Shown here: one piece after another, positions 1-64,000 of the stretch
Position numbering within the stretch: the stretch's first letter is position 1
How the letters are laid out: every line of letters begins with the position of its first letter
Assembly (NCBI RefSeq): GCF_021869535.1
Contig: NW_026262734.1
Span: forward strand, 9,672,001 to 9,736,000
Direction: 5' to 3'
Length of the DNA stretch: 64,000 nucleotides
From: Mytilus californianus
Lineage: Eukaryota
Notes under the pieces: model-generated
Database searches by the model: none
What the model saw: only the letters and a program-made list of their open reading frames with translations
Told to the model about the DNA's origin: nothing
Program-made: the position numbers and the translations under genes

Positions 1-219
1 TGATCATTGCTAAATTTTGATATTATAATTGTGGTCAAACTTGGTTTTGATTAGCTAAATGGTTTCATGGTAATAATTGAAAAAACATTGCAGGACAACA
101 ATGAAAAAAACACCGTGCAGAGGTAAGCGATGGCAATAGTTATCAATTGCCCTTTGTTCAAGTAGAGTATAAAAGGATGTTTTAAATTTAGCCCCATACA
201 AAAACAACATACAATAAAA

Positions 220-810
220 ATTTTGGTTCAAGAAAAATATTGTTGGTACATCAAAGAAATTTCGGTTCAATCAAAATATTGTTTGGTACGACAAAGAAAT
301 TTCGGTTCAATCAAAATATTGTTTGGTACGACAAAGAAATTTCGGTTCAATCAAAATATTGTTTGGTACAACAAAGAAATTTTGGTTCAATCAAAATATT
401 GTTTGGTACGACAAAGAAATTTCGGTTCAATCAAAATATTGTTTGGTATGACAGAGAAATTTGATTCAAGCAAAATATTGTTTTGTATGACAGAGAAATT
501 TGGTTCAAGCAAAATATTGTTTGGTATGACAGAGAAATTTGGTTCAAGCTAAATATTGTTTGGTATGACAAAGAAATTCAGGTTCAAGCTTAATATTGTA
601 TGGTACAACAAGTGGTATTGGTTCAAGCTAAATATTGTTTGGTATGACAAAGAAATTCAGGTTCAAGCTAAATATTGTTTGGTACAACAAGTGGTATTGG
701 TTCAAGCATTATTTGTTTTATACAACAGAGGAATTTTGTTTCAAGCAAAATATTGGTTGCTACAACAAAGTGTTTTAGGTTCAAGCAAAATATCATTTGA
801 TATAAACAAA
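220..810. repeat. 40-bp minisatellite, ~14 units
   Basis: Unit CAAAGAAATTTCGGTTCAATCAAAATATTGTTTGGTACGA recurs at 40-bp steps from ~252. It is nearly perfect to ~430 and degenerates toward 810. Confidence 0.9.
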
Positions 811-839
811 GTTTTTGATTCTAATATAAAAGCCCTATG

Positions 840-3800
840 TTATACATCTGACTTCTGACTTTTATATTCAGGGTGACAGTCTAAATATTTTTTCAGTTTT
901 GTTGGAAAGTCTGTCATCACACCATCAGCTCCCAGTCTGAAGGCCCTAGTATATTCCTCCTCATCATTTAAAACCCACAAGTATGTCTGTAAAATAAATC
1001 AAATTCATTGGTTTAAAATGTAAGCATTATAGTAAATACTAGTCAGTATTCCAGTCATATGACACCGATTATGGCATTAAAAACTGGAAAGGAAGATTAT
1101 TTACAGACAGAAGACGCTGATTTCTTATTGTTTCACAGGAAATATTATATTTTTCCTTAAAAAAAACTCCAATATACCAATAAAGCGCTTTAAATGCACA
1201 AAATGTATGAGGTGTTATTTCCATCTTCCCCATCCCATTCTTTGCACAATCAGAGTTTAGCAACAGTAATGAATACATGGTCTTACATAAAAATTACTTT
1301 TTTTCTCTCTCCATCAAATGAAAAACTTAGAAGAGGAAAATATATAATATGCCTGCATGTATAGTATGATGAGAGATCTTAATGATAATGACTCAATGGC
1401 AGAATATGGTTTAAAGGACATATTACTTAGGTCAAGTACTGTTTTGAGTTTAATCCATTCTCTCATGATTTTTATCTTGATTTGTATGTTTGAAGTGGAT
1501 TTGCAAGTTTGGAACATCAGTCTACAATGGTATAGTGTGTTGCCATTTACATAGGCGGCCATAACATATATACTAGTAAGCTATGTCAGTGATACAGGAT
1601 TGTTGCTGTGTAGAAGGTACAGTTCAAAAAGCATTTATACCTCTGCATGGTTATTTTCACCAGGTCCTAAAACAGGTTGAGTCTGTCTCTGTCATTAAAA
1701 ACCTTCACTAATTTCCTCTGTTTTTTTAGCTCACCTGACTTGAAAGGTCAAGTGAGCTTTTCTCATCACTTTGCGTCCGTCGTCCGTCGTCCTGCGTCCG
1801 TCGTCCGTAAACTTTTACAAAAATCTTCTCCTCTGAAACTACTGGATCAAATTTAACCAAACTTGGTCACAATCATCATTGGGGTATCTAATTTAAAAAA
1901 TGTGTCCGGTGATCCAGTCAACCAACCAAGATGGCCGCCATGGCTAAAAATAGAACATAGGGGTAAAATGTAGATTTTGGCTTATATCTCTGAAACCAAA
2001 GCATTTAGAGCAAATCTGACATGGGGTAAAATTGTTTATCAGGTCAAGATCTATCTGCCCTGAAATTTTCAGATGAATCGAACAACCCGTTGCTGTCCCT
2101 GAATTTGTAATTTTAAGGAAATTTTGCCGTTTTTGGTTATTATCTTGAATATTATTATAGATAGAGATAAACTGTAAACAGCAATAATGTTCAGCAAAGT
2201 AAGATCTACAAATAAGTCAACTTGACCAAAATGGTCAGTTGACCCCTTAAGGAGTTATTGCCCTTTATAGTCAATTTTTAACCATTTTTTGTAAATTTTT
2301 GTAATCTTTTACAAAAATCTTCTCCTCTGAAACTACTTGGCCAAATTTAACCAAACTTGGCCACAATCATCATTGGGGTATCTAGTTTAAACAAGAGTGC
2401 ACACGCTGAAATGTCTCGCCTTCTTTACTAATCATTGATATTATGTTGATAGTCCTAAATATAAAGCTTTATTACAACTGTCACATAAACTTAACATTAA
2501 CCAAGTAAACTAAACATTGACCAATGAACCATGAAAATGAGGTCAAGGTCAGATGAACCATGCTAGGCAGGCATGTACAGCTACCAATTCTTCCATACAA
2601 CAAATATAATTGACCTATTGCTTATAGTTTAAGAAAAACAGACTGAAACACAAAAACTTAACACTGAGCAATGAACCTTGAAAATGAGGTCAAGGTCAAA
2701 TAAAACCTGTGTGACTGCCAAATAGATCATAAAATATTTCCATACACCAAATATAGTTGAACTATTGCATATAGTATTAGAACTAGAGGCTCTAAAGAGC
2801 CTGTGTCGCTCACCTTGGTCTATGTGAATATTAAACAAAGGACGCAGATGGATTCATGACAAAATTGTGTTTTGGTGATGGTGACGTGTTTGTACATCTT
2901 AATTTACTGAACATTTTTCCTGCTTACAATTATCTCTATCTATAATTAACTTGGCCCAGTAGTTTCAGAGGAGAAGATTTTTGTAAAAGATTACTAAGAT
3001 TTACGAAAAAATGGTTAAAAATTGACTATAAAGGGCAATAACTCCTAAAAGGGTCAACTGACAATTTCGGTCATGTTGACTTATTTGTAGATCTTACTTT
3101 GCCGACATTTATTGTTTTTTACAGTTTATCTCTATCTATAATAATATTCAAGATAATAACCAATAAAATGCTCCGCAGGGCGCAGCTTGATACGACCGCA
3201 GAGGTCGAACCCTGAACAGTTGGGGCAAGTATGGACACAACATTCAAGCTTGATACAGCTCTGAATTTGGATTGTGATTAAATATTTGACACAGCATAGG
3301 TTTCTGACACAGAATGAATGTGGTCTAAGAACTTAAAAATTTTAAATTGGACATTCACCTATTATGGTCCAATATCCAAAATCTAAATACATGGTTAGAT
3401 TCAGCATATCAAAGAACCCCAAGAATTCAATTTTTGATGAAATCAAACAAAGTTTAATTTTGGACCCTTTTGATCTCAATGTGGACAAAGTTGATAACGG
3501 GGCCCAAAAATCAAAAATCTAAATACATGGTTAGATTCAGCATATCAAAGAACCCCATATATTCAATTTTTGTTGAAATCAAACAAAGTTTAATTTTGGA
3601 CACCGATTTGGACCAACTTGAAAACTGGGCCCATAATCAAAAATCTAAACACATGTTTAGATTCAGCATATCAAAGAACCCTAAATATTCAATTTTTGTT
3701 AAAATCAAACTAACTTTAATTTTGGACCCTTTGGACCTTTATGTAGACCAATTTGAAAACGGAACCAAAAATTAAGAATCTAAATACATGGTTAGATTCG

Positions 3801-5082
3801 GCATATCACAGAACCCCAATAATTCAATTTTTGATGAAATCAAACAAAGTTAAATTTTGGACCCTTTGGACCTCAATGTGGACCAATTTAAAAACAGGGC
3901 CCAAAATCCAAAAACTTAATACATGGTTAGATTCAGCATATTAAAGAACCCCAAGAATTCAAGAATAAAACCCCATTGAAATTGATCAAGAAATAAGCAA
4001 TTTATACAAAGTATATTCTTTTGCACAATACTGTGCAATTGAATATTTCTTGCTATTGCGCAATACTGTACAATTGACAATTTCTTGCTATTGCGCAATA
4101 TTGTGCTATTGGATATTTCTTGCTATTGCGCAATACTGTGCAATTGAAGATTTCTTGCTATTGCGCAATACTGTGCAATTGAAGATTTCTTGCTATTGTG
4201 CAATACTGTGCAATTGAAAATTTCTTGCTATTGCACAATACTTATTGTATAATAATTTACACATCCTGTTTGGTGTGTATTTCCTACCATATCATTATTA
4301 TTTGCTTTTAAATATAAATCAGAAATAACCAACTTAAAATGGAAAATTTTAAAAGAAAAAAAAAAGGAAAAAAAGAAAAAAAAAAGGAAAAAAAGAAAAA
4401 AAAAGAAACCCCCCCCCCCCCAAATTTTTTGAACCCCCTTATGATTCATCACCCCAAACTCAATCCCAGCCTTCCCTTTGTGGTATGGTATCTTGCAGTA
4501 CAATTTCAGAGAGATCCATACAATTGAACACAAGTTATTGTCTGGAAACTAGAAAAATGCTTATTTTTGGCCCCTTTTTGGCCCCCAATTCCTAAACGTT
4601 TCGGGCAATTACCCCCAAACTCAATTCCAGCTTTCCCTTTGTGATATGGAACCTTGTAGTACAATTTAAGAAATATCCAAACACTTACACACAAGTAATT
4701 GTCATGAAACTAGAAAAATGCTTGTTTTTTGCCCCTTTTTTGGCCCCTAATTCCTAAAATTTTGAGGCAAATACCCCCAAAATCAATTACAGCCTTCCCT
4801 ATGTGATATGGAACCTTGTGGTTCAATGTCAGAGAGATCCATACACTTACACACAACTTATTGTCTGGAAGTTACAAAAATGCTTATTTTTGGCCCCTTT
4901 TTGGCCCCTAATTCCTTAACTGTTGGTACCATAACCCCCAAAATCAATCCCAACCTTCCTTTCGTGGTATTGAACCTTATGGTAAAATTTCATGGAGATC
5001 CATTAACTTAAACTAAAGTTAGAGTGCGAAAACCAATGTGTCTTCGGACGACGCCAGACGACGCCGGACGACGACGACGCCG

Positions 5083-5123
<41 letters not shown>

Positions 5124-8100
5124 CAACGTCATACCAATATACGACCAAAAAATTTTTAATTTTTGCGGTCGTATAAAAACAGCAAAATTTCCTTAAAATT
5201 ACCAATTCAGGGGCAGCAACCCAATAACGGGTTGTCCGATTCATCTGAAAATTTCAGGGCAGATAGATCTTGACCTGATAAACAATTTTACTTCATGTCA
5301 GATTTGCTTTAAATGCTTTGGTTTTTGAGTTAAAAGCCAAAAACTGAATTTTACCCCTATGTTCTATTTTTAGCCGTGGCGGCCATCTTGGTTGGTTGAC
5401 CAGGTCACGCCACACATTTTGAAAACTAGATAACCAAATGATGATTGTGGCCAAGTTTGGTTTAATTTGGCCACGGATTTTCAGAGGAGAAGATTTTTGT
5501 AAAAGATTACTAAGATTTACGAAAAATTGTTAAAAATTGACTATAAAGGGCAATAACTCCTAAAGGGGTCAACTGACCATTTCAGTCATGTTGACTTATT
5601 TGTTAATCTTACTTTGCTGAACATTATTGCTGTTTACAGTTTATCTCTATCTATAATAATATTCAAGATAATAACCAAAAACAGCAAAATTTTCTTAAAA
5701 TTACCAATTCAGGGGCAGCAACCCAACAACAGGTTGTTCGATTCATCTGAAAATTTCAGGGCAGATAGATCTTGACCTGATAAACAATTTTACTTCATGT
5801 CAGATTTGCTCTAAATGCTTTGGTTTTTGAGTTATAAGCCAAAAACTGCATTTTACCCCTATGTTTTATTTTTAGCTGTGGCGGCCATCTTGGTTGGTTG
5901 GCCGGGTCATGCCACACATTATTTAAACTAGATACCCCAATGATGATTGTGGCCAAGTTTGGTTTAATTTGGCCCAGTTTTTTCAGAGGAGAAGATTTTT
6001 GTAAAAGATTACTAAGATTTACGAAAAATGGTTAAAAATTGACTATAAAGGGCAATTACTCCTAAAGGGGTCAACTGACCATTTCGGTTATATTGACTTA
6101 TTTGTAAATCTTACTTTGCTGAACATTATTGCTGTTTACAGTTTATCTCTATCTATAATAATATTCAAGATAATAACCAAAAACAGCAAAATTTCCTTAA
6201 AATTACCAATTCAGGGGCAGCAACACAATAACGGGTTGTCCGATTCATCTGAAAATTTCAGGGCAGATAGATCTTGACCTGATGAACAATTTTACCCCAT
6301 GTCAGATTTGCTCTTAATGCTTTGGTTTTTGAGTTATAAGCTAAAAACTGCATTTTACCCCTATGTTTTATTTTTAGCCGTGGCGGCCATCTTGGTTGGT
6401 TGACCGGGTCACGCCACACATTTTTAAAACTAGATACCCCAATGATGATTGTGGCCAAGTTTGGTTAAATTTGGCCCAGTAGTTTCAGAGGAGAAGATTT
6501 TTGTAAAAGTTTACGGACGACGGACGACGGACGACGGACGACGGACGACGGACGCAAAGTGATGAGAAAAGCTCACTTGACCTTTCAGGTCAGGTGAGCT
6601 AAAAAAGGACCAAAACTCAAAAAACTTAACTTTGACCACTGAACCATGAAAATGAGGTCAAGGTCAGATGACACCTGCCCGCTAGACATGTACACCTTAC
6701 AATCATTCCATACACCAAATATAGTAGACCTATGGCATACAGTATAAGAAAAACAAACCAAAACACAAAAACTTAACTATAACCACTGAACCATGAAAAT
6801 GAGGTCAAGGTCAGATGACACCTGCCAGTTGGACATGTACACCTTACAGTCCTTCCATACACCGAATATACTAGACCTATTGCTTATAGTATCTGAGATA
6901 TGGACTTGACCACCAAAACTTAACCTTGTTCACTGATCCATGAAATGAGGTCGAGGTCAAGTGAAAACTGTCTGACGGGCATGAGGACCTTGCAAGGTAC
7001 GCACATACCAAATATAGTTGAACTATTGCATATAGTACTAGAAAAAAAGACCAAAACTCAAAAACTTAACTTTGACCACTGAACCATGAAAATGAGGTCA
7101 AGGTCAGATGACACCTGCCCGCTAGACATGTACACCTTACAATCATTCCATACACCAAATATAGTAGACCTATGGCATACAGTATAAGAAAAACAGACCA
7201 AAACACAAAAACTTAACTATAACCACTGAACCATGAAAATGAGGTCAAGGTCGGATGACACCTGCCAGTTGGACATGTACACCTTACAGTCCTTCCATAC
7301 ACCGAATATACTAGACCTATTGCTTATAGTATCTGAGATATGGACTTGACCACCAAAACTTAACCTTGTTCACTGATCCATGAAATGAGGTCGAGGTCAA
7401 GAGAAAACTGTCTGACGGGCATGAGGACCTTGCAAGGTACGCACATACCAAATATAGTTATCCTATTACTTATAATAAGAGAGAATCTAACATTACACCA
7501 AATATAGTTATCCTATTACTTATAATAAGAGAGAATCTAACATTACAAAAAATCTTAACTTTTTTTTCAAGTAGTCACTGAACCATGAAAATGAGGTCAA
7601 GGACATTGGACATGTGACTGACGGAAACTTCGTAACATGAGGCATCCATATACAAAGTATGAAGCATCCAGACCTTCCACCTTCTAAAATATAAAGCTTT
7701 TAAGAAGTTAGCTAACGCCGCCGCCGCCGTAGCCGCCGCCGGATCACTATCCCTATGTCGAGCTTTCTGCGACAAAAGTCGCAGGCTCGACAAAAATGTG
7801 TCCGGTGACCCGGCCAACCAACCAAGATGGCCGCCATGGCTAAAAATAGAACATAGGGGTAAAATGTAGATTTTGGCTTATATCTCTGAAACCAAAGCAT
7901 TTAGAGCAAATCTGACGAGGATAAAATTGTTCATGAGGTCAAGATCTATCTGCCCTGAAAATTTCAGATGAATCGGACAACCTGTTGTTGGGTTGCTGTC
8001 CCTGAATTGGTAATTTTAAGGAAATTTTGCCGTTTTTGGTTATTATCTTGAATATTATTATAGATAGAGATAAACTGTAAACAGCAATAATGTTCAGCAA

Positions 8101-11100
8101 AGTAAGATCTACAAATAAGTCAACTTGACCAAAATGGTCAGTTGACCCCTTAAGGAGTTATTGCCCTTTATAGTCAACTTTTAACCATTTTTCGTAAATT
8201 TTTGTAATCTTTTACAAAAATCTTCTCCTCTGAAACTACGAAGACAAATTTAACCAAACTTGTCCACAATCATTATTGGGGTATCTAGTTTAAAAATTGT
8301 GTCCCATGACCCTGCCCGCAAACCAAGATGGCCGACATGGCTAAAAAATAGTACATAGGGTAAAATGCAGTTTTTGGCTCATATCTCTGAAACCAAAGCA
8401 TTTAGAGCAAATCTGACGAGGAAAAAATTGTTCATTAGGTCAAAATCTATCTGCCCTGAAATTTTCAGACCCCAATCAGGCAACACGTTGTTGGGTTTGC
8501 TGCCCCTGAATTGGTCATTTTAAGAAAATTTTGCAGCTTTTAGTTATTATCTTGAATATTATTATAGATAGAGATAAACTGTAAACCGCAATAATGTACA
8601 GCAAAGTAAGATCTACAAATAAGTCAACATGATCAAAATTGTCAATTGTCCCCTTAAGGAGTTATTGCCCTTTATAGTCAATTTTTTACAATTTTCATAA
8701 AATTTGTAAATTTTTGAAAATTTTTACATAATATTTTCCACTGTAACTACTGGGCCAAGTTCATTATAGATAGAGATAATAGTAAGGAGCAAGAATGTTC
8801 AGTGAAGTAAGATCTACAAACACATCACCATCACCGAAACACAATTTTGTCATGAATCCATCTGTGTCCTTTGTTTGATATGCACATAGACCAAGGTGAG
8901 CGACACAGGCTCTTTAGAGCCTCTAGTTTCATCTTTGCATGTTGTCTTCAGTAGGATCAATAGTCAGGTGACATGATTTTAGATAGGGACTTCTTTAAGT
9001 TACAATGTATTGGATTTCTCTAATGATTAATCTTTACTGACTAGTGTTACATTCAAGATAAATAGTTGTGTTTAACTACTTCCCTAATTAATGGTTTTTT
9101 CTCTTAAGGTTTATTCAATGTTGTCTTACAAGCACAGGTTCCCCCTGTATTTACTTGGACTAGCTGGTGACACCATAAAGATATGGTTTATGTACTTTTC
9201 TGATGAAGGCAATGACATGAGAGAACACTATTGTTTCAAAACCTGATATTATTATACTAACCTGCATTCCTCTTCTTCTTAAATAGTTAAATAATACTGG
9301 ACTCATTAATAACCTGTAATGAATTAATATAAATCATCACTGCAATAAAAAAGCCTGAATTTAAACATGAAATCATTTAATATTTGTGAAGTAAAAAATA
9401 TCAAAATAGACTGTCTATGGCGATTTTTTAAATATGGTCTGCAAAGTTGTCTATTCCATTTGTATTTTTGAAAAATAAAATGTTTTTAACTGAATAACAC
9501 GTCTTTTAAAACTATACCTGTGCCTGTCCCATGTCAGGAAACTTGTTAGTGCTTTTCTTTAGTCATTTCTTATTTGTTTTTGGTTTTTTATTTATGAATT
9601 TTGGTTTTGGTCTTGTTTATAATTATTCACAACTTGCCTAAGACTTTATAGAGCTTGAAATATGGTGTAGACACTACTAGAGGTGTCTTGGACTTGAAGT
9701 GAGTAAACTAATAACCTGTAACAAATTGATATGAATTGTCTGTGTGTTTGAAATTACTAAATTCTAACAGACATACCATTTCCCAAAGACAATACTTGAT
9801 TAATGGAACTTACACATCAGCTGTCCGTAAAAGACATCTCATAGCTCTACTGAATTTAAGAGGAATTTTCCTGTCACTGAAAATATAAAATGATAATTAT
9901 TTAATCCATATACTGGTATTTCATTGTGCCTGTCAAAAACTAGAAACCAGTTTTTATACGAACGCAAAAAAATTTTTGTGGTCGTATATTGTTATGACGT
10001 TGGCGTCGTCGTTATTCGGCGTCGTCCGAAGACACATTGGTTTTCGCACTCTAACTTTAGTTTAAGTGAATGGATCTCTATGAAATTTTACCACAAGGTT
10101 CAATACCACAATAGGAAGGTTGGGATTGATTTTGGGGGTTATGGTACCAACAGTAAAGGAATTAGGGGCCAAAAAGGGGCCAAAAATAAGCATTTTTGTA
10201 ACTTCCAGACATAACTTGTGTGTTAGTGTATGGATCTCTCTGACATTGTACCACAAAGTTCCATATCACAAAAGGAATGCTGGGATTGATTTTGGGGGTA
10301 ATTGACCCAAAATTTTAGGAATTAGGAGCCAAAAAAGGGGCAAAAAACAAACATTTTTCTAGTTTCATGACAATAACTTGTGTTTAAGTGTATGGATCTT
10401 TCTCAAATTGTACTACAAGGTTCCATATCACAAAGGGAAAGCTGGAATTGAGTTTGGGGGTAATTGCCGAAACGTTTAGGAATTGGGGGCCAAAAAGGGG
10501 CCAAAAATAAGCATTTTTCTAGTTTCCAGACAATAACTTGTGTTTAAGTGTATGGATCTCTCTGAAATTATACTGCAAGGTACCATACCACAAAGGGAAG
10601 GCTGGGATTGAGTTTGGGGGTGATGAATCATAAGGGGGTTCAAAAAATTTGGGGGGGGGGGTGATTTTTTCTCTTTTTTTCCTTTTTTTTTTTTTTTAAA
10701 TTTTCCATTTTAAGTTGGTTATTTCTGATTTATATTTAAAAGCAAATAATAATGATATGGTAGGAGATACACACCAAATAGGATGTGTAAATTATTATAT
10801 AATAAGTATTGTGCAATAGCAAGAAATTTTCAATTGCACAGTATTTCACAATAGCAAGAAATCTTCAATTGCACAGTATTGCGCAATAGCAAGAAATCTT
10901 CAATTGCACAGTATTGCCCAATAGCAAGAAATATCCAATAGCACAATATTGCGCAATAGCAAGAAATTGTCAATTGTACAGTATTGCGCAATAGCAAGAA
11001 ATATTTAATTGCACAGTATTGTGCAAAAGAAGATACTTCGTATAAATTGCTTATTTCTTGACCAATTTCAATGGGGTTTTATTCTTGAATTCTTGGGGTT

Positions 11101-14100
11101 CTTTAATATGTTGAATCTAACCGTGTATTTAGTTTTTGGATTTTGGGCCCCGTTTTTAAATTGATCCACATTGAGGTCCAAAGGGTCAAAAATTAAACTT
11201 TGTTTGATTTCATCAAAAATTGAATTGTTGGGGTTCTTTGATATGCCGAATCTAACTGTGTATTTAGATTCTTAATTTTTGGTTCCGTTTTCAAATTGGT
11301 CTACATTAAGGTCCAAAGGGTCCAAAATTAAACTTAGTTTGATTTTAACAAAAATTGAATTCTTAGGGTTCTTTGATATGCTGAATCTAAACATGTATTT
11401 AGATTTTTGATTATGGGCCCAGTTTTCAAGTTGGTCCAAATCGGGGTCCAAAATTAAACTTTGTTTGATTTCAACAAAAATTGAATATATGGGGTTCTTT
11501 GATATGCTGAATCTAACCATGTATTTAGATTTTGATTTTTGGGCCCCATTATCAACTTTGTCCACATTGAGGTCAAAAGGGTCCAAAATTAAACTTTGTT
11601 TGATTTCATCAAAAATTGAATTCTTGGGGTTCTTTGATATGCTGAATCTAACCATGTATTTAGATTTTGGATATTAGACCATAATAGGTGAATGTCCAAT
11701 TTAAAATTTTTAAGTTCTTAGACCACATTCATTCTGTGTCAGAAACCTATGATGTGTCAAATATTTAATCACAATCCAAATGCAAAGCTGTATCAAGCTT
11801 GAATGTTGTGTCCATACTTGCCCCAACTGTTCAGGGTTCGACCTCTGCGGTCGTATCAAGCTGCGCCCTGCAGAGCATTTTATTAAATACTTGTCTTGAT
11901 CTTAATCTACAGCGGACTCATTATTATTCATTTGTTACTAATTTTCATAGATTTCATGGGTTTAAAAATATAAGATTTCAACAAAATATAACTTTTGTAT
12001 AGTATTGTATACATAATTTATCAAAACCATGAAAATACAATTTTCAACAATCCAAAAGAATTGGTAACCACTTTACTTTTCATATATATGTAACACTCTC
12101 AAACGTGTCCATCCCCTCCCAAACATGTCTATTTTGTCCAAACATGTCCTTAAAATCCCAAATCACCCAAATGTGTCCTATTTCACATCCCCCAAATGTG
12201 TCAGATAATTGTTATTCGCCAAAACGTGTCCACTTTAAAATGTCACGATATCTCAAAAATTTTAGTGTTAATATGCCCTCAGCGACATCAATAACATTTA
12301 CGGTACATTCACTAAAGAGACATAAACAAGAGAAATAACTTTGCATGTATTATAAGCATCCATGATACCAGCCAAAATAATTAATTGTTAGAAAAACATG
12401 TATTACTTAAAGGAAGCGTTAAAATACAGTATGTGAAACTTGCAAGATGTGCATTTAAGTCATTTCAAATGTGCATCATCTTATTTACCTGTCATATTAC
12501 GTTAAATTTATTATTAAAGAGGTCAAAATTCACTAACAGAAAATAATGGATTAACTGATTGTTGCTTGCTTAAAATTTGGTGGCAATTATTTCATGCATA
12601 TTTAGGACAAAAGATTGATTGATTGTTGGTTGGTTGCCTAACGTCCAGTGGCAAATATTTCATGCATGTTTAGGATGACATTATATTACAAATAAATATT
12701 AGGCACATTTTCAGCGTTTTTTTTTTAAATATGGACACCATTGAGCGTTCACAAAAAGGAGACGTTTAGGTTTCAATGGTGTAATAAAATGGACATGATT
12801 GGGCATTCATAAAAAGGACATCTTTTGGTGCCATTTAGCAACTAGATATGCAAGAAAAAGAGCTATATGCTGTTTCACCATGAAAACTAGATAAAACAGA
12901 AATATCTCAGTGGAAATGTATAAATAAAATTATCAATAGGTTACAAGAGCAAAATCTAAAGATACTGTACATCCTTGTCAGAGTAAGAGAGGACTTATAT
13001 CTTACTGCAGCATGTTTGAGATCTTTCATGTTTTGCACCTTACACAGTGTTTGAATGTTTTTCATAGGTTACCAATACCTTTGAATGCATCCTTCTAAAT
13101 ATTAAATAATACTGCAGAGAAGAATCTTTTTCTTTACTTGCTTGACATAAAGAGTTTGTACGTCTTCAAATGAAAATTTCTGTATGTCAGTATAAAATAC
13201 TTACTCAAACACTATACTTGGCATGACAACCTCTAGTAGTGATTCTTTGATTGGCCCAAAGGGCAATAACCCAGTGTAAAATACTTACTCAAACACTATA
13301 CTTAGCATGACAACCACTAGTAGTGATTCTTTGATTGGCACAAAGGGCAATAACCCAGTATAAAATACTTACTCAAACACTATACTTGGCATGACAACCT
13401 CTAGTAGTGATTCTTTGATTGGCACAAAGGGCAATAACCCAGTGTAAAATAATACAAGTAGCAATATCACTTTCTGCATGGAGAAAATTAATGGAATATC
13501 AGGATTCTGAAAAGGAAAATTTGAAGATACTGTGTATATTTATATACATGTATTAACATCATGTGTGTAAGGTTTTAACTTCTGAAATGGAACCCTAGAA
13601 TAAATTACGAATTAGCAAGTACACTGAGGTAAAAATAAAAAGCTGAGTCACATACTTATGCAAATTATCTACATGAATGCAATTTTGTATCTGGCAAAAA
13701 ATACAGCAAAGTGAAGGAATAGGTCACTGCATGTTAAAATATTTGATTTTGTAATTTCTTAGGAAAGTAAAACAAAGATAGCCGACCTGTGTTAAGACTA
13801 ACATTTATTGATAATTTTTTTTACAGGAAATGTAGATCGAAAATTTTAGCAGCCACAGCCCTCTTTTATGGTTGACAATTTTTGCCTCCTTTTTGAAAAT
13901 CCTGGATCTGCTATTGCTTGTACACAAAACATTAGTATATCAGATATCAGTTATAATATATTTGAATTCTGTATAACATATTAGCTTTATAACTTCAAAT
14001 TTATTGATTTAAAAAGAAAACTGCCTGAAATTTATAATCTTCCCCTTAATATATAGAGCATGAAATAATTGCCGCTGGAGGTTAAGCAACAAACAATAAA

Positions 14101-17100
14101 TAATTTTATAGATACCAATTACATCATTACATGACATTAGATTTTTTGCTTCAAGATTTTGTATACAATCATATCAAAACGTGTCAAATATATTCTTTGA
14201 TGAGGATGTTGCTCATTTATAATCATATTTTAAACAAAAACATCCCAAAACTAGATGTTAAATGTTTTTTTTTTGGGTGAAATATTATGCAAGTTTTGAC
14301 ATCTTTATGACTTAATAGTGAGATCATAAATAACATTTCTGCACTACTGTGCCAACACTATTCATTTTATTTATTTTGATTAAATAATTTTACTAGTATT
14401 GCAAAATATCATACAATCTTTTCTCCACATTTTTGTCAGTTCTCAATTTCTGGTTTTAATTAAGTTGAGAATTCATTTCTGGTATTATTGGACTCCAAAA
14501 TGAAGAAACATTAATAAATGTACCAAACTTAAATTAGTTTTCACTATTTGTACTTACAATTCTGTATAATTTATCTGTCACTTTACTACTCCTGTTTCCC
14601 CAGGCTATTAAATGTTCTCTCTTAAATTCTTTTATCATATCATTAACCTGAAATATATATGATATGAAAAAAATCTGGAGGACTGAAACTCATGCATTTG
14701 CATGAAAAAATAATATTTCAATATCTGTATTACTTTGAAAAGGGAAACAGTTGATTTTGTAGTAAAATTGTCAACATAGTCACTGTTGCACTGACAAAGT
14801 ATGACATTGTTGTAAGTGTGAAACAATTCAATTGTGTTGTTAAAAATTACAATGTAATAGCTTATTTTTTCTATGTTAATGGCATAGGCACTTGTCTCTG
14901 ACAAAAAATACCTATATTCCTTAATATTACACATAGGTAATTTTTTTCCGAGACATAAGCCTGTGGTTAATGGAGCCTTGATAGAAACTCTGATATATAT
15001 CATTCAAATTTACTCTTGCAACTAAAATAATACACAAAACATACACAACCATTATGTAAACATAAAAATCACCCCTCCTCCCCATCAACTATGTAGGGTC
15101 TCTTTAAAACAATAGTGTACTTTTTACCTTTTCTATAAGTTCATCATCATCTATTTTAATATCTATATTTATAGGCATGTCAGGAAATGCCTCGAACACT
15201 TCCCGTAATAATGGTATTCTTCTGTCTTCTCCACCCTTCAGTTTAAATGCTGCAAAAGTAAAGTATCATCTATAGCAAACAAATGAACAGCTCACCAACA
15301 GACAGGTTTTCTGCCTTCAGATCACATACGGGTACTTATAGAACTTTATAGTAATAAATATTTTTATGAAGCAGTAAAGGACACTGTTTTCATTCAATTA
15401 AAATTAACTCCTAATATCGAAAAAAAAATTTGAATGAAGAAAGCAATTGGTGCTTATGTTCAATCAAAAAGAAACATGGGGATATTTACTGTTAATGTTG
15501 GAAAAAATCCCTGTTGCCCTTACTAACACTATACATGTAAAGAAGAAAACTTTTCCCATCCATTGGAGTATTAAAAATTATTTACATAGGATCTGGCTGA
15601 TACTGCCATTTCCACTTACTTGAAATGTGTTGTTAAACAATCAACAAGCAATCCTAAAATATAATATTGAGAAAATAATTTGGTTTGAAACAGTATAATT
15701 TTTATATTGGCAGACCTCTGATTTAAGTTTAAAGGATTTGGTTTGGTCAGTTTGCTTACTTAGGTCTGGAACTTTTTACAATTGACATTTCATGGCCTAT
15801 TTGTAGACAAATAACTAACAAGTCTGGCTAATTCTACTTTTGTATTTTCCACTTCTGATCCTACATGTCAAGTATTTATGAATTGGGACATGTTTTTAAT
15901 GAAACATGCTTGGACTGTATCACTGAATGTGACCTGTTTCTCCATGACTTTGATTTTGATAATGCATTATAATGCCCAAATAGCTGTAAAATTTTATTAA
16001 TTATCTACATAAAGATAAAGATAAATAAAACTCATTGTATACTTACTTTGATAGAAATCTAATCTGTGTTCTTGATTTAGGAGTGGTAGTTCCTTCAAAT
16101 ATATTAAATCAGACATTATATATAAAACATGATAAAACTTACTGATCTTTTGAGTTTAGCAATTTACAGCTTGTTATTATGTTGTGCTATTACACCACTG
16201 TCCCAGGTTAGGAGAGGGTTAAGTGCACACAAACATGTTTACCCCCTCCAATTTCTTTGTGTGTCTGTCCAAAGTTAGGAGCCTGTAATTCAGTGGTTGT
16301 TTTTGGTTCGTGTCTGTCATATTTGTTTTTCATAAATTGTATTGTTATAAATTAGGCCATTAATTTTCTCATTTAAATTGTTTCACATTCATGACATTTT
16401 TAGTGTTGGTGCCTTTTAAAGCTGACTATACGGTATGGGTTTTTTCATCATTGATTAAGGCCGTACGATGACATATGATTGCTTCTATCTTCGTCATTTG
16501 AACTCTGGAAGATAGTTGTCTGATTTGCAATCATACCAAACCTCTTTATTTTTAACAAAGACCAAGAATTTCCATAGGCCAAGAAATATAACTAACCTCA
16601 TACGTAAAATCTGAAACCTGACCCTCAGTTTCGCATGTTCTTTTAAGACTACTGTCATGTGATACAACCACCTGACCATCTTTGGTAATATGACAGTCAA
16701 TTTCTAACATCTCTGTTCCAATAGAAGCAGCACTGAAATATTTCAAAAAGGACAGTTACATTTCATCCTTGCTTAAATAGAACTAACATTAAAATGTCAA
16801 GTATAATCTATCAATTCATTGAACCAAGAACGAATTTTAAAGTTTCCTAATTTATTTAGTTTTGACCATTACGAGAATTTCAACCTACCCCCATATAAGA
16901 CTGATATTCTGGCACGGTAAGAAGAAAATGACAGCCATAGAAAGGAATGGATATATACACTTTTTTGCTCATCTAATTATGCTCAATTGTGCAATTAAGT
17001 TTTTTTTTTGGCTTATCAAAAATAGATAAGAAAATCTTCCATCAGGGCCTTTGTCTGACAATCTAAATTTACAGGGGGGGGGGGGGGGGAAGGAATCCAA

Positions 17101-20100
17101 TATATATGGAAGTACATGTTCATCATATCAATGTTAACAGGATCATATGAATTTTGATTCTCAATGCAAAATTCCAACATTATTAGTTCCACATCCCGTT
17201 ATTTGGAATTCTTAAATCACATGCAATTTCAATTAGATAAAAAAACAGAGTTCCAATGTCCCCCATGTTGCACATATTTTATCTATCCAAGGTACAAGGG
17301 CAATAACTAAAAAAAAACTCCTTTTTTTTTCTTCTTTAAAACTTTTTATAAATGTCTTAGAGAAATGAAGGCTTCAGAGCAAACGCAATGTGATTTCTGT
17401 TATAAAAATATTTGATAAGCACTTATTTTCCCAAGTGTCAAAGACATTGCTGGTATAAACCTATGATATAAGTTCCATAAAATTCTGGCAAGAATTGTGC
17501 ACATGAGAGTGCTAACAATGCAATTTTCCATAAAATCAATATTTCCAAGGGGCATAACTCTTTTTAAAAATAATTGATCAGCACTGTTTTTTTAACTCGT
17601 CCAAGACATTGCTAATATAAACCTATGATAAAACCTATAAAAAAACTGGCAAAGAATTGTACAAGGGAGAGTGTAACAAGACCGGACGGACGGATGCCTG
17701 GTATTTCTATGTTCCCCGCAACGGGTTGCGCGGGGGACAATAATTATACTAGATGGAGTCATTTTATTATGTGGATACCAAGTTTTGTTGATTGATATTT
17801 GATTTCGTGGATTTGTTGAAGTCTCATTAGAAAATTGAACATTTAAATTCACGAAATCTACACCAATTGGTATTCCATGAATACTCTTATCTAGTGAACA
17901 TGTAAGTCTGGAACTATTCTTTAAAACATCAATTGTCAATAAAATCAACTATTGATTTGACCTCTCTCATTATGGATATAAGAATACATGTTTTTTTTAC
18001 ATCAATGAGACAGCAATCCTACAACAAAAATAAAAATAAATGACATGTAGCTGTCAAACAATAGGCGATTGTCATAAAAGTTTAACGCTACAACAGTTTT
18101 CTCCTAACTTACTGTTTAAATGCTGTCATTGTATTCTCTATGTGTTCACCAGCTCCTGTAAGAAAAATGTCATATTCATGAGAATACATGGCAAACTGTA
18201 TAAATAATTGCTTACATTAAATGGTAAATTTGTTATTTGTACCAAAACAGATATATATGATCAGGATTTTTTTTTTGTCTCATATACATCATTGTCATGC
18301 TTGTATCAAGTGCAAGTCGATGGTTTATCTGTAGTATCTCATTCTGGATAAAACTTAATCGGTATATAAAATCATACATGTGTGTTTATATATATTAATA
18401 TAATATTTGTTGCATCTCTTTTAATTGCAGGTCATTTATATTAGGAGTATGTATGAGAAAAGACATAAGTATGAAAAATGCATGAGCAGAGTGATATATT
18501 TCCTGTAACCTTGTGAATAAGCACATTAAAAATCCAGCTCAGAGTGCTTGCAGGATTCACAATAAAATGGATGTCCATATGATATCAGACGGTAGTATTG
18601 TTATCTCCATTCTAATGAAACTGACAGAAAACATCGTCAAATCATACATTTAAAATCTGTCATATATTGTCTGCACTTGGGAGTAAGTTTACATAACATC
18701 AATTGTGAATTGATGCCATGAAAATTGGTGACGTTATCCAATCAAAATGAACGTTACAAACGATGTTGCATTAGAATATACTATCTACAATTGGAGATTT
18801 TACAGCTTTGCTCTTTTGGTGTAATTTAGCCAGTTTAATGAAATAAATGTAGATCCACATGATCTTGTCAACAAACAAACAAACAAAGGGAAAACTCAAG
18901 CAGAATAATATATTTATGTCATTATTACTTTGGGAGAGCCTTAAGCAATCGAAAAATTCCTTTCACCTTAATATTTGTTCCTTGCATCATGCCAAAATCT
19001 ATTTTTGAAAACAATGCATGCTGGAAGCATGGAGTTCATCTCAAATGCTGTCGAGTTATTGTTCTTTCGGGGAACGACCAAGCAATTATTGGAATACTTA
19101 ATTTAAACTGGGAACAGTATATCTAACGGGAAATGAATCTGATAGGCTTTTCAGTATAAAATTGATAAAATCTCGAACTTTACGAGACTTCGCAAGATTT
19201 ATGGATTTTGGAAGGGTCTGATTGAACTGCTCAACAAATTAACCACATAATTCCAAACGTTCAACAAATACAATAAATTGATAAGTTTTATCGTAAAGTA
19301 GATATATTTTGTCATATAAAATGACCAATATAAGTGTCATTTATTTGATGTGAAGTGTTTTATAATGGTTTGTGAAATTCGCGGTTACTGGGAATGTCAT
19401 CGGCCCCATTTTTTTATTACCCCATTTGCATTCTGTACCCTTCTGTGATGAAATGAATGTGATTATGACAAATTTGAAGTGACATATTACAAATTCGATA
19501 CTCTGGCATCACTTATTATTACTTAGTTTGAATGACATTTTATTGATATTACCAGAAATTAGTAAGATAATAGCGAGTATGTATTTTACTCATGTCCATT
19601 TCCGTATCGTGTCATTTATTAACTATGACCCGACGATAAAATCAGCTATAATTAGGTAGTGTCAAGTCCCGTCTATATATATGTTCCTGATTTAAATCAT
19701 GTCCCAATTCCAACAGATGTGCGTGTATATTTATATACCACACACTACCAAACAGATTCAGCATGTGACCAGTAAACTATTGGGATTGGCTACAATGACA
19801 GTTATGAAAATCAGACCACCGGTTAGCAACATAGGCCGTACAGTGACCTATATCGATAGTTTTAAACAGCCAAATCATTTGTACTCTGGTGGTTAGTTGT
19901 CTCATTTACAATCATATCACATCTTCTTTTTTGTTTTAGGTCTTTATGAGGTTAGAGAAAATATAATAGTTTAATATTATTGTACAGAAACAAAACCAAA
20001 ACTGAATATTTAAGATAACAAATAAAAAATGCATACCCCCTCGATGGCTTATATGCACAGGTTTAAATTTTATGCTTTTCTTTCTGTGTAAAATTTGAGG

Positions 20101-20184
20101 AAATTTCAGTAACAACACTGAGGTTACAATGTAACCTCCAATCACTGCTAAAACCACCATGATTACGATAATTTCTGTCAACAT
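840..20184 (-). CDS. GDPD1: Glycerophosphodiester phosphodiesterase GDPD1/GDE4-like (lysophospholipase D), 10 coding exons, 326 aa
   Basis: Exons in transcript order: 20184-20037, 18155-18113, 16732-16597, 16092-16047, 15249-15128, 14647-14558, 13506-13373, 9876-9814, 9313-9262, 986-840. All junctions are GT-AG with matching phases; total 981 nt ending in TAA. The protein has an N-terminal hydrophobic helix and the GDPD motifs ISHRGGAGEHIENT, MLEIDCH, VVSHD, PINIDIK, YTGLLPFVPI, LWVLN and GVMTDFP. GDPD1 versus GDPD3 orthology cannot be resolved by eye. Confidence 0.93.
3163..5177 (-). mobile_element. HINE-like element, family F3, copy A (~2.0 kb)
   Basis: It splits the host motif GATAATAACCA|AAAACAGCAAAATTT. 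Ends TTTTATACGACCGC...GCGGTCGTATC plus a terminal hairpin; (GAC)n microsatellite at ~5050-5125; internal ~130-bp, 35-bp and ~125-bp arrays. Confidence 0.72.
4046..4240. repeat. 35-bp tandem array (x6) inside F3 copy A, mirrored at ~10805-11030
   Basis: Unit TTTCTTGCTATTGCGCAATACTGTGCAATTGAAGA at 4046, 4081, 4116, 4151, 4186 and 4221. Confidence 0.9.
9951..11884 (+). mobile_element. HINE-like element, family F3, copy B (inverted relative to copy A)
   Basis: Collinear reverse complement of 3163-5177 with the same ends (TTTTATACGAACGC ... GCGGTCGTATCAAGCTGCGCCCTGCAGAGCATTTTATT) and the same internal arrays. It lies in GDPD1 intron 7. Confidence 0.75.
13188..13451 (-). repeat. 84-bp tandem triplication of the 3' part of GDPD1 exon 7 and its splice donor
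   Basis: TTACTCAAACACTATACTT recurs at 13201, 13285 and 13369. The span is 3x84 + 12 bp. Confidence 0.95.
16180..16530 (+). repeat. Interspersed repeat (also at ~59140-59440 and in fragments elsewhere)
   Basis: TACACCACTGTCC(C/T)AGGT...AACATGTTTA(C/A)CCCC...GTCC(A/C)AAGT(T/C)AGGAGCCTGTA(A/G)TTCAGTGG is shared between 16190-16300 and 59150-59260. Confidence 0.6.
17250..17742 (-). mobile_element. HINE-like element fragment in GDPD1 intron 2
   Basis: Minus-strand end TTATTGTCCCCCGCGCAACCCGTTGCGGGGAACA (hairpin) followed by a (CCGT)n microsatellite, plus two internal repeats. Confidence 0.45.
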
Positions 20185-20628
20185 TGGTTATCAGAAAATG
20201 AAATTTGAGATAAAACAACTGCCACTCTTCTTCTTGGACTTTGTAATGACATCGTTTGTTCTAAATTTTGACTACAGATGGAATACAATGTTAAAAATAG
20301 AAATGTCATTTTTGTACTCCACAAATAAGAGTTTATAATAAACTAAAATTCGAAATGGTTATGGTTATATGATATTCACGGAACTTAAAAGGAGGCATAA
20401 TCAATCTCCGTTTATGGAGCACCGCGAAAAACACATTAAACGGAACAAACCGAAAGATCTGATTATAATCTGATACATAATCATTAATCTAAATGTTGTA
20501 AGAAAACAATTTTTAGAAAACTGTTAGTTAATATGAGAAGTTTGAAAATGAATATCCTGGCGGCTGGCCGAAAGAGCTGAAAATATATAACCTTCCATAA
20601 AACAGGATGGAAATGAATATTCTGTGTC

Positions 20629-20632
<4 letters not shown>

Positions 20633-20676
<44 letters not shown>
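20633..20676. repeat. (CT)n microsatellite ~450 bp upstream of the GDPD1 ATG
   Basis: About 22 perfect CT units. Confidence 0.95.
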
Positions 20677-20680
<4 letters not shown>

Positions 20681-20689
20681 ATATAATTG

Positions 20690-21556
20690 TAGTCCAGCCC
20701 TGGCCTCAGTGGCATAATTTTATTTTTCTTATTTTTTCTGTTGTGACAACAGAGAGAAACAAAATTCGGGTGCAGGCCGTTTCGTAACCTGGTCGTTTCG
20801 TAACTAGTCGATTCGTAACTTACTAGGTCGTTTCGTACCTGACACGTTTTGTAACCTTATATCAATATATAATAACAACATGTGAGTCGTAGGTTACGTA
20901 AAAAATAATAAAAAGACTTATTGATGTATATATATATATCTATATTTATTTATTAAATAATTGATTGCACATAATTTTACACTTTAAAAGTACAGTTTTT
21001 CACACATGTGAATAGAACAGAAGAATTTAAATTGTCCATCATCATTTAGATGTACCCCGTCTTTATCAAAGTATTTAGTCTTCTGCCATGTGCTTTGATG
21101 TCTCCAATACTTGACACCACTCATCTTTATGTTGCTTTGTTCTTTATTTATCTTCTTTTTTTTTCTATCATAAGTTGTTTCTTTCAAGTTTCTTGTTTAT
21201 AGTCTGACGATGTCGGAGCCTATAACTACAGAAGAAACACCTAAGCGCTTGACATCTTTTGCGAAACTGTCCCCGTCCTTCTTCCTTAAAATCCAAACGA
21301 CTGGCCTGGTAGTTTCATACAATTCCAAGGGCAACACTTTTAAATTTTTACGTAAGTTGATGGCCTTACCATTCCTGCCAGTGGAGCATATCAAACTAAC
21401 ACTTTATAACCATATATAATTACACAAGGTACGAAACGTCTCAGTTACAAAACAACGTAGTTACGAATCGACCAGGTACGAAACGACCAGGTTACGAAGC
21501 GACATGCATTCCAAAATTCATTGAAAATAACGGTCACTGAGGCCAAGGCTGGACTA
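20690..21556. mobile_element. Small MITE (~115 bp without its insert), 22-bp TIRs and 10-bp TSD, Mutator-like
   Basis: TIRs TAGTCCAGCCCTGGCCTCAGTG / CACTGAGGCCAAGGCTGGACTA (one mismatch). TSD TATATAATTG at 20680-20689 and 21557-21566. Confidence 0.75.
20768..21511. mobile_element. 744-bp non-autonomous MULE-like element nested in the MITE
   Basis: 8-bp TSD CAAAATTC at 20760-20767 and 21512-21519. Long TIRs are built from GGTCGTTTCGTAAC-type subrepeats. The internal peptide KIQTTGLVVSYNSKGNTFKFLRKLMALPFLPVEHI resembles MULE transposase sequence (recognised by eye). Confidence 0.65.
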
Positions 21557-21779
21557 TATATAATTGTAACCACATCATTGTAATTTGGTTAACTTTATCA
21601 CGTGTAAATAGTTTTATCTTAATATAAAAAACAAAACAAAATAAAAATGTTCACTATGTAAAAATGTTAAAATTAATGTGATTATTCTGCCAGTAATGGG
21701 CGTCGTTGATTGAAAATAATATATTAAACTTGAACTTTAACAACCGTGAAACACATTTTACTACATACTAACCATGATA

Positions 21780-22340
21780 GCAGTATTCATCTTGGTACAC
21801 TTAATTTAAACAGCCTCTTCTAGTGTAGATGATTTAGTACTCATTTCAAATTCGACAGAAAACTTCAGTCATCTATGATTACGAATGTCATAGAAAATGT
21901 TAACAGTTACCGCTTCTTCGGAGTTATATTTCACCGTGCTCTAGCTGGCACTTTAAAAGAAGCCAGATAATCCCTTAACCAAAAAGGCTTAAAAGAATAT
22001 TTCAAACTTTGCGAGGCATTTGGAAAGCGAAAACCTAAGATAAATTCATTTTCTTCAAGTTTTCAGCTTGACCACGCTGTGAAGCCCACTCTATTATATG
22101 GCAGTGAGATTTGAGGTTTCAGCAGTACAACACATTCAGTACCCTTTTAAATCCATATCCATGTTATGATTAATGTATGTAAAAATCTTCAACACGACTT
22201 GATAAGTTACATTAAAAAATGTGTATATAATAAGAAAACTACAAATATTTCTAGGAGAGGTGGGTCGTTAACTTATCCACTGTTCTAGAATCAATATGTA
22301 ATTTATTAAATTACTAGAAACATTTATAGACGATAGTGTG
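21780..22340 (+). mobile_element. Decayed non-LTR retrotransposon RT fragment
   Basis: QLDHAVKPTLLYGSEI*G near 22065-22120 matches the C-terminal LINE RT motif (KPxLLYGxExWG). The region has many stops. Confidence 0.5.
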
Positions 22341-22607
22341 GGTTCATTTTGCTAATTTTAAAACTGAGACTTCAAATAACATAAATGGTGTAGTAATCAC
22401 GGGCAAAAATGACATAATTTTTGAAATACATTTTTTACTTTAATGTCATAAATCTCTATATTAAGTACTTGGACATAACATTTTAAATAAAACGTACTAC
22501 AGGTTCAAATAGGCATATATCGGATTCTTCTGACTAGTTCGCTTGCAACCGTTAAGGAACTCGTTATCAAATATTGTGACAAAATTATATTAATAGCGGC
22601 ATAACCT

Positions 22608-23550
22608 TTTTTATGCCCCCGCCGTAGCGGAGGGGGTATTAAGTTTTACCCTTGTTCGTCTGTACGTACGTCCGTACGTCCGTCCGTACGTCCCAAAGTT
22701 GGTTTCCGTTCTTTAACTTTAGTTTGCCTCAACCAAATCTTATGAAACTTATACGCAATGCCTATTACCACTAAATACAGATCAAGTTTGAATTTTGATG
22801 GCGTCACTTTTACCGTTCTAGAGTTATACCCCTTTACAAATGGAAAAATGCTAAATTTTTCGTTTCCGTTCTCTAACTTAAATTAGCCTCAACCAAATGT
22901 TATGAAACTTATACACAATGCTTATTACCACAATATACAGATCAAGTTTGAACTTTGGTGCCGTCACTTTTACTGTTCTAGAGTTATGCCCTTTACAAAT
23001 AAAAAAAATGCTACATTTTTTTTTTCTAAAAATATTAATCAAGTTATTTTTAAAATTGGAGTTATCTTCCTTTGTCCGTGATTATAGTTCAATCAACTTC
23101 ATACAATGCAATGTTTAATTTTGCCTTCCACTGATAAATTAAAGCAATTTTTACCCTTTATTTATAAAGATATTTTAAAGTCTGCTTTGAAAATTGGAGT
23201 TATCTTTCTTTGTCCAGAATGGTAGTTGAATTAAATACAACCAATGCAACATTCAATTTTACTTCCTACTGATAAATTAAAGCAATCTTTACCATTCAGT
23301 GCTTACAAGCACTTTGATTACCGTTCTAGGGTTATGCCCCTTTACAAATGAAAATCCGTTCTCTAACTTGAGTTTGTCTCAACTCAATGTAATGAAATGT
23401 ATATATATATAATGCTTTTTACCACAAAACTCAGTTTAAGTTCAATTTATGGAAGCGTCACTTTAACAGTTCTGGAGTTATGTACCTTTATAGCGTTATA
23501 TATGCTAGCGGGGGCATCATCTGTGTCCCTATGGACACATTCCCCATTTA
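22608..23550 (+). mobile_element. HINE-like element with (CGTA/CGTC)n microsatellite
   Basis: 5' TTTTATGCCCCCGCCGTAGCGGAGGGGG; 3' GGGGGCATCA plus the hairpin TGTGTCC-CTAT-GGACACA; internal ~130-bp repeats. Confidence 0.65.
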
Positions 23551-24199
23551 TTTGGAATTAACAAAACACTATTTGGAGGTGTCGGCTAAGTTACTTATTT
23601 TAAAGGCAAGAGTGTCTCCGATTAGAGTTTTTTTTCTCTGTGTATTATATAACCGCAAAATCTAATCGAACAGATCATTTCCTTTTCAGTAAAACAGGTG
23701 TTCTGATAAATCTGTGTGTAACTGTATTTGTTAAAGAATTCGCAATTCCCTTTACAACGATTAAAAAAGTATAACAAAAATACCGAATTCCAATGCAAAT
23801 TCAAAAAGGGAAAGTCCATAAAAACTGACACAATCAAACGTTATCAACCAACGGAACGAATGGGCAACAACTGTCACATTCCTGACTTGGTACAGGCATT
23901 TCCCGAACAAAATGGTGGGTTGAACCTGGTTTATACTTACAAAGATACATTTATTGGACACACACAGAAATTATTTAAGTCATTAAGTTTTTTTGCTTCA
24001 AATATTCATGTTCGTATGGGAGATAGAGTCAAGTGGTTGGTATTTCAATGTGGACAAACTGCCTACACATGTTGCAGGTTTTCCTTTACTGTTATGAATC
24101 ACAGTTTAACTTTATAACGAGCAAGCAAGGCTTCATCGGTTAAGTATTTAAAGGTTCTTCTAAAGGCTGCAGGTACTGAGTATTTCTTATTTACTCTTT

Positions 24200-24600
24200 T
24201 AACGTATGAAGTTTTCGAATGATAACTCTGTGGCATTTACTACTATATCATTTTCTTCTTTAATTTTACTAATACTTTTACCCAATAGTTGATAGTGTCT
24301 ACTGCTCTTCGTCTTCGCTCTAGCAATATCCATATGGTGACTTTTTTTCTCGACGGAACTTTAAAAGCCAGGTATTACATCAAGTCTACATTTCTTTGCA
24401 GATCATCCTGTAATATGCTTTGGTCATTTAGATCCTAAATCAATCTTAATATTTGTGTATCGTCTGCAAATAAATAGGTTTCTAAATTTACCTCTTCTGG
24501 TAAATCATTTATATATAAGACAAAGGATAGGGACCTAGATCAGAGTCTTGTAGTATTCCAGGGTAACTGTCTTCCACTGGGAATTCTCCCAATTTATTGC
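24200..24600 (-). mobile_element. CR1/L2-type LINE RT fragment (pseudogenised)
   Basis: Minus frame PILCLIYINDLPEEVNLETYLFADDTQILRLI*DLNDQSILQDDLQ shows the YINDLP...FADDT RT core with stops. Confidence 0.7.
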
Positions 24601-25437
24601 AACTACTGTTTTAGGGTTGAGATATATTATCGCTGCATTTTTGTATGATTTTTTTCTTGTTGAATATGTGTCATATAATTGTATATCTTCTTTTTTATTA
24701 TGCGGCATACTGCTGATGAACTAATAAGCCTTTCTTTCTGTTCCTTAAAAATAATGATTTTTTCTACTTTTTCAGACTTATGTGAAAAAAAAAAATGATT
24801 ACTAGTACCTGCAAGGTTTTTTTTATGACAGTATTACAAACAATGATATCGAAGCGCCTGTGCAATTCGGAGTTGTTTTTCTAATTGGTCTTGTTTCATT
24901 AATGAAGTTCGTGATCATGGTTGATGCATTTTCATTTGCAAATTGTAATTATTCCGTCTAGCGTCCCTCAGTTTTTGTTTAATTGTAACTTTGATTTGCC
25001 TTCTTCATCGATTTTTGAGATTTGAATGTGTTAAACTACTGTTGCTTACATTAATGTTTTTGAGATTTGAATATCGTCAAACTACTGTTGCTTACATTAA
25101 TGTAAGAATAAATGACCGTTGACAAATTTTGACACCTACTATAGCTATCCAGCATTCCGACTAATTTTTAATTGGCATTCAAAATTCGCGCCATTCATGT
25201 CGACTCATTTTACAGAGCCAACCTATGCATCAATTCTAATTTGTTCTCGTCCAGAACACGATGAAATATTTGCCATTGGACGTTCAGCAAACAACAAACA
25301 AACAAAAAGAAGGAGCTACTAGAAGCAATCTATAACTTATGTGTTGAATTCGGCGACATCGGTCAAAATTCGTTTCAATAAGCACCAATTGTGCAACTCT
25401 CTTTGCAGATATATTTTTTAGTTGTTGGAAGCCAAAT

Positions 25438-27060
25438 AATAAAATTGAGAATGGAAATGGGGAATGTGTCAAAGAGACAACAACCCGACCAAAGAGCAGA
25501 AAACAGCCCAAGGCCACCAATGGGTCTTCAACACAGCGAGAAAATACCGCACCCGGAGGTGGGCTTCAGCTGGCCCCTAAACAAAAATGTGCACCAGTTC
25601 AGTGAAAATGGACGTCACACTAAACTCCGAAACATATAAACGAACTAAAATTAGAAAAAAGCATACAAGCCTAACAAAGGCCAGAGGCTCCTGACTTTGG
25701 GACAGGCGCAAAACATGTTTTGTGAGATCTCAACCGTGCCTCCTCCTATACCTCTAGTTAATGTAGAATAAACAAACACACAGCAATACGCATAGTAAAA
25801 CTCAGTTTAAAAGAAGTCCGAGCCCGATATCAGAATAGATAACAGAAAAAACTAAGCAAAATGATAATGATACATAAATTAACAAAGGACTACTAGCCGC
25901 GTGAGTTACTGACATGCCAGCTCCAGACCGCAATTAAACTGATTGAAAGAGTATGTCTTCATAATATGAAAATCAAGCACAATCCCTCCCGTTAGGGTTT
26001 TAGTATCCTACCATCATAAAATATATGAGAAGAACATAACCCGTATCATGCCAACTACTGGTTTTTGAATAAATGTGTTTATTTCCGATGCAAAGAACCT
26101 ATGAGTGAATCAATATTAATACCAAAATATGCCATCTTTAATGACCTGACAACAGTATCGTAACTATATCCCTTCTGAATAAGTCTGCTTAAAGGTTTGG
26201 TTAGCTTTTGAGGTGAATGCCAACATTTTTGTGCTTTGTAAAGAATAGTACCATAAAAGATTGGATGTGAAATGCCCGAACGTAAAAGATGTCTGCATGT
26301 TGATGTATATTAACGAATGATGTCCTTGTACCGATGATAAAATTTAGTAAATGTTTTGACTAGTTTGTAATATCGAAAACCCTGGTGTAATAATTTTTCG
26401 GTAATACAGAGATTTTTTTTCGTTAAAATCAAATATGTTGTTTCATACACGAGCGAATCGAAGAAGTCGCGATATATAAACACCATAAGATGGTGACAAG
26501 GGAACGTCACCATTTAAAAATGGATAATTAACAATAAGAAATGAAAAATCATCTCTTTTATCGTAAATTTTGGTATTAAGCTTCCCGTTAAAGATATAGA
26601 TACCAAGATCCAGGAAAGGGCAGTGTTCATTAATTGTTAGTATTAGCTTTATTTAAAGTCAGTTCAGCAGGATACATCTCTTTAGTGTACATACTGAAGT
26701 CGTCATTATTGAGAGCCAATATATTATCAAAATATCTAAATGTGTTATAAAATTTTTGTATCAGATGTTGTTTCGATGGGTCTTTGCTGATTTTAGTCAT
26801 AAATTGTAACTCATAACAATACAGAAACAGGTCCGCTATACGTGGTGCACAGTTAGTCCCCATTGGAATTCCGATAACTCGACGACTTACGGAATCTCCA
26901 TAGCGAACAAAAATGTTTTCTAGTAAAAATTCAAGTGCAGTTATCGTATCAGAGCAGGTCCAATTGACATTGTTCTTTTGTTTGTTGTAACTAAAAAATG
27001 ACTTTAAAGAGTTTGAACATATGTATTTGTATTCTGACATTTTAAATCATCAATTAAAGT
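25438..27060 (-). mobile_element. 5'-truncated Penelope-like retroelement (RT core/thumb plus 3' UTR), no downstream GIY-YIG seen
   Basis: VIGIPMGTNCAPRIADLFLYCYE, FRYFDNIL, KIYDKRDDFSFLIVNYPFLNGDVPLSPSYGVYISRLLRFARV and KLLHQGFRYYKLVKTFTKFYHRYKDII, with frameshifts. The same 3' tip occurs alone at 58291-58463. Confidence 0.75.
25956..26033 (-). promoter_or_regulatory. SECIS-like hairpin in the 3' UTR of the Penelope-like element
   Basis: TCTTCTCATAT-ATTTT-ATGA-TGGTAGGATACT-AAAA-CCC-TAAC-GGG-A-GGGATTGTGCTT-GA-TTTTC-ATATTATGAAGA. ATGA at 26017-26014, AAAA at 26001-25998, GA at 25974-25973. Helix II has two mismatches and several G-U pairs. Confidence 0.55.
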
Positions 27061-27953
27061 TATAAAAAATGGAATAAAAAGTAACTATGTTAGTCCAGTT
27101 CAATAAGTTTATCATTTACAACATAAAATGTGTACTAATTTGTTAATACTTGGCTCGTACACCCCTTCAATTCAGAAGTATTTTCTTTATGGATTTATTA
27201 TTATAAGGAAACAAATATTTGCTGTCATAAAACAATAGGGGATTGAAGTCATGTAATGCAAATGAGCGAATTCATGTTGTATTATGACACGACGCTATAT
27301 TGTTTTATCGTATTTCTTATTGTCATATAGTCGAACTGCAAAAGTGTGTTAACTTAGTAATGCTGTAAGAAATTAATAAAAAAAAAAAAAAAAAAAAGCA
27401 TTGGCAGCCACATATAGCCCGAGAACACAGTTATTTCGTAGTGCATTTCTTTTAGACAATAAATTCAAATTAAAAAAATCGCACCAGTCCTGCTCTATCT
27501 CAAAAAGATGTTTACAGTGTAGTATACTACTATTGATACAAATAATATCAAAATTATAGAAACTTCTACCAGCTCTAACTCAAAATATTGACAATTCTGT
27601 GTTAAGGGGGGCTAAAATTCAGTTTGACAGCTTCAGACATTCTAATTTTTGACCTTTTTTAACTGGACCAAATCACTACTTAACATAAAGATTCAGCACC
27701 CAAATTTTTTTTAACATGTAATTTCATCCCCTTACTTAACATTTAATGCATAATATATCAAGAAATAAATTGGAAAATGTATAAAAAAAAATGCAAGTTA
27801 TACACTGTTCACACTAGGGACTATATTCGTACACAACGAAAACCAAAGGACGATAACTGTGTCCTTGGACCATATACAATTTATAAATCAATGAATAAAC
27901 AATAATTATGTAACTGCTAAAACACAACAAAATACGGAATTTAAGCATATGAT

Positions 27954-28024
27954 GACAAGAAGTTCGATCCAGCTAAAGCCAACATGCTCTGTTTTCAGCT
28001 ATAACTATCATACACTTTCTTGTC
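27954..28024 (-). promoter_or_regulatory. SECIS element (type II) in the SelL 3' UTR
   Basis: Minus strand: GACAAGAAAGT-GT-ATGA-TAGTTATAGCTG-AAA-ACA-GAGCA-TGT-TGGCTTTAGCTG-GA-TCGA-ACTTCTTGTC. ATGA at 28011-28008, a 12-position helix II with one T-T mismatch, unpaired AAA, an ACA/TGT mini-stem, GA at 27969-27968, and a 10-bp helix I with one bulge. Confidence 0.9.
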
Positions 28025-28083
28025 GATAATCAAATACTATATTAAAGTCCAGCAATTTGGTTGTAAACTTAGTTTTGTCACAT

Positions 28084-28989
28084 TTATTTCTCACAATCTT
28101 TAAGAGCTTCAAGCAACGTTGGAATTAATGGTCTATCGCTCGAATTTTTACTGCAATACAAAAAGGTAACATCTCCATTTTTATTTATAATGAAATCGCC
28201 TCCCATCTGGATTGCATCGTCATGGATGTTTTCATAAGGTTTCGGTAGTGGTATACCCTGTGTCATCTTCTCAGCATAGTATACCATACTACCAACACCC
28301 CACACTTTTGCTACCGATCTTGGAAGACCAAACGCTAAATATATGCGTCTTTCAGTATCCAAAAGCATCGGGAAACTCGACTTTGTTTCTTCTAACCACT
28401 TTTCCGCACCTTCTTTTAGTCCAAATGAAATAAGAATTACTGACCCGTTTGCTTTTGTAATGTCATCTATGGCTTCTTCAAGCTGTGCAACGTGATTTCG
28501 TCATGGTAATCACGCGAAATGTCTAAGTAAAACCAGAACAATGTGCTTTCCTCCTGTTAAGAACTGATTTATGGAAGTAGCTTTACCTGAGCGTGCATCC
28601 ACCAGCTCAGCATCAACAGGTGATTTATCTCCAATACTTAATACTTTTCCATTAGACAAAGCACCCATTCTTTGATCAAGGTCTTTAAGGATAGAATCCC
28701 ATTCATCCTCAGTGTCAACTAATTCATCGTGTAAGTCTCTAACATCTGAATGCCTAAAATATTTTCTAATCAATCGTTCAAATTCCTCCTTTGTTTTAAC
28801 GTTATGCTTTTGGAAAACATTTTTGTAAACAAACGCAAGACTGAACAGTTTCTTTATCTTGTCATCTACGAATACTGAAAAACCATTTTCCTCTCTCAAA
28901 ATGTCTCTACTATATTTAATCAACTGCTCTTCTTTATCATTTAGTTCTTTAAGAGAAGACACTATGTCCGCAACAACTTCGTCTTCCAT
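28084..28989 (-). CDS. SELENOL: Selenoprotein L (thioredoxin-like AhpC/TSA fold, UxxU motif), 301 aa, one coding exon
   Basis: Track ORFs 28510-28992 and 28084-28368 are in the same frame. They join through TTC GCG TGA TTA CCA TGA CGA AAT CAC (FA-U-LP-U-RNH), with UGA at 28512-28510 (U160) and 28503-28501 (U163) and no other stop. The ATG is at 28989; the track start at 28992 is a GTG. The C-terminal QMGGDFII...DRP motif is typical of the PRXL2/SelL family. A SECIS lies downstream. Confidence 0.93.
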
Positions 28990-29854
28990 CACTTTATTTG
29001 TTTACATGATTGCCACGCCCCCTTTCTGAAACGGAAGTTAGAAAATATCCAAAGTAAAATTTGAAGTAAACCGTTTCCGGACATTTCTAAGTTTCCAAGC
29101 AGACAACTTATTTACTAACATCTTAAGTTATGTTCAACCAATACATGAAATTTATAACATAGAAATTCTATCATGTTAAGTTACTATATACTAATATATG
29201 TATAATTCAATTGAAAGTACTAGTATATAATACAATATGATCACTAATAGAAGAGGAGACTGTCACGGAATAGAAGTTCCTTCATAATTTAAGTTCCAAA
29301 TGGAAACAATATTCTGGAATATTATTTCCACTGGAATAAATATTACAGTAAATGTTCCTAACGGAATAAATGGTATAGAATATTTGTTCCAACAGGAACA
29401 GATATTATGACATTGTTTATAACAAAGTTTCCAGTGGAACTTCTGTTAGGCGGAACAAATATACGTTGACACCCCCACTCCCTGTATCCGCCACTGGTAT
29501 TTTATCCAATTTGCGTTAGCGTTCATTCCATTAATCTAGTACTAGTATAATAGCTGTACTCTTCTGATAAACTGCCACGGTGACATTAAGTTGTGTAATA
29601 ATTTTTAAAAAATGCTTCAAACTATTATATTATCTGTAAATTATGTACTATTACCGATTCATTATTTTACTGTTGTAAACATATAATGATTAATTATGTT
29701 TTACCTGCAATATTACATTTTATAGATTGTTTTCCATACTGCTAGTTACCGGGCCACACAGGTATGACAGTTTAAGGTCAGATTACCTGTACAATTTTAT
29801 ATATCAACATTGTGGTATTTCACGTAAACAAAATGGATGTTATTAACACATAAA
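28990..29854. promoter_or_regulatory. Shared divergent intergenic region between SelL and the hillarin-like gene
   Basis: 865 bp between opposed start codons. KLF/Sp-type CCACGCCC at 29013-29020, ETS-like ACGGAAGT at 29031-29038, forkhead-type TTGTTTAC at 28998-29005 and GTAAACAA at 29824-29831. Motif matches only. Confidence 0.5.
29261..29471. mobile_element. Possible MITE with short TIRs and recurring GGAA/TTCC submotifs
   Basis: The ends TGTCACGGAATA and (reverse complement) TGTCAACGTATA match only partly. The interior is made of AATATT..TTCC / GGAA..AATAT motifs. Confidence 0.3.
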
Positions 29855-32800
29855 ATGTCTGGGGACATGGATGTTCCAGTAAAGATTGACGTCCAGGAGG
29901 GCCGAGGAGAAGATGGATCGTACAAATATTCTTTTACGTATGAAAGGGCGACATTGTATGAATTCAGATTTGAACGAAAGCCTAATCCCGACCCAAAGGA
30001 CCCTTGCTACCGGTGTTACCGCAGGGTTAGAACCTCAGATCAAGTCAATGTTGGAGTTTTATTCCATAAACAATGTTTTCGATGTCGGATATGTGGACTA
30101 CCGTTGACAATGCAGACATTTCACAGAAATGACGCTAATGGGACTTCAGACAAAGAAGTTTATTGCAAATCTCACGTTGGTAAACTTTTGGACCAGGTCC
30201 GATATGAGAGACAACCATTAGACATAATAGAGAATGCCTTGCCGTCCACGGGATATGTTATACAGGTATTAATTGTTAAGTTTATTACAATCGTTTAATG
30301 TATGACTATCTCATCATGTATGTTGTGATTATAATTAATCACAGAAAATACTATTGATGAGAAACAGACTTAGTACGATTTGACTGATCTTTTTGACTAC
30401 CCAGTACAAAATAAAAGACCAGTTGGATCTGAGACTAATACATAGTCATAGTACATTATCTATTAGTCCCAGGTTGGATATAAAAACTGAAGAGAATATT
30501 CTTGATATAAATGTTTTGTAGTTTAAGGTTTTTGTAGATTCAGGCATTGTATATTATAAGATCACACAAAGTGTGTTGGAACCATCTTGAGCCATTTATG
30601 AGGCTACGTATAAGGACCGTATAAGGACCGTTTTATACCCTGGCCTACCCCAGCTGACGCATATATCCGTGTTCATTCATGACTCAAAGTCTTCGATAGT
30701 CATATAAAACGCACCTAATGCAAACTAATCAATAAAAGGTATTTACTATTCATGACTTAATGTTGATATAAATAAAGTGTATTTAAGTATGCTTCATTGC
30801 TTAAAATAAAGATATGGCTCTGAAAACGTCGCCGTAATTATCAAGAACGAACTTTCTTTTAAAATAAACGCGTTGCAGTAGGCATTAAAACCATCTGTAA
30901 GAGCGATTTAAACTGATAACTAAATTTTAGTTCTTTGAAATTAAAACTAGTCTTTGACTTTAATATTTATTATATACCTATAGGATATACAATGATCTCA
31001 AACGGATTTCAACTTAACAAGACATCACAATTATCAGTGTTGTGCTCTTCTTGACTTCCTTACAGATGGGTTTTATTTAAAACCTTTGCATGCTATTTTT
31101 TAATTTGAATAAATGGTAGTTTATATATCTGGGCTTGAACACCCTATTATGCGACTGTCTTACAAGTGAGATGTTTAGCTAGCTATAAAACCAGGTTCAA
31201 TCCACCATTTTCTACATAAGAAAATGCCTGTACCAAGTCAGGAATATGACAGTTGTTATCCATTCGTTTGGTGTGTTTGAGCTTTTAATTTTGCTATTTG
31301 ATTAGGGACTTTCCTTTTTGAATTTTCCTCGGAGTTCAGTATTTTTGTGATTTTACTTTTTACTGACTATCACTGCGACGGATACAGTAGGACCTATCTT
31401 CCCTATTGCTATTAATAAAGGTTTATCTATCGTGTACTCACTCGGTGTTTTTGCTGTACTGAGTATCAGTCATTCTATTTGTAGCTTCAAAAATATATGG
31501 TAAAAACAAATACATTGGTAAATAAGCTGTTGACACAGAGATATGACTCGCCTTTATGTAATATAAACGAGCCATGACTGAGGTGCAGTGATATAAATGA
31601 ACAATGACTGAGGTGCAGGGCCAAACAACCTCCAGGGAAACACTGCAGTCTTTTGTCTGCAGTTCAGATACCATTACGAATTGATTTTCCATTCATGTAC
31701 AGCAGATTTTATTTAGTGTTACCTATTGCATCTCAGGGGCGGATCAAGCCATTTTCAAAAGGGGGGGGTTCCAAATCTTGGATAAAGGGTGGGTTCCAAC
31801 TATATGTTCCCATTCAAATGCATTGATCGCCCAAAAGATGGGGGGTTCCAACCACCGGACAATATATTAAATGACAACCAAAATTCGACATAGCAAAGGG
31901 TTAACGTTTAACATGTAATACCATGATGAGAATGGGAAAAGTTAAAATATGTACCACGAACGCATTTGTTTAAAACTATGTCACAAAACGCAAAGTTCAC
32001 ACCCATGGACAAGCCATTGTTTTTGGTTTTATGAGACATTTAAATAAAGTAACTTAATGTTCAAATAATATTGAAATATATGTTAGATATATATTGAAAA
32101 TACGTATATTAGCCATTCACAAATATATGGAAATGAAGTTATTATTAATATGAAATATATTAAATTATTTGAATCGCTCGTTTATAAATGTCTAACAAAT
32201 TTGACATGAGTGTCAAATAAAATGTAACGTTTACACTTTCCTTTCATCTATCAGCTTCCAGGTATGTATATAATCAAGTCGCATGTTTGACACACTGCAT
32301 AAGCAGCTGTTCGGACGGCTATAATGCCGGTTGGCAGTGCTGAAAGTCTATCCTGGAGATTCGTCATTATGACAGACATTATTAACGTTTACATCCGTAG
32401 ACTTGTCAACTATAAACAATTTATCTCGTATACAAATGAATCCGATTCTCCAGTATTGTCATTAAATTGAAACATTTCTACAATATTACATCTTGATCCA
32501 CAAAACCCAGTTTGACAATGAGGAATTGACGAGATTGATGCCTTTTATCGACTCATTTCACATGACATAGAGATTTGTTGATATAGAAAGCAACAGTTCC
32601 TCGCTCTATAAATCACTAAAATTAAGTTTTAATCCCAATACGGATTTCCTTATCACATTGTACAAATTGGATTTTAAATCTACAAACGAAACTATTCTTT
32701 AATATCATGCTAGAAGTACTACTATATCAATTCCAGAAACACAATTTCAGGTTCTTAATTTTGGTGACTCTACGTTTTGTCATAGAATTCTGCAATAACT

Positions 32801-35800
32801 TTTAAGCATTATTAAGAACTCATGTAATACTGTTCAAATCATGTTTATTTTTTGGTGATTTTAATGGTTAATAGTAGACCGCTTTTTCTATTTTGTGTCA
32901 GTGTCATCTTCTTGGCTGAGGACACTCTAGTGATCTTTTGTTTACTTATGTTGTTGGAACACAATCTCGTGTTCATCCAGTCCACATTTCCTATTATTCA
33001 TACGAAGAATATATATTCGGTATATACCTTGTCAAATATAATTGATATGCATTGTTATTCCAAAAAATTGAATGCAGTTAAAATTTGTTGGGCATCGTGT
33101 TAACAGGATTGTAAAATCGTCCGCTTTAAGCTGTTTAATTTCAAAGATTTTCCGCTGTCTACGACAGTTTTAAAAATGGAAAGTATACAAGACACAGTGA
33201 AACTGAATATTACATATTCTTTGTTTTTATAGAGTTCTTAGATATTAAAAGCTTAAACAAATAGACATGCATACACAGAACATACAGAAGAATGTGAATA
33301 TTTACTACTTTAGATCTGTTGTGAATTGTGAAAGAATTTTTAAATCTATTGTTTATAACGATTTAAAATTTTAAAAGCATTTCTTGAAACATTTTTGATT
33401 AAAAAGATAACAAAGAAAATAACGCATACATACACAGAAGGAAATGAATATTCACTCTGTTAGAAATTGTGAAATGTCTATTGTTTTTAACAATTCAAAA
33501 ATCTAAACGTGTTTTATCATTTTTGTTTAAAAGATATGAAGAAATTTACAAATAACATAAGTGTGAATGACTTCGGTAGGACCATTCGGTGGAACTTGGT
33601 TGATTGTTTGATTGTTGGTTGCTTAACGTCCAGTGTCAACTATTTCTTGCATATCCAGGACGAGACAAGAAAAAATTAAAAAATATATAAAATAGGTTCT
33701 GCAGAGGGGACTATTGGGATAATGGGCGAGTAATGTTGACCGCTGATAGGATATAAGGTCATTTTGGATAGGGATAACATTTTGTCTGCAACAGACTACA
33801 TATGGACCACTCAGAGAGTTAAGGTGATGGGCGGGACATTTTGAATGACAATAGGAGATAAGAGCATGTTTGATAGGGGCATAATTTTTACTCACAACAC
33901 AACACCTAGAGAACATCCAGAGAGTTGTTGAAAGGGTTCTTAAACGTGAAGAGACAGCATGTCATCGGATTTTGCGTCACCATTCCGACAAAACGTGGCT
34001 GCGAATTTATACCCTGGTATAGCCAAACGGACTCCCCACTTTGGCAAGGGATTTAGTGTGGGAAAGTCCAGTGATGAACAATTTCTACTGTGCGCATGTT
34101 GTGAAGATGAAGAACTGCCATAAAAGCATTGCTTTTTATGGTACATAATTATTTTGCAGTAAATACTATTGTCTCCTGTACATTACCTTTAACATATTTG
34201 AGATCAGCTGTTTGAGTAACTACTATACATAGTATAACTAGCGAAACAAATCTAGACTTTGTCATTCACTTCATCTTGTGTGAATAAAACGAGAAGCATT
34301 TATGAAAAAGCAACATAACAACACAAGTAAACGAAAATAGTTATCAAGCGGTCAATATACCGTAGTTAATGATGAACAAGCGCATACAAACTCTTATTCG
34401 CCCTGCATGGCCATGGGTCTCGATAATATGTTAAAGAATTCAATAGGGGCTATGGCTACCGAGGCGTTTCACCGTTCTACATTTTCAAACGGTTAGAGAA
34501 TAGCATTATTCTGTATTCATTTGCAAAATGTATTTTTAGATGTACTTTACATTTAAACTTTATGATGTATATGTTATGTCATGGTATATTCCTTGACCTC
34601 TCCCCCAGAAAAAAAACCCAATAAAAAAAAATCAAAACCAAAAAATCTAAGCACGTCTAATGTCTTTGAAACTAAAAAGGTTAAAAGCTCTTTATACTAT
34701 TTACAGATTAAGTCCGAGCCTGTGATTGATTTGTAGTGTGCTCGCCCAAGTGTGATCGACCCAAGGAAATAGGTCAAAATTGGTATTTGTCGCTTCTATG
34801 CGACATTAAGTAGTAAGAGCAAAGACGAGTTAGCTCGTACTCAGAGTGGTGTGTCCGGTAAGGGTATCTAGTTTACTGTGAACCTCTACCTTGTGAGCTA
34901 GCATGCTATCGTTCTTAATATACATGTAATGTTTGCCACTGAACGTTAAATAGTCACAGATCAATCAATCTTTGGTATACTCCCATAATCACATAAATGT
35001 ATTGTATGTCTTAATGCAATACGAGTAGCAATAGACCATATCATCTGATAACTCTACTGTTACCTTTTTACAGGTAATTTACAGGTAAGATCGGCCATGT
35101 TTTATTTTTGTTTACTAACTTATGATTTATAAATCTATAATTGTACATGCAATCAATATATAATATATTATCGTTTGTACTACTCAGAAGAACTAATTAT
35201 CAAGATACCTTAACACGAATACAAACAATAAATGAAAAAGCAAAAACAATTGATCCAACGCGTCTATTTTATCACTTTGACACACTTTTAAAGTTATTTC
35301 TGATATTTATTATACACAAAAATGTGTAGTTTTTGTATGTACGACAACTTAATCGGATTATTTCATACATCTTAGGCATAACATTCCTAATGTCGTTATC
35401 AGAATACTAAGGGTCCATAATTTACGAACTAGCACCAGTTTGCATTTAATTTGCAATATTTCATCCTATTCCAAGTTTATTAAAGCTCAAAACATTTTTC
35501 AGTATTTCCCACAGATTGTAACAGTCTTGATGTCTCTATAACTTGTCAAATAACAATTAATTGTGTAAATTGCATGTTATAAATCTTGATGGTACCCCTT
35601 AAGGCAAATAGTTACAAGTGAACTATGTAAATTGTTGAAAAGAAAATGATATAGCAAAAGTATGTAATTTAGAAATATAAAATATGTGAGAAAATTCAGT
35701 GAATTACTTGATAGTTTTTATTCTCATGGGTAGACGGAAACTAGGAAAGCTGGCAAAGTTTGAATACTATGGCTAGATGTTCAGGAGAGCTTCTTATTAT

Positions 35801-38800
35801 GAATTGTCACTATATCTGTAAATTTCTTATTTTCCATCTAACATTTCCAAATATTTCTGTTCACAGCTACCAGGAGAAAACAATCTTTCGAGAAGTTCTA
35901 GTCCAAAACCAGTCCCTAGCCCTCGGAATAGCCCAAGGGTTAGTCCCAAGGTAACAAGAGCTTCAACACCTAGAGGAAACAGCACCGTAGATTCTAGTCT
36001 GGTCAGCGTTACACCAAGGAGTACTATGAATGATATATCAAGCTTTATGCAGACGCCTCATAGCATGGACTATAGTACCATGTCAGCAACGAGCTATCTA
36101 CGACCGAAGCCACCACTGCAAAGCTTCAGTGTAAGATTACTTTTAAATGTTCTCTTTTCACATCGTTTTTAAAAGTCTTTCGAAAATTCTTTACACAAAC
36201 ATGCACGTTTGACGGGCTTCTATAACTACCTATTGCATGTTCAAGAACGGGTTCATTGGCAATTTCGCTGGTCAAGAATCTTGCATGCGTTTCAGATAAC
36301 TTTCAAATATACTACCCAGGGCGAATTTGTCAGGCTATACTAATTTCTACCGGATGCGTTAAGTACTAGAAAAATGTGCCCTTACATAAAAAATAGATAT
36401 AGAATATTTTCACTTGACTGTCTTTTGACCTTTTGCGACTAAAGGATTTTTTATAAAGAATAACACATTATGGAGAAGTATATACTTTTTAAATTATTTT
36501 TGGTTATACTCGTGCATAGATTCAAAATTATATTGCATTTGGTGATAGGACAGGTATCATGAATTAAGTTACGATAATGCTAAAACAGTTGACAATACAC
36601 TACCTATATCATAAATAAACTCGTCATAGATACCAGGGTTAAACTTGTGAAGGTCAGACGCGCGTTTCGTCTACACAAGACTCATCAGTGGCTCTCGAAT
36701 AAATAAATAGCCAAGTAAAATACGAAGTTGAAGATATGATAGTCATGTGATAAAGAACTTTGAAGCGACTAATTCCATGACTATTTTTTGTTGTTCTTTT
36801 CGCTTAATAGTGTGTATTGTAAGATTTTCTTACATTTCAGGACTTTGAAACCAGTGGTGTTTTCCAAGGTCAGTTCATTTTAGAACAGAGGCACAGAGAA
36901 GAGGAAGAACGATTACAAAGATTTTTATTGGAAGAGAGAGAAAAAGAGATGAGAAGGTTGGATGAAACCATTGGTTACGAAAAAGAAAGAGCAGCTTCCG
37001 AGCTTCTGTCAAGTTTTGAGCAGATGTCACTTTCGGGAAGTACCCCTAATTTAATGGCTGAGAGGGAAAGAATAGAAGAACATTTCAGACGTATGAGAGA
37101 AGAAAAACTGAAAACAATGATGGACAAAATATCAACAGAGGAGAAAACTAGAACAGCAAAGATGCTGGATCGTCATGGATTCGAAATGATGCTCTTGATT
37201 TCGGAGAAGGTACGTACATATTTAAATTTACAAGAAGGGATATATAATGAATGTACCCTTACACAGTCAATTAATATGCTGTATAAAGTAGAAAACAACA
37301 TATCTATAAAAACTATATGTTGTTAATCTTAAGTGAGTACTAGATGATTCTGTATATAAGGGAAAACGTATAGGCAAAAAACACAATATCAATTGCAAAA
37401 GAAAAATACCCCATGCAGAAGTACTAGTGCATATGGATGGATACCCCATATCCTTTGTTTTTCTATTGTATCAAAGGATTTGTGCTGGTTTTTATCTGAA
37501 TAGTTGCTGAAAAATGTTCATTGATATATTACAGGGTCGAAGTATAAAAATATTTTTATTGATTATCTAGTCACATTATTCAGAGGAAACTTTTCTATTT
37601 TTTTCTGTCAGAGTCTAATTTTAAGTAGTTTACTTTATTTTAATATTTGTTTAACAGGACAAGGAATTTGACAGAACAGCTATATATGACCATTCAATGA
37701 AACCTGCAACAATGTCCCCAGAAACAAAGAAAGGGGAACTGTACAAGTCACCTGAAGTTTTTGAACAGTTGGATAAACGTGCTATCGAGGTAAAACGCTT
37801 TGAATAATTTTTTTTATTCAAATATAGTGAATATAAAGAATAACAATATAGGAAGATAGAGATGATACTGCTAATTACTGTAAACACATAATCAGATTTT
37901 TGGTGGACGTTTCGTTTCCGAGGGTATCACAAGCCCAGTATTCAGTACTTGTATTGCCATGAAATATCATTGATATGTTCATTATTGTGTTAATTTATTA
38001 TTTATAAAAAGATGAAGGTTTTTCTATTCCCAGGCCTAGATTGCCATAACCATTTTTGGCACAATTTGTAGGAATTGTCGGCTGTTAATAATCTCCAACT
38101 TCTTATTTGATTTGGCCTTTCATCTGTTTTGATTCGAGCGCCACTGATGAGTCTTATTAAGATTAAACTCATGGTTGGCGTATCAAATTATAAGCCTGGT
38201 ATCTTTGATGAATTTTGTTATCGTTTGTAGTGTGCCAATCAAGACTACAGTTCCTTTACAGATTTAATCAAAGATTTGACACGTGAATGTGAAACTGAAC
38301 TTGAAAAGGCTAGGTTTGTATATAAAAAGATTTGTAAGAGCACTATGTGGAAAGAAACAATAAAAAGAATTTGAAATATTAAAGCATTTCAAACGAATTT
38401 CAAAATTTGAATAGCCCCAAATTAAGAGTAAAAATATATGTTTCGATTGATAATTCCCTGTGTTTGTAAAAACGATTCATATGAATGAAGAACAACACAT
38501 TTTAGCAAAAAATAGATACCTTTTAAAATATTAAAATAAATGGTAACTGAAATCTAGTACATGTATTTGAAATCCTTTGTGATTTCATTAAGTGAATCTA
38601 TTTACTAAAAGATTAGTAGAATTAAAATATGTGAATGAATTACTGTGTTTTTTTATGGGTTTAATATTAAATCAGTGAATCCAGGAAATATCAATGCATT
38701 TTACAAAAATATAGTGAATGTTATTATGAATAATCTCGAATGAATTATAAATTAAATAGTCAAATTTACTGAAAATATCAACTGAACAAAACCCTTTAGT

Positions 38801-41032
38801 TCTTCAGCACTGTTCAATGAAGACACAATTTATTAAAACTATGATTTTTCAGAGTGATATTCCGATGGGTGATAGCCAAAGATCTGAGTAAACACAATGT
38901 TAATGAAATAATCAGACCAAATATGCAAGCTATGACATTGCTAAAAGGAGTACGAAGTGGTAAAGAGACTTATCATCAACTCTTTAAAAAACTTTGCAAG
39001 TAAGTTTATCAGGATCATTTTTAAATTAGATAAAATCAATCAAATGAGCTTTATTTAAAAAGTCAATAAGAGTAGTAACATTACAATATTATTCGCATTG
39101 TGCTTTTGAACCCCATAAGACATTCATGCAAATAATCATTACACAGGATGCAACAAATACATGCAAATCATAGACAGATATAAAAATAAGGAGATGTGCT
39201 ATGATTGCCAATCAGAAAACTCTCCACCAGAGACCAAATGACATAGAGAAAATCATATTTACAATAAAAAGCAAAAATAAAGTACACAAACATAAAAATA
39301 AGACGATGTGGTATGGTACGATCGCCATTATGACAACAATCCACCAGAGACCAAATGACTTAGAAGTCAGCAATTATATGTCATAAAAAAAACCTTCAAA
39401 AAACAATGAGAAAAACCCATACTCGCATTTTGAATATACTGAGCACATAAATCATAGAAAGCTCATTTAAATATTCAAAGTACATTTCAATATTCAAAGC
39501 ACATACCTTTTATAAGCTCTGATCACTTGTCCTGCTTTTGGCTATACTTTTTGTTTTTTGGTTTATAGACTTTTTTTTTATCGGTTTTGGATTTTCAAAT
39601 ATTTTGGTCACAGTCACACCAGTTTATATTTTTGCAAAGTTAAACATATTCTCAAACTAATTTAAAACCATTTTTCAGTTTTGCAGGACTGCATTGTGAA
39701 ATTATTTTGGGATATTCCAAAGGTGCCGGTTACAAACCAGGAATGAAAATGGACAGTGGGACGTTCAGGAATTCATGGACAGCGGTAGCAATCGATGGAA
39801 ACTGGCGCTTTGTTAACTGCACGTGGGCGGCTCGTCATGTGACAGGTCATAAAGATGACTTGCCTGAAATGTTTCACAAATATGACGAATTTTATTTTTT
39901 GACTGACCCAGAGGATTATATTTATCAACATTATCCAGATGATGCATCATGGCAACTGCTAGACATACCACTTCCTTTTTCGGAATTTATTAGTTTACCG
40001 GTTGTTAAGTCTCCATTTTTTAATTACGGGTTAAAATTTTATTCAAATTATGGAGGAACTTTGACAACTGATACAGGAATGGTAGAAGTAAGAGTTGTGG
40101 CTCCGAAAATTTTAGGTTTTGGATCCTTATTAGAGTCTTATGACAAATCTGTTGAAGCGAGGTTACTTGAAGGTCGAATACTGCTCCGTCATGTGAAAAA
40201 CGAAGTGATATTTACTATCAATTTACCAAGACGGGGACTATATTATTTTTCTATTTACACTGGTGATTATTGGCATTCAGAATGTTTAGAAAGTGCTTGT
40301 TCTTTTCTTGTAAACTGTACTCGTATCATAGGCGAACCTGCCCCTGCGTATCCCCCGGTTCCGTTTTATGGACCAACTCCAGTAATGGAGAATCTTAATA
40401 TATCTTGTGAAAACCAAGTAGATCCGCTGATCGTATCAAATGGACAGAATTTGGAAATAATATTTAAACTTAACAAGGAAAACAAAATAACACACACTTT
40501 TCAGTTTTATGATACAAGTGACGAATCAGTAACCGACATTGACCGCTACGTATTTCTTAGGTCAAGGACGGACACACATGCAACTTATATGATTCGTTGT
40601 CCAAGGGATGGATACTACATATTTTCGCTCTATGCGTCAAGTTCTGACAAGGAAGGCCAGACTTTAGATTGTGCATATCGTTATCTTATAATAAATCAGG
40701 AGGCTAACCCGAACGTAACTGTGTTCCCTAAAACCTACCATCGATGGCAAAGGTGCACCCTTCACGAGCCAGTGTCAGGTGACTTGATGACAAACAAACG
40801 ATACATGTTTAGACTGGACGTACCACAAGCAGTGGAAGTGTTCCTAGTGATAGGAGAAATTTGGTATCATTTAAAACGGAAGTTAGGATTCACCTGGGAA
40901 GGAAATATAAATACCGGAAAAACACGTGGAACAGCAAAAATATATGCTAGGTTTACAGCAGAAAGAGATGCTTCAATTTTTGCTCATTTGTTGGACTTTG
41001 AACTTGTAGATGATGGTGAAACGGAAATATGA
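29855..41032 (+). CDS. Hillarin / ltd-1 / kyphoscoliosis-peptidase-like protein: N-terminal LIM domain, coiled-coil, transglutaminase-like core; 7 coding exons, ~919 aa
   Basis: Exons: 29855-30265 (alternative in-frame ATG at 29837), 35867-36130, 36841-37209, 37658-37789, 38231-38313, 38853-38999, 39679-41032. All junctions are GT-AG with consistent phases; total 2760 nt. LIM pattern CYRC...HKQCFRCRIC...CKSH, followed by EKARVIFRWV, LFKKLCNFAGLHCEIILGYSKGAGYKPG, NSWTAVAIDGNWRFVNCTW and YDEFYFLTDPEDYIYQHYP. Confidence 0.88.
34725..34910 (+). mobile_element. Decayed tRNA-derived SINE
   Basis: Shares the core AAATTGGTATTTG..GCTT...GTAAGAGCAAAGAC...CTCG..TCAG with the copy at 41657-41890. Confidence 0.45.
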
Positions 41033-41656
41033 TCTACCACATAATTCTGCTACAGAACTTTTAAATTAATATTCACCAAAGTTGTGCAATTTATTAATAG
41101 TTTTAATCGAGTTAATCAAATAACTTTAAAATGCCAAAAATGAAACTAATGAGGTGTAAAATTTTCATGCAACTTGTAACAAGAAGACCAAAAATCAAGT
41201 GACGTTAAATATTTTATTGCAGTTTACATGCACTTGCAGAAGTTACAATGATTTTTCAGCGCACTATTTCAGCAAATTGTTGCAAGTACAGGTATGAAAA
41301 TTAAGAATTTTGAGTTAAAACATGTTCAAGCATTGCTAGCAGTAATCAAATTGTTACCTTCTGTTCAATAAAGATAAATAGTGCTATTTATATTCTTACA
41401 AAAGTATATACACTTAATGCAATCATTTAATGCAGGATGTTGTCTTGATATTGTTATTAAAATAAATGTGCTTAATTTATTAAATGGCAGCTTCGCTAAT
41501 GTTGGTTATTATATTATGGAATTAAATTTATATGTAATATGATTGTTATATTTTTCAATCAGCACATACAGCTGGCCCAATATGTATCTGAAACTGAAAT
41601 TCCAGTGATAAACAAAGAAAGGGGAAAAAAAGAAATCATTTTGTTTATTTTGAACT

Positions 41657-41890
41657 GCCTCGATGGTCTCAAGTCTGCGGTTCGATCCCCGACCGACATG
41701 GAAATTTGTATTTGCTGCTTTACCCGCTAGCCATTCGGCATTATGGAGTAGGAGCAAAGACTGGTAGTCTCGGAGTCAGAATAATATGTCCGGTTAGTGC
41801 CGGTGACATATCTTCTTGCAGAATGTGTGTTACCTTGTGAAATAGCACGTTAAAAATACAACTTGGTGTATCGGTACGCAGCAGGGCTCA
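41657..41890 (+). mobile_element. tRNA-derived SINE remnant
   Basis: B-box-like GGTTCGATCCC at 41679-41689, followed by the core GTATTTGCTGCTT...GGAGCAAAGACTGG...CTCGGAGTCAGAATAATATGTCCG. Confidence 0.55.
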
Positions 41891-42839
41891 TATTCAGGAT
41901 GACAATAAACACAACAAGGTTGCTAAGATTAAACTATGATATATTGTATGTATTTCTACCTTCACGAAGCCTGACTCTTCTGTACATTCTAAACCATATA
42001 AAGTAAGTAAGAAAGTAAGTGCTTATATACAGTGACTTGTGAACATGAAACAAATCATAATACATTAATAAATTAAAAAGGTTTGTTTTCAATGTAACCC
42101 CGAACATTGGACATATAAGTCAACTTTTGACGAAAACAGTAGTGTTTAATGAAGAATAGGACCAATACATGTATATCCAAAGTCTTTGGTTTTTGAGAAT
42201 TTTAGCAATCATATTTCCGTTTGCTCGGCCACCACTTTTCGCAAGGACATTCATATTCGATAAAACAACTGTTGTTGTAGTAAAATGTTAAACCTATGTA
42301 CATGTACTGATCAACTACAAATAATTTTAACACTTTTTTTTACCAATGTTGGAGTTTCATACAGATATCAGATTCATGTCCTACGTACTTCGCTGAAAAG
42401 CACGCTGATTCCACACAGAAAAACATCAACGTGACATTTCAAACATACTGGATTTTTTTTTTATGGACGATACATTTTGTTAATCTTCCTGCAAGAAATT
42501 GGTATTCCAATTTGTAGTAAATATGCGCCTCAAGTGTTCATTTACTCATATATTTAGCATTTGTCGCAAATCCTTAAAGACACGAAGGTTAACTTCTGTT
42601 AAGACAACATTCAGAACTCCGATTGAAGCAACGTGTGAACTTCAAACTTTATTGTGGAAATCATGCGGGGAAACAATACCTGACAAACAAGTTCCCCTCC
42701 TAGTGCAACAATAAAAAACCTTTTGACTAATTACACAAGTAGACTTGGCCTATATTGTTTAAAAAGGGCCATATTATACTTTACTACACTATACCACTAA
42801 CAAAAAGTTCTCTTAAACTTTAAATTAGGATGCTTGATT

Positions 42840-43460
42840 TTTTACATTCACAACATGCAACAGACAGTCGGCATTCATATTGGAACCAAATTAGCTACTC
42901 TTCTCGCCGATTTGTTCCTTTATCTGTATGACGCAGAAAGGTTACGAAGGATTCGTAAAGAACAAACAGATGTCAGCATTATCTTTTAACCTCATGTTCC
43001 GCTACAAATTGGTGATCTAAAAAAAAATTTGGTGGCTTAATTGACTATATGTATTCAATTGAACATGAAATACAGTAGAACACATATACATTTAGGTCTG
43101 CTTCGTACATTGACCGTATATAGAAATTGATAGTAAAGTCTGTTGAGAACTTATCTGTGTGCATAAGGGATAACTTGAACTTTCTAAATGGGAACTTGAC
43201 ATGTTTATGTAGCAGGACATCCATAGGTGATTACTGATAACGCTCTAAAGAAGCTTTAGAACTAAGAATATTTAATGGTAATGTAATTTCTTCGACAGTT
43301 TACGAACGTACTCATGATTTGGTTGATTGTTATGGAATATATGTCACATGTGACCACAGATATATTACGTTTAGACTAATTAACAGATGTATGTTAAGAA
43401 AGAAAAACACGACGGACGACACTAGTGAAAAGGAACTCTTTCTGAAGCACCTGAGTTTCC
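42840..43460 (+). mobile_element. Decayed Penelope-like RT fragment
   Basis: QQTVGIHIGTKLATLLADLFLYLYDA (a degenerate GIPMGTNCAPLLADLFLY), followed by frameshifted downstream motifs. Confidence 0.6.
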
Positions 43461-43504
43461 TACCTGTTTATTTGGCGAGTTTTGAGTTTTCTTTTTAGTG
43501 TAAG

Positions 43505-44050
43505 TCTTGTAATTTTGGTCTCGCCAAACGAAAACGAATGTCGCAAAGCTAGACTTGGGTATTGCTTTTCCGGCGGCAGCGACAGCGGAGGAGGATGTGT
43601 CAACAATTGTTAAGTGTTCTGTTAAAATCTATGATATTTTGTATAAAGCTGCATTATTATCAGTACATATCAGTTTGACGGCTTTTTCGAAGTCCTGTCC
43701 CCTAGGTCAAGGTCCTGCGAATTTCAATTGATAAGCAATTTTCAATGTTAAATTTTCTGCTTAAGTTAGTTTGATAGGAACTACTTGTGATAGATCAATG
43801 ACGTTTTGAATAATGTTGCATAACTATCATCACAATTCAGTTTGACGGTATTTTCCAAGCCCTGTCCCCTAGGTCAAGGTCCAGCGACTTTCAATTAATA
43901 AGCAATTTTCAATGTAAAGTTTTCTGCTTAAGTTAGTTTGAAAGGAACTACCTGTGATAGATCAACGATATTTTCTATAAAGCTGCATTACTGTCGGTAC
44001 ATATCAGTTTGACGACTATTTTGAGACCCTGTCCCAAATGTCATGGTCCA
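43505..44050 (+). mobile_element. HINE-like remnant with three internal repeats
   Basis: 5' TTTTGGTCTCGCC...CCGGCGGCAGCGAC end; CCTGTCCCCTAGGTCAAGGTCC is repeated near 43694 and 43860, with a degenerate copy near 44027. Confidence 0.45.
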
Positions 44051-44689
44051 GCTACTTTGGATTGTTTTAATGTTGCTATCCATCTGATTGTTTTTTTTTC
44101 GAATTGTCTGCAGACAGGCGGGACATATCTCTGTATAAACAGTTAATTCTTTTGGACAGGACTATGTCAGTTCTTCTTTGACATATTTTTATTTTGGTTG
44201 CACTGGAATATCTTTTTAAATTTTTTTAAAGATATATACTTCATTTGCTGGTGCTACTGGAATATTGTTACATAAACATATAAAGTTCATAATGGGAAAA
44301 TGAAGATTCATGTCTTATGTCATAAAAATAGACTAAACAGTTTTAGCTGAACGTTAAGTATAAATCAAATTAGAGGCAACCAACAGTAGTAAACCAATAT
44401 TAAAATCTCTTTTACCCATGAAGAAAATACAAATCAAGGTAAAAAAAAAACAGTGAATCGCATGAACTCCTAAAAAGAGCGAGACCAAATGCGTCAACAG
44501 GATGAGCGTCTCTTGCTATGCTTGTTTCACCCGCCATGCGAATCCACACTCAATCAAAATGTCACAATCGGTTAATTTACAGATTGGACTACTATTCTGC
44601 TTCAAAAAGATCTAAGATCGCGAAAACTTGTCGCTTACGAGTTGAGACACAGATACATCATATCCGTCAACCAAATCGTGATGATGACC

Positions 44690-45320
44690 GTAAAACTTAC
44701 GTAGTGTTGTTTTCAGTCTTTCAGTAGAATACCCCTGCTAATGTAGTTCATATAGTGTGAAGATGCACCAGGTAATGTTTTAGTTGAGAAATATAAACAT
44801 CATACGTTGGAGCAGACGACACGCTGCTGTAGAGAAATGGAAAATTTACAATTGGAAAGTTGAAATCATCAAGTCTGTCATAGTAACTAATTTGATGTCG
44901 TCCATTTGTGTCATTATGAAGGAACAAATATATCAAGTAGACTTTTTTCTTCCGGTAGTTTCATCCTAAGATCACTGGAATATATGAGATGCAAGCATTC
45001 ACTGCAATATTGGTTATTCGCTTAGTGAGTAACAGGACGTCATCACTGTATCTGAAAGAGAAATTAAAGAACTTTACAAGATGCCATTTCTTTGAGAGGG
45101 TTTTGTAATAATTGTTCTTCATATGTGTACCATAACAAGTCGTTCTGTTGGGATGAACAATTAGTGCCCATTGGAATACCGACTATCTTTTGAAATATCA
45201 GTCTATCAAACTCAACAAATATGTCGTCGATCAAAACGTCAAGCATTTTGATGATATCGCGTAACAACATTAACGGTAATATCTTTACTACACCAGATGC
45301 GCATTTCGACAATTAATGTC
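44690..45320 (-). mobile_element. Decayed Penelope-like RT fragment
   Basis: LIDDIFVEFDRLIFQKIVGIPMGTNCS and YDRLDDFNFPIVNFPFLYSSVSSAPTYDVYISQL. Confidence 0.7.
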
Positions 45321-46219
45321 TCTTCAGTGATGCTTAATGACGGAATATTTGGAAATCCAAAACCTAATAAAAACATTAAAGAGCTGATCAAACAAAAAAC
45401 GACATAAAGTATAGCCTAAGCTGGACACGACAGGGCTGTGCATGAGGGAGATAAATTTCTTAATTCTAAATGATTTCAAAACTTTATAACAACAAATTTT
45501 AATGAAACAATATCCGTATTCGCTACTGGGTTGGTGATAACCTCATGGACTAACAGTCCATCAGCAGGGGTATCGACCTTCGGTGTATTTGTTGTTATGA
45601 TCAGTGTGGTTCTTCACAAAGTTAGATTTTTCATGATCTTAAACAAGGAATGTGTATGTACGATTACCATTGTTGAAGAAAAAACTGTTTAATGAGAAGT
45701 AGTATTCAATCTTTTAAACATGTTCAGCCGAAAATTTTGACGACCTGGCTATGTATTCTTCACAAGAATTTTCCTGAAATTTAGGTATCCACTATAAAGA
45801 CGGGATATTTGTGTTAAAACTAAACGAGATCCAGAGAAGGACGGACTTTCTATATTAAAAAAATTCCTCTTTCGTGAATGAATTTATATTTGTTTAATTC
45901 AAGTTAATATGGAATAAACAGAAAAGACACAAAAGGTGAAGGTATGATAAGGCCACTTGTTGTTCCCTTAAACTCGAAAATAAGAAGGGGATTATAAATC
46001 TAATAAATATTATTCTGATGTTCTACAAGCACCAAAATGACAAAATGATAGGAATTGGTTTTAATATTTTTGGATTTTGCCTTCATATTAATACTAGGGT
46101 TTTAAACATTTTGCATTTAATGAAAAAATGTAATAACTGCCAATAAAGCCCCTTTATAGGAGTCAAAAGAAAAATACACCGAATATAATATCATAAAGCT
46201 GGACTTTTTTAATCGACAT

Positions 46220-46740
46220 GTTTGTGGATTGAGGTTTCAACAGACTGTCGGCATTCCAGTTGTTACTCCTTGGGCACTTCCACGGTCGACTTGTTCTTGT
46301 ACTTACACGAAGCAGAATACACTAAAACCATCTTAAAGACAAAACAAATCCTTTCTTTAATTTATTTTCAGATATATAAATGATGTCCTTCACTCAATAA
46401 CCCATCATATGGCGTTATCATATCTCAATCGATACGTTCGCTCGTGCATGTTCACATTATATGGACTTCTTTAGAAGGGATGTAATCCTTAACAAAAACT
46501 GCAGTAATGAGGAAGAATGACTAAATCGACCCTACATAAGTGTTATGACGAGCATTACAAAGTGGTTGACAAAAACGATATGTCTGTACCTAACCTTACT
46601 AGCGACATGTTTTCGCAGTCTTAGATCTTTAGATTCCAAAAAAGTTGTCCATTTTGTAAATTTCACCTGTTGTGTCCTATTTCTGATTTTGACTCAAGGG
46701 GCATTCGCATGGCGGGTGTTGGATGCATAGCAGGTCTTGC
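46220..46740 (+). mobile_element. Decayed Penelope-like RT fragment
   Basis: FQQTVGIP...VDLFLYLHEAE and YGVIISQSIRSLVHVH-type remnants (ARACSHY in a shifted frame). Confidence 0.55.
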
Positions 46741-49239
46741 ACCTGTTGGAGTTGATGGGATTCCGTAAGTTTTTGTTTGTCAGCTCGATTCGTCTACTTA
46801 ATCGATGTACGAGATATTAACATCGGTAAACTACTATTGCCTATATTTAGATAGAGGAAAGACCCCACATCCTAAATTATATTAAGCTACAGGATGTCAC
46901 TGTGGGTAAAACATATTGCGTTAAAGCCTTGGCTCATATCGAATTTAGCAAATAGAAATATTAGTAAAATGGTCATTTTAAGACAAATATGTAAATTTTG
47001 AAATGTTAATGATATCATAGTGACTTTTCTGCCCTAAAGTAACCAGATTATTACATCTGTTTATCAATAATATTTACATAATTTAGAAGACTTGAAGAAT
47101 AAACCTTGTTTGCAAATTTAATAGCGAAAAAATGTCTCTTGTCGCATCCCTTCATTTAAGTGTGGGTTGACTCACAGATCGTTGCTTAAAAGATGATGAA
47201 GTAATAGGACCAATTATCGTCTCAATTTTTTTCACATCAAGACCATTATCATTTTTTCAATCTTTATTATTAAAATTTCTTAGTATTTTATCCCGCTTCA
47301 TGTGTCTACTTTACGGTTCTTACAACCTTATGTTTTACTCCATAAAATGAGATGTAAACACAACAAAATACTTAAAGATTGCTCAAACTGCAGATTTGAT
47401 AGTATCAAAAAATTATTACCAGAGACTTTCATAAAAAGAAAAAAAAAACAATTTCGTTTTTAAATCCATGTTCATCTTTTTCAGATACAAATGTGTTCGT
47501 TTTCGTGACAGATGTCCTTCGTTGTCAAGTTTTAACAAACATTTTAAAAGGAGGATGAAGCGTTGAACTCGTATTTGTCGCCTGACATTGCCAAAAGACT
47601 TATCTTTTTTTAGAAAATTTCAAATTCAAGTTAACTCTTGTTGACAAATTTAGTACGGTTTTAGTCTAGTGACTGTAGGAAGTGAATTGTATTTGTGATA
47701 TCACCGTGACACAACAAAGATTCATAATAGACATTTTAATGTACAGTTTTTGCTAAAATTAACAAGGCGCATCAGTTTTGACAAAAAATATATATACAGA
47801 CTCACATTTATGTTTTTGTATAAGACATATTGTGCCAAAGAATCTATTCATAACTAAATATTAATGCAAGGATCTCAAAATGTGGCAAATTTGGTGGTTT
47901 TAAATAATTTTTCCTTTATTGCAGGAAAATCTCATGCAAATAAGTAAGATAAAATGCAAATACAAAATCACTGATATCGGATAGACAAATTGTTTTCCAA
48001 ATAATAAGTCATAGGTAGTAACATAACGCCGTCATATCGAGGAGTGTTAAGAACAGTGATTTGGTCATTACTCCCCTGAAAGATTGCTTGATTAACTATT
48101 TTACGTCAATCTTTTAACATTGAAATTGTAGTTTACGCTAATAAAGCATACTATTGAAAATTGGCATGGTGTTGTTAAGTAATTGACATGGTTCTGTCAT
48201 CAAATTTGTTCTGGTTTAGATCAAAAGTGATACTTATTAGTTTAACGTTATTATTGATTGATTGTTTAAAGGGGTCTGTAAAAAACACAATGTGACATAT
48301 ACCAAAATGACTAATAAAAAAGGAAACCTTTTATCATCTCCAGTTTTAGTGGGGACCGTGTTGCTCAGTCTTTTATTTTCCATGTCGTATTTTGTAGGCT
48401 TATTTGTCTCTTCGTCGTCTTTCGTGGATTACAATAGCTTGTCACTTTCTCTTCAGTTGATGAGTTTTGAATATCTCCTTGGTATCTGCCGCCCTTTTTA
48501 CAATCATTTGATGGAACCAATGCACGAATAGAAGAAGCATGTCTGGATACGTCACGATTAGTCGTCAGCATTGACGTTTGTAGTGGATGTTAAGCTTTGT
48601 CTGTTTTATTTTGTTTTTTGTTCTGTTTGTTTGTTGAAATAAGTACCCTTGAAATTTATAATTTCATGAATTTCTTAAGATGTTTAGAATATTGAATAAA
48701 TGGAGTTGTGAGGTATACGCTAACGACACGGCAACCTGACAATAAAAATAACAAAACAGACAGGTAGAAGGCAACAAACAGTCTGCAGCAATAGATAAAT
48801 ATAATGTATACAATAAGTTAAGCTCTAAATCGTCCCGAGTCTATAGATCCATGCTTATAATTAATGATAAATTAAACAGAAACAAAAAGTATGAACTTGA
48901 TGACATATTTTTGTGCTTGTGTGGAACTCGGACGCCATAACCTAGCGGACACATAAAAAAATAAAACATGGACAACAGTTTAAAACACAACCTTACTAAA
49001 ATTCGGCTAAGAATCTTTAAAAACTATAAAAGTCATCATTTACTAACAATATTCCGCATAAGTAATCCCAATCTATTTAGAATTAGGCAGAAATACAACA
49101 AAACCAAGATATTTTCGCACTTGTTTACTCTCCCAGGTTGTATTGATTTTGTCAACTGTTGAAAAGCTTACATTGCTTTAAAGCAGCAAAATTTATTTTG
49201 AATCATCCAGATCAAAATATCACGTTGCGCAACTTATTC

Positions 49240-49720
49240 TTTACCTAAATAAAGGCAATAGAAGTATATCGGTGTTCAAAAGTCATAAATCGATTGAGAG
49301 AAAACAATTCCGGGTCACAAACTAAAACCGAGGGAAACACATCAACGGAAAACAAAGAAACAACAAGAATACTAAAGTGCAACAAAAAACAAACGCCAAC
49401 ATACATGTCATTAGTTAGTTTAGACACAGACACATCGTATAGATCAACAAATTCGTGATGGTGTCAATTAAAAATTTACGGAGTGTCATTTTTAATCTTT
49501 CCCCCTCATAACTCTGTTGGAGCAGTTTCTGCGTAAGGAGGACAATCCTGTATATGAAGTCAGTATAGTGTGAACATGCACGAGCATAACGTATCAATTG
49601 AGATATGTAAACACCATACGACGGAGCAGAGGGTATGTTACTGCTGAGGAACGGGAAATTGATAATTGGGAAGTTGAAATCAACTAAGTTCTTATTTCAA
49701 AGACCTCTGTTGAAGTTAAG
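49240..49720 (-). mobile_element. Decayed Penelope-like RT thumb fragment and tail
   Basis: FNFPIINFPFLSSNIPSAPSYGVYISQLIRYARACSHYTDFIYR. Confidence 0.7.
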
Positions 49721-52700
49721 TAATTTTGGAATACCCAGAATCTGATTTGCTATAACATTTTACCTACATCGCTATAACGCTTAGCTGAGACGTATTTCTT
49801 TTTTTTCAGTTATTGTAATATCATGAATAATATGATAAGAGTTGCTGTTGGTTATCTGGATGATTGCTTTTACATTTTGTTATGTCGGAATCTTTCATAG
49901 CTATTAAACAGCATGTTTTTTTTTCTCGAATTGATGAAGGTCGTACGTTGACCTATAGTTGTTTTTATCCATTCCATTGGTCTCTGGTAGATAGTTGTTT
50001 CATTGGCAACCATACCACATTTTCTTATTTTCATATTGTCTTCTTTAACTCTTTGTGTTCAATCGAAATTTAGCGGTTTATAAAAATATAAATAAATGAA
50101 AAATAAAACATGACAAACATGAACTAAACCATGACATTACTTAACTAAATCGTGACACTGAATTTTCATAAATATTAAACACACTTGCAAAAGTGGCGAT
50201 ATTTTGCAGAATATATGAGAGAAATTGACAGCACTTTTTAACAAATAAAGTGTTGTTACATGTAGAAAAATGTGAAAAACAATAACGCAACTTTTAATAT
50301 ATAGACATACACAAGCGTTATTCTGTATCATTATATTACCTATATATAACATGTAACTTGCATTTATACAAACATAATAATTATGAACAAAATTTAATTT
50401 CAGAACTTCTTTTGGAAATAAAATAATTTTCAAAAGAAATGTATAACCCTGCATTATTCATTTCATGGGTATAAAAATGTTGAAATAAGTTTTTAATATG
50501 TAAATTGAACGCAAACTATGAGGACGAAACCAGGCAAAGACCAGTTTATGACCTCTTTCCAACAAAATATATATCAGCACAATAAAAAAAAACATAACCT
50601 AGAAAAGACAGACAATAAAATAACACAAAAATGAAAAAAAATGATAGGAGACGAGAAACAAAAAAAAATATGATCAGTAAAGACAAAAAACTGAAGATGG
50701 ATATGAGGTATTCCCTAGAATAAAATTATTGAATACCATGTATAACCAATAAAAAAATACAGGTATATGTTTTAAAAAGTCGACACACAACAGTGAAAAT
50801 ATTAAAGGAGAGTTAAACCTAATACTATCTTATTGAAAGTGTTTTCACATAGATAAAATATATAACGAATAGATAATGGATAAACAATATTACAAACATA
50901 CAATGAAGAGTTACTGTATGCGTTCAATTAAAATGATAAGAGAAACCAGTTGCAGGAGTCCTATACAACTATAAAACTGTCTTCAAACATAATATTTTTT
51001 GTTTAGTTTCGGAGTAAGTAAAGGATAATGAATTGTGACAACACAAAATACAACAATATAATCTTTATGAGCAAACTCGAGTTTACATATCCCGCCCAAA
51101 ATTAAACATTTTGGAATATTACCGCCTCTTCTAAAGCAATATGTTTCTATATTTTAAAAATTTGTTTAAAAAGCAAACTTCAATTAATCATTCAATGAAT
51201 ATTCACATTTCTTGTTCTGTTTCTAACAAATTGTCTACGCCAGTAATTCTGTAATGTACCACGAAAAAAACCTTAAAATTCAATATTTATATTACATATA
51301 GCTTCTTATTGTCGACTATCCTTTCTAGAATAGTAATAAATCTTAGGATTCATCCCCGGCAATATTGAGTTCATGAATTTCATGATTTCATACAAAATGC
51401 GTAGGGTGTATTTATCTTTATGAAGACTTCATTAATATATAAGGGTTAACATTAAACTCAAAGGATACCAGACTAAAGTCAAGACTTTACTGCACTTGTG
51501 ACCGTCAAATTCCCAATTGACAGCGGCAACTCTACAACTGCAATACTGTTATTCCTTAATTGGTTTATCTTTACTTTGTCTCAGTGTTTCGGACTATACC
51601 AGAGACGTGTTTATGTTGTTTAAACATTGGGTATCATCAACGAAGGTTTGGCCCTGCTGACAGTAGATACACGAAAAAGCAAATTGAGAAATTATGCGAG
51701 TTTGCTTAAGAAAAAAACTTAATCTTTTATTAATATAGATAGCTGTTTTGTTGTAGGAGAAATCTGTTCCTCGTTGAAATTTGTTTTGTTTTAAAGGTGT
51801 ACCATATGTTTCTTAATTAGTATAATTGCAGAAAACATTAAATTAATGGTTGCAAAATCATACTTTTGAAGAATATATTATTTTTAGATTTTTATAATCA
51901 CTTATGCCCATGATATTGTTTTTAATTGATTTTTATTGTAATTTTATTTCACGCCTATATCAATAGTTATAAATGAATCTTGATAACTGATTGTATTATT
52001 TTCATATTTACGTAAACTAATGGTAAGATAGGCCACTTTTTGGCACCTAGAATACAAACCTTAAATCATATTATAAATCAATTAACATTTTTCAGAAGTT
52101 CACAACATATAGACTTTTAAGATATTATTATTAATGTTTTGATTTGTGTCTTCCTACATTTTAAAACACAATGAGATGTTGACCTTTCACATTGAGGCAA
52201 CGACCCGCCAGAAACCAATGACGAGGATGTAATCAACAATAGAGTATTGTGTTGCCTTCAACAATGAAACAAATCCATTCCGTATATTAACCTATTATAT
52301 GCTCCGTAAGCAAAACGTGAAACATATCAAAAGAGAAAACCAACAACCTGATTTTTGCTAAAAACAATAAACGAAAAATAAATATGGCCGACAACAACAA
52401 ACGACAACCACCGAATTACAAGCAGGGACATAAATAATGTGGTGCTATGAGCTCTCAACCCTCTCTGAACTAACTTTGGACAGATTTGTAAAAACACAAC
52501 ACTAGGACTAACTATAAAAATCTGTTGGAAAAGGCTTGACTATATAATCAGATCGGCATCAAGCACTCGAATAAGAAACAAAAATACCGATGTTAATGTG
52601 CTCGAAGTTTTTGCATGTTTACTTCAAACGTATTGCATTTAATGCAAAACTGCCGAAAAATCTAAGCTGGGATTTGTAAAATTATACTTACATATGAACA

Positions 52701-55700
52701 AAGAAATTATCTTAGAAAAAATATTTTGCAGCAAGGTGTCGTACATAAGAATGTTTGCATGGGTAAAATATCTTCAGGACTGGATTCAAGGGGGGTGCAC
52801 CATGCGAAATTCACTTTTATATTCGAAATTTTTTTAGAAATTAAAATAATCTTCAAAAGAAATATATTACCCTGCTTGACATTATTGATATTATGGATAT
52901 ACAAATGTGGAAATAAGTTTTTCATATATGTGAATTGAACTCAAACTATAAAGCTGAAACACTACAAGTCAAAGACCAGTTTATGACCTCCTTCCCAAAA
53001 GGTAGAAAAAGGTGAGTGTAAACCTGTGTGTTCCGGAAGGGTCAAGTGTTCCTGTTCCAAAAGTGACAACATTTAAACGTTGGTTATATTAAGCGCGGTT
53101 ATTATGTTTATGTCACGCTACTACTCACTAGGCATCTTCGCTATAGCCAAGGTTATTATTAAGCATGTATATATGTCACGCTTCTACTCACTAGGCATCT
53201 TCGCTAGCTAAGGTTATTATTTAGAACGATATTATATATGTTACGCTACTATTTGGAGGAACATCAGAGGTTATTATTTAGCACTTGCACGGTATTATAT
53301 ATGTCACGCTAATACTCAATAGGAGGGTCAACGATTAAAGTTATCTGATTATAACAAAGAAAGAAACGGTAGAAAGAAAACTATGGCAACAGTAATTCCA
53401 AATTACTCCTGATTGTACATAATGTAATATGCTGAGGATGTAAGGAAACAGGTTCGGGCAAATATAATTTGAAACAATTGTTTTCATCAACAAATATATT
53501 TACTAAGCAGACTGCATCTACTAGGGACATTTGGATTGCTAAACATGGCATTAACACAAAAATGAAGAAAAAAAATGGAGACGACGAATAGGGAAAAATA
53601 TATGATCATTAAAGACAAAACACTGAAGAAGGACATTAAATATTGACTAGAACAGACTTATTCCAAAACTGAAAATGAGTACATAGTATAACCAATCAAG
53701 GAACTTAGGATTTTCTTTTAAAAAATCGACAAACAAGAGTGATGAAATCATGGCTACTGAAAATATTATAGGAGCGGAAAACCTAAAGCTCTCTTACTAA
53801 TAGTGTGTTCACATAAATATAATATATGACGGAACGATAATGGATGAACAATATTACAGACATGTAGTGAAGAGCTACAATATGCGGAGAATTGACAGGA
53901 TAAGAGAAACTATTTCCATAAGTTCTATACAATTAAAAAATGACGGAACTTTAAACATAACATGTTTTGTTTAGTATTATGGATAATGAATTGTGACAAC
54001 ACAAAATACACCGATATAATCCTAATGTGCAAGCCCGAATTTATATACCCTGCCCTAAATTTAACAAAGGATAATACTGCCTATCCTAAAACGATATAGT
54101 TCTTTATTCCTAAATTCCTAAATGTGTCTGAAAAGCAAGCACCAATCAATCAATCAATATCCGCATTTCTTGTTTTGATTCTAACATATTATCCACAACC
54201 AGTTATGCTGACCACATCAATTATATCGTGGAACCATGACGAAACCCTATAAATGTATATAGCTTCTTATTGACAAATACCAATTTTAGAATAGTAATAA
54301 ATTTTAGGATTAATTCCCCGTCAATATCGAGTTCATGAGTTTCATGATTTCATACAAAATGCTTAAGGTGTGTTTATCTTTATAATATATATTCCCAATT
54401 GATTGCGGCAATTCTACAAGCGCAGTACTGTTATTCCTAAATTGGTTTATCTTGACTTTGTCTCAGTGTTTCGAACTATACTAGAGACGTGTTTATTCTT
54501 TTTAAACATCGGTTATCCTCAATGAAGGTTTGACACCTACTATACCAGAAATGTTTTAAATTCAGAAATGTTCTTCATTTGTACGTATTTGCTAAAAACA
54601 AACTAATCTTTTATTAATATAGATAGCTGTTTTGTTGTAGGAGAAATCTGTTCCTCGTTGAGATTTGTTTTGTTTTAAAGGTGTACCATATGTTTTATTT
54701 TCTTGTTCTTAATTTATATTATAACTGCAGAAAACATTAAATTAATGATTGCAAAATCTTACTTTTGAAAAATAAATTATATTTAGATTTTTATAATCAC
54801 GTATGCCCATGATATCGTTTTCAAACGAATTTTATTGTAATTCTATTTCACGTCTATATCAATAGATATAAATAAATCTTGATAACTTGATACCTCATTG
54901 TATTATATTCATATTTACATAAAGTAATGGTAAGATAAGGCCACTTTTTGGCACCTAGAATACAAACCTTAAATTATATTATAAATCAATTAACATTTTT
55001 GAAGTTCACAACATACAAATTTTTCAGATATCATTATTTATGTTTTGAATTGCGTCTTCTTACATTTTAAAACACAATGAGATGTTGAACTTTCCCAATG
55101 AGACAACGACCCATCAGAGACCAATGACGAGGATGTATCAACAATAGAGCATTGTGCGGCCTTCAACAATGAACCAAATCCATGCCGTATATTAAGCTAT
55201 TATATGCTCCGTAAGCAAAACGTGAAACAAATCAAAAGAGAAAATCAACGACCTGATTTTTGATGAAAACAATAAACTAAAAAGAAATATGGTCGACAAC
55301 CACCAAATTACAGGCTTGGGATAGGGACATTAAGAATGATGTGTTTTTAGCTCTCAATCCTCTATTAACTTGAGACAGATTTGTAGCAATACAATGCTAG
55401 AACTAACTATAAAAATCTGTTTGAAAAGGCTTGGCAAATCAGATCGACATCAAGCACACAAATAAGAAACAAAAAAGACTTAAAGCACAAGATACCGATG
55501 TTAGAGTGCTAGAAGTTTTTGCATGTTTATTTCAAACGTATTGCATTTATTGTAAAACTGCCGAAATAGCATACTGGTGAGATTTGTAAAATAATACTTA
55601 CATATGAACAAAGACATTATCTTAGAAAAAATATTTGGCAGCAAGGTGTCATACATAAGGATGTTTATATGGGTACACAATCTTCAGGACCAGATTCAAG

Positions 55701-57040
55701 AGGGTACACCATGCGAAATTAACTTTTAAAAAATTGCATTCCTTTGAAGCGGTAAATTTAATTTCGAATCCTCCTGATCAAGAAGCCCTCGTTATGCAAC
55801 ATTATTTAAGTTATTATTTCAAACTTCTCTCATGAAGTTTAAACATTTTATATTGAATAACCGGAATCCGAATTGCCAAAACATTTTACTTCCGTCACTA
55901 TTTCGCATAGCTGATGTCATTGATTTCAAGTACCAACGGACAATATAATAAAAATACAAAAATACAATGCTCTGCATATGAAATCTTTATTGTAATGTCA
56001 CCTTAAAGTTACCCTTACTTTGTCTCTCGTTGTTCTGAATATTACCAATAATTGTATCTTAGTCTATGTCATAAGTATAAACTTCAGTTAATCTTACTTT
56101 AGCATATCCTGGTCATATCCATATTTTCTTTTTTTCAGTTATTATAATATCTTGAATATATTGATAAGTCTCTTCGTTGGTTTAACGTTTAAATTGTGTT
56201 CTTTTTTCATTTTTTTCATGTCGGGACCTTTTATAAGGCATTGGATTTGCTGATTGTAGAAGGCCATAAGTTGACGTATAGTTTCTTATATCAACGCCAT
56301 TTGGTATCTGGTAGATAGTTGTTTCATTGACAAAAATACCACATTTTCTTATTTCAAAACTGTCATCTATGGCTCTTTGTGTTTAATGGAGAGAAATCGG
56401 TCTTTATGTAATTCACAAGACCTTTGTCATTTTACGAGTGAAACAATTTTTCTAAAACAATGTCATTGAACCATTCACTTTAGAATATCCTTTCTATTGT
56501 CAATTTTTGCATAAATTATACGAATAACGTTATCATGGTTGTTCATGTTCATCGATTACTTTATTTCATATGCATGATACATGAATTAGAGAACTGATTT
56601 CATATGCATGATATATGAATTAGAGAATTGAACCATGACAAACATGAACTAAACCATGACATTACTTAACTAAATCATGACACCGAATATCTTAAATATT
56701 AAATAATTTCTAAAAGTGGCATTTTTTTTAGAATATTTGAAAGACATTGGACGTTATTACGAATAATGTGTTATTACATGCAGCGAAAAAAAACCTTTTT
56801 TTTTGTAAAATACAGAAACGCAACTTTTAATATTGACATACGTAAGCGTTATTTTGTGTCATGCTGTTACCAATATAACATGTGATTTTTTTCTTTTACA
56901 AACATAATAGCAATAAACAAAGTTAAATACCAGGCACATTTTTTTTCAGAACTTCTTTTGGAAATAAAAATAATCTTCAAACGAAACGTATAAGCATGCT
57001 TGACATTATTGGTTTTATGGATATAAAAATGTGGAAATAT

Positions 57041-57201
57041 AGATTCCACCACTACATCAAGTGTATTACGATATTTCTCCACTCTACACAGTTAAATTTT
57101 AAAATTTAAATCGCGAGGCTTGCCGAGCTTTTTAAATATTTAAAATTTAACTGTTGAGAGTGGAGAAATATCGTAATACACGAGATAAAGTGGCGGAATC
57201 T
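57041..57201. mobile_element. Palindromic (foldback) MITE
   Basis: ~70-bp inverted arms AGATTCC(A/G)CCACT...GTGTATTACGATATTTCTCCACTCT...CAGTTAAATTTTAAA around a short loop. Confidence 0.75.
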
Positions 57202-57384
57202 GTTTCTCTAATGATTTTTAGACGATATCTAAACAAAAGTTTATCCTTCCTTTTCAAAGATTTGCAGAAAGGTGAAATGTTCCTGTTTTTCAACATTCAC
57301 AAGTGACAACATTCAAAAGTGGAAAATTTTTTCCTGTTCAAATGTTTGTCTTGTGTACACTGAAATCGATATCATGTGTTATAT

Positions 57385-57925
57385 TAAGCGCGCTTATTAT
57401 GTATATGTCACGCTACTACTCACTAGGCATCTTCGCCAGCCTAAGCTATTTTTTAGAACGATATTATATATGTTACGCTCTTACTAGGAGGATCATCAGA
57501 GGTTATTATTTAGCACTTGGGTATTATATATGTCACGCTACTATTCACTAGGCATCTTCGGTAGCTAAGGTTATTATTTAGAATGATATTACATATGTTA
57601 CGCTACTACTAGGAGGATCATCAGAGGTTTTTATTTAGCACTTAGGTATTATATATGTCACGCTACTATTCACTAGGCATCTTCGCTAGCTAAGGTTATT
57701 ATTTAAAACGATATTATATATGTTACGCTACTACAAGGAGGATCATCAGAGGTTTTTATTTAGCACTTGGGTATTATATATATGTCACGCTACTATTCAC
57801 TAGGCATCTTCGCTAGCTAAGGTTATTATTTAGAACGATATTATATATGTTACGCTACTACTAGGAGGATCATCAGAGGTTATTATTTAGCACTTGCACG
57901 GTATTATATATGTCACGCTACTTAC
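57385..57925 (+). repeat. ~125-bp tandem repeat (dimer of ~62-bp subunits), ~4.3 copies
   Basis: GTCACGCTA at 57407, 57532, 57657, 57784 and 57912. A shorter paralogous array lies at ~53095-53330. Confidence 0.88.
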
Positions 57926-58290
57926 TACTCAAAAGCAGGATCAACGATTATTATAATAAGTTATCTGATTTATAACAAAGGAAGACACGTTAGAAAGAAA
58001 ACTATGGCAACAGTAATTCCAAATTACTTTCAACTGTGCATAATGTAATACGCTGAGGATGTTATGAAACGAAATGGAAACATATTATGAAATAATAGTT
58101 TTCATCGACAGATATATTTACCAAGCAGACTGTATCTACTAGGGACTATTGGATAGCTAAACATGTCTACCTTGCAGATCTACAATACTTCTGTATTGCT
58201 TGTGTGGATTAATCATTTTTACACAAAATGAAAAAAAATAATAAGAGAAAAGAAATAAAGAAACTATATATTCTGCCTCTTATAAACGTC

Positions 58291-58463
58291 CATTATCACT
58301 GAACTAGTATACATATTTGTTTAGGGGCCAGCTGAAGGACGCCTCCGGGTGCGGGAGTTTCTCGCTGTATTGAAAACCCGTTGGTGGCCTTCGGCTGTTG
58401 TCTGCTCTATGGTCGGGTTGTTGTCTCTTTGACACATTCCCCATTTCCATTCTCAATTTTATT
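58291..58463 (+). mobile_element. 3' tip of the Penelope-like element family seen at 25438-27060
   Basis: Near-identical reverse complement of 25438-25610 (GGGGCCAGCTGAAG...TTGACACATTCCCCATTTCCATTCTCAATTTT). Confidence 0.75.
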
Positions 58464-60790
58464 AAGAATTGCCTAGAACAGAATTGGTCCAAAACTGAAA
58501 ATGAATACATAGTACAACCAATAAAAGAATTTAAGAATTTCTTTTTTAAAGTCGACAAACAACAGTGATGAAACCATGGCAACTGAAAATATCAAAGGAG
58601 AGGCAAACCTATTGCTCACTTACTGAAAGTGTGTTCATATAAATAAAACATATGACGAAACGATAACGAATCAACAATATTACAAATATACAGTGAAGAG
58701 TTACACTATGTGCAGAATTGGCATGATAAGAGAAACCAGTCCATTACAACTTAAAAATGACGGAACTTAAAACATAACATGTTTTGTTTAGATTTAGAGT
58801 AAGTAATGGATAATGAATTGAACACAAAAAAATAACATTATAATTTTTATGAACAACTCGAATTTACATACCCTGCCCAAATTTAAAGAAATGATCTTGG
58901 CATTGCACAAGGTCATGTTTTTCTCTGACTGTTAATGACGTCTTTACACTAAATCCATTGGATGTTCGATGTGTACTGATTGATATTTTAGTCTTAGATA
59001 TATGATTTTTTAATTAGTTGTTATTGGCTTTGAACTAGCTGTCAGTAACTTCGAGTACTCTCAGATCTGTACTTAGTGTCCTTTTTGTTGTTAGGGATGA
59101 GGGATGGATAAATACCCTGCCACGTCCACGTTTGTTCTTATGTTGTGCTGTTACACCACTGTCCTAGGTGAGGGGAGGGTTGAGCGCTCAAAAACATGTT
59201 TAACCCCGCCACATTTTTATGTGCCTGTCCCAAGTCAGGAGCCTGTAGTTCAGTGGTTGTTGTTGGTTCATCTCTGTCTTATTTGTGTTTCGTTAATTTT
59301 TTTGTTACAAATTAGGCCGTTAGTTTTCTCAGTTGAATTGTTTCATATTTTCATATCGGGGCCTTTCATAGCCGACTATACCGTGGTGAACTTTGGTGGA
59401 TAGTTGTCTCATTGGCAATCATACCTCATCTCCTTATTTTTATATATAAAATACTGCCTCTTATAAATGATAGTGTATGGTTCTTTATTTCTTAATTTGT
59501 TTGAAAAACATCGTCCAATCAATTAACAATAGCCACATAGGAGACGAGAAATATAATAAAATATATTATCAGTAAAGACAAAATTCGACTGTATACTTTA
59601 AAAATTTTAAAACTGAAGATGGACATTAAGTATTGCCTAGAAAATAATTATTTCAAAACTGAAAATGAAGGCAAGATGACCGTAGATGAATTTGGCTGCA
59701 TGCTTTTTAATGTGCCTTTTGGTCAGAAAGCTCTTCACTTATTTACATCATTCGCTTCCGGATGTTTGAGTTTGAGTGTTCCTGATAAAGGTAAGCTTAC
59801 CCTTCCGGAGCACCTGAGATCACCCACAGTTTTTGGTGGGGTTCGTGTTGCTTAGTCTTTAGTTTTCTATGTTGTGTCATCTGTACTATTATTTGTCTAT
59901 TTGTCTTTTTATTTTTGGCCATTGCGTTGTCAGTTTGTTTTCGATCTATGAGTTTGACTGTCCCTCTGGTATCTTTCGTCCCTCTTTTAGAAAAGCGCTT
60001 CCGACTCATAATAAAAACAAATTGTTATTTTCATATTCAAACATAACATTTTTTCCTCGAGATTTGGGGTAAGTTCTTTATTTCTAAAATAGCCGCATTT
60101 CTTGATTTGTTTAAAAAAAAATCGTCCACGCCAAACAATTCTGTACCAGGCAGAAAATATAAAAATTCATAATTAATGTTACATATAGCTTCCTATTGTC
60201 AACTATCCTTTCTAGGATAGTAATAAATCCTAGTATTCATCCCCTGCATATCAAGTGCATGTATTTCAGTTGATATAAAATGCCTAAGGTGTGTTCATCT
60301 ATATGAAGACGTCAATATTATAAAGGTGTTTACTTAAAACTCAAAAGATATCATCAAGGTTGAATAACTCAACACAATACTTTACTGCATTTGCGATCGT
60401 CAAATCCACAATTGACGGCGGCAAATCTTCACAACTAAAGCACTGCCATTCCTTAACTGGTTTATCATTACTTTGTCCCGGTGTTTCAGGCTATCAGAGA
60501 CATGTTTATTCTGTTAAAAATCATAAGCATCGGTATCCTGGATGAAGGTTTGACACCTGCTATATTAGAAAAGTTTTATATTATTAAACGAATATTTTTA
60601 AGGATTTGTATTCCGTGAAAACTTGATCACATGCACATTTGTAATTACTCAGTTTGCACGCGTCAATACTGTTGCGTTTAGCTAATCGTAGGTCAAAAGC
60701 AGCTTATTGCACAGGGCATACAGCATGTTACTAAAAATACAGTCTAGAAATCCCCAATTTTACATTGTTCATGCACCAGTTGTTGATTAA

Positions 60791-60946
60791 TAATATAACA
60801 ATTATAGCCTTTGGTTGAGGCCAATACGATGTTATATCGACCCAGAGAAGCATATCGACTTCGGACTTCGTCCTCAGTTAATATGCTTCTCTTAAGTCGA
60901 TATAACCTCGTATCGACCTCATACAAAGGCTATAATTTGTATATTA
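60791..60946. mobile_element. Palindromic (foldback) MITE, second family
   Basis: Inverted arms TAATATAACAATTATAGCCTTTG..TGAGG.C.ATACGA.GTTATATCGAC...GAGAAGCATAT around a small CGGAC-TTC-GTCC loop region. Confidence 0.7.
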
Positions 60947-63900
60947 TTGCACGACGTTTGATACATGCAAAACAGAGGATAAGAAATTTGTTCTCAATTT
61001 ATACGTATTTGCTGAAAGGCAAAACAGAACACGAGAAAAAATAAGAAGAAAATAAAACCCAATGTTATATCGGTATAGATAGCAGTTTTGTTGTAGGAGA
61101 AATATGTTTCTCGTTGCGATTTGCTTTGTTTTAAAGGTGTACCATATGTTTTATTTTCTTGCTCATAATTAGAAAAAATGCAGAAAACATATAAAACAAA
61201 TGGTTGCAAAATCTTACTTTTGAATGATAAAATATATTTAGAATTTTATAACGCACGTATATGCTCACAATATTGTTTTTAAACGACTGTTATTGTAATT
61301 TTATTTCATGTTTATATCTATAGATATGAATGAATCTTGATTACTTGATACCTCAATGTATTATATTCCTATTTTCATAAAGTAATGGTAAAAAATGAAA
61401 ACAACACTTCATAAATTAGTTGCGTCCGAAGCGCTTTTCTTGATTTATCTTCACCAGGAACGCCCAAAGCAGATTGTTTGAAAGCCAAGGATGTCAAAGA
61501 ACCGAAACAGTTGAAGAGCTTTATGACTTCACAGGACCTTAAAATGATAGCCAAATCCATCTTAGGTCAACTTTGTCTGAGAAGAGTTGAAACCTTAGTC
61601 CCTTAATGATTTATAAATTCATAAACGGACAATTTAGAAAAGTTGGTTATTAATCATGTCAGTACCGAAGTACTCACTAGAGAGATTATGATTACCCTCG
61701 GGGACTGATAAGACCACTTTATGGTACCTTGAATTCAAAACTTAGATTATATTATAAATCTATCAAATGCAATTTGTTCTAAGGTTTTTAAGACAATTTT
61801 TTTTCAGATATTTGTATTTATATTTTTGAATTGTGTCTAACATTATAAAAATAAGAAAATGTCGACCTTTTGCCAATGAGACAACCATCCACCAGAGACC
61901 AAGGATCAGGATGTAAACAACTATAAAACTCCTTCAACAATGAGTAAAAGCCTTTGAAAAAACGTGAAACAATTCAAAAGAGAAAACCAACAACATGATT
62001 TATGCTAAAACAAACGACAACCACTAAATTACAGACTTGGGATAAGAAAAAAAATGTGGTGGGGTTAAACATGTGTGTGAGTGTTCAACCCTTCTCTAAC
62101 TTGGGACAGTGGGTTATCAGCACAACAGAAGAACAAATTTAAAAAATTTGACGGAAAATGTTTGACTCATCAGATCCGCACTTAGCACACAAAAATACCA
62201 ACAAAAAGAATGAAAACACAAGATACCGATGTAAGAGTACTCGACATTTTTGCATTTAGCTTCAAACGTATGCATGCATTAAATTGCAAAGCTGCCGAAA
62301 TACTAGTAGCCTAAGTTTGAGATTTTTTAGAACAATATACATATGACCAAAGGCCGTAACCTTAATAAATATGCTACTTCAAAGTGTCTTTCATAAAGAT
62401 GTTCATATGAGTAAAATATCTATAGGACCGGATCCAAGGGGGTCCACCTTGCGGATTTAACTGTTTGATAATCTTTTATTGGTTGTTATAAGAAATTGCC
62501 ACAAAAATTCTTTCTTTTTATAATGTTTCCTCTAAAAGATTTTGATAAGAAAAACAATTACATTATCATTCTTCTACAGTGGCAGATTCTAGATTTATCA
62601 TAAGAAAAGGAGAAAAATAAGGGGCAACAGTAATGAATCACAAAATCACGTGTGATATATCGTAACTCTGGACAGATAACTTTTAAATTTGCATTACGCT
62701 CGGCAAGCCTCTTTTTTCAGTTTGAAAATTCAACTGTCTCGAGAGGAGAAATATGGTTGCACACTCAATGCAGTGGTAGTCTCTATTTACTGAGATTAAA
62801 TTCACTTTTGATTTTTCTATCAAACAAGTCTTCTTTATTTTTAATTTTATATTTTATATTTATGTAGTTGAAAATATGTTTGATGAAATACTATGTGTAA
62901 AATACCAGGTCGATTGAAAATCAATATTTTCAAAGTTCATTTTTTTATGCAAGTATAATATTGCAATACACATCTTGAAAATACATTTTCAGGTCCTTCA
63001 AAACAATTCATAAGACATGCAGCTGCCGTCACGTGCCTGAAGTTTTTATTATTTGCATCTGCCAATAGTGAACCGTCGACGTTTATACTAAAAAAATTTT
63101 ATGAATGGCAGATGTCAATTATTCATTGAAAAATTGCAATATTTTTATATGTTTTATGATTTTATAATAAATTTCTTAAGAAAGCTATATTTTTAAATAC
63201 AGATGGTAGTTTAACGATAAACAATTCAACATTAAAAATATTGCGATTTTTTTTTTAAAGATGATTAAATGTAGGATGTTTACAACTTATGCAATATTAT
63301 TAGAGTTAAATGATATATTAGCTTTCAACTATATTGACAGATCGTAAACTTGTAAATGTGTGGGTCATACCTGTGCAAATACCTGACATTACATAGGTAA
63401 ACATTAGTATCGATCTACAATTATAGAAAGGAAATTATTATCATTCTTTGTTGATTCCAAGTTGATAAAATAAATCGTATTGCCCTTTTGTTGTTTTCAA
63501 ATAACAATTCTACGGCAAATTGACAATAAACATTTGGACAATGACATTCGATAAAAATAATTAGATACGCGAATGAGATCATCATTAATCACCCGCCATT
63601 GATTTTTCAAACTGACCAATCAGGTGACAATATTACTATCACCTGGGTGTTACTTTCCTATTTGAACTTTCGGTTTACACAACGTTGTTAAAGCAATAGT
63701 GAATTGTAAACTAACATGCCCGTTAGATGGTAATGGAATTATAAATTGCTAATAATTGGAAAAACACATTGCGTCTATTTAATGCACCAGAAAATTACAT
63801 AAAAGAGATGGATGAATTTATCTGATTTCTTATTAGTAAAAGTAGTGTATTGGAATTTAACTAGCATGGAAGTGGATGTATCATAGAAAATAATATTGGA

Positions 63901-64000
63901 TATAACTCTATAGCACTGGAAAAATATTCAATTAACTGAAAATATTGTGACAGGTACCCTTTGACATTTGGTCAAGTACTATTTACATTTTTCCTATAAA

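What the first reader, a model, noticed from the sequence alone, without database searches (positions are those of the whole stretch)
27954..28989. Hidden selenoprotein L with a UxxU double-selenocysteine active site
What the ORF track shows as two unrelated ORFs is one 301-aa reading frame with UGA at codons 160 and 163, in the redox position of a thioredoxin fold, plus a textbook SECIS 60 nt after the TAA. SelL is the family known for a UxxU motif forming a diselenide bond, with a patchy distribution in aquatic organisms and absent from mammals. Automated annotation usually truncates, splits or mis-splices such genes, so this locus may be unannotated or mislabelled as a PRXL2A-like fragment.
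Basis: partly seen in the sequence, partly recalled or inferred. Interest (0 to 1): 0.8.

Follow-up and report, generated by a model that had tools for sequence, protein, structure and literature searches.

The report
Mussel selenoprotein L gene (UxxU)
This is a real, expressed bivalve gene for selenoprotein L, a redox protein whose two active-site residues are selenocysteines written as UGA "stop" codons. The family is already known from fish and other aquatic animals, so it is a correct catch but not a new kind of thing.

Summary
On the minus strand, one 301-codon frame (ATG 28989 to TAA 28084) carries TGA at codons 160 and 163 (RHFA-U-LP-U-R). A canonical type-2 SECIS lies 64 nt after the stop (28019-27955).

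- **Conservation.** Eleven related contigs, at least one from a bivalve, keep TGA at both positions. Neighbouring codons vary synonymously, and both halves are under purifying selection (dN/dS 0.10 and 0.24).
- **SECIS.** Every relative with enough 3' sequence has a SECIS with compensatory base changes. A covariance model built only from those SECIS elements finds the window's element as top hit in 64 kb (39 bits, E 5e-6).
- **Expression.** Stranded RNA-seq covers the coding exon without any splice removing the UGA pair. It shows one 679-nt intron in the 5' UTR, which a relative's transcript shares.
- **Family.** Both halves align collinearly with RefSeq fish "selenoprotein L" (E 2e-22 and 1e-28), including the N-terminal helical domain. 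The UxxU falls on the CxxC of Cys homologues, at the strand-to-helix turn of a peroxiredoxin-like fold.
- **Annotation.** Public gene models of relatives split this gene or splice out the UxxU segment.

SelL, its UxxU and its aquatic distribution are published. This is a new member of a known kind. Sec insertion itself is not shown.

The parts
29705..29785 (-). Exon 1, non-coding 5' UTR (minimum extent; the true transcription start is not mapped)
   Evidence: The joint 29025->29705 is seen in RNA reads and in one contig. A relative's transcript contig, L010, aligns 1-81 to 29785-29705 and then jumps to 29024.
29026..29704 (-). 5' UTR intron, 679 nt, GT..AG on the minus strand
   Evidence: joint, 'skips 679, ends CT..AC' on the + strand. 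Donor GT at 29704-29703 and acceptor AG at 29027-29026. The same junction is used in L010.
27842..29025 (-). Exon 2 as far as it is supported by unique sequence: rest of the 5' UTR, the whole CDS, and the 3' UTR with the SECIS. The 3' end is unresolved because the exon runs into a repeat at 27871.
   Evidence: X21 stranded reads give continuous one-direction coverage over 27901-29025. The X2 contig of 1209 nt spans 27842-29025 plus 25 nt of exon 1.
29002..29007 (-). Minimal upstream ORF (AUG-UAA) in the 5' UTR. Its UAA is in frame with the main ORF and closes it upstream.
   Evidence: sequence only; function not tested.
28084..28989 (-). Selenoprotein L coding sequence, 301 codons plus TAA, in a single exon
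   Evidence: translation. Pfam AhpC-TSA_2 on residues 164-301 at 1.2e-13. Collinear match to fish SelL P0205. dN/dS 0.10 and 0.24 against L010.
28510..28512 (-). UGA codon 160, first predicted selenocysteine
   Evidence: TGA in all 11 related loci. Aligns with the first Cys of the CxxC in Cys homologues.
28501..28503 (-). UGA codon 163, second predicted selenocysteine
   Evidence: TGA in all 11 related loci. Aligns with the second Cys of the CxxC in Cys homologues.
27955..28019 (-). Type-2 SECIS element in the 3' UTR: AUGA 28011-28008, unpaired AA 27995-27994, GA 27969-27968
   Evidence: Rfam SECIS_1 23.2 bits. Fold. Conserved structure with 9 of 14 pairs showing compensatory change among orthologues. 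Orthologue-only covariance model 39.1 bits, E 4.9e-6.
27194..27199 (-). AATAAA, a candidate polyadenylation signal if the 3' UTR runs through the inserted repeat (tentative)
   Evidence: Same-direction stranded reads at 27101-27300, falling to 0.06 at 27001-27100. Motif located. Continuity across the repeat at 27417-27871 is not shown.

Best explanation
The locus is the selenoprotein L (SELENOL) orthologue of a bivalve mollusc.

**Gene structure.** A two-exon mRNA is made from the minus strand. Exon 1 is a short non-coding leader. Exon 2 carries the whole 301-codon ORF and the 3' UTR.

**Recoding (inferred).** During translation, the two UGA codons at positions 160 and 163 are read as selenocysteine. 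The single type-2 SECIS hairpin, about 500 nt downstream in the 3' UTR, would recruit SBP2, eEFSec and Sec-tRNA to do this.

**Protein.** The product has an N-terminal helical domain of about 130 residues and a C-terminal peroxiredoxin-like thioredoxin fold. The U-L-P-U motif sits at the end of strand beta1 and the first turn of helix alpha1, which is the position of the catalytic CxxC.

**Chemistry (inferred).** By analogy with zebrafish SelL, the two selenols cycle between the reduced state and an intramolecular diselenide, acting as a very low-potential redox centre. Its substrate is unknown.

**Shown here:** the reading frame, the conservation of both UGAs and both flanks, the SECIS, transcription without removal of the UGA pair, and homology with named SelL.

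**Inferred:** actual Sec insertion, diselenide formation, and the redox function.
For: - **Frame and UGAs:**
- **Domain:** the C-terminal half matches Pfam AhpC-TSA_2 at 1.2e-13. Its AhpC-TSA match starts at profile position 43.
- **Conserved motif:** eleven related loci (L001-L011, 38-88% protein identity) all read LLRHFA-TGA-x-P-TGA-R. The neighbouring Leu, Arg, Ala and Pro codons vary synonymously.
- **Selection:** dN/dS against the closest relative is 0.10 upstream and 0.24 downstream of the UGAs. Differences between the RNA reads and the window sequence are 9 synonymous to 5 non-synonymous, on both sides.
- **SECIS:** canonical fold. It is conserved with compensatory changes and found by a model trained without it, at 39.1 bits and E 4.9e-6.
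- **Transcription:** stranded RNA-seq shows a minus-strand transcript across both UGAs with no joint there, plus a GT-AG 5' UTR intron. A relative's mRNA contig shares the intron. A more distant relative's contig ends in poly(A), so it is an mRNA, and it keeps both TGAs and a SECIS.
- **Family:** both pieces are collinear with RefSeq 'selenoprotein L' P0205, at E 2e-22 (N half) and 1e-28 (C half). The four-residue gap falls on C-L-L-S.
- **Active-site position:** the pieces flank the CxxC of Cys homologues exactly. In an AlphaFold model of the CxxC homologue P0061 (pLDDT 93.9), the CxxC at 171-174 lies between strand 160-165 and helix 172-183. The best solved match is human PGFS/PRXL2B, itself a CxxC enzyme, at TM 0.81.
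- **Literature:** SelL has two Sec residues two positions apart, inserted by a single SECIS (PMC3316567). It forms a diselenide and is restricted to aquatic organisms (PMC2397514, PMC13134290).
Against: - There is no direct evidence of Sec insertion: no 75Se labelling, mass spectrometry or ribosome profiling.
- The Rfam SECIS_1 score (23.2 bits) is below the gathering score of 35, and at whole-window scale it is not significant across all families.
- SECISearch3 and Seblastian were not available.
- Some fish proteins named SelL have C..S instead of U..U, so the second position is not strictly required in the family.
- The 3' end of the mRNA is unresolved, because a repeat (27417-27871) sits about 80 nt beyond the SECIS.
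- No phylogeny with SelU/PRXL2 outgroups was built.
Confidence: 0.88

Rival explanations
1. The gene is functional, but the UGAs mostly terminate translation. The main product would be the 159-residue N-terminal domain, and full-length selenoprotein would be minor or depend on selenium supply.
For: Sec decoding is generally inefficient, and two closely spaced UGAs compound this (general knowledge). The N-terminal part has the lower dN/dS, 0.10.
Against: The C-terminal 138 codons are also under purifying selection (dN/dS 0.24). They keep all near-invariant family residues. A SECIS is conserved with covariation in all orthologues. None of this would hold if the downstream part were not translated.
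Confidence: 0.07
2. It is a member of the SelU/PRXL2 (peroxiredoxin-like 2) family rather than SelL, carrying an extra Sec.
For: The Pfam domain is the same, AhpC-TSA_2. The best solved structural neighbour of the family model is human PRXL2B/PGFS. Some database names for relatives are 'peroxiredoxin-like 2C' or 'AAED1'.
Against: A sequence search of the C-terminal half against all PDB chains finds nothing at E <= 1 except chance sigma-factor hits. That PDB set includes human PGFS, which is present in the fold-search library. The same piece matches fish SelL at 1e-28. The ~130-residue N-terminal domain also aligns with fish SelL at 2e-22. From general knowledge, not tested here, PRXL2A/B/C lack such a domain. 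An earlier scan note, not checked by me, places a separate UxxC SelU/PRXL2C gene elsewhere in this genome.
Confidence: 0.03
3. It is a decaying pseudogene or retrocopy of a peroxiredoxin-like gene that happens to carry two nonsense mutations.
For: The CDS and 3' UTR lie in a single exon, and the gene is flanked by repeats.
Against: The identical TGA pair occurs in 11 loci, whose synonymous sites are saturated except in the closest relative. dN/dS is well below 1 on both sides. There are no frameshifts or other stops. The gene is expressed, has a spliced 5' UTR intron and a conserved SECIS. No second copy exists in the window.
Confidence: 0.02

Closest known systems
Vertebrate (fish) selenoprotein L / SELENOL (first described in zebrafish by Shchedrina et al. 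2007, as cited in PMC2397514 and PMC3316567)
   Same: - About 300 residues.
- N-terminal helical domain followed by a Prx-like thioredoxin fold.
- Redox motif at the same place (RHF[AG]-x-L-x-x-R-[DN]-H).
- Two Sec residues two positions apart, served by one 3' UTR SECIS.
- Aquatic host.
- Collinear alignment with RefSeq SelL P0205 at 34-35% identity.
   Different: - The coding sequence is in one exon here. Fish gene models with the motif segment missing (P0116, P0209) suggest a multi-exon fish gene, which was not verified.
- The named percomorph SelL retrieved here has C..S rather than U..U.
- The SECIS lies only 64 nt after the stop.
Invertebrate SelL genes predicted in sponge, placozoan, sea anemone, annelid and amphioxus (PMC3473315, Table 1)
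   Same: They belong to the same family and have the same two-Sec architecture. They were likewise predicted from a UGA pair plus a SECIS.
   Different: That survey found no SelL in its one mollusc, the limpet Lottia gigantea. Here the gene is present and expressed in a bivalve. Relatives exist in Tegillarca granosa and the gastropod Biomphalaria glabrata, where one GenBank model is already named 'selenoprotein L'.
Bacterial and eukaryotic SelL-like CxxC proteins (about 180 residues, motif RHLGCxPCR[ED]H)
   Same: They have the same Prx-like domain and the same motif position. They appear among the hits of the large search.
   Different: They have Cys instead of Sec and lack the N-terminal helical domain.
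Human prostamide/prostaglandin F synthase (PRXL2B, SelU3 family; PDB 9usa, 9us9)
   Same: It is the nearest solved fold to the family's C-terminal domain (TM 0.81 by target), and its active site is a CxxC (C44/C47).
   Different: There is no detectable sequence similarity to the window protein. By general knowledge it lacks the N-terminal domain and uses Cys rather than Sec.

Membership tests
Selenoprotein L (SELENOL) | Two in-frame UGA codons separated by two codons (UxxU) | tested here: met
   TGA at codons 160 and 163. Invariant in 11 related loci.
Selenoprotein L (SELENOL) | UxxU occupies the CxxC redox position of a thioredoxin/peroxiredoxin-like fold | tested here: met
   The window pieces flank the CxxC column block of Cys homologues. 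In the AF2 model of the CxxC homologue, the motif lies between strand 160-165 and helix 172-183. The window protein itself could not be folded through the stops.
Selenoprotein L (SELENOL) | Full-length collinear homology with a named vertebrate SelL, including the N-terminal domain | tested here: met
   N piece residues 8-159 align to P0205 residues 4-161 at E 2e-22. C piece residues 1-133 align to residues 166-298 at E 1e-28. P0205 is named 'selenoprotein L [Archocentrus centrarchus]'.
Selenoprotein L (SELENOL) | A single eukaryotic SECIS in the 3' UTR serving both UGAs | tested here: met
   One SECIS at 28019-27955, orthologous to the SECIS elements of relatives, with covariation. The next SECIS-like hit, 25960-26025, is about 2 kb further on, scores 22.5 bits, and probably belongs to a retroelement.
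Selenoprotein L (SELENOL) | The mRNA retains the UGA pair (it is not spliced out or edited) | tested here: met
   Depth is 13x at 28501-28600, with no joint and no variant listed at the two codons. An RNA-derived contig spans them.
Selenoprotein L (SELENOL) | Incorporation of two Sec residues and formation of an intramolecular diselenide | not testable with these tools
   This needs 75Se labelling or mass spectrometry. It is known only for zebrafish SelL, by citation in PMC2397514.
Selenoprotein L (SELENOL) | Phylogenetic separation from SelU/PRXL2 paralogues | not tested
   No SelU sequences were obtained from a tool. Indirect support: no PDB sequence hit to PRXL2B, against 1e-28 to SelL.
SelU / PRXL2 (peroxiredoxin-like 2) | Detectable sequence similarity to PRXL2A/B/C, and a single-domain architecture of about 200-230 residues | tested here: not met
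   phmmer against PDB chains gives no PRXL2B hit at E <= 1. The protein has an extra N-terminal domain of about 130 residues, shared with SelL. Only the fold is similar.
Typical peroxiredoxin (AhpC/TSA) | Peroxidatic Cys within the PxxxTxxC motif | tested here: not met
   The motif here is RHFAULPUR, with no Thr/Pro context. The Pfam AhpC-TSA match is weak (1.3e-6) and starts after the active site.

The most novel reading that the evidence does not exclude
In bivalves, SelL may be a functional retrogene. The whole ORF and its SECIS sit in one exon, both in this window and in a genomic contig of a relative with 74% protein identity (L001). A separate non-coding leader exon would have been acquired afterwards. 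In that case an mRNA-derived copy, SECIS included, replaced the ancestral multi-exon gene. That would be a clean natural example of a selenoprotein gene surviving retroposition because its recoding signal travels with the 3' UTR.
Probability: 0.25. Interest if true: 0.4.

Novelty: new member of a known kind. Interest (0 to 1): 0.3.

Why it matters
SelL is the only natural protein family reported to hold a diselenide bond in a redox motif, and its function is still unknown (PMC13134290; bioRxiv 10.1101/2025.10.02.680026). A verified, expressed bivalve orthologue has three uses.

- It corrects a gene that standard pipelines break. In every related record examined, the gene was split, truncated or mis-spliced.
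- It extends the documented mollusc record. A 2012 survey found no SelL in its one mollusc, the limpet Lottia.
- It gives a compact one-exon construct of ORF plus SECIS, about 1.04 kb, from an easily obtained animal, for biochemical work on diselenide chemistry.

It does not change what is known about the family.

Tried and rejected
- **Generic SECIS scan.** Rfam SECIS_1 alone was inconclusive: 23.2 bits, below the gathering score, and absent from a whole-window scan at E <= 5. I replaced it with an orthologue-derived covariance model.
- **Word-based protein search.** With the C-terminal piece it returned only seven unnamed fragments. Their names are generic ('peroxiredoxin', 'hypothetical protein') or absent, so I used the exhaustive search.
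- **Solved structures by sequence.** Only chance sigma-factor hits came back.
- **Papers.** The original SelL paper and the oyster selenoproteome paper are not held in the library. Statements about zebrafish SelL are therefore second-hand, from PMC2397514, PMC3316567 and PMC13134290.
- **One contig lookup.** P0094 was not on record.
- **Second SECIS.** I considered whether the SECIS-like element at 25960-26025 is a second SelL SECIS. I rejected this as unlikely: 22.5 bits with many non-canonical pairs, about 2 kb further on, beyond an AATAAA and the point where coverage falls to near zero. Other notes on this genome describe abundant SECIS-bearing Naiad retroelements.
- **Extra copies.** None of the gene was found in the window (tblastn).
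- **GDPD1 neighbour.** An ORF listing did not let me verify it.
- **Not run.** The window protein was never read through its stops in any search tool.

Full report
**1. The observation**

On the minus strand, the frame from ATG 28989-28987 to TAA 28086-28084 is 301 codons long. It is interrupted only by TGA at codon 160 (28512-28510) and codon 163 (28503-28501), giving ...HIVLVLLRHFA-U-LP-U-RNHVAQLEE.... A mechanical ORF list shows it as two ORFs. An in-frame TAA at 29004-29002 closes the frame upstream, so 28989 is the first AUG available. The C-terminal 138 residues match Pfam AhpC-TSA_2 (PF13911, 1.2e-13). More weakly, they match AhpC-TSA from profile position 43 onward. The N-terminal 159 residues match no Pfam family.

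**2. The SECIS**

Rfam SECIS_1 matches 28019-27955 on the minus strand at 23.2 bits, below its gathering score of 35 (E 0.14 for the 1.7 kb searched). It does not reach E <= 5 in a scan of the whole window against all families. So the generic score alone does not settle the matter.

The fold is a canonical type-2 SECIS (-23 kcal/mol, z -2.6):
- helix I
- AUGA (28011-28008) opposite GA (27969-27968), giving the A.G/G.A/U.U quartet
- a 12-nt helix II arm
- unpaired AA (27995-27994)
- an apical mini-stem with its loop (coordinates)

Orthologous elements lie 21-80 nt after the stop in six close relatives, and 426 nt after it in a distant one. An RNAalifold consensus of seven elements, six from relatives plus the window's own, has 14 pairs. 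Nine of them show at least one compensatory double change. A covariance model built from seven relatives only, without the window, finds 28019-27955 as the best hit in all 64 kb, at 39.1 bits and E 4.9e-6. The SECIS begins 64 nt after the stop and its AUGA 72 nt after. The two UGAs lie about 500 nt upstream of it.

**3. Comparative evidence that both UGAs are decoded**

A word-based protein search with the C-terminal piece returned seven fragments of 94-132 residues. I fetched their contigs (L001-L010). In nine of the ten, the gene callers had split the gene into two ORFs in the same way; the tenth, L005, is cut off upstream. In all ten, reading the frame through gives LLRHFA*LP*R, with TGA at both stops.

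- The neighbouring codons differ synonymously between species: Ala GCA/GCG/GCC/GCT, Leu TTA/CTT/CTC/TTG, Pro CCA/CCG, Arg AGA/CGC/CGT/CGA/CGG. The two TGAs never change.
- Against the closest relative (L010), dN/dS is 0.10 for the 159 codons before the motif and 0.24 for the 138 codons after it. For the more distant relatives, synonymous sites are saturated while protein identity stays at 57-74%.
- In the exhaustive search, full-length relatives of about 300 residues appear with 'W' at both positions. For P0046 I checked the DNA (L011): both are TGA, there is a SECIS in the 3' UTR, and the contig ends in poly(A), so it is an mRNA.
- Cys homologues carry CxxC at the same columns. These are P0061 and P0053 (Megalops) and bacterial-type proteins of about 180 residues with RHLGCxPCR[ED]H.

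**4. Transcription**

One raw, stranded RNA-seq run (X21) gives continuous coverage of 27901-29025 at 5-13x, in a single read direction. That direction fits a minus-strand RNA under the usual library convention. No joint removes or skips the UGA pair, and no variant is listed at either TGA.

The only joint touching the gene is 29025->29705. It skips 679 nt with CT..AC on the plus strand, which is GT..AG on the minus strand. One contig of run X2 (1209 nt) carries the same junction and spans 27842-29025, so that run is RNA-derived. The transcript contig L010, from a close relative (90% nucleotide identity in the CDS), is spliced at exactly the same place: L010 1-81 aligns to 29785-29705, and 82-1019 to 29024-28083.

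The gene therefore has a non-coding leader exon, a 5' UTR intron, and a single exon holding the ORF and SECIS. A genomic contig of a relative (L001, from a 112-kb contig) also has the ORF uninterrupted.

Fourteen differences between the RNA reads and the window sequence fall in the ORF. Nine are synonymous and five are not, and they are spread on both sides of the UGAs.

The 3' end is unresolved. A repeat at 27417-27871, with a poly-T tract beside it at 27364-27407, is covered on both strands at high depth and begins about 80 nt beyond the SECIS. Same-direction reads resume at 27101-27300 and stop near an AATAAA at 27199-27194.

**5. Family assignment**

A fish hit from the exhaustive search (P0116) led to RefSeq and UniProt entries named 'selenoprotein L'. 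Against one of them (P0205, Archocentrus centrarchus, 303 residues), the alignments are collinear:
- N-terminal piece, residues 8-159, to residues 4-161 (34% identity, E 2e-22)
- C-terminal piece, residues 1-133, to residues 166-298 (35% identity, E 1e-28)

The four residues left between them, C-L-L-S in the fish, correspond to U-L-P-U. The match thus includes the helical N-terminal domain of about 130 residues.

By contrast, a sequence search against all PDB chains finds nothing real. Those chains include human PGFS/PRXL2B, which is present in the fold-search library.

An AlphaFold model of the CxxC homologue P0061, built on a 38-sequence alignment (pLDDT 93.9, pTM 0.89), shows five N-terminal helices and a thioredoxin-type domain. 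The CxxC at 171-174 lies between strand 160-165 and helix 172-183. Its best solved neighbour is human PGFS/PRXL2B, a CxxC enzyme, at TM 0.81 by target.

**6. Organism and annotation**

The organism is coded in the read tools. One cluster of relatives contains a Tegillarca granosa (blood clam) protein. Earlier notes of this scan call the genome a Mytilus-type mussel. I did not verify that independently, but it is consistent with the bivalve relative.

- Tegillarca KAJ8308498.1 splices out the segment holding RHFAULPUR.
- Biomphalaria glabrata KAK6997796.1 ('selenoprotein L') and KAI8741268.1 ('peroxiredoxin-like 2C') do the same.
- Metagenome gene callers label the C-terminal fragment 'peroxiredoxin'.

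Whether this genome's own annotation is wrong could not be checked.

**7. Mechanism**

Shown here: the frame, the UGA pair, the SECIS, transcription, conservation and homology.

Inferred from the established eukaryotic Sec pathway and from published SelL work: the 3' UTR SECIS recruits SBP2, eEFSec and Sec-tRNA, so that both UGAs are read as Sec. The two selenols, at the CxxC position of the fold, cycle with an intramolecular diselenide. Published work supports each element: one SECIS serves both Sec residues (PMC3316567), a diselenide forms in SelL and the family is restricted to aquatic organisms (PMC2397514), and SelL has a peroxiredoxin-like motif and was lost in tetrapods (PMC13134290). 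The substrate and the role of the N-terminal domain remain unknown.

**8. Novelty and verdict**

SelL, its UxxU and its occurrence in aquatic invertebrates are published (PMC3473315 lists sponge, placozoan, cnidarian, annelid and amphioxus). That survey found none in its one mollusc, Lottia. However, a GenBank model in Biomphalaria already bears the name. A recent preprint treats SelL as an orthogroup of aquatic animals (10.1101/2025.10.02.680026).

This is therefore a correct identification of a new, well-supported member of a known family. It is useful for annotation but not surprising to a specialist.

The one mildly novel possibility is that the bivalve gene, with its single-exon ORF plus SECIS behind a separate leader exon, is a functional retrogene. 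I could not test this.

Noticed in passing
window 25960-26025 (-): A second SECIS-like element lies about 2 kb downstream on the same strand. It scores 19.1 bits with Rfam SECIS_1 and 22.5 bits (E 0.023) with the SelL-orthologue SECIS model. Another first-stage note (s1-314023) attributes it to a retrotransposon. Other notes on this genome describe abundant SECIS-bearing Naiad Penelope-like elements, a phenomenon published in PMC8557442.
   Followed up: partly
window 27417-27871, with a poly-T tract beside it at 27364-27407 on the minus strand: A dispersed repeat sits in or just beyond the SelL 3' UTR, about 80 nt past the SECIS. It is covered on both strands at 10-60 times the depth of the gene, and reads run off into other sequence at both ends. 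It prevents mapping of the mRNA's 3' end. A similar repeat lies inside the 5' UTR intron at about 29270-29471.
   Followed up: partly
window 36651-36693 (-): A Hammerhead_1 (type I hammerhead ribozyme) match at 26.1 bits, below the gathering score of 34, E 0.046 for the whole window. It may belong to a retroelement or retrozyme.
   Followed up: no
window 57068-57175 (-): A MIR8675 precursor-like match at 44.4 bits, well below the gathering score of 90.8, E 1.1e-5. It is probably a hairpin-forming repeat.
   Followed up: no
window 29002-29007 (-) and 28993, 29008: A minimal AUG-UAA upstream ORF lies 12 nt before the SelL start codon. In the RNA run, a 4-nt deletion at 28993 and a G>C at 29008 are seen in the few reads covering the 5' UTR.
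   Followed up: no
protein P0195 (Biomphalaria glabrata KAI8787897.1); window about 13188-13451: A 74-residue C-terminal fragment of Biomphalaria SelL is deposited under the name 'GDPD1_3'. Another first-stage note (s1-314051) places a GDPD1 exon in this window. Together these hint at conserved SelL-GDPD1 linkage in molluscs. I could not verify GDPD1 here.
   Followed up: partly
proteins P0205, P0217, P0218 (fish 'selenoprotein L'): The named percomorph SelL sequences retrieved here show C-L-L-S, C-L-A-S or W-V-P-C at the motif rather than UxxU. Either Sec has been replaced in these lineages, or the models are partly wrong. I did not examine their DNA.
   Followed up: no
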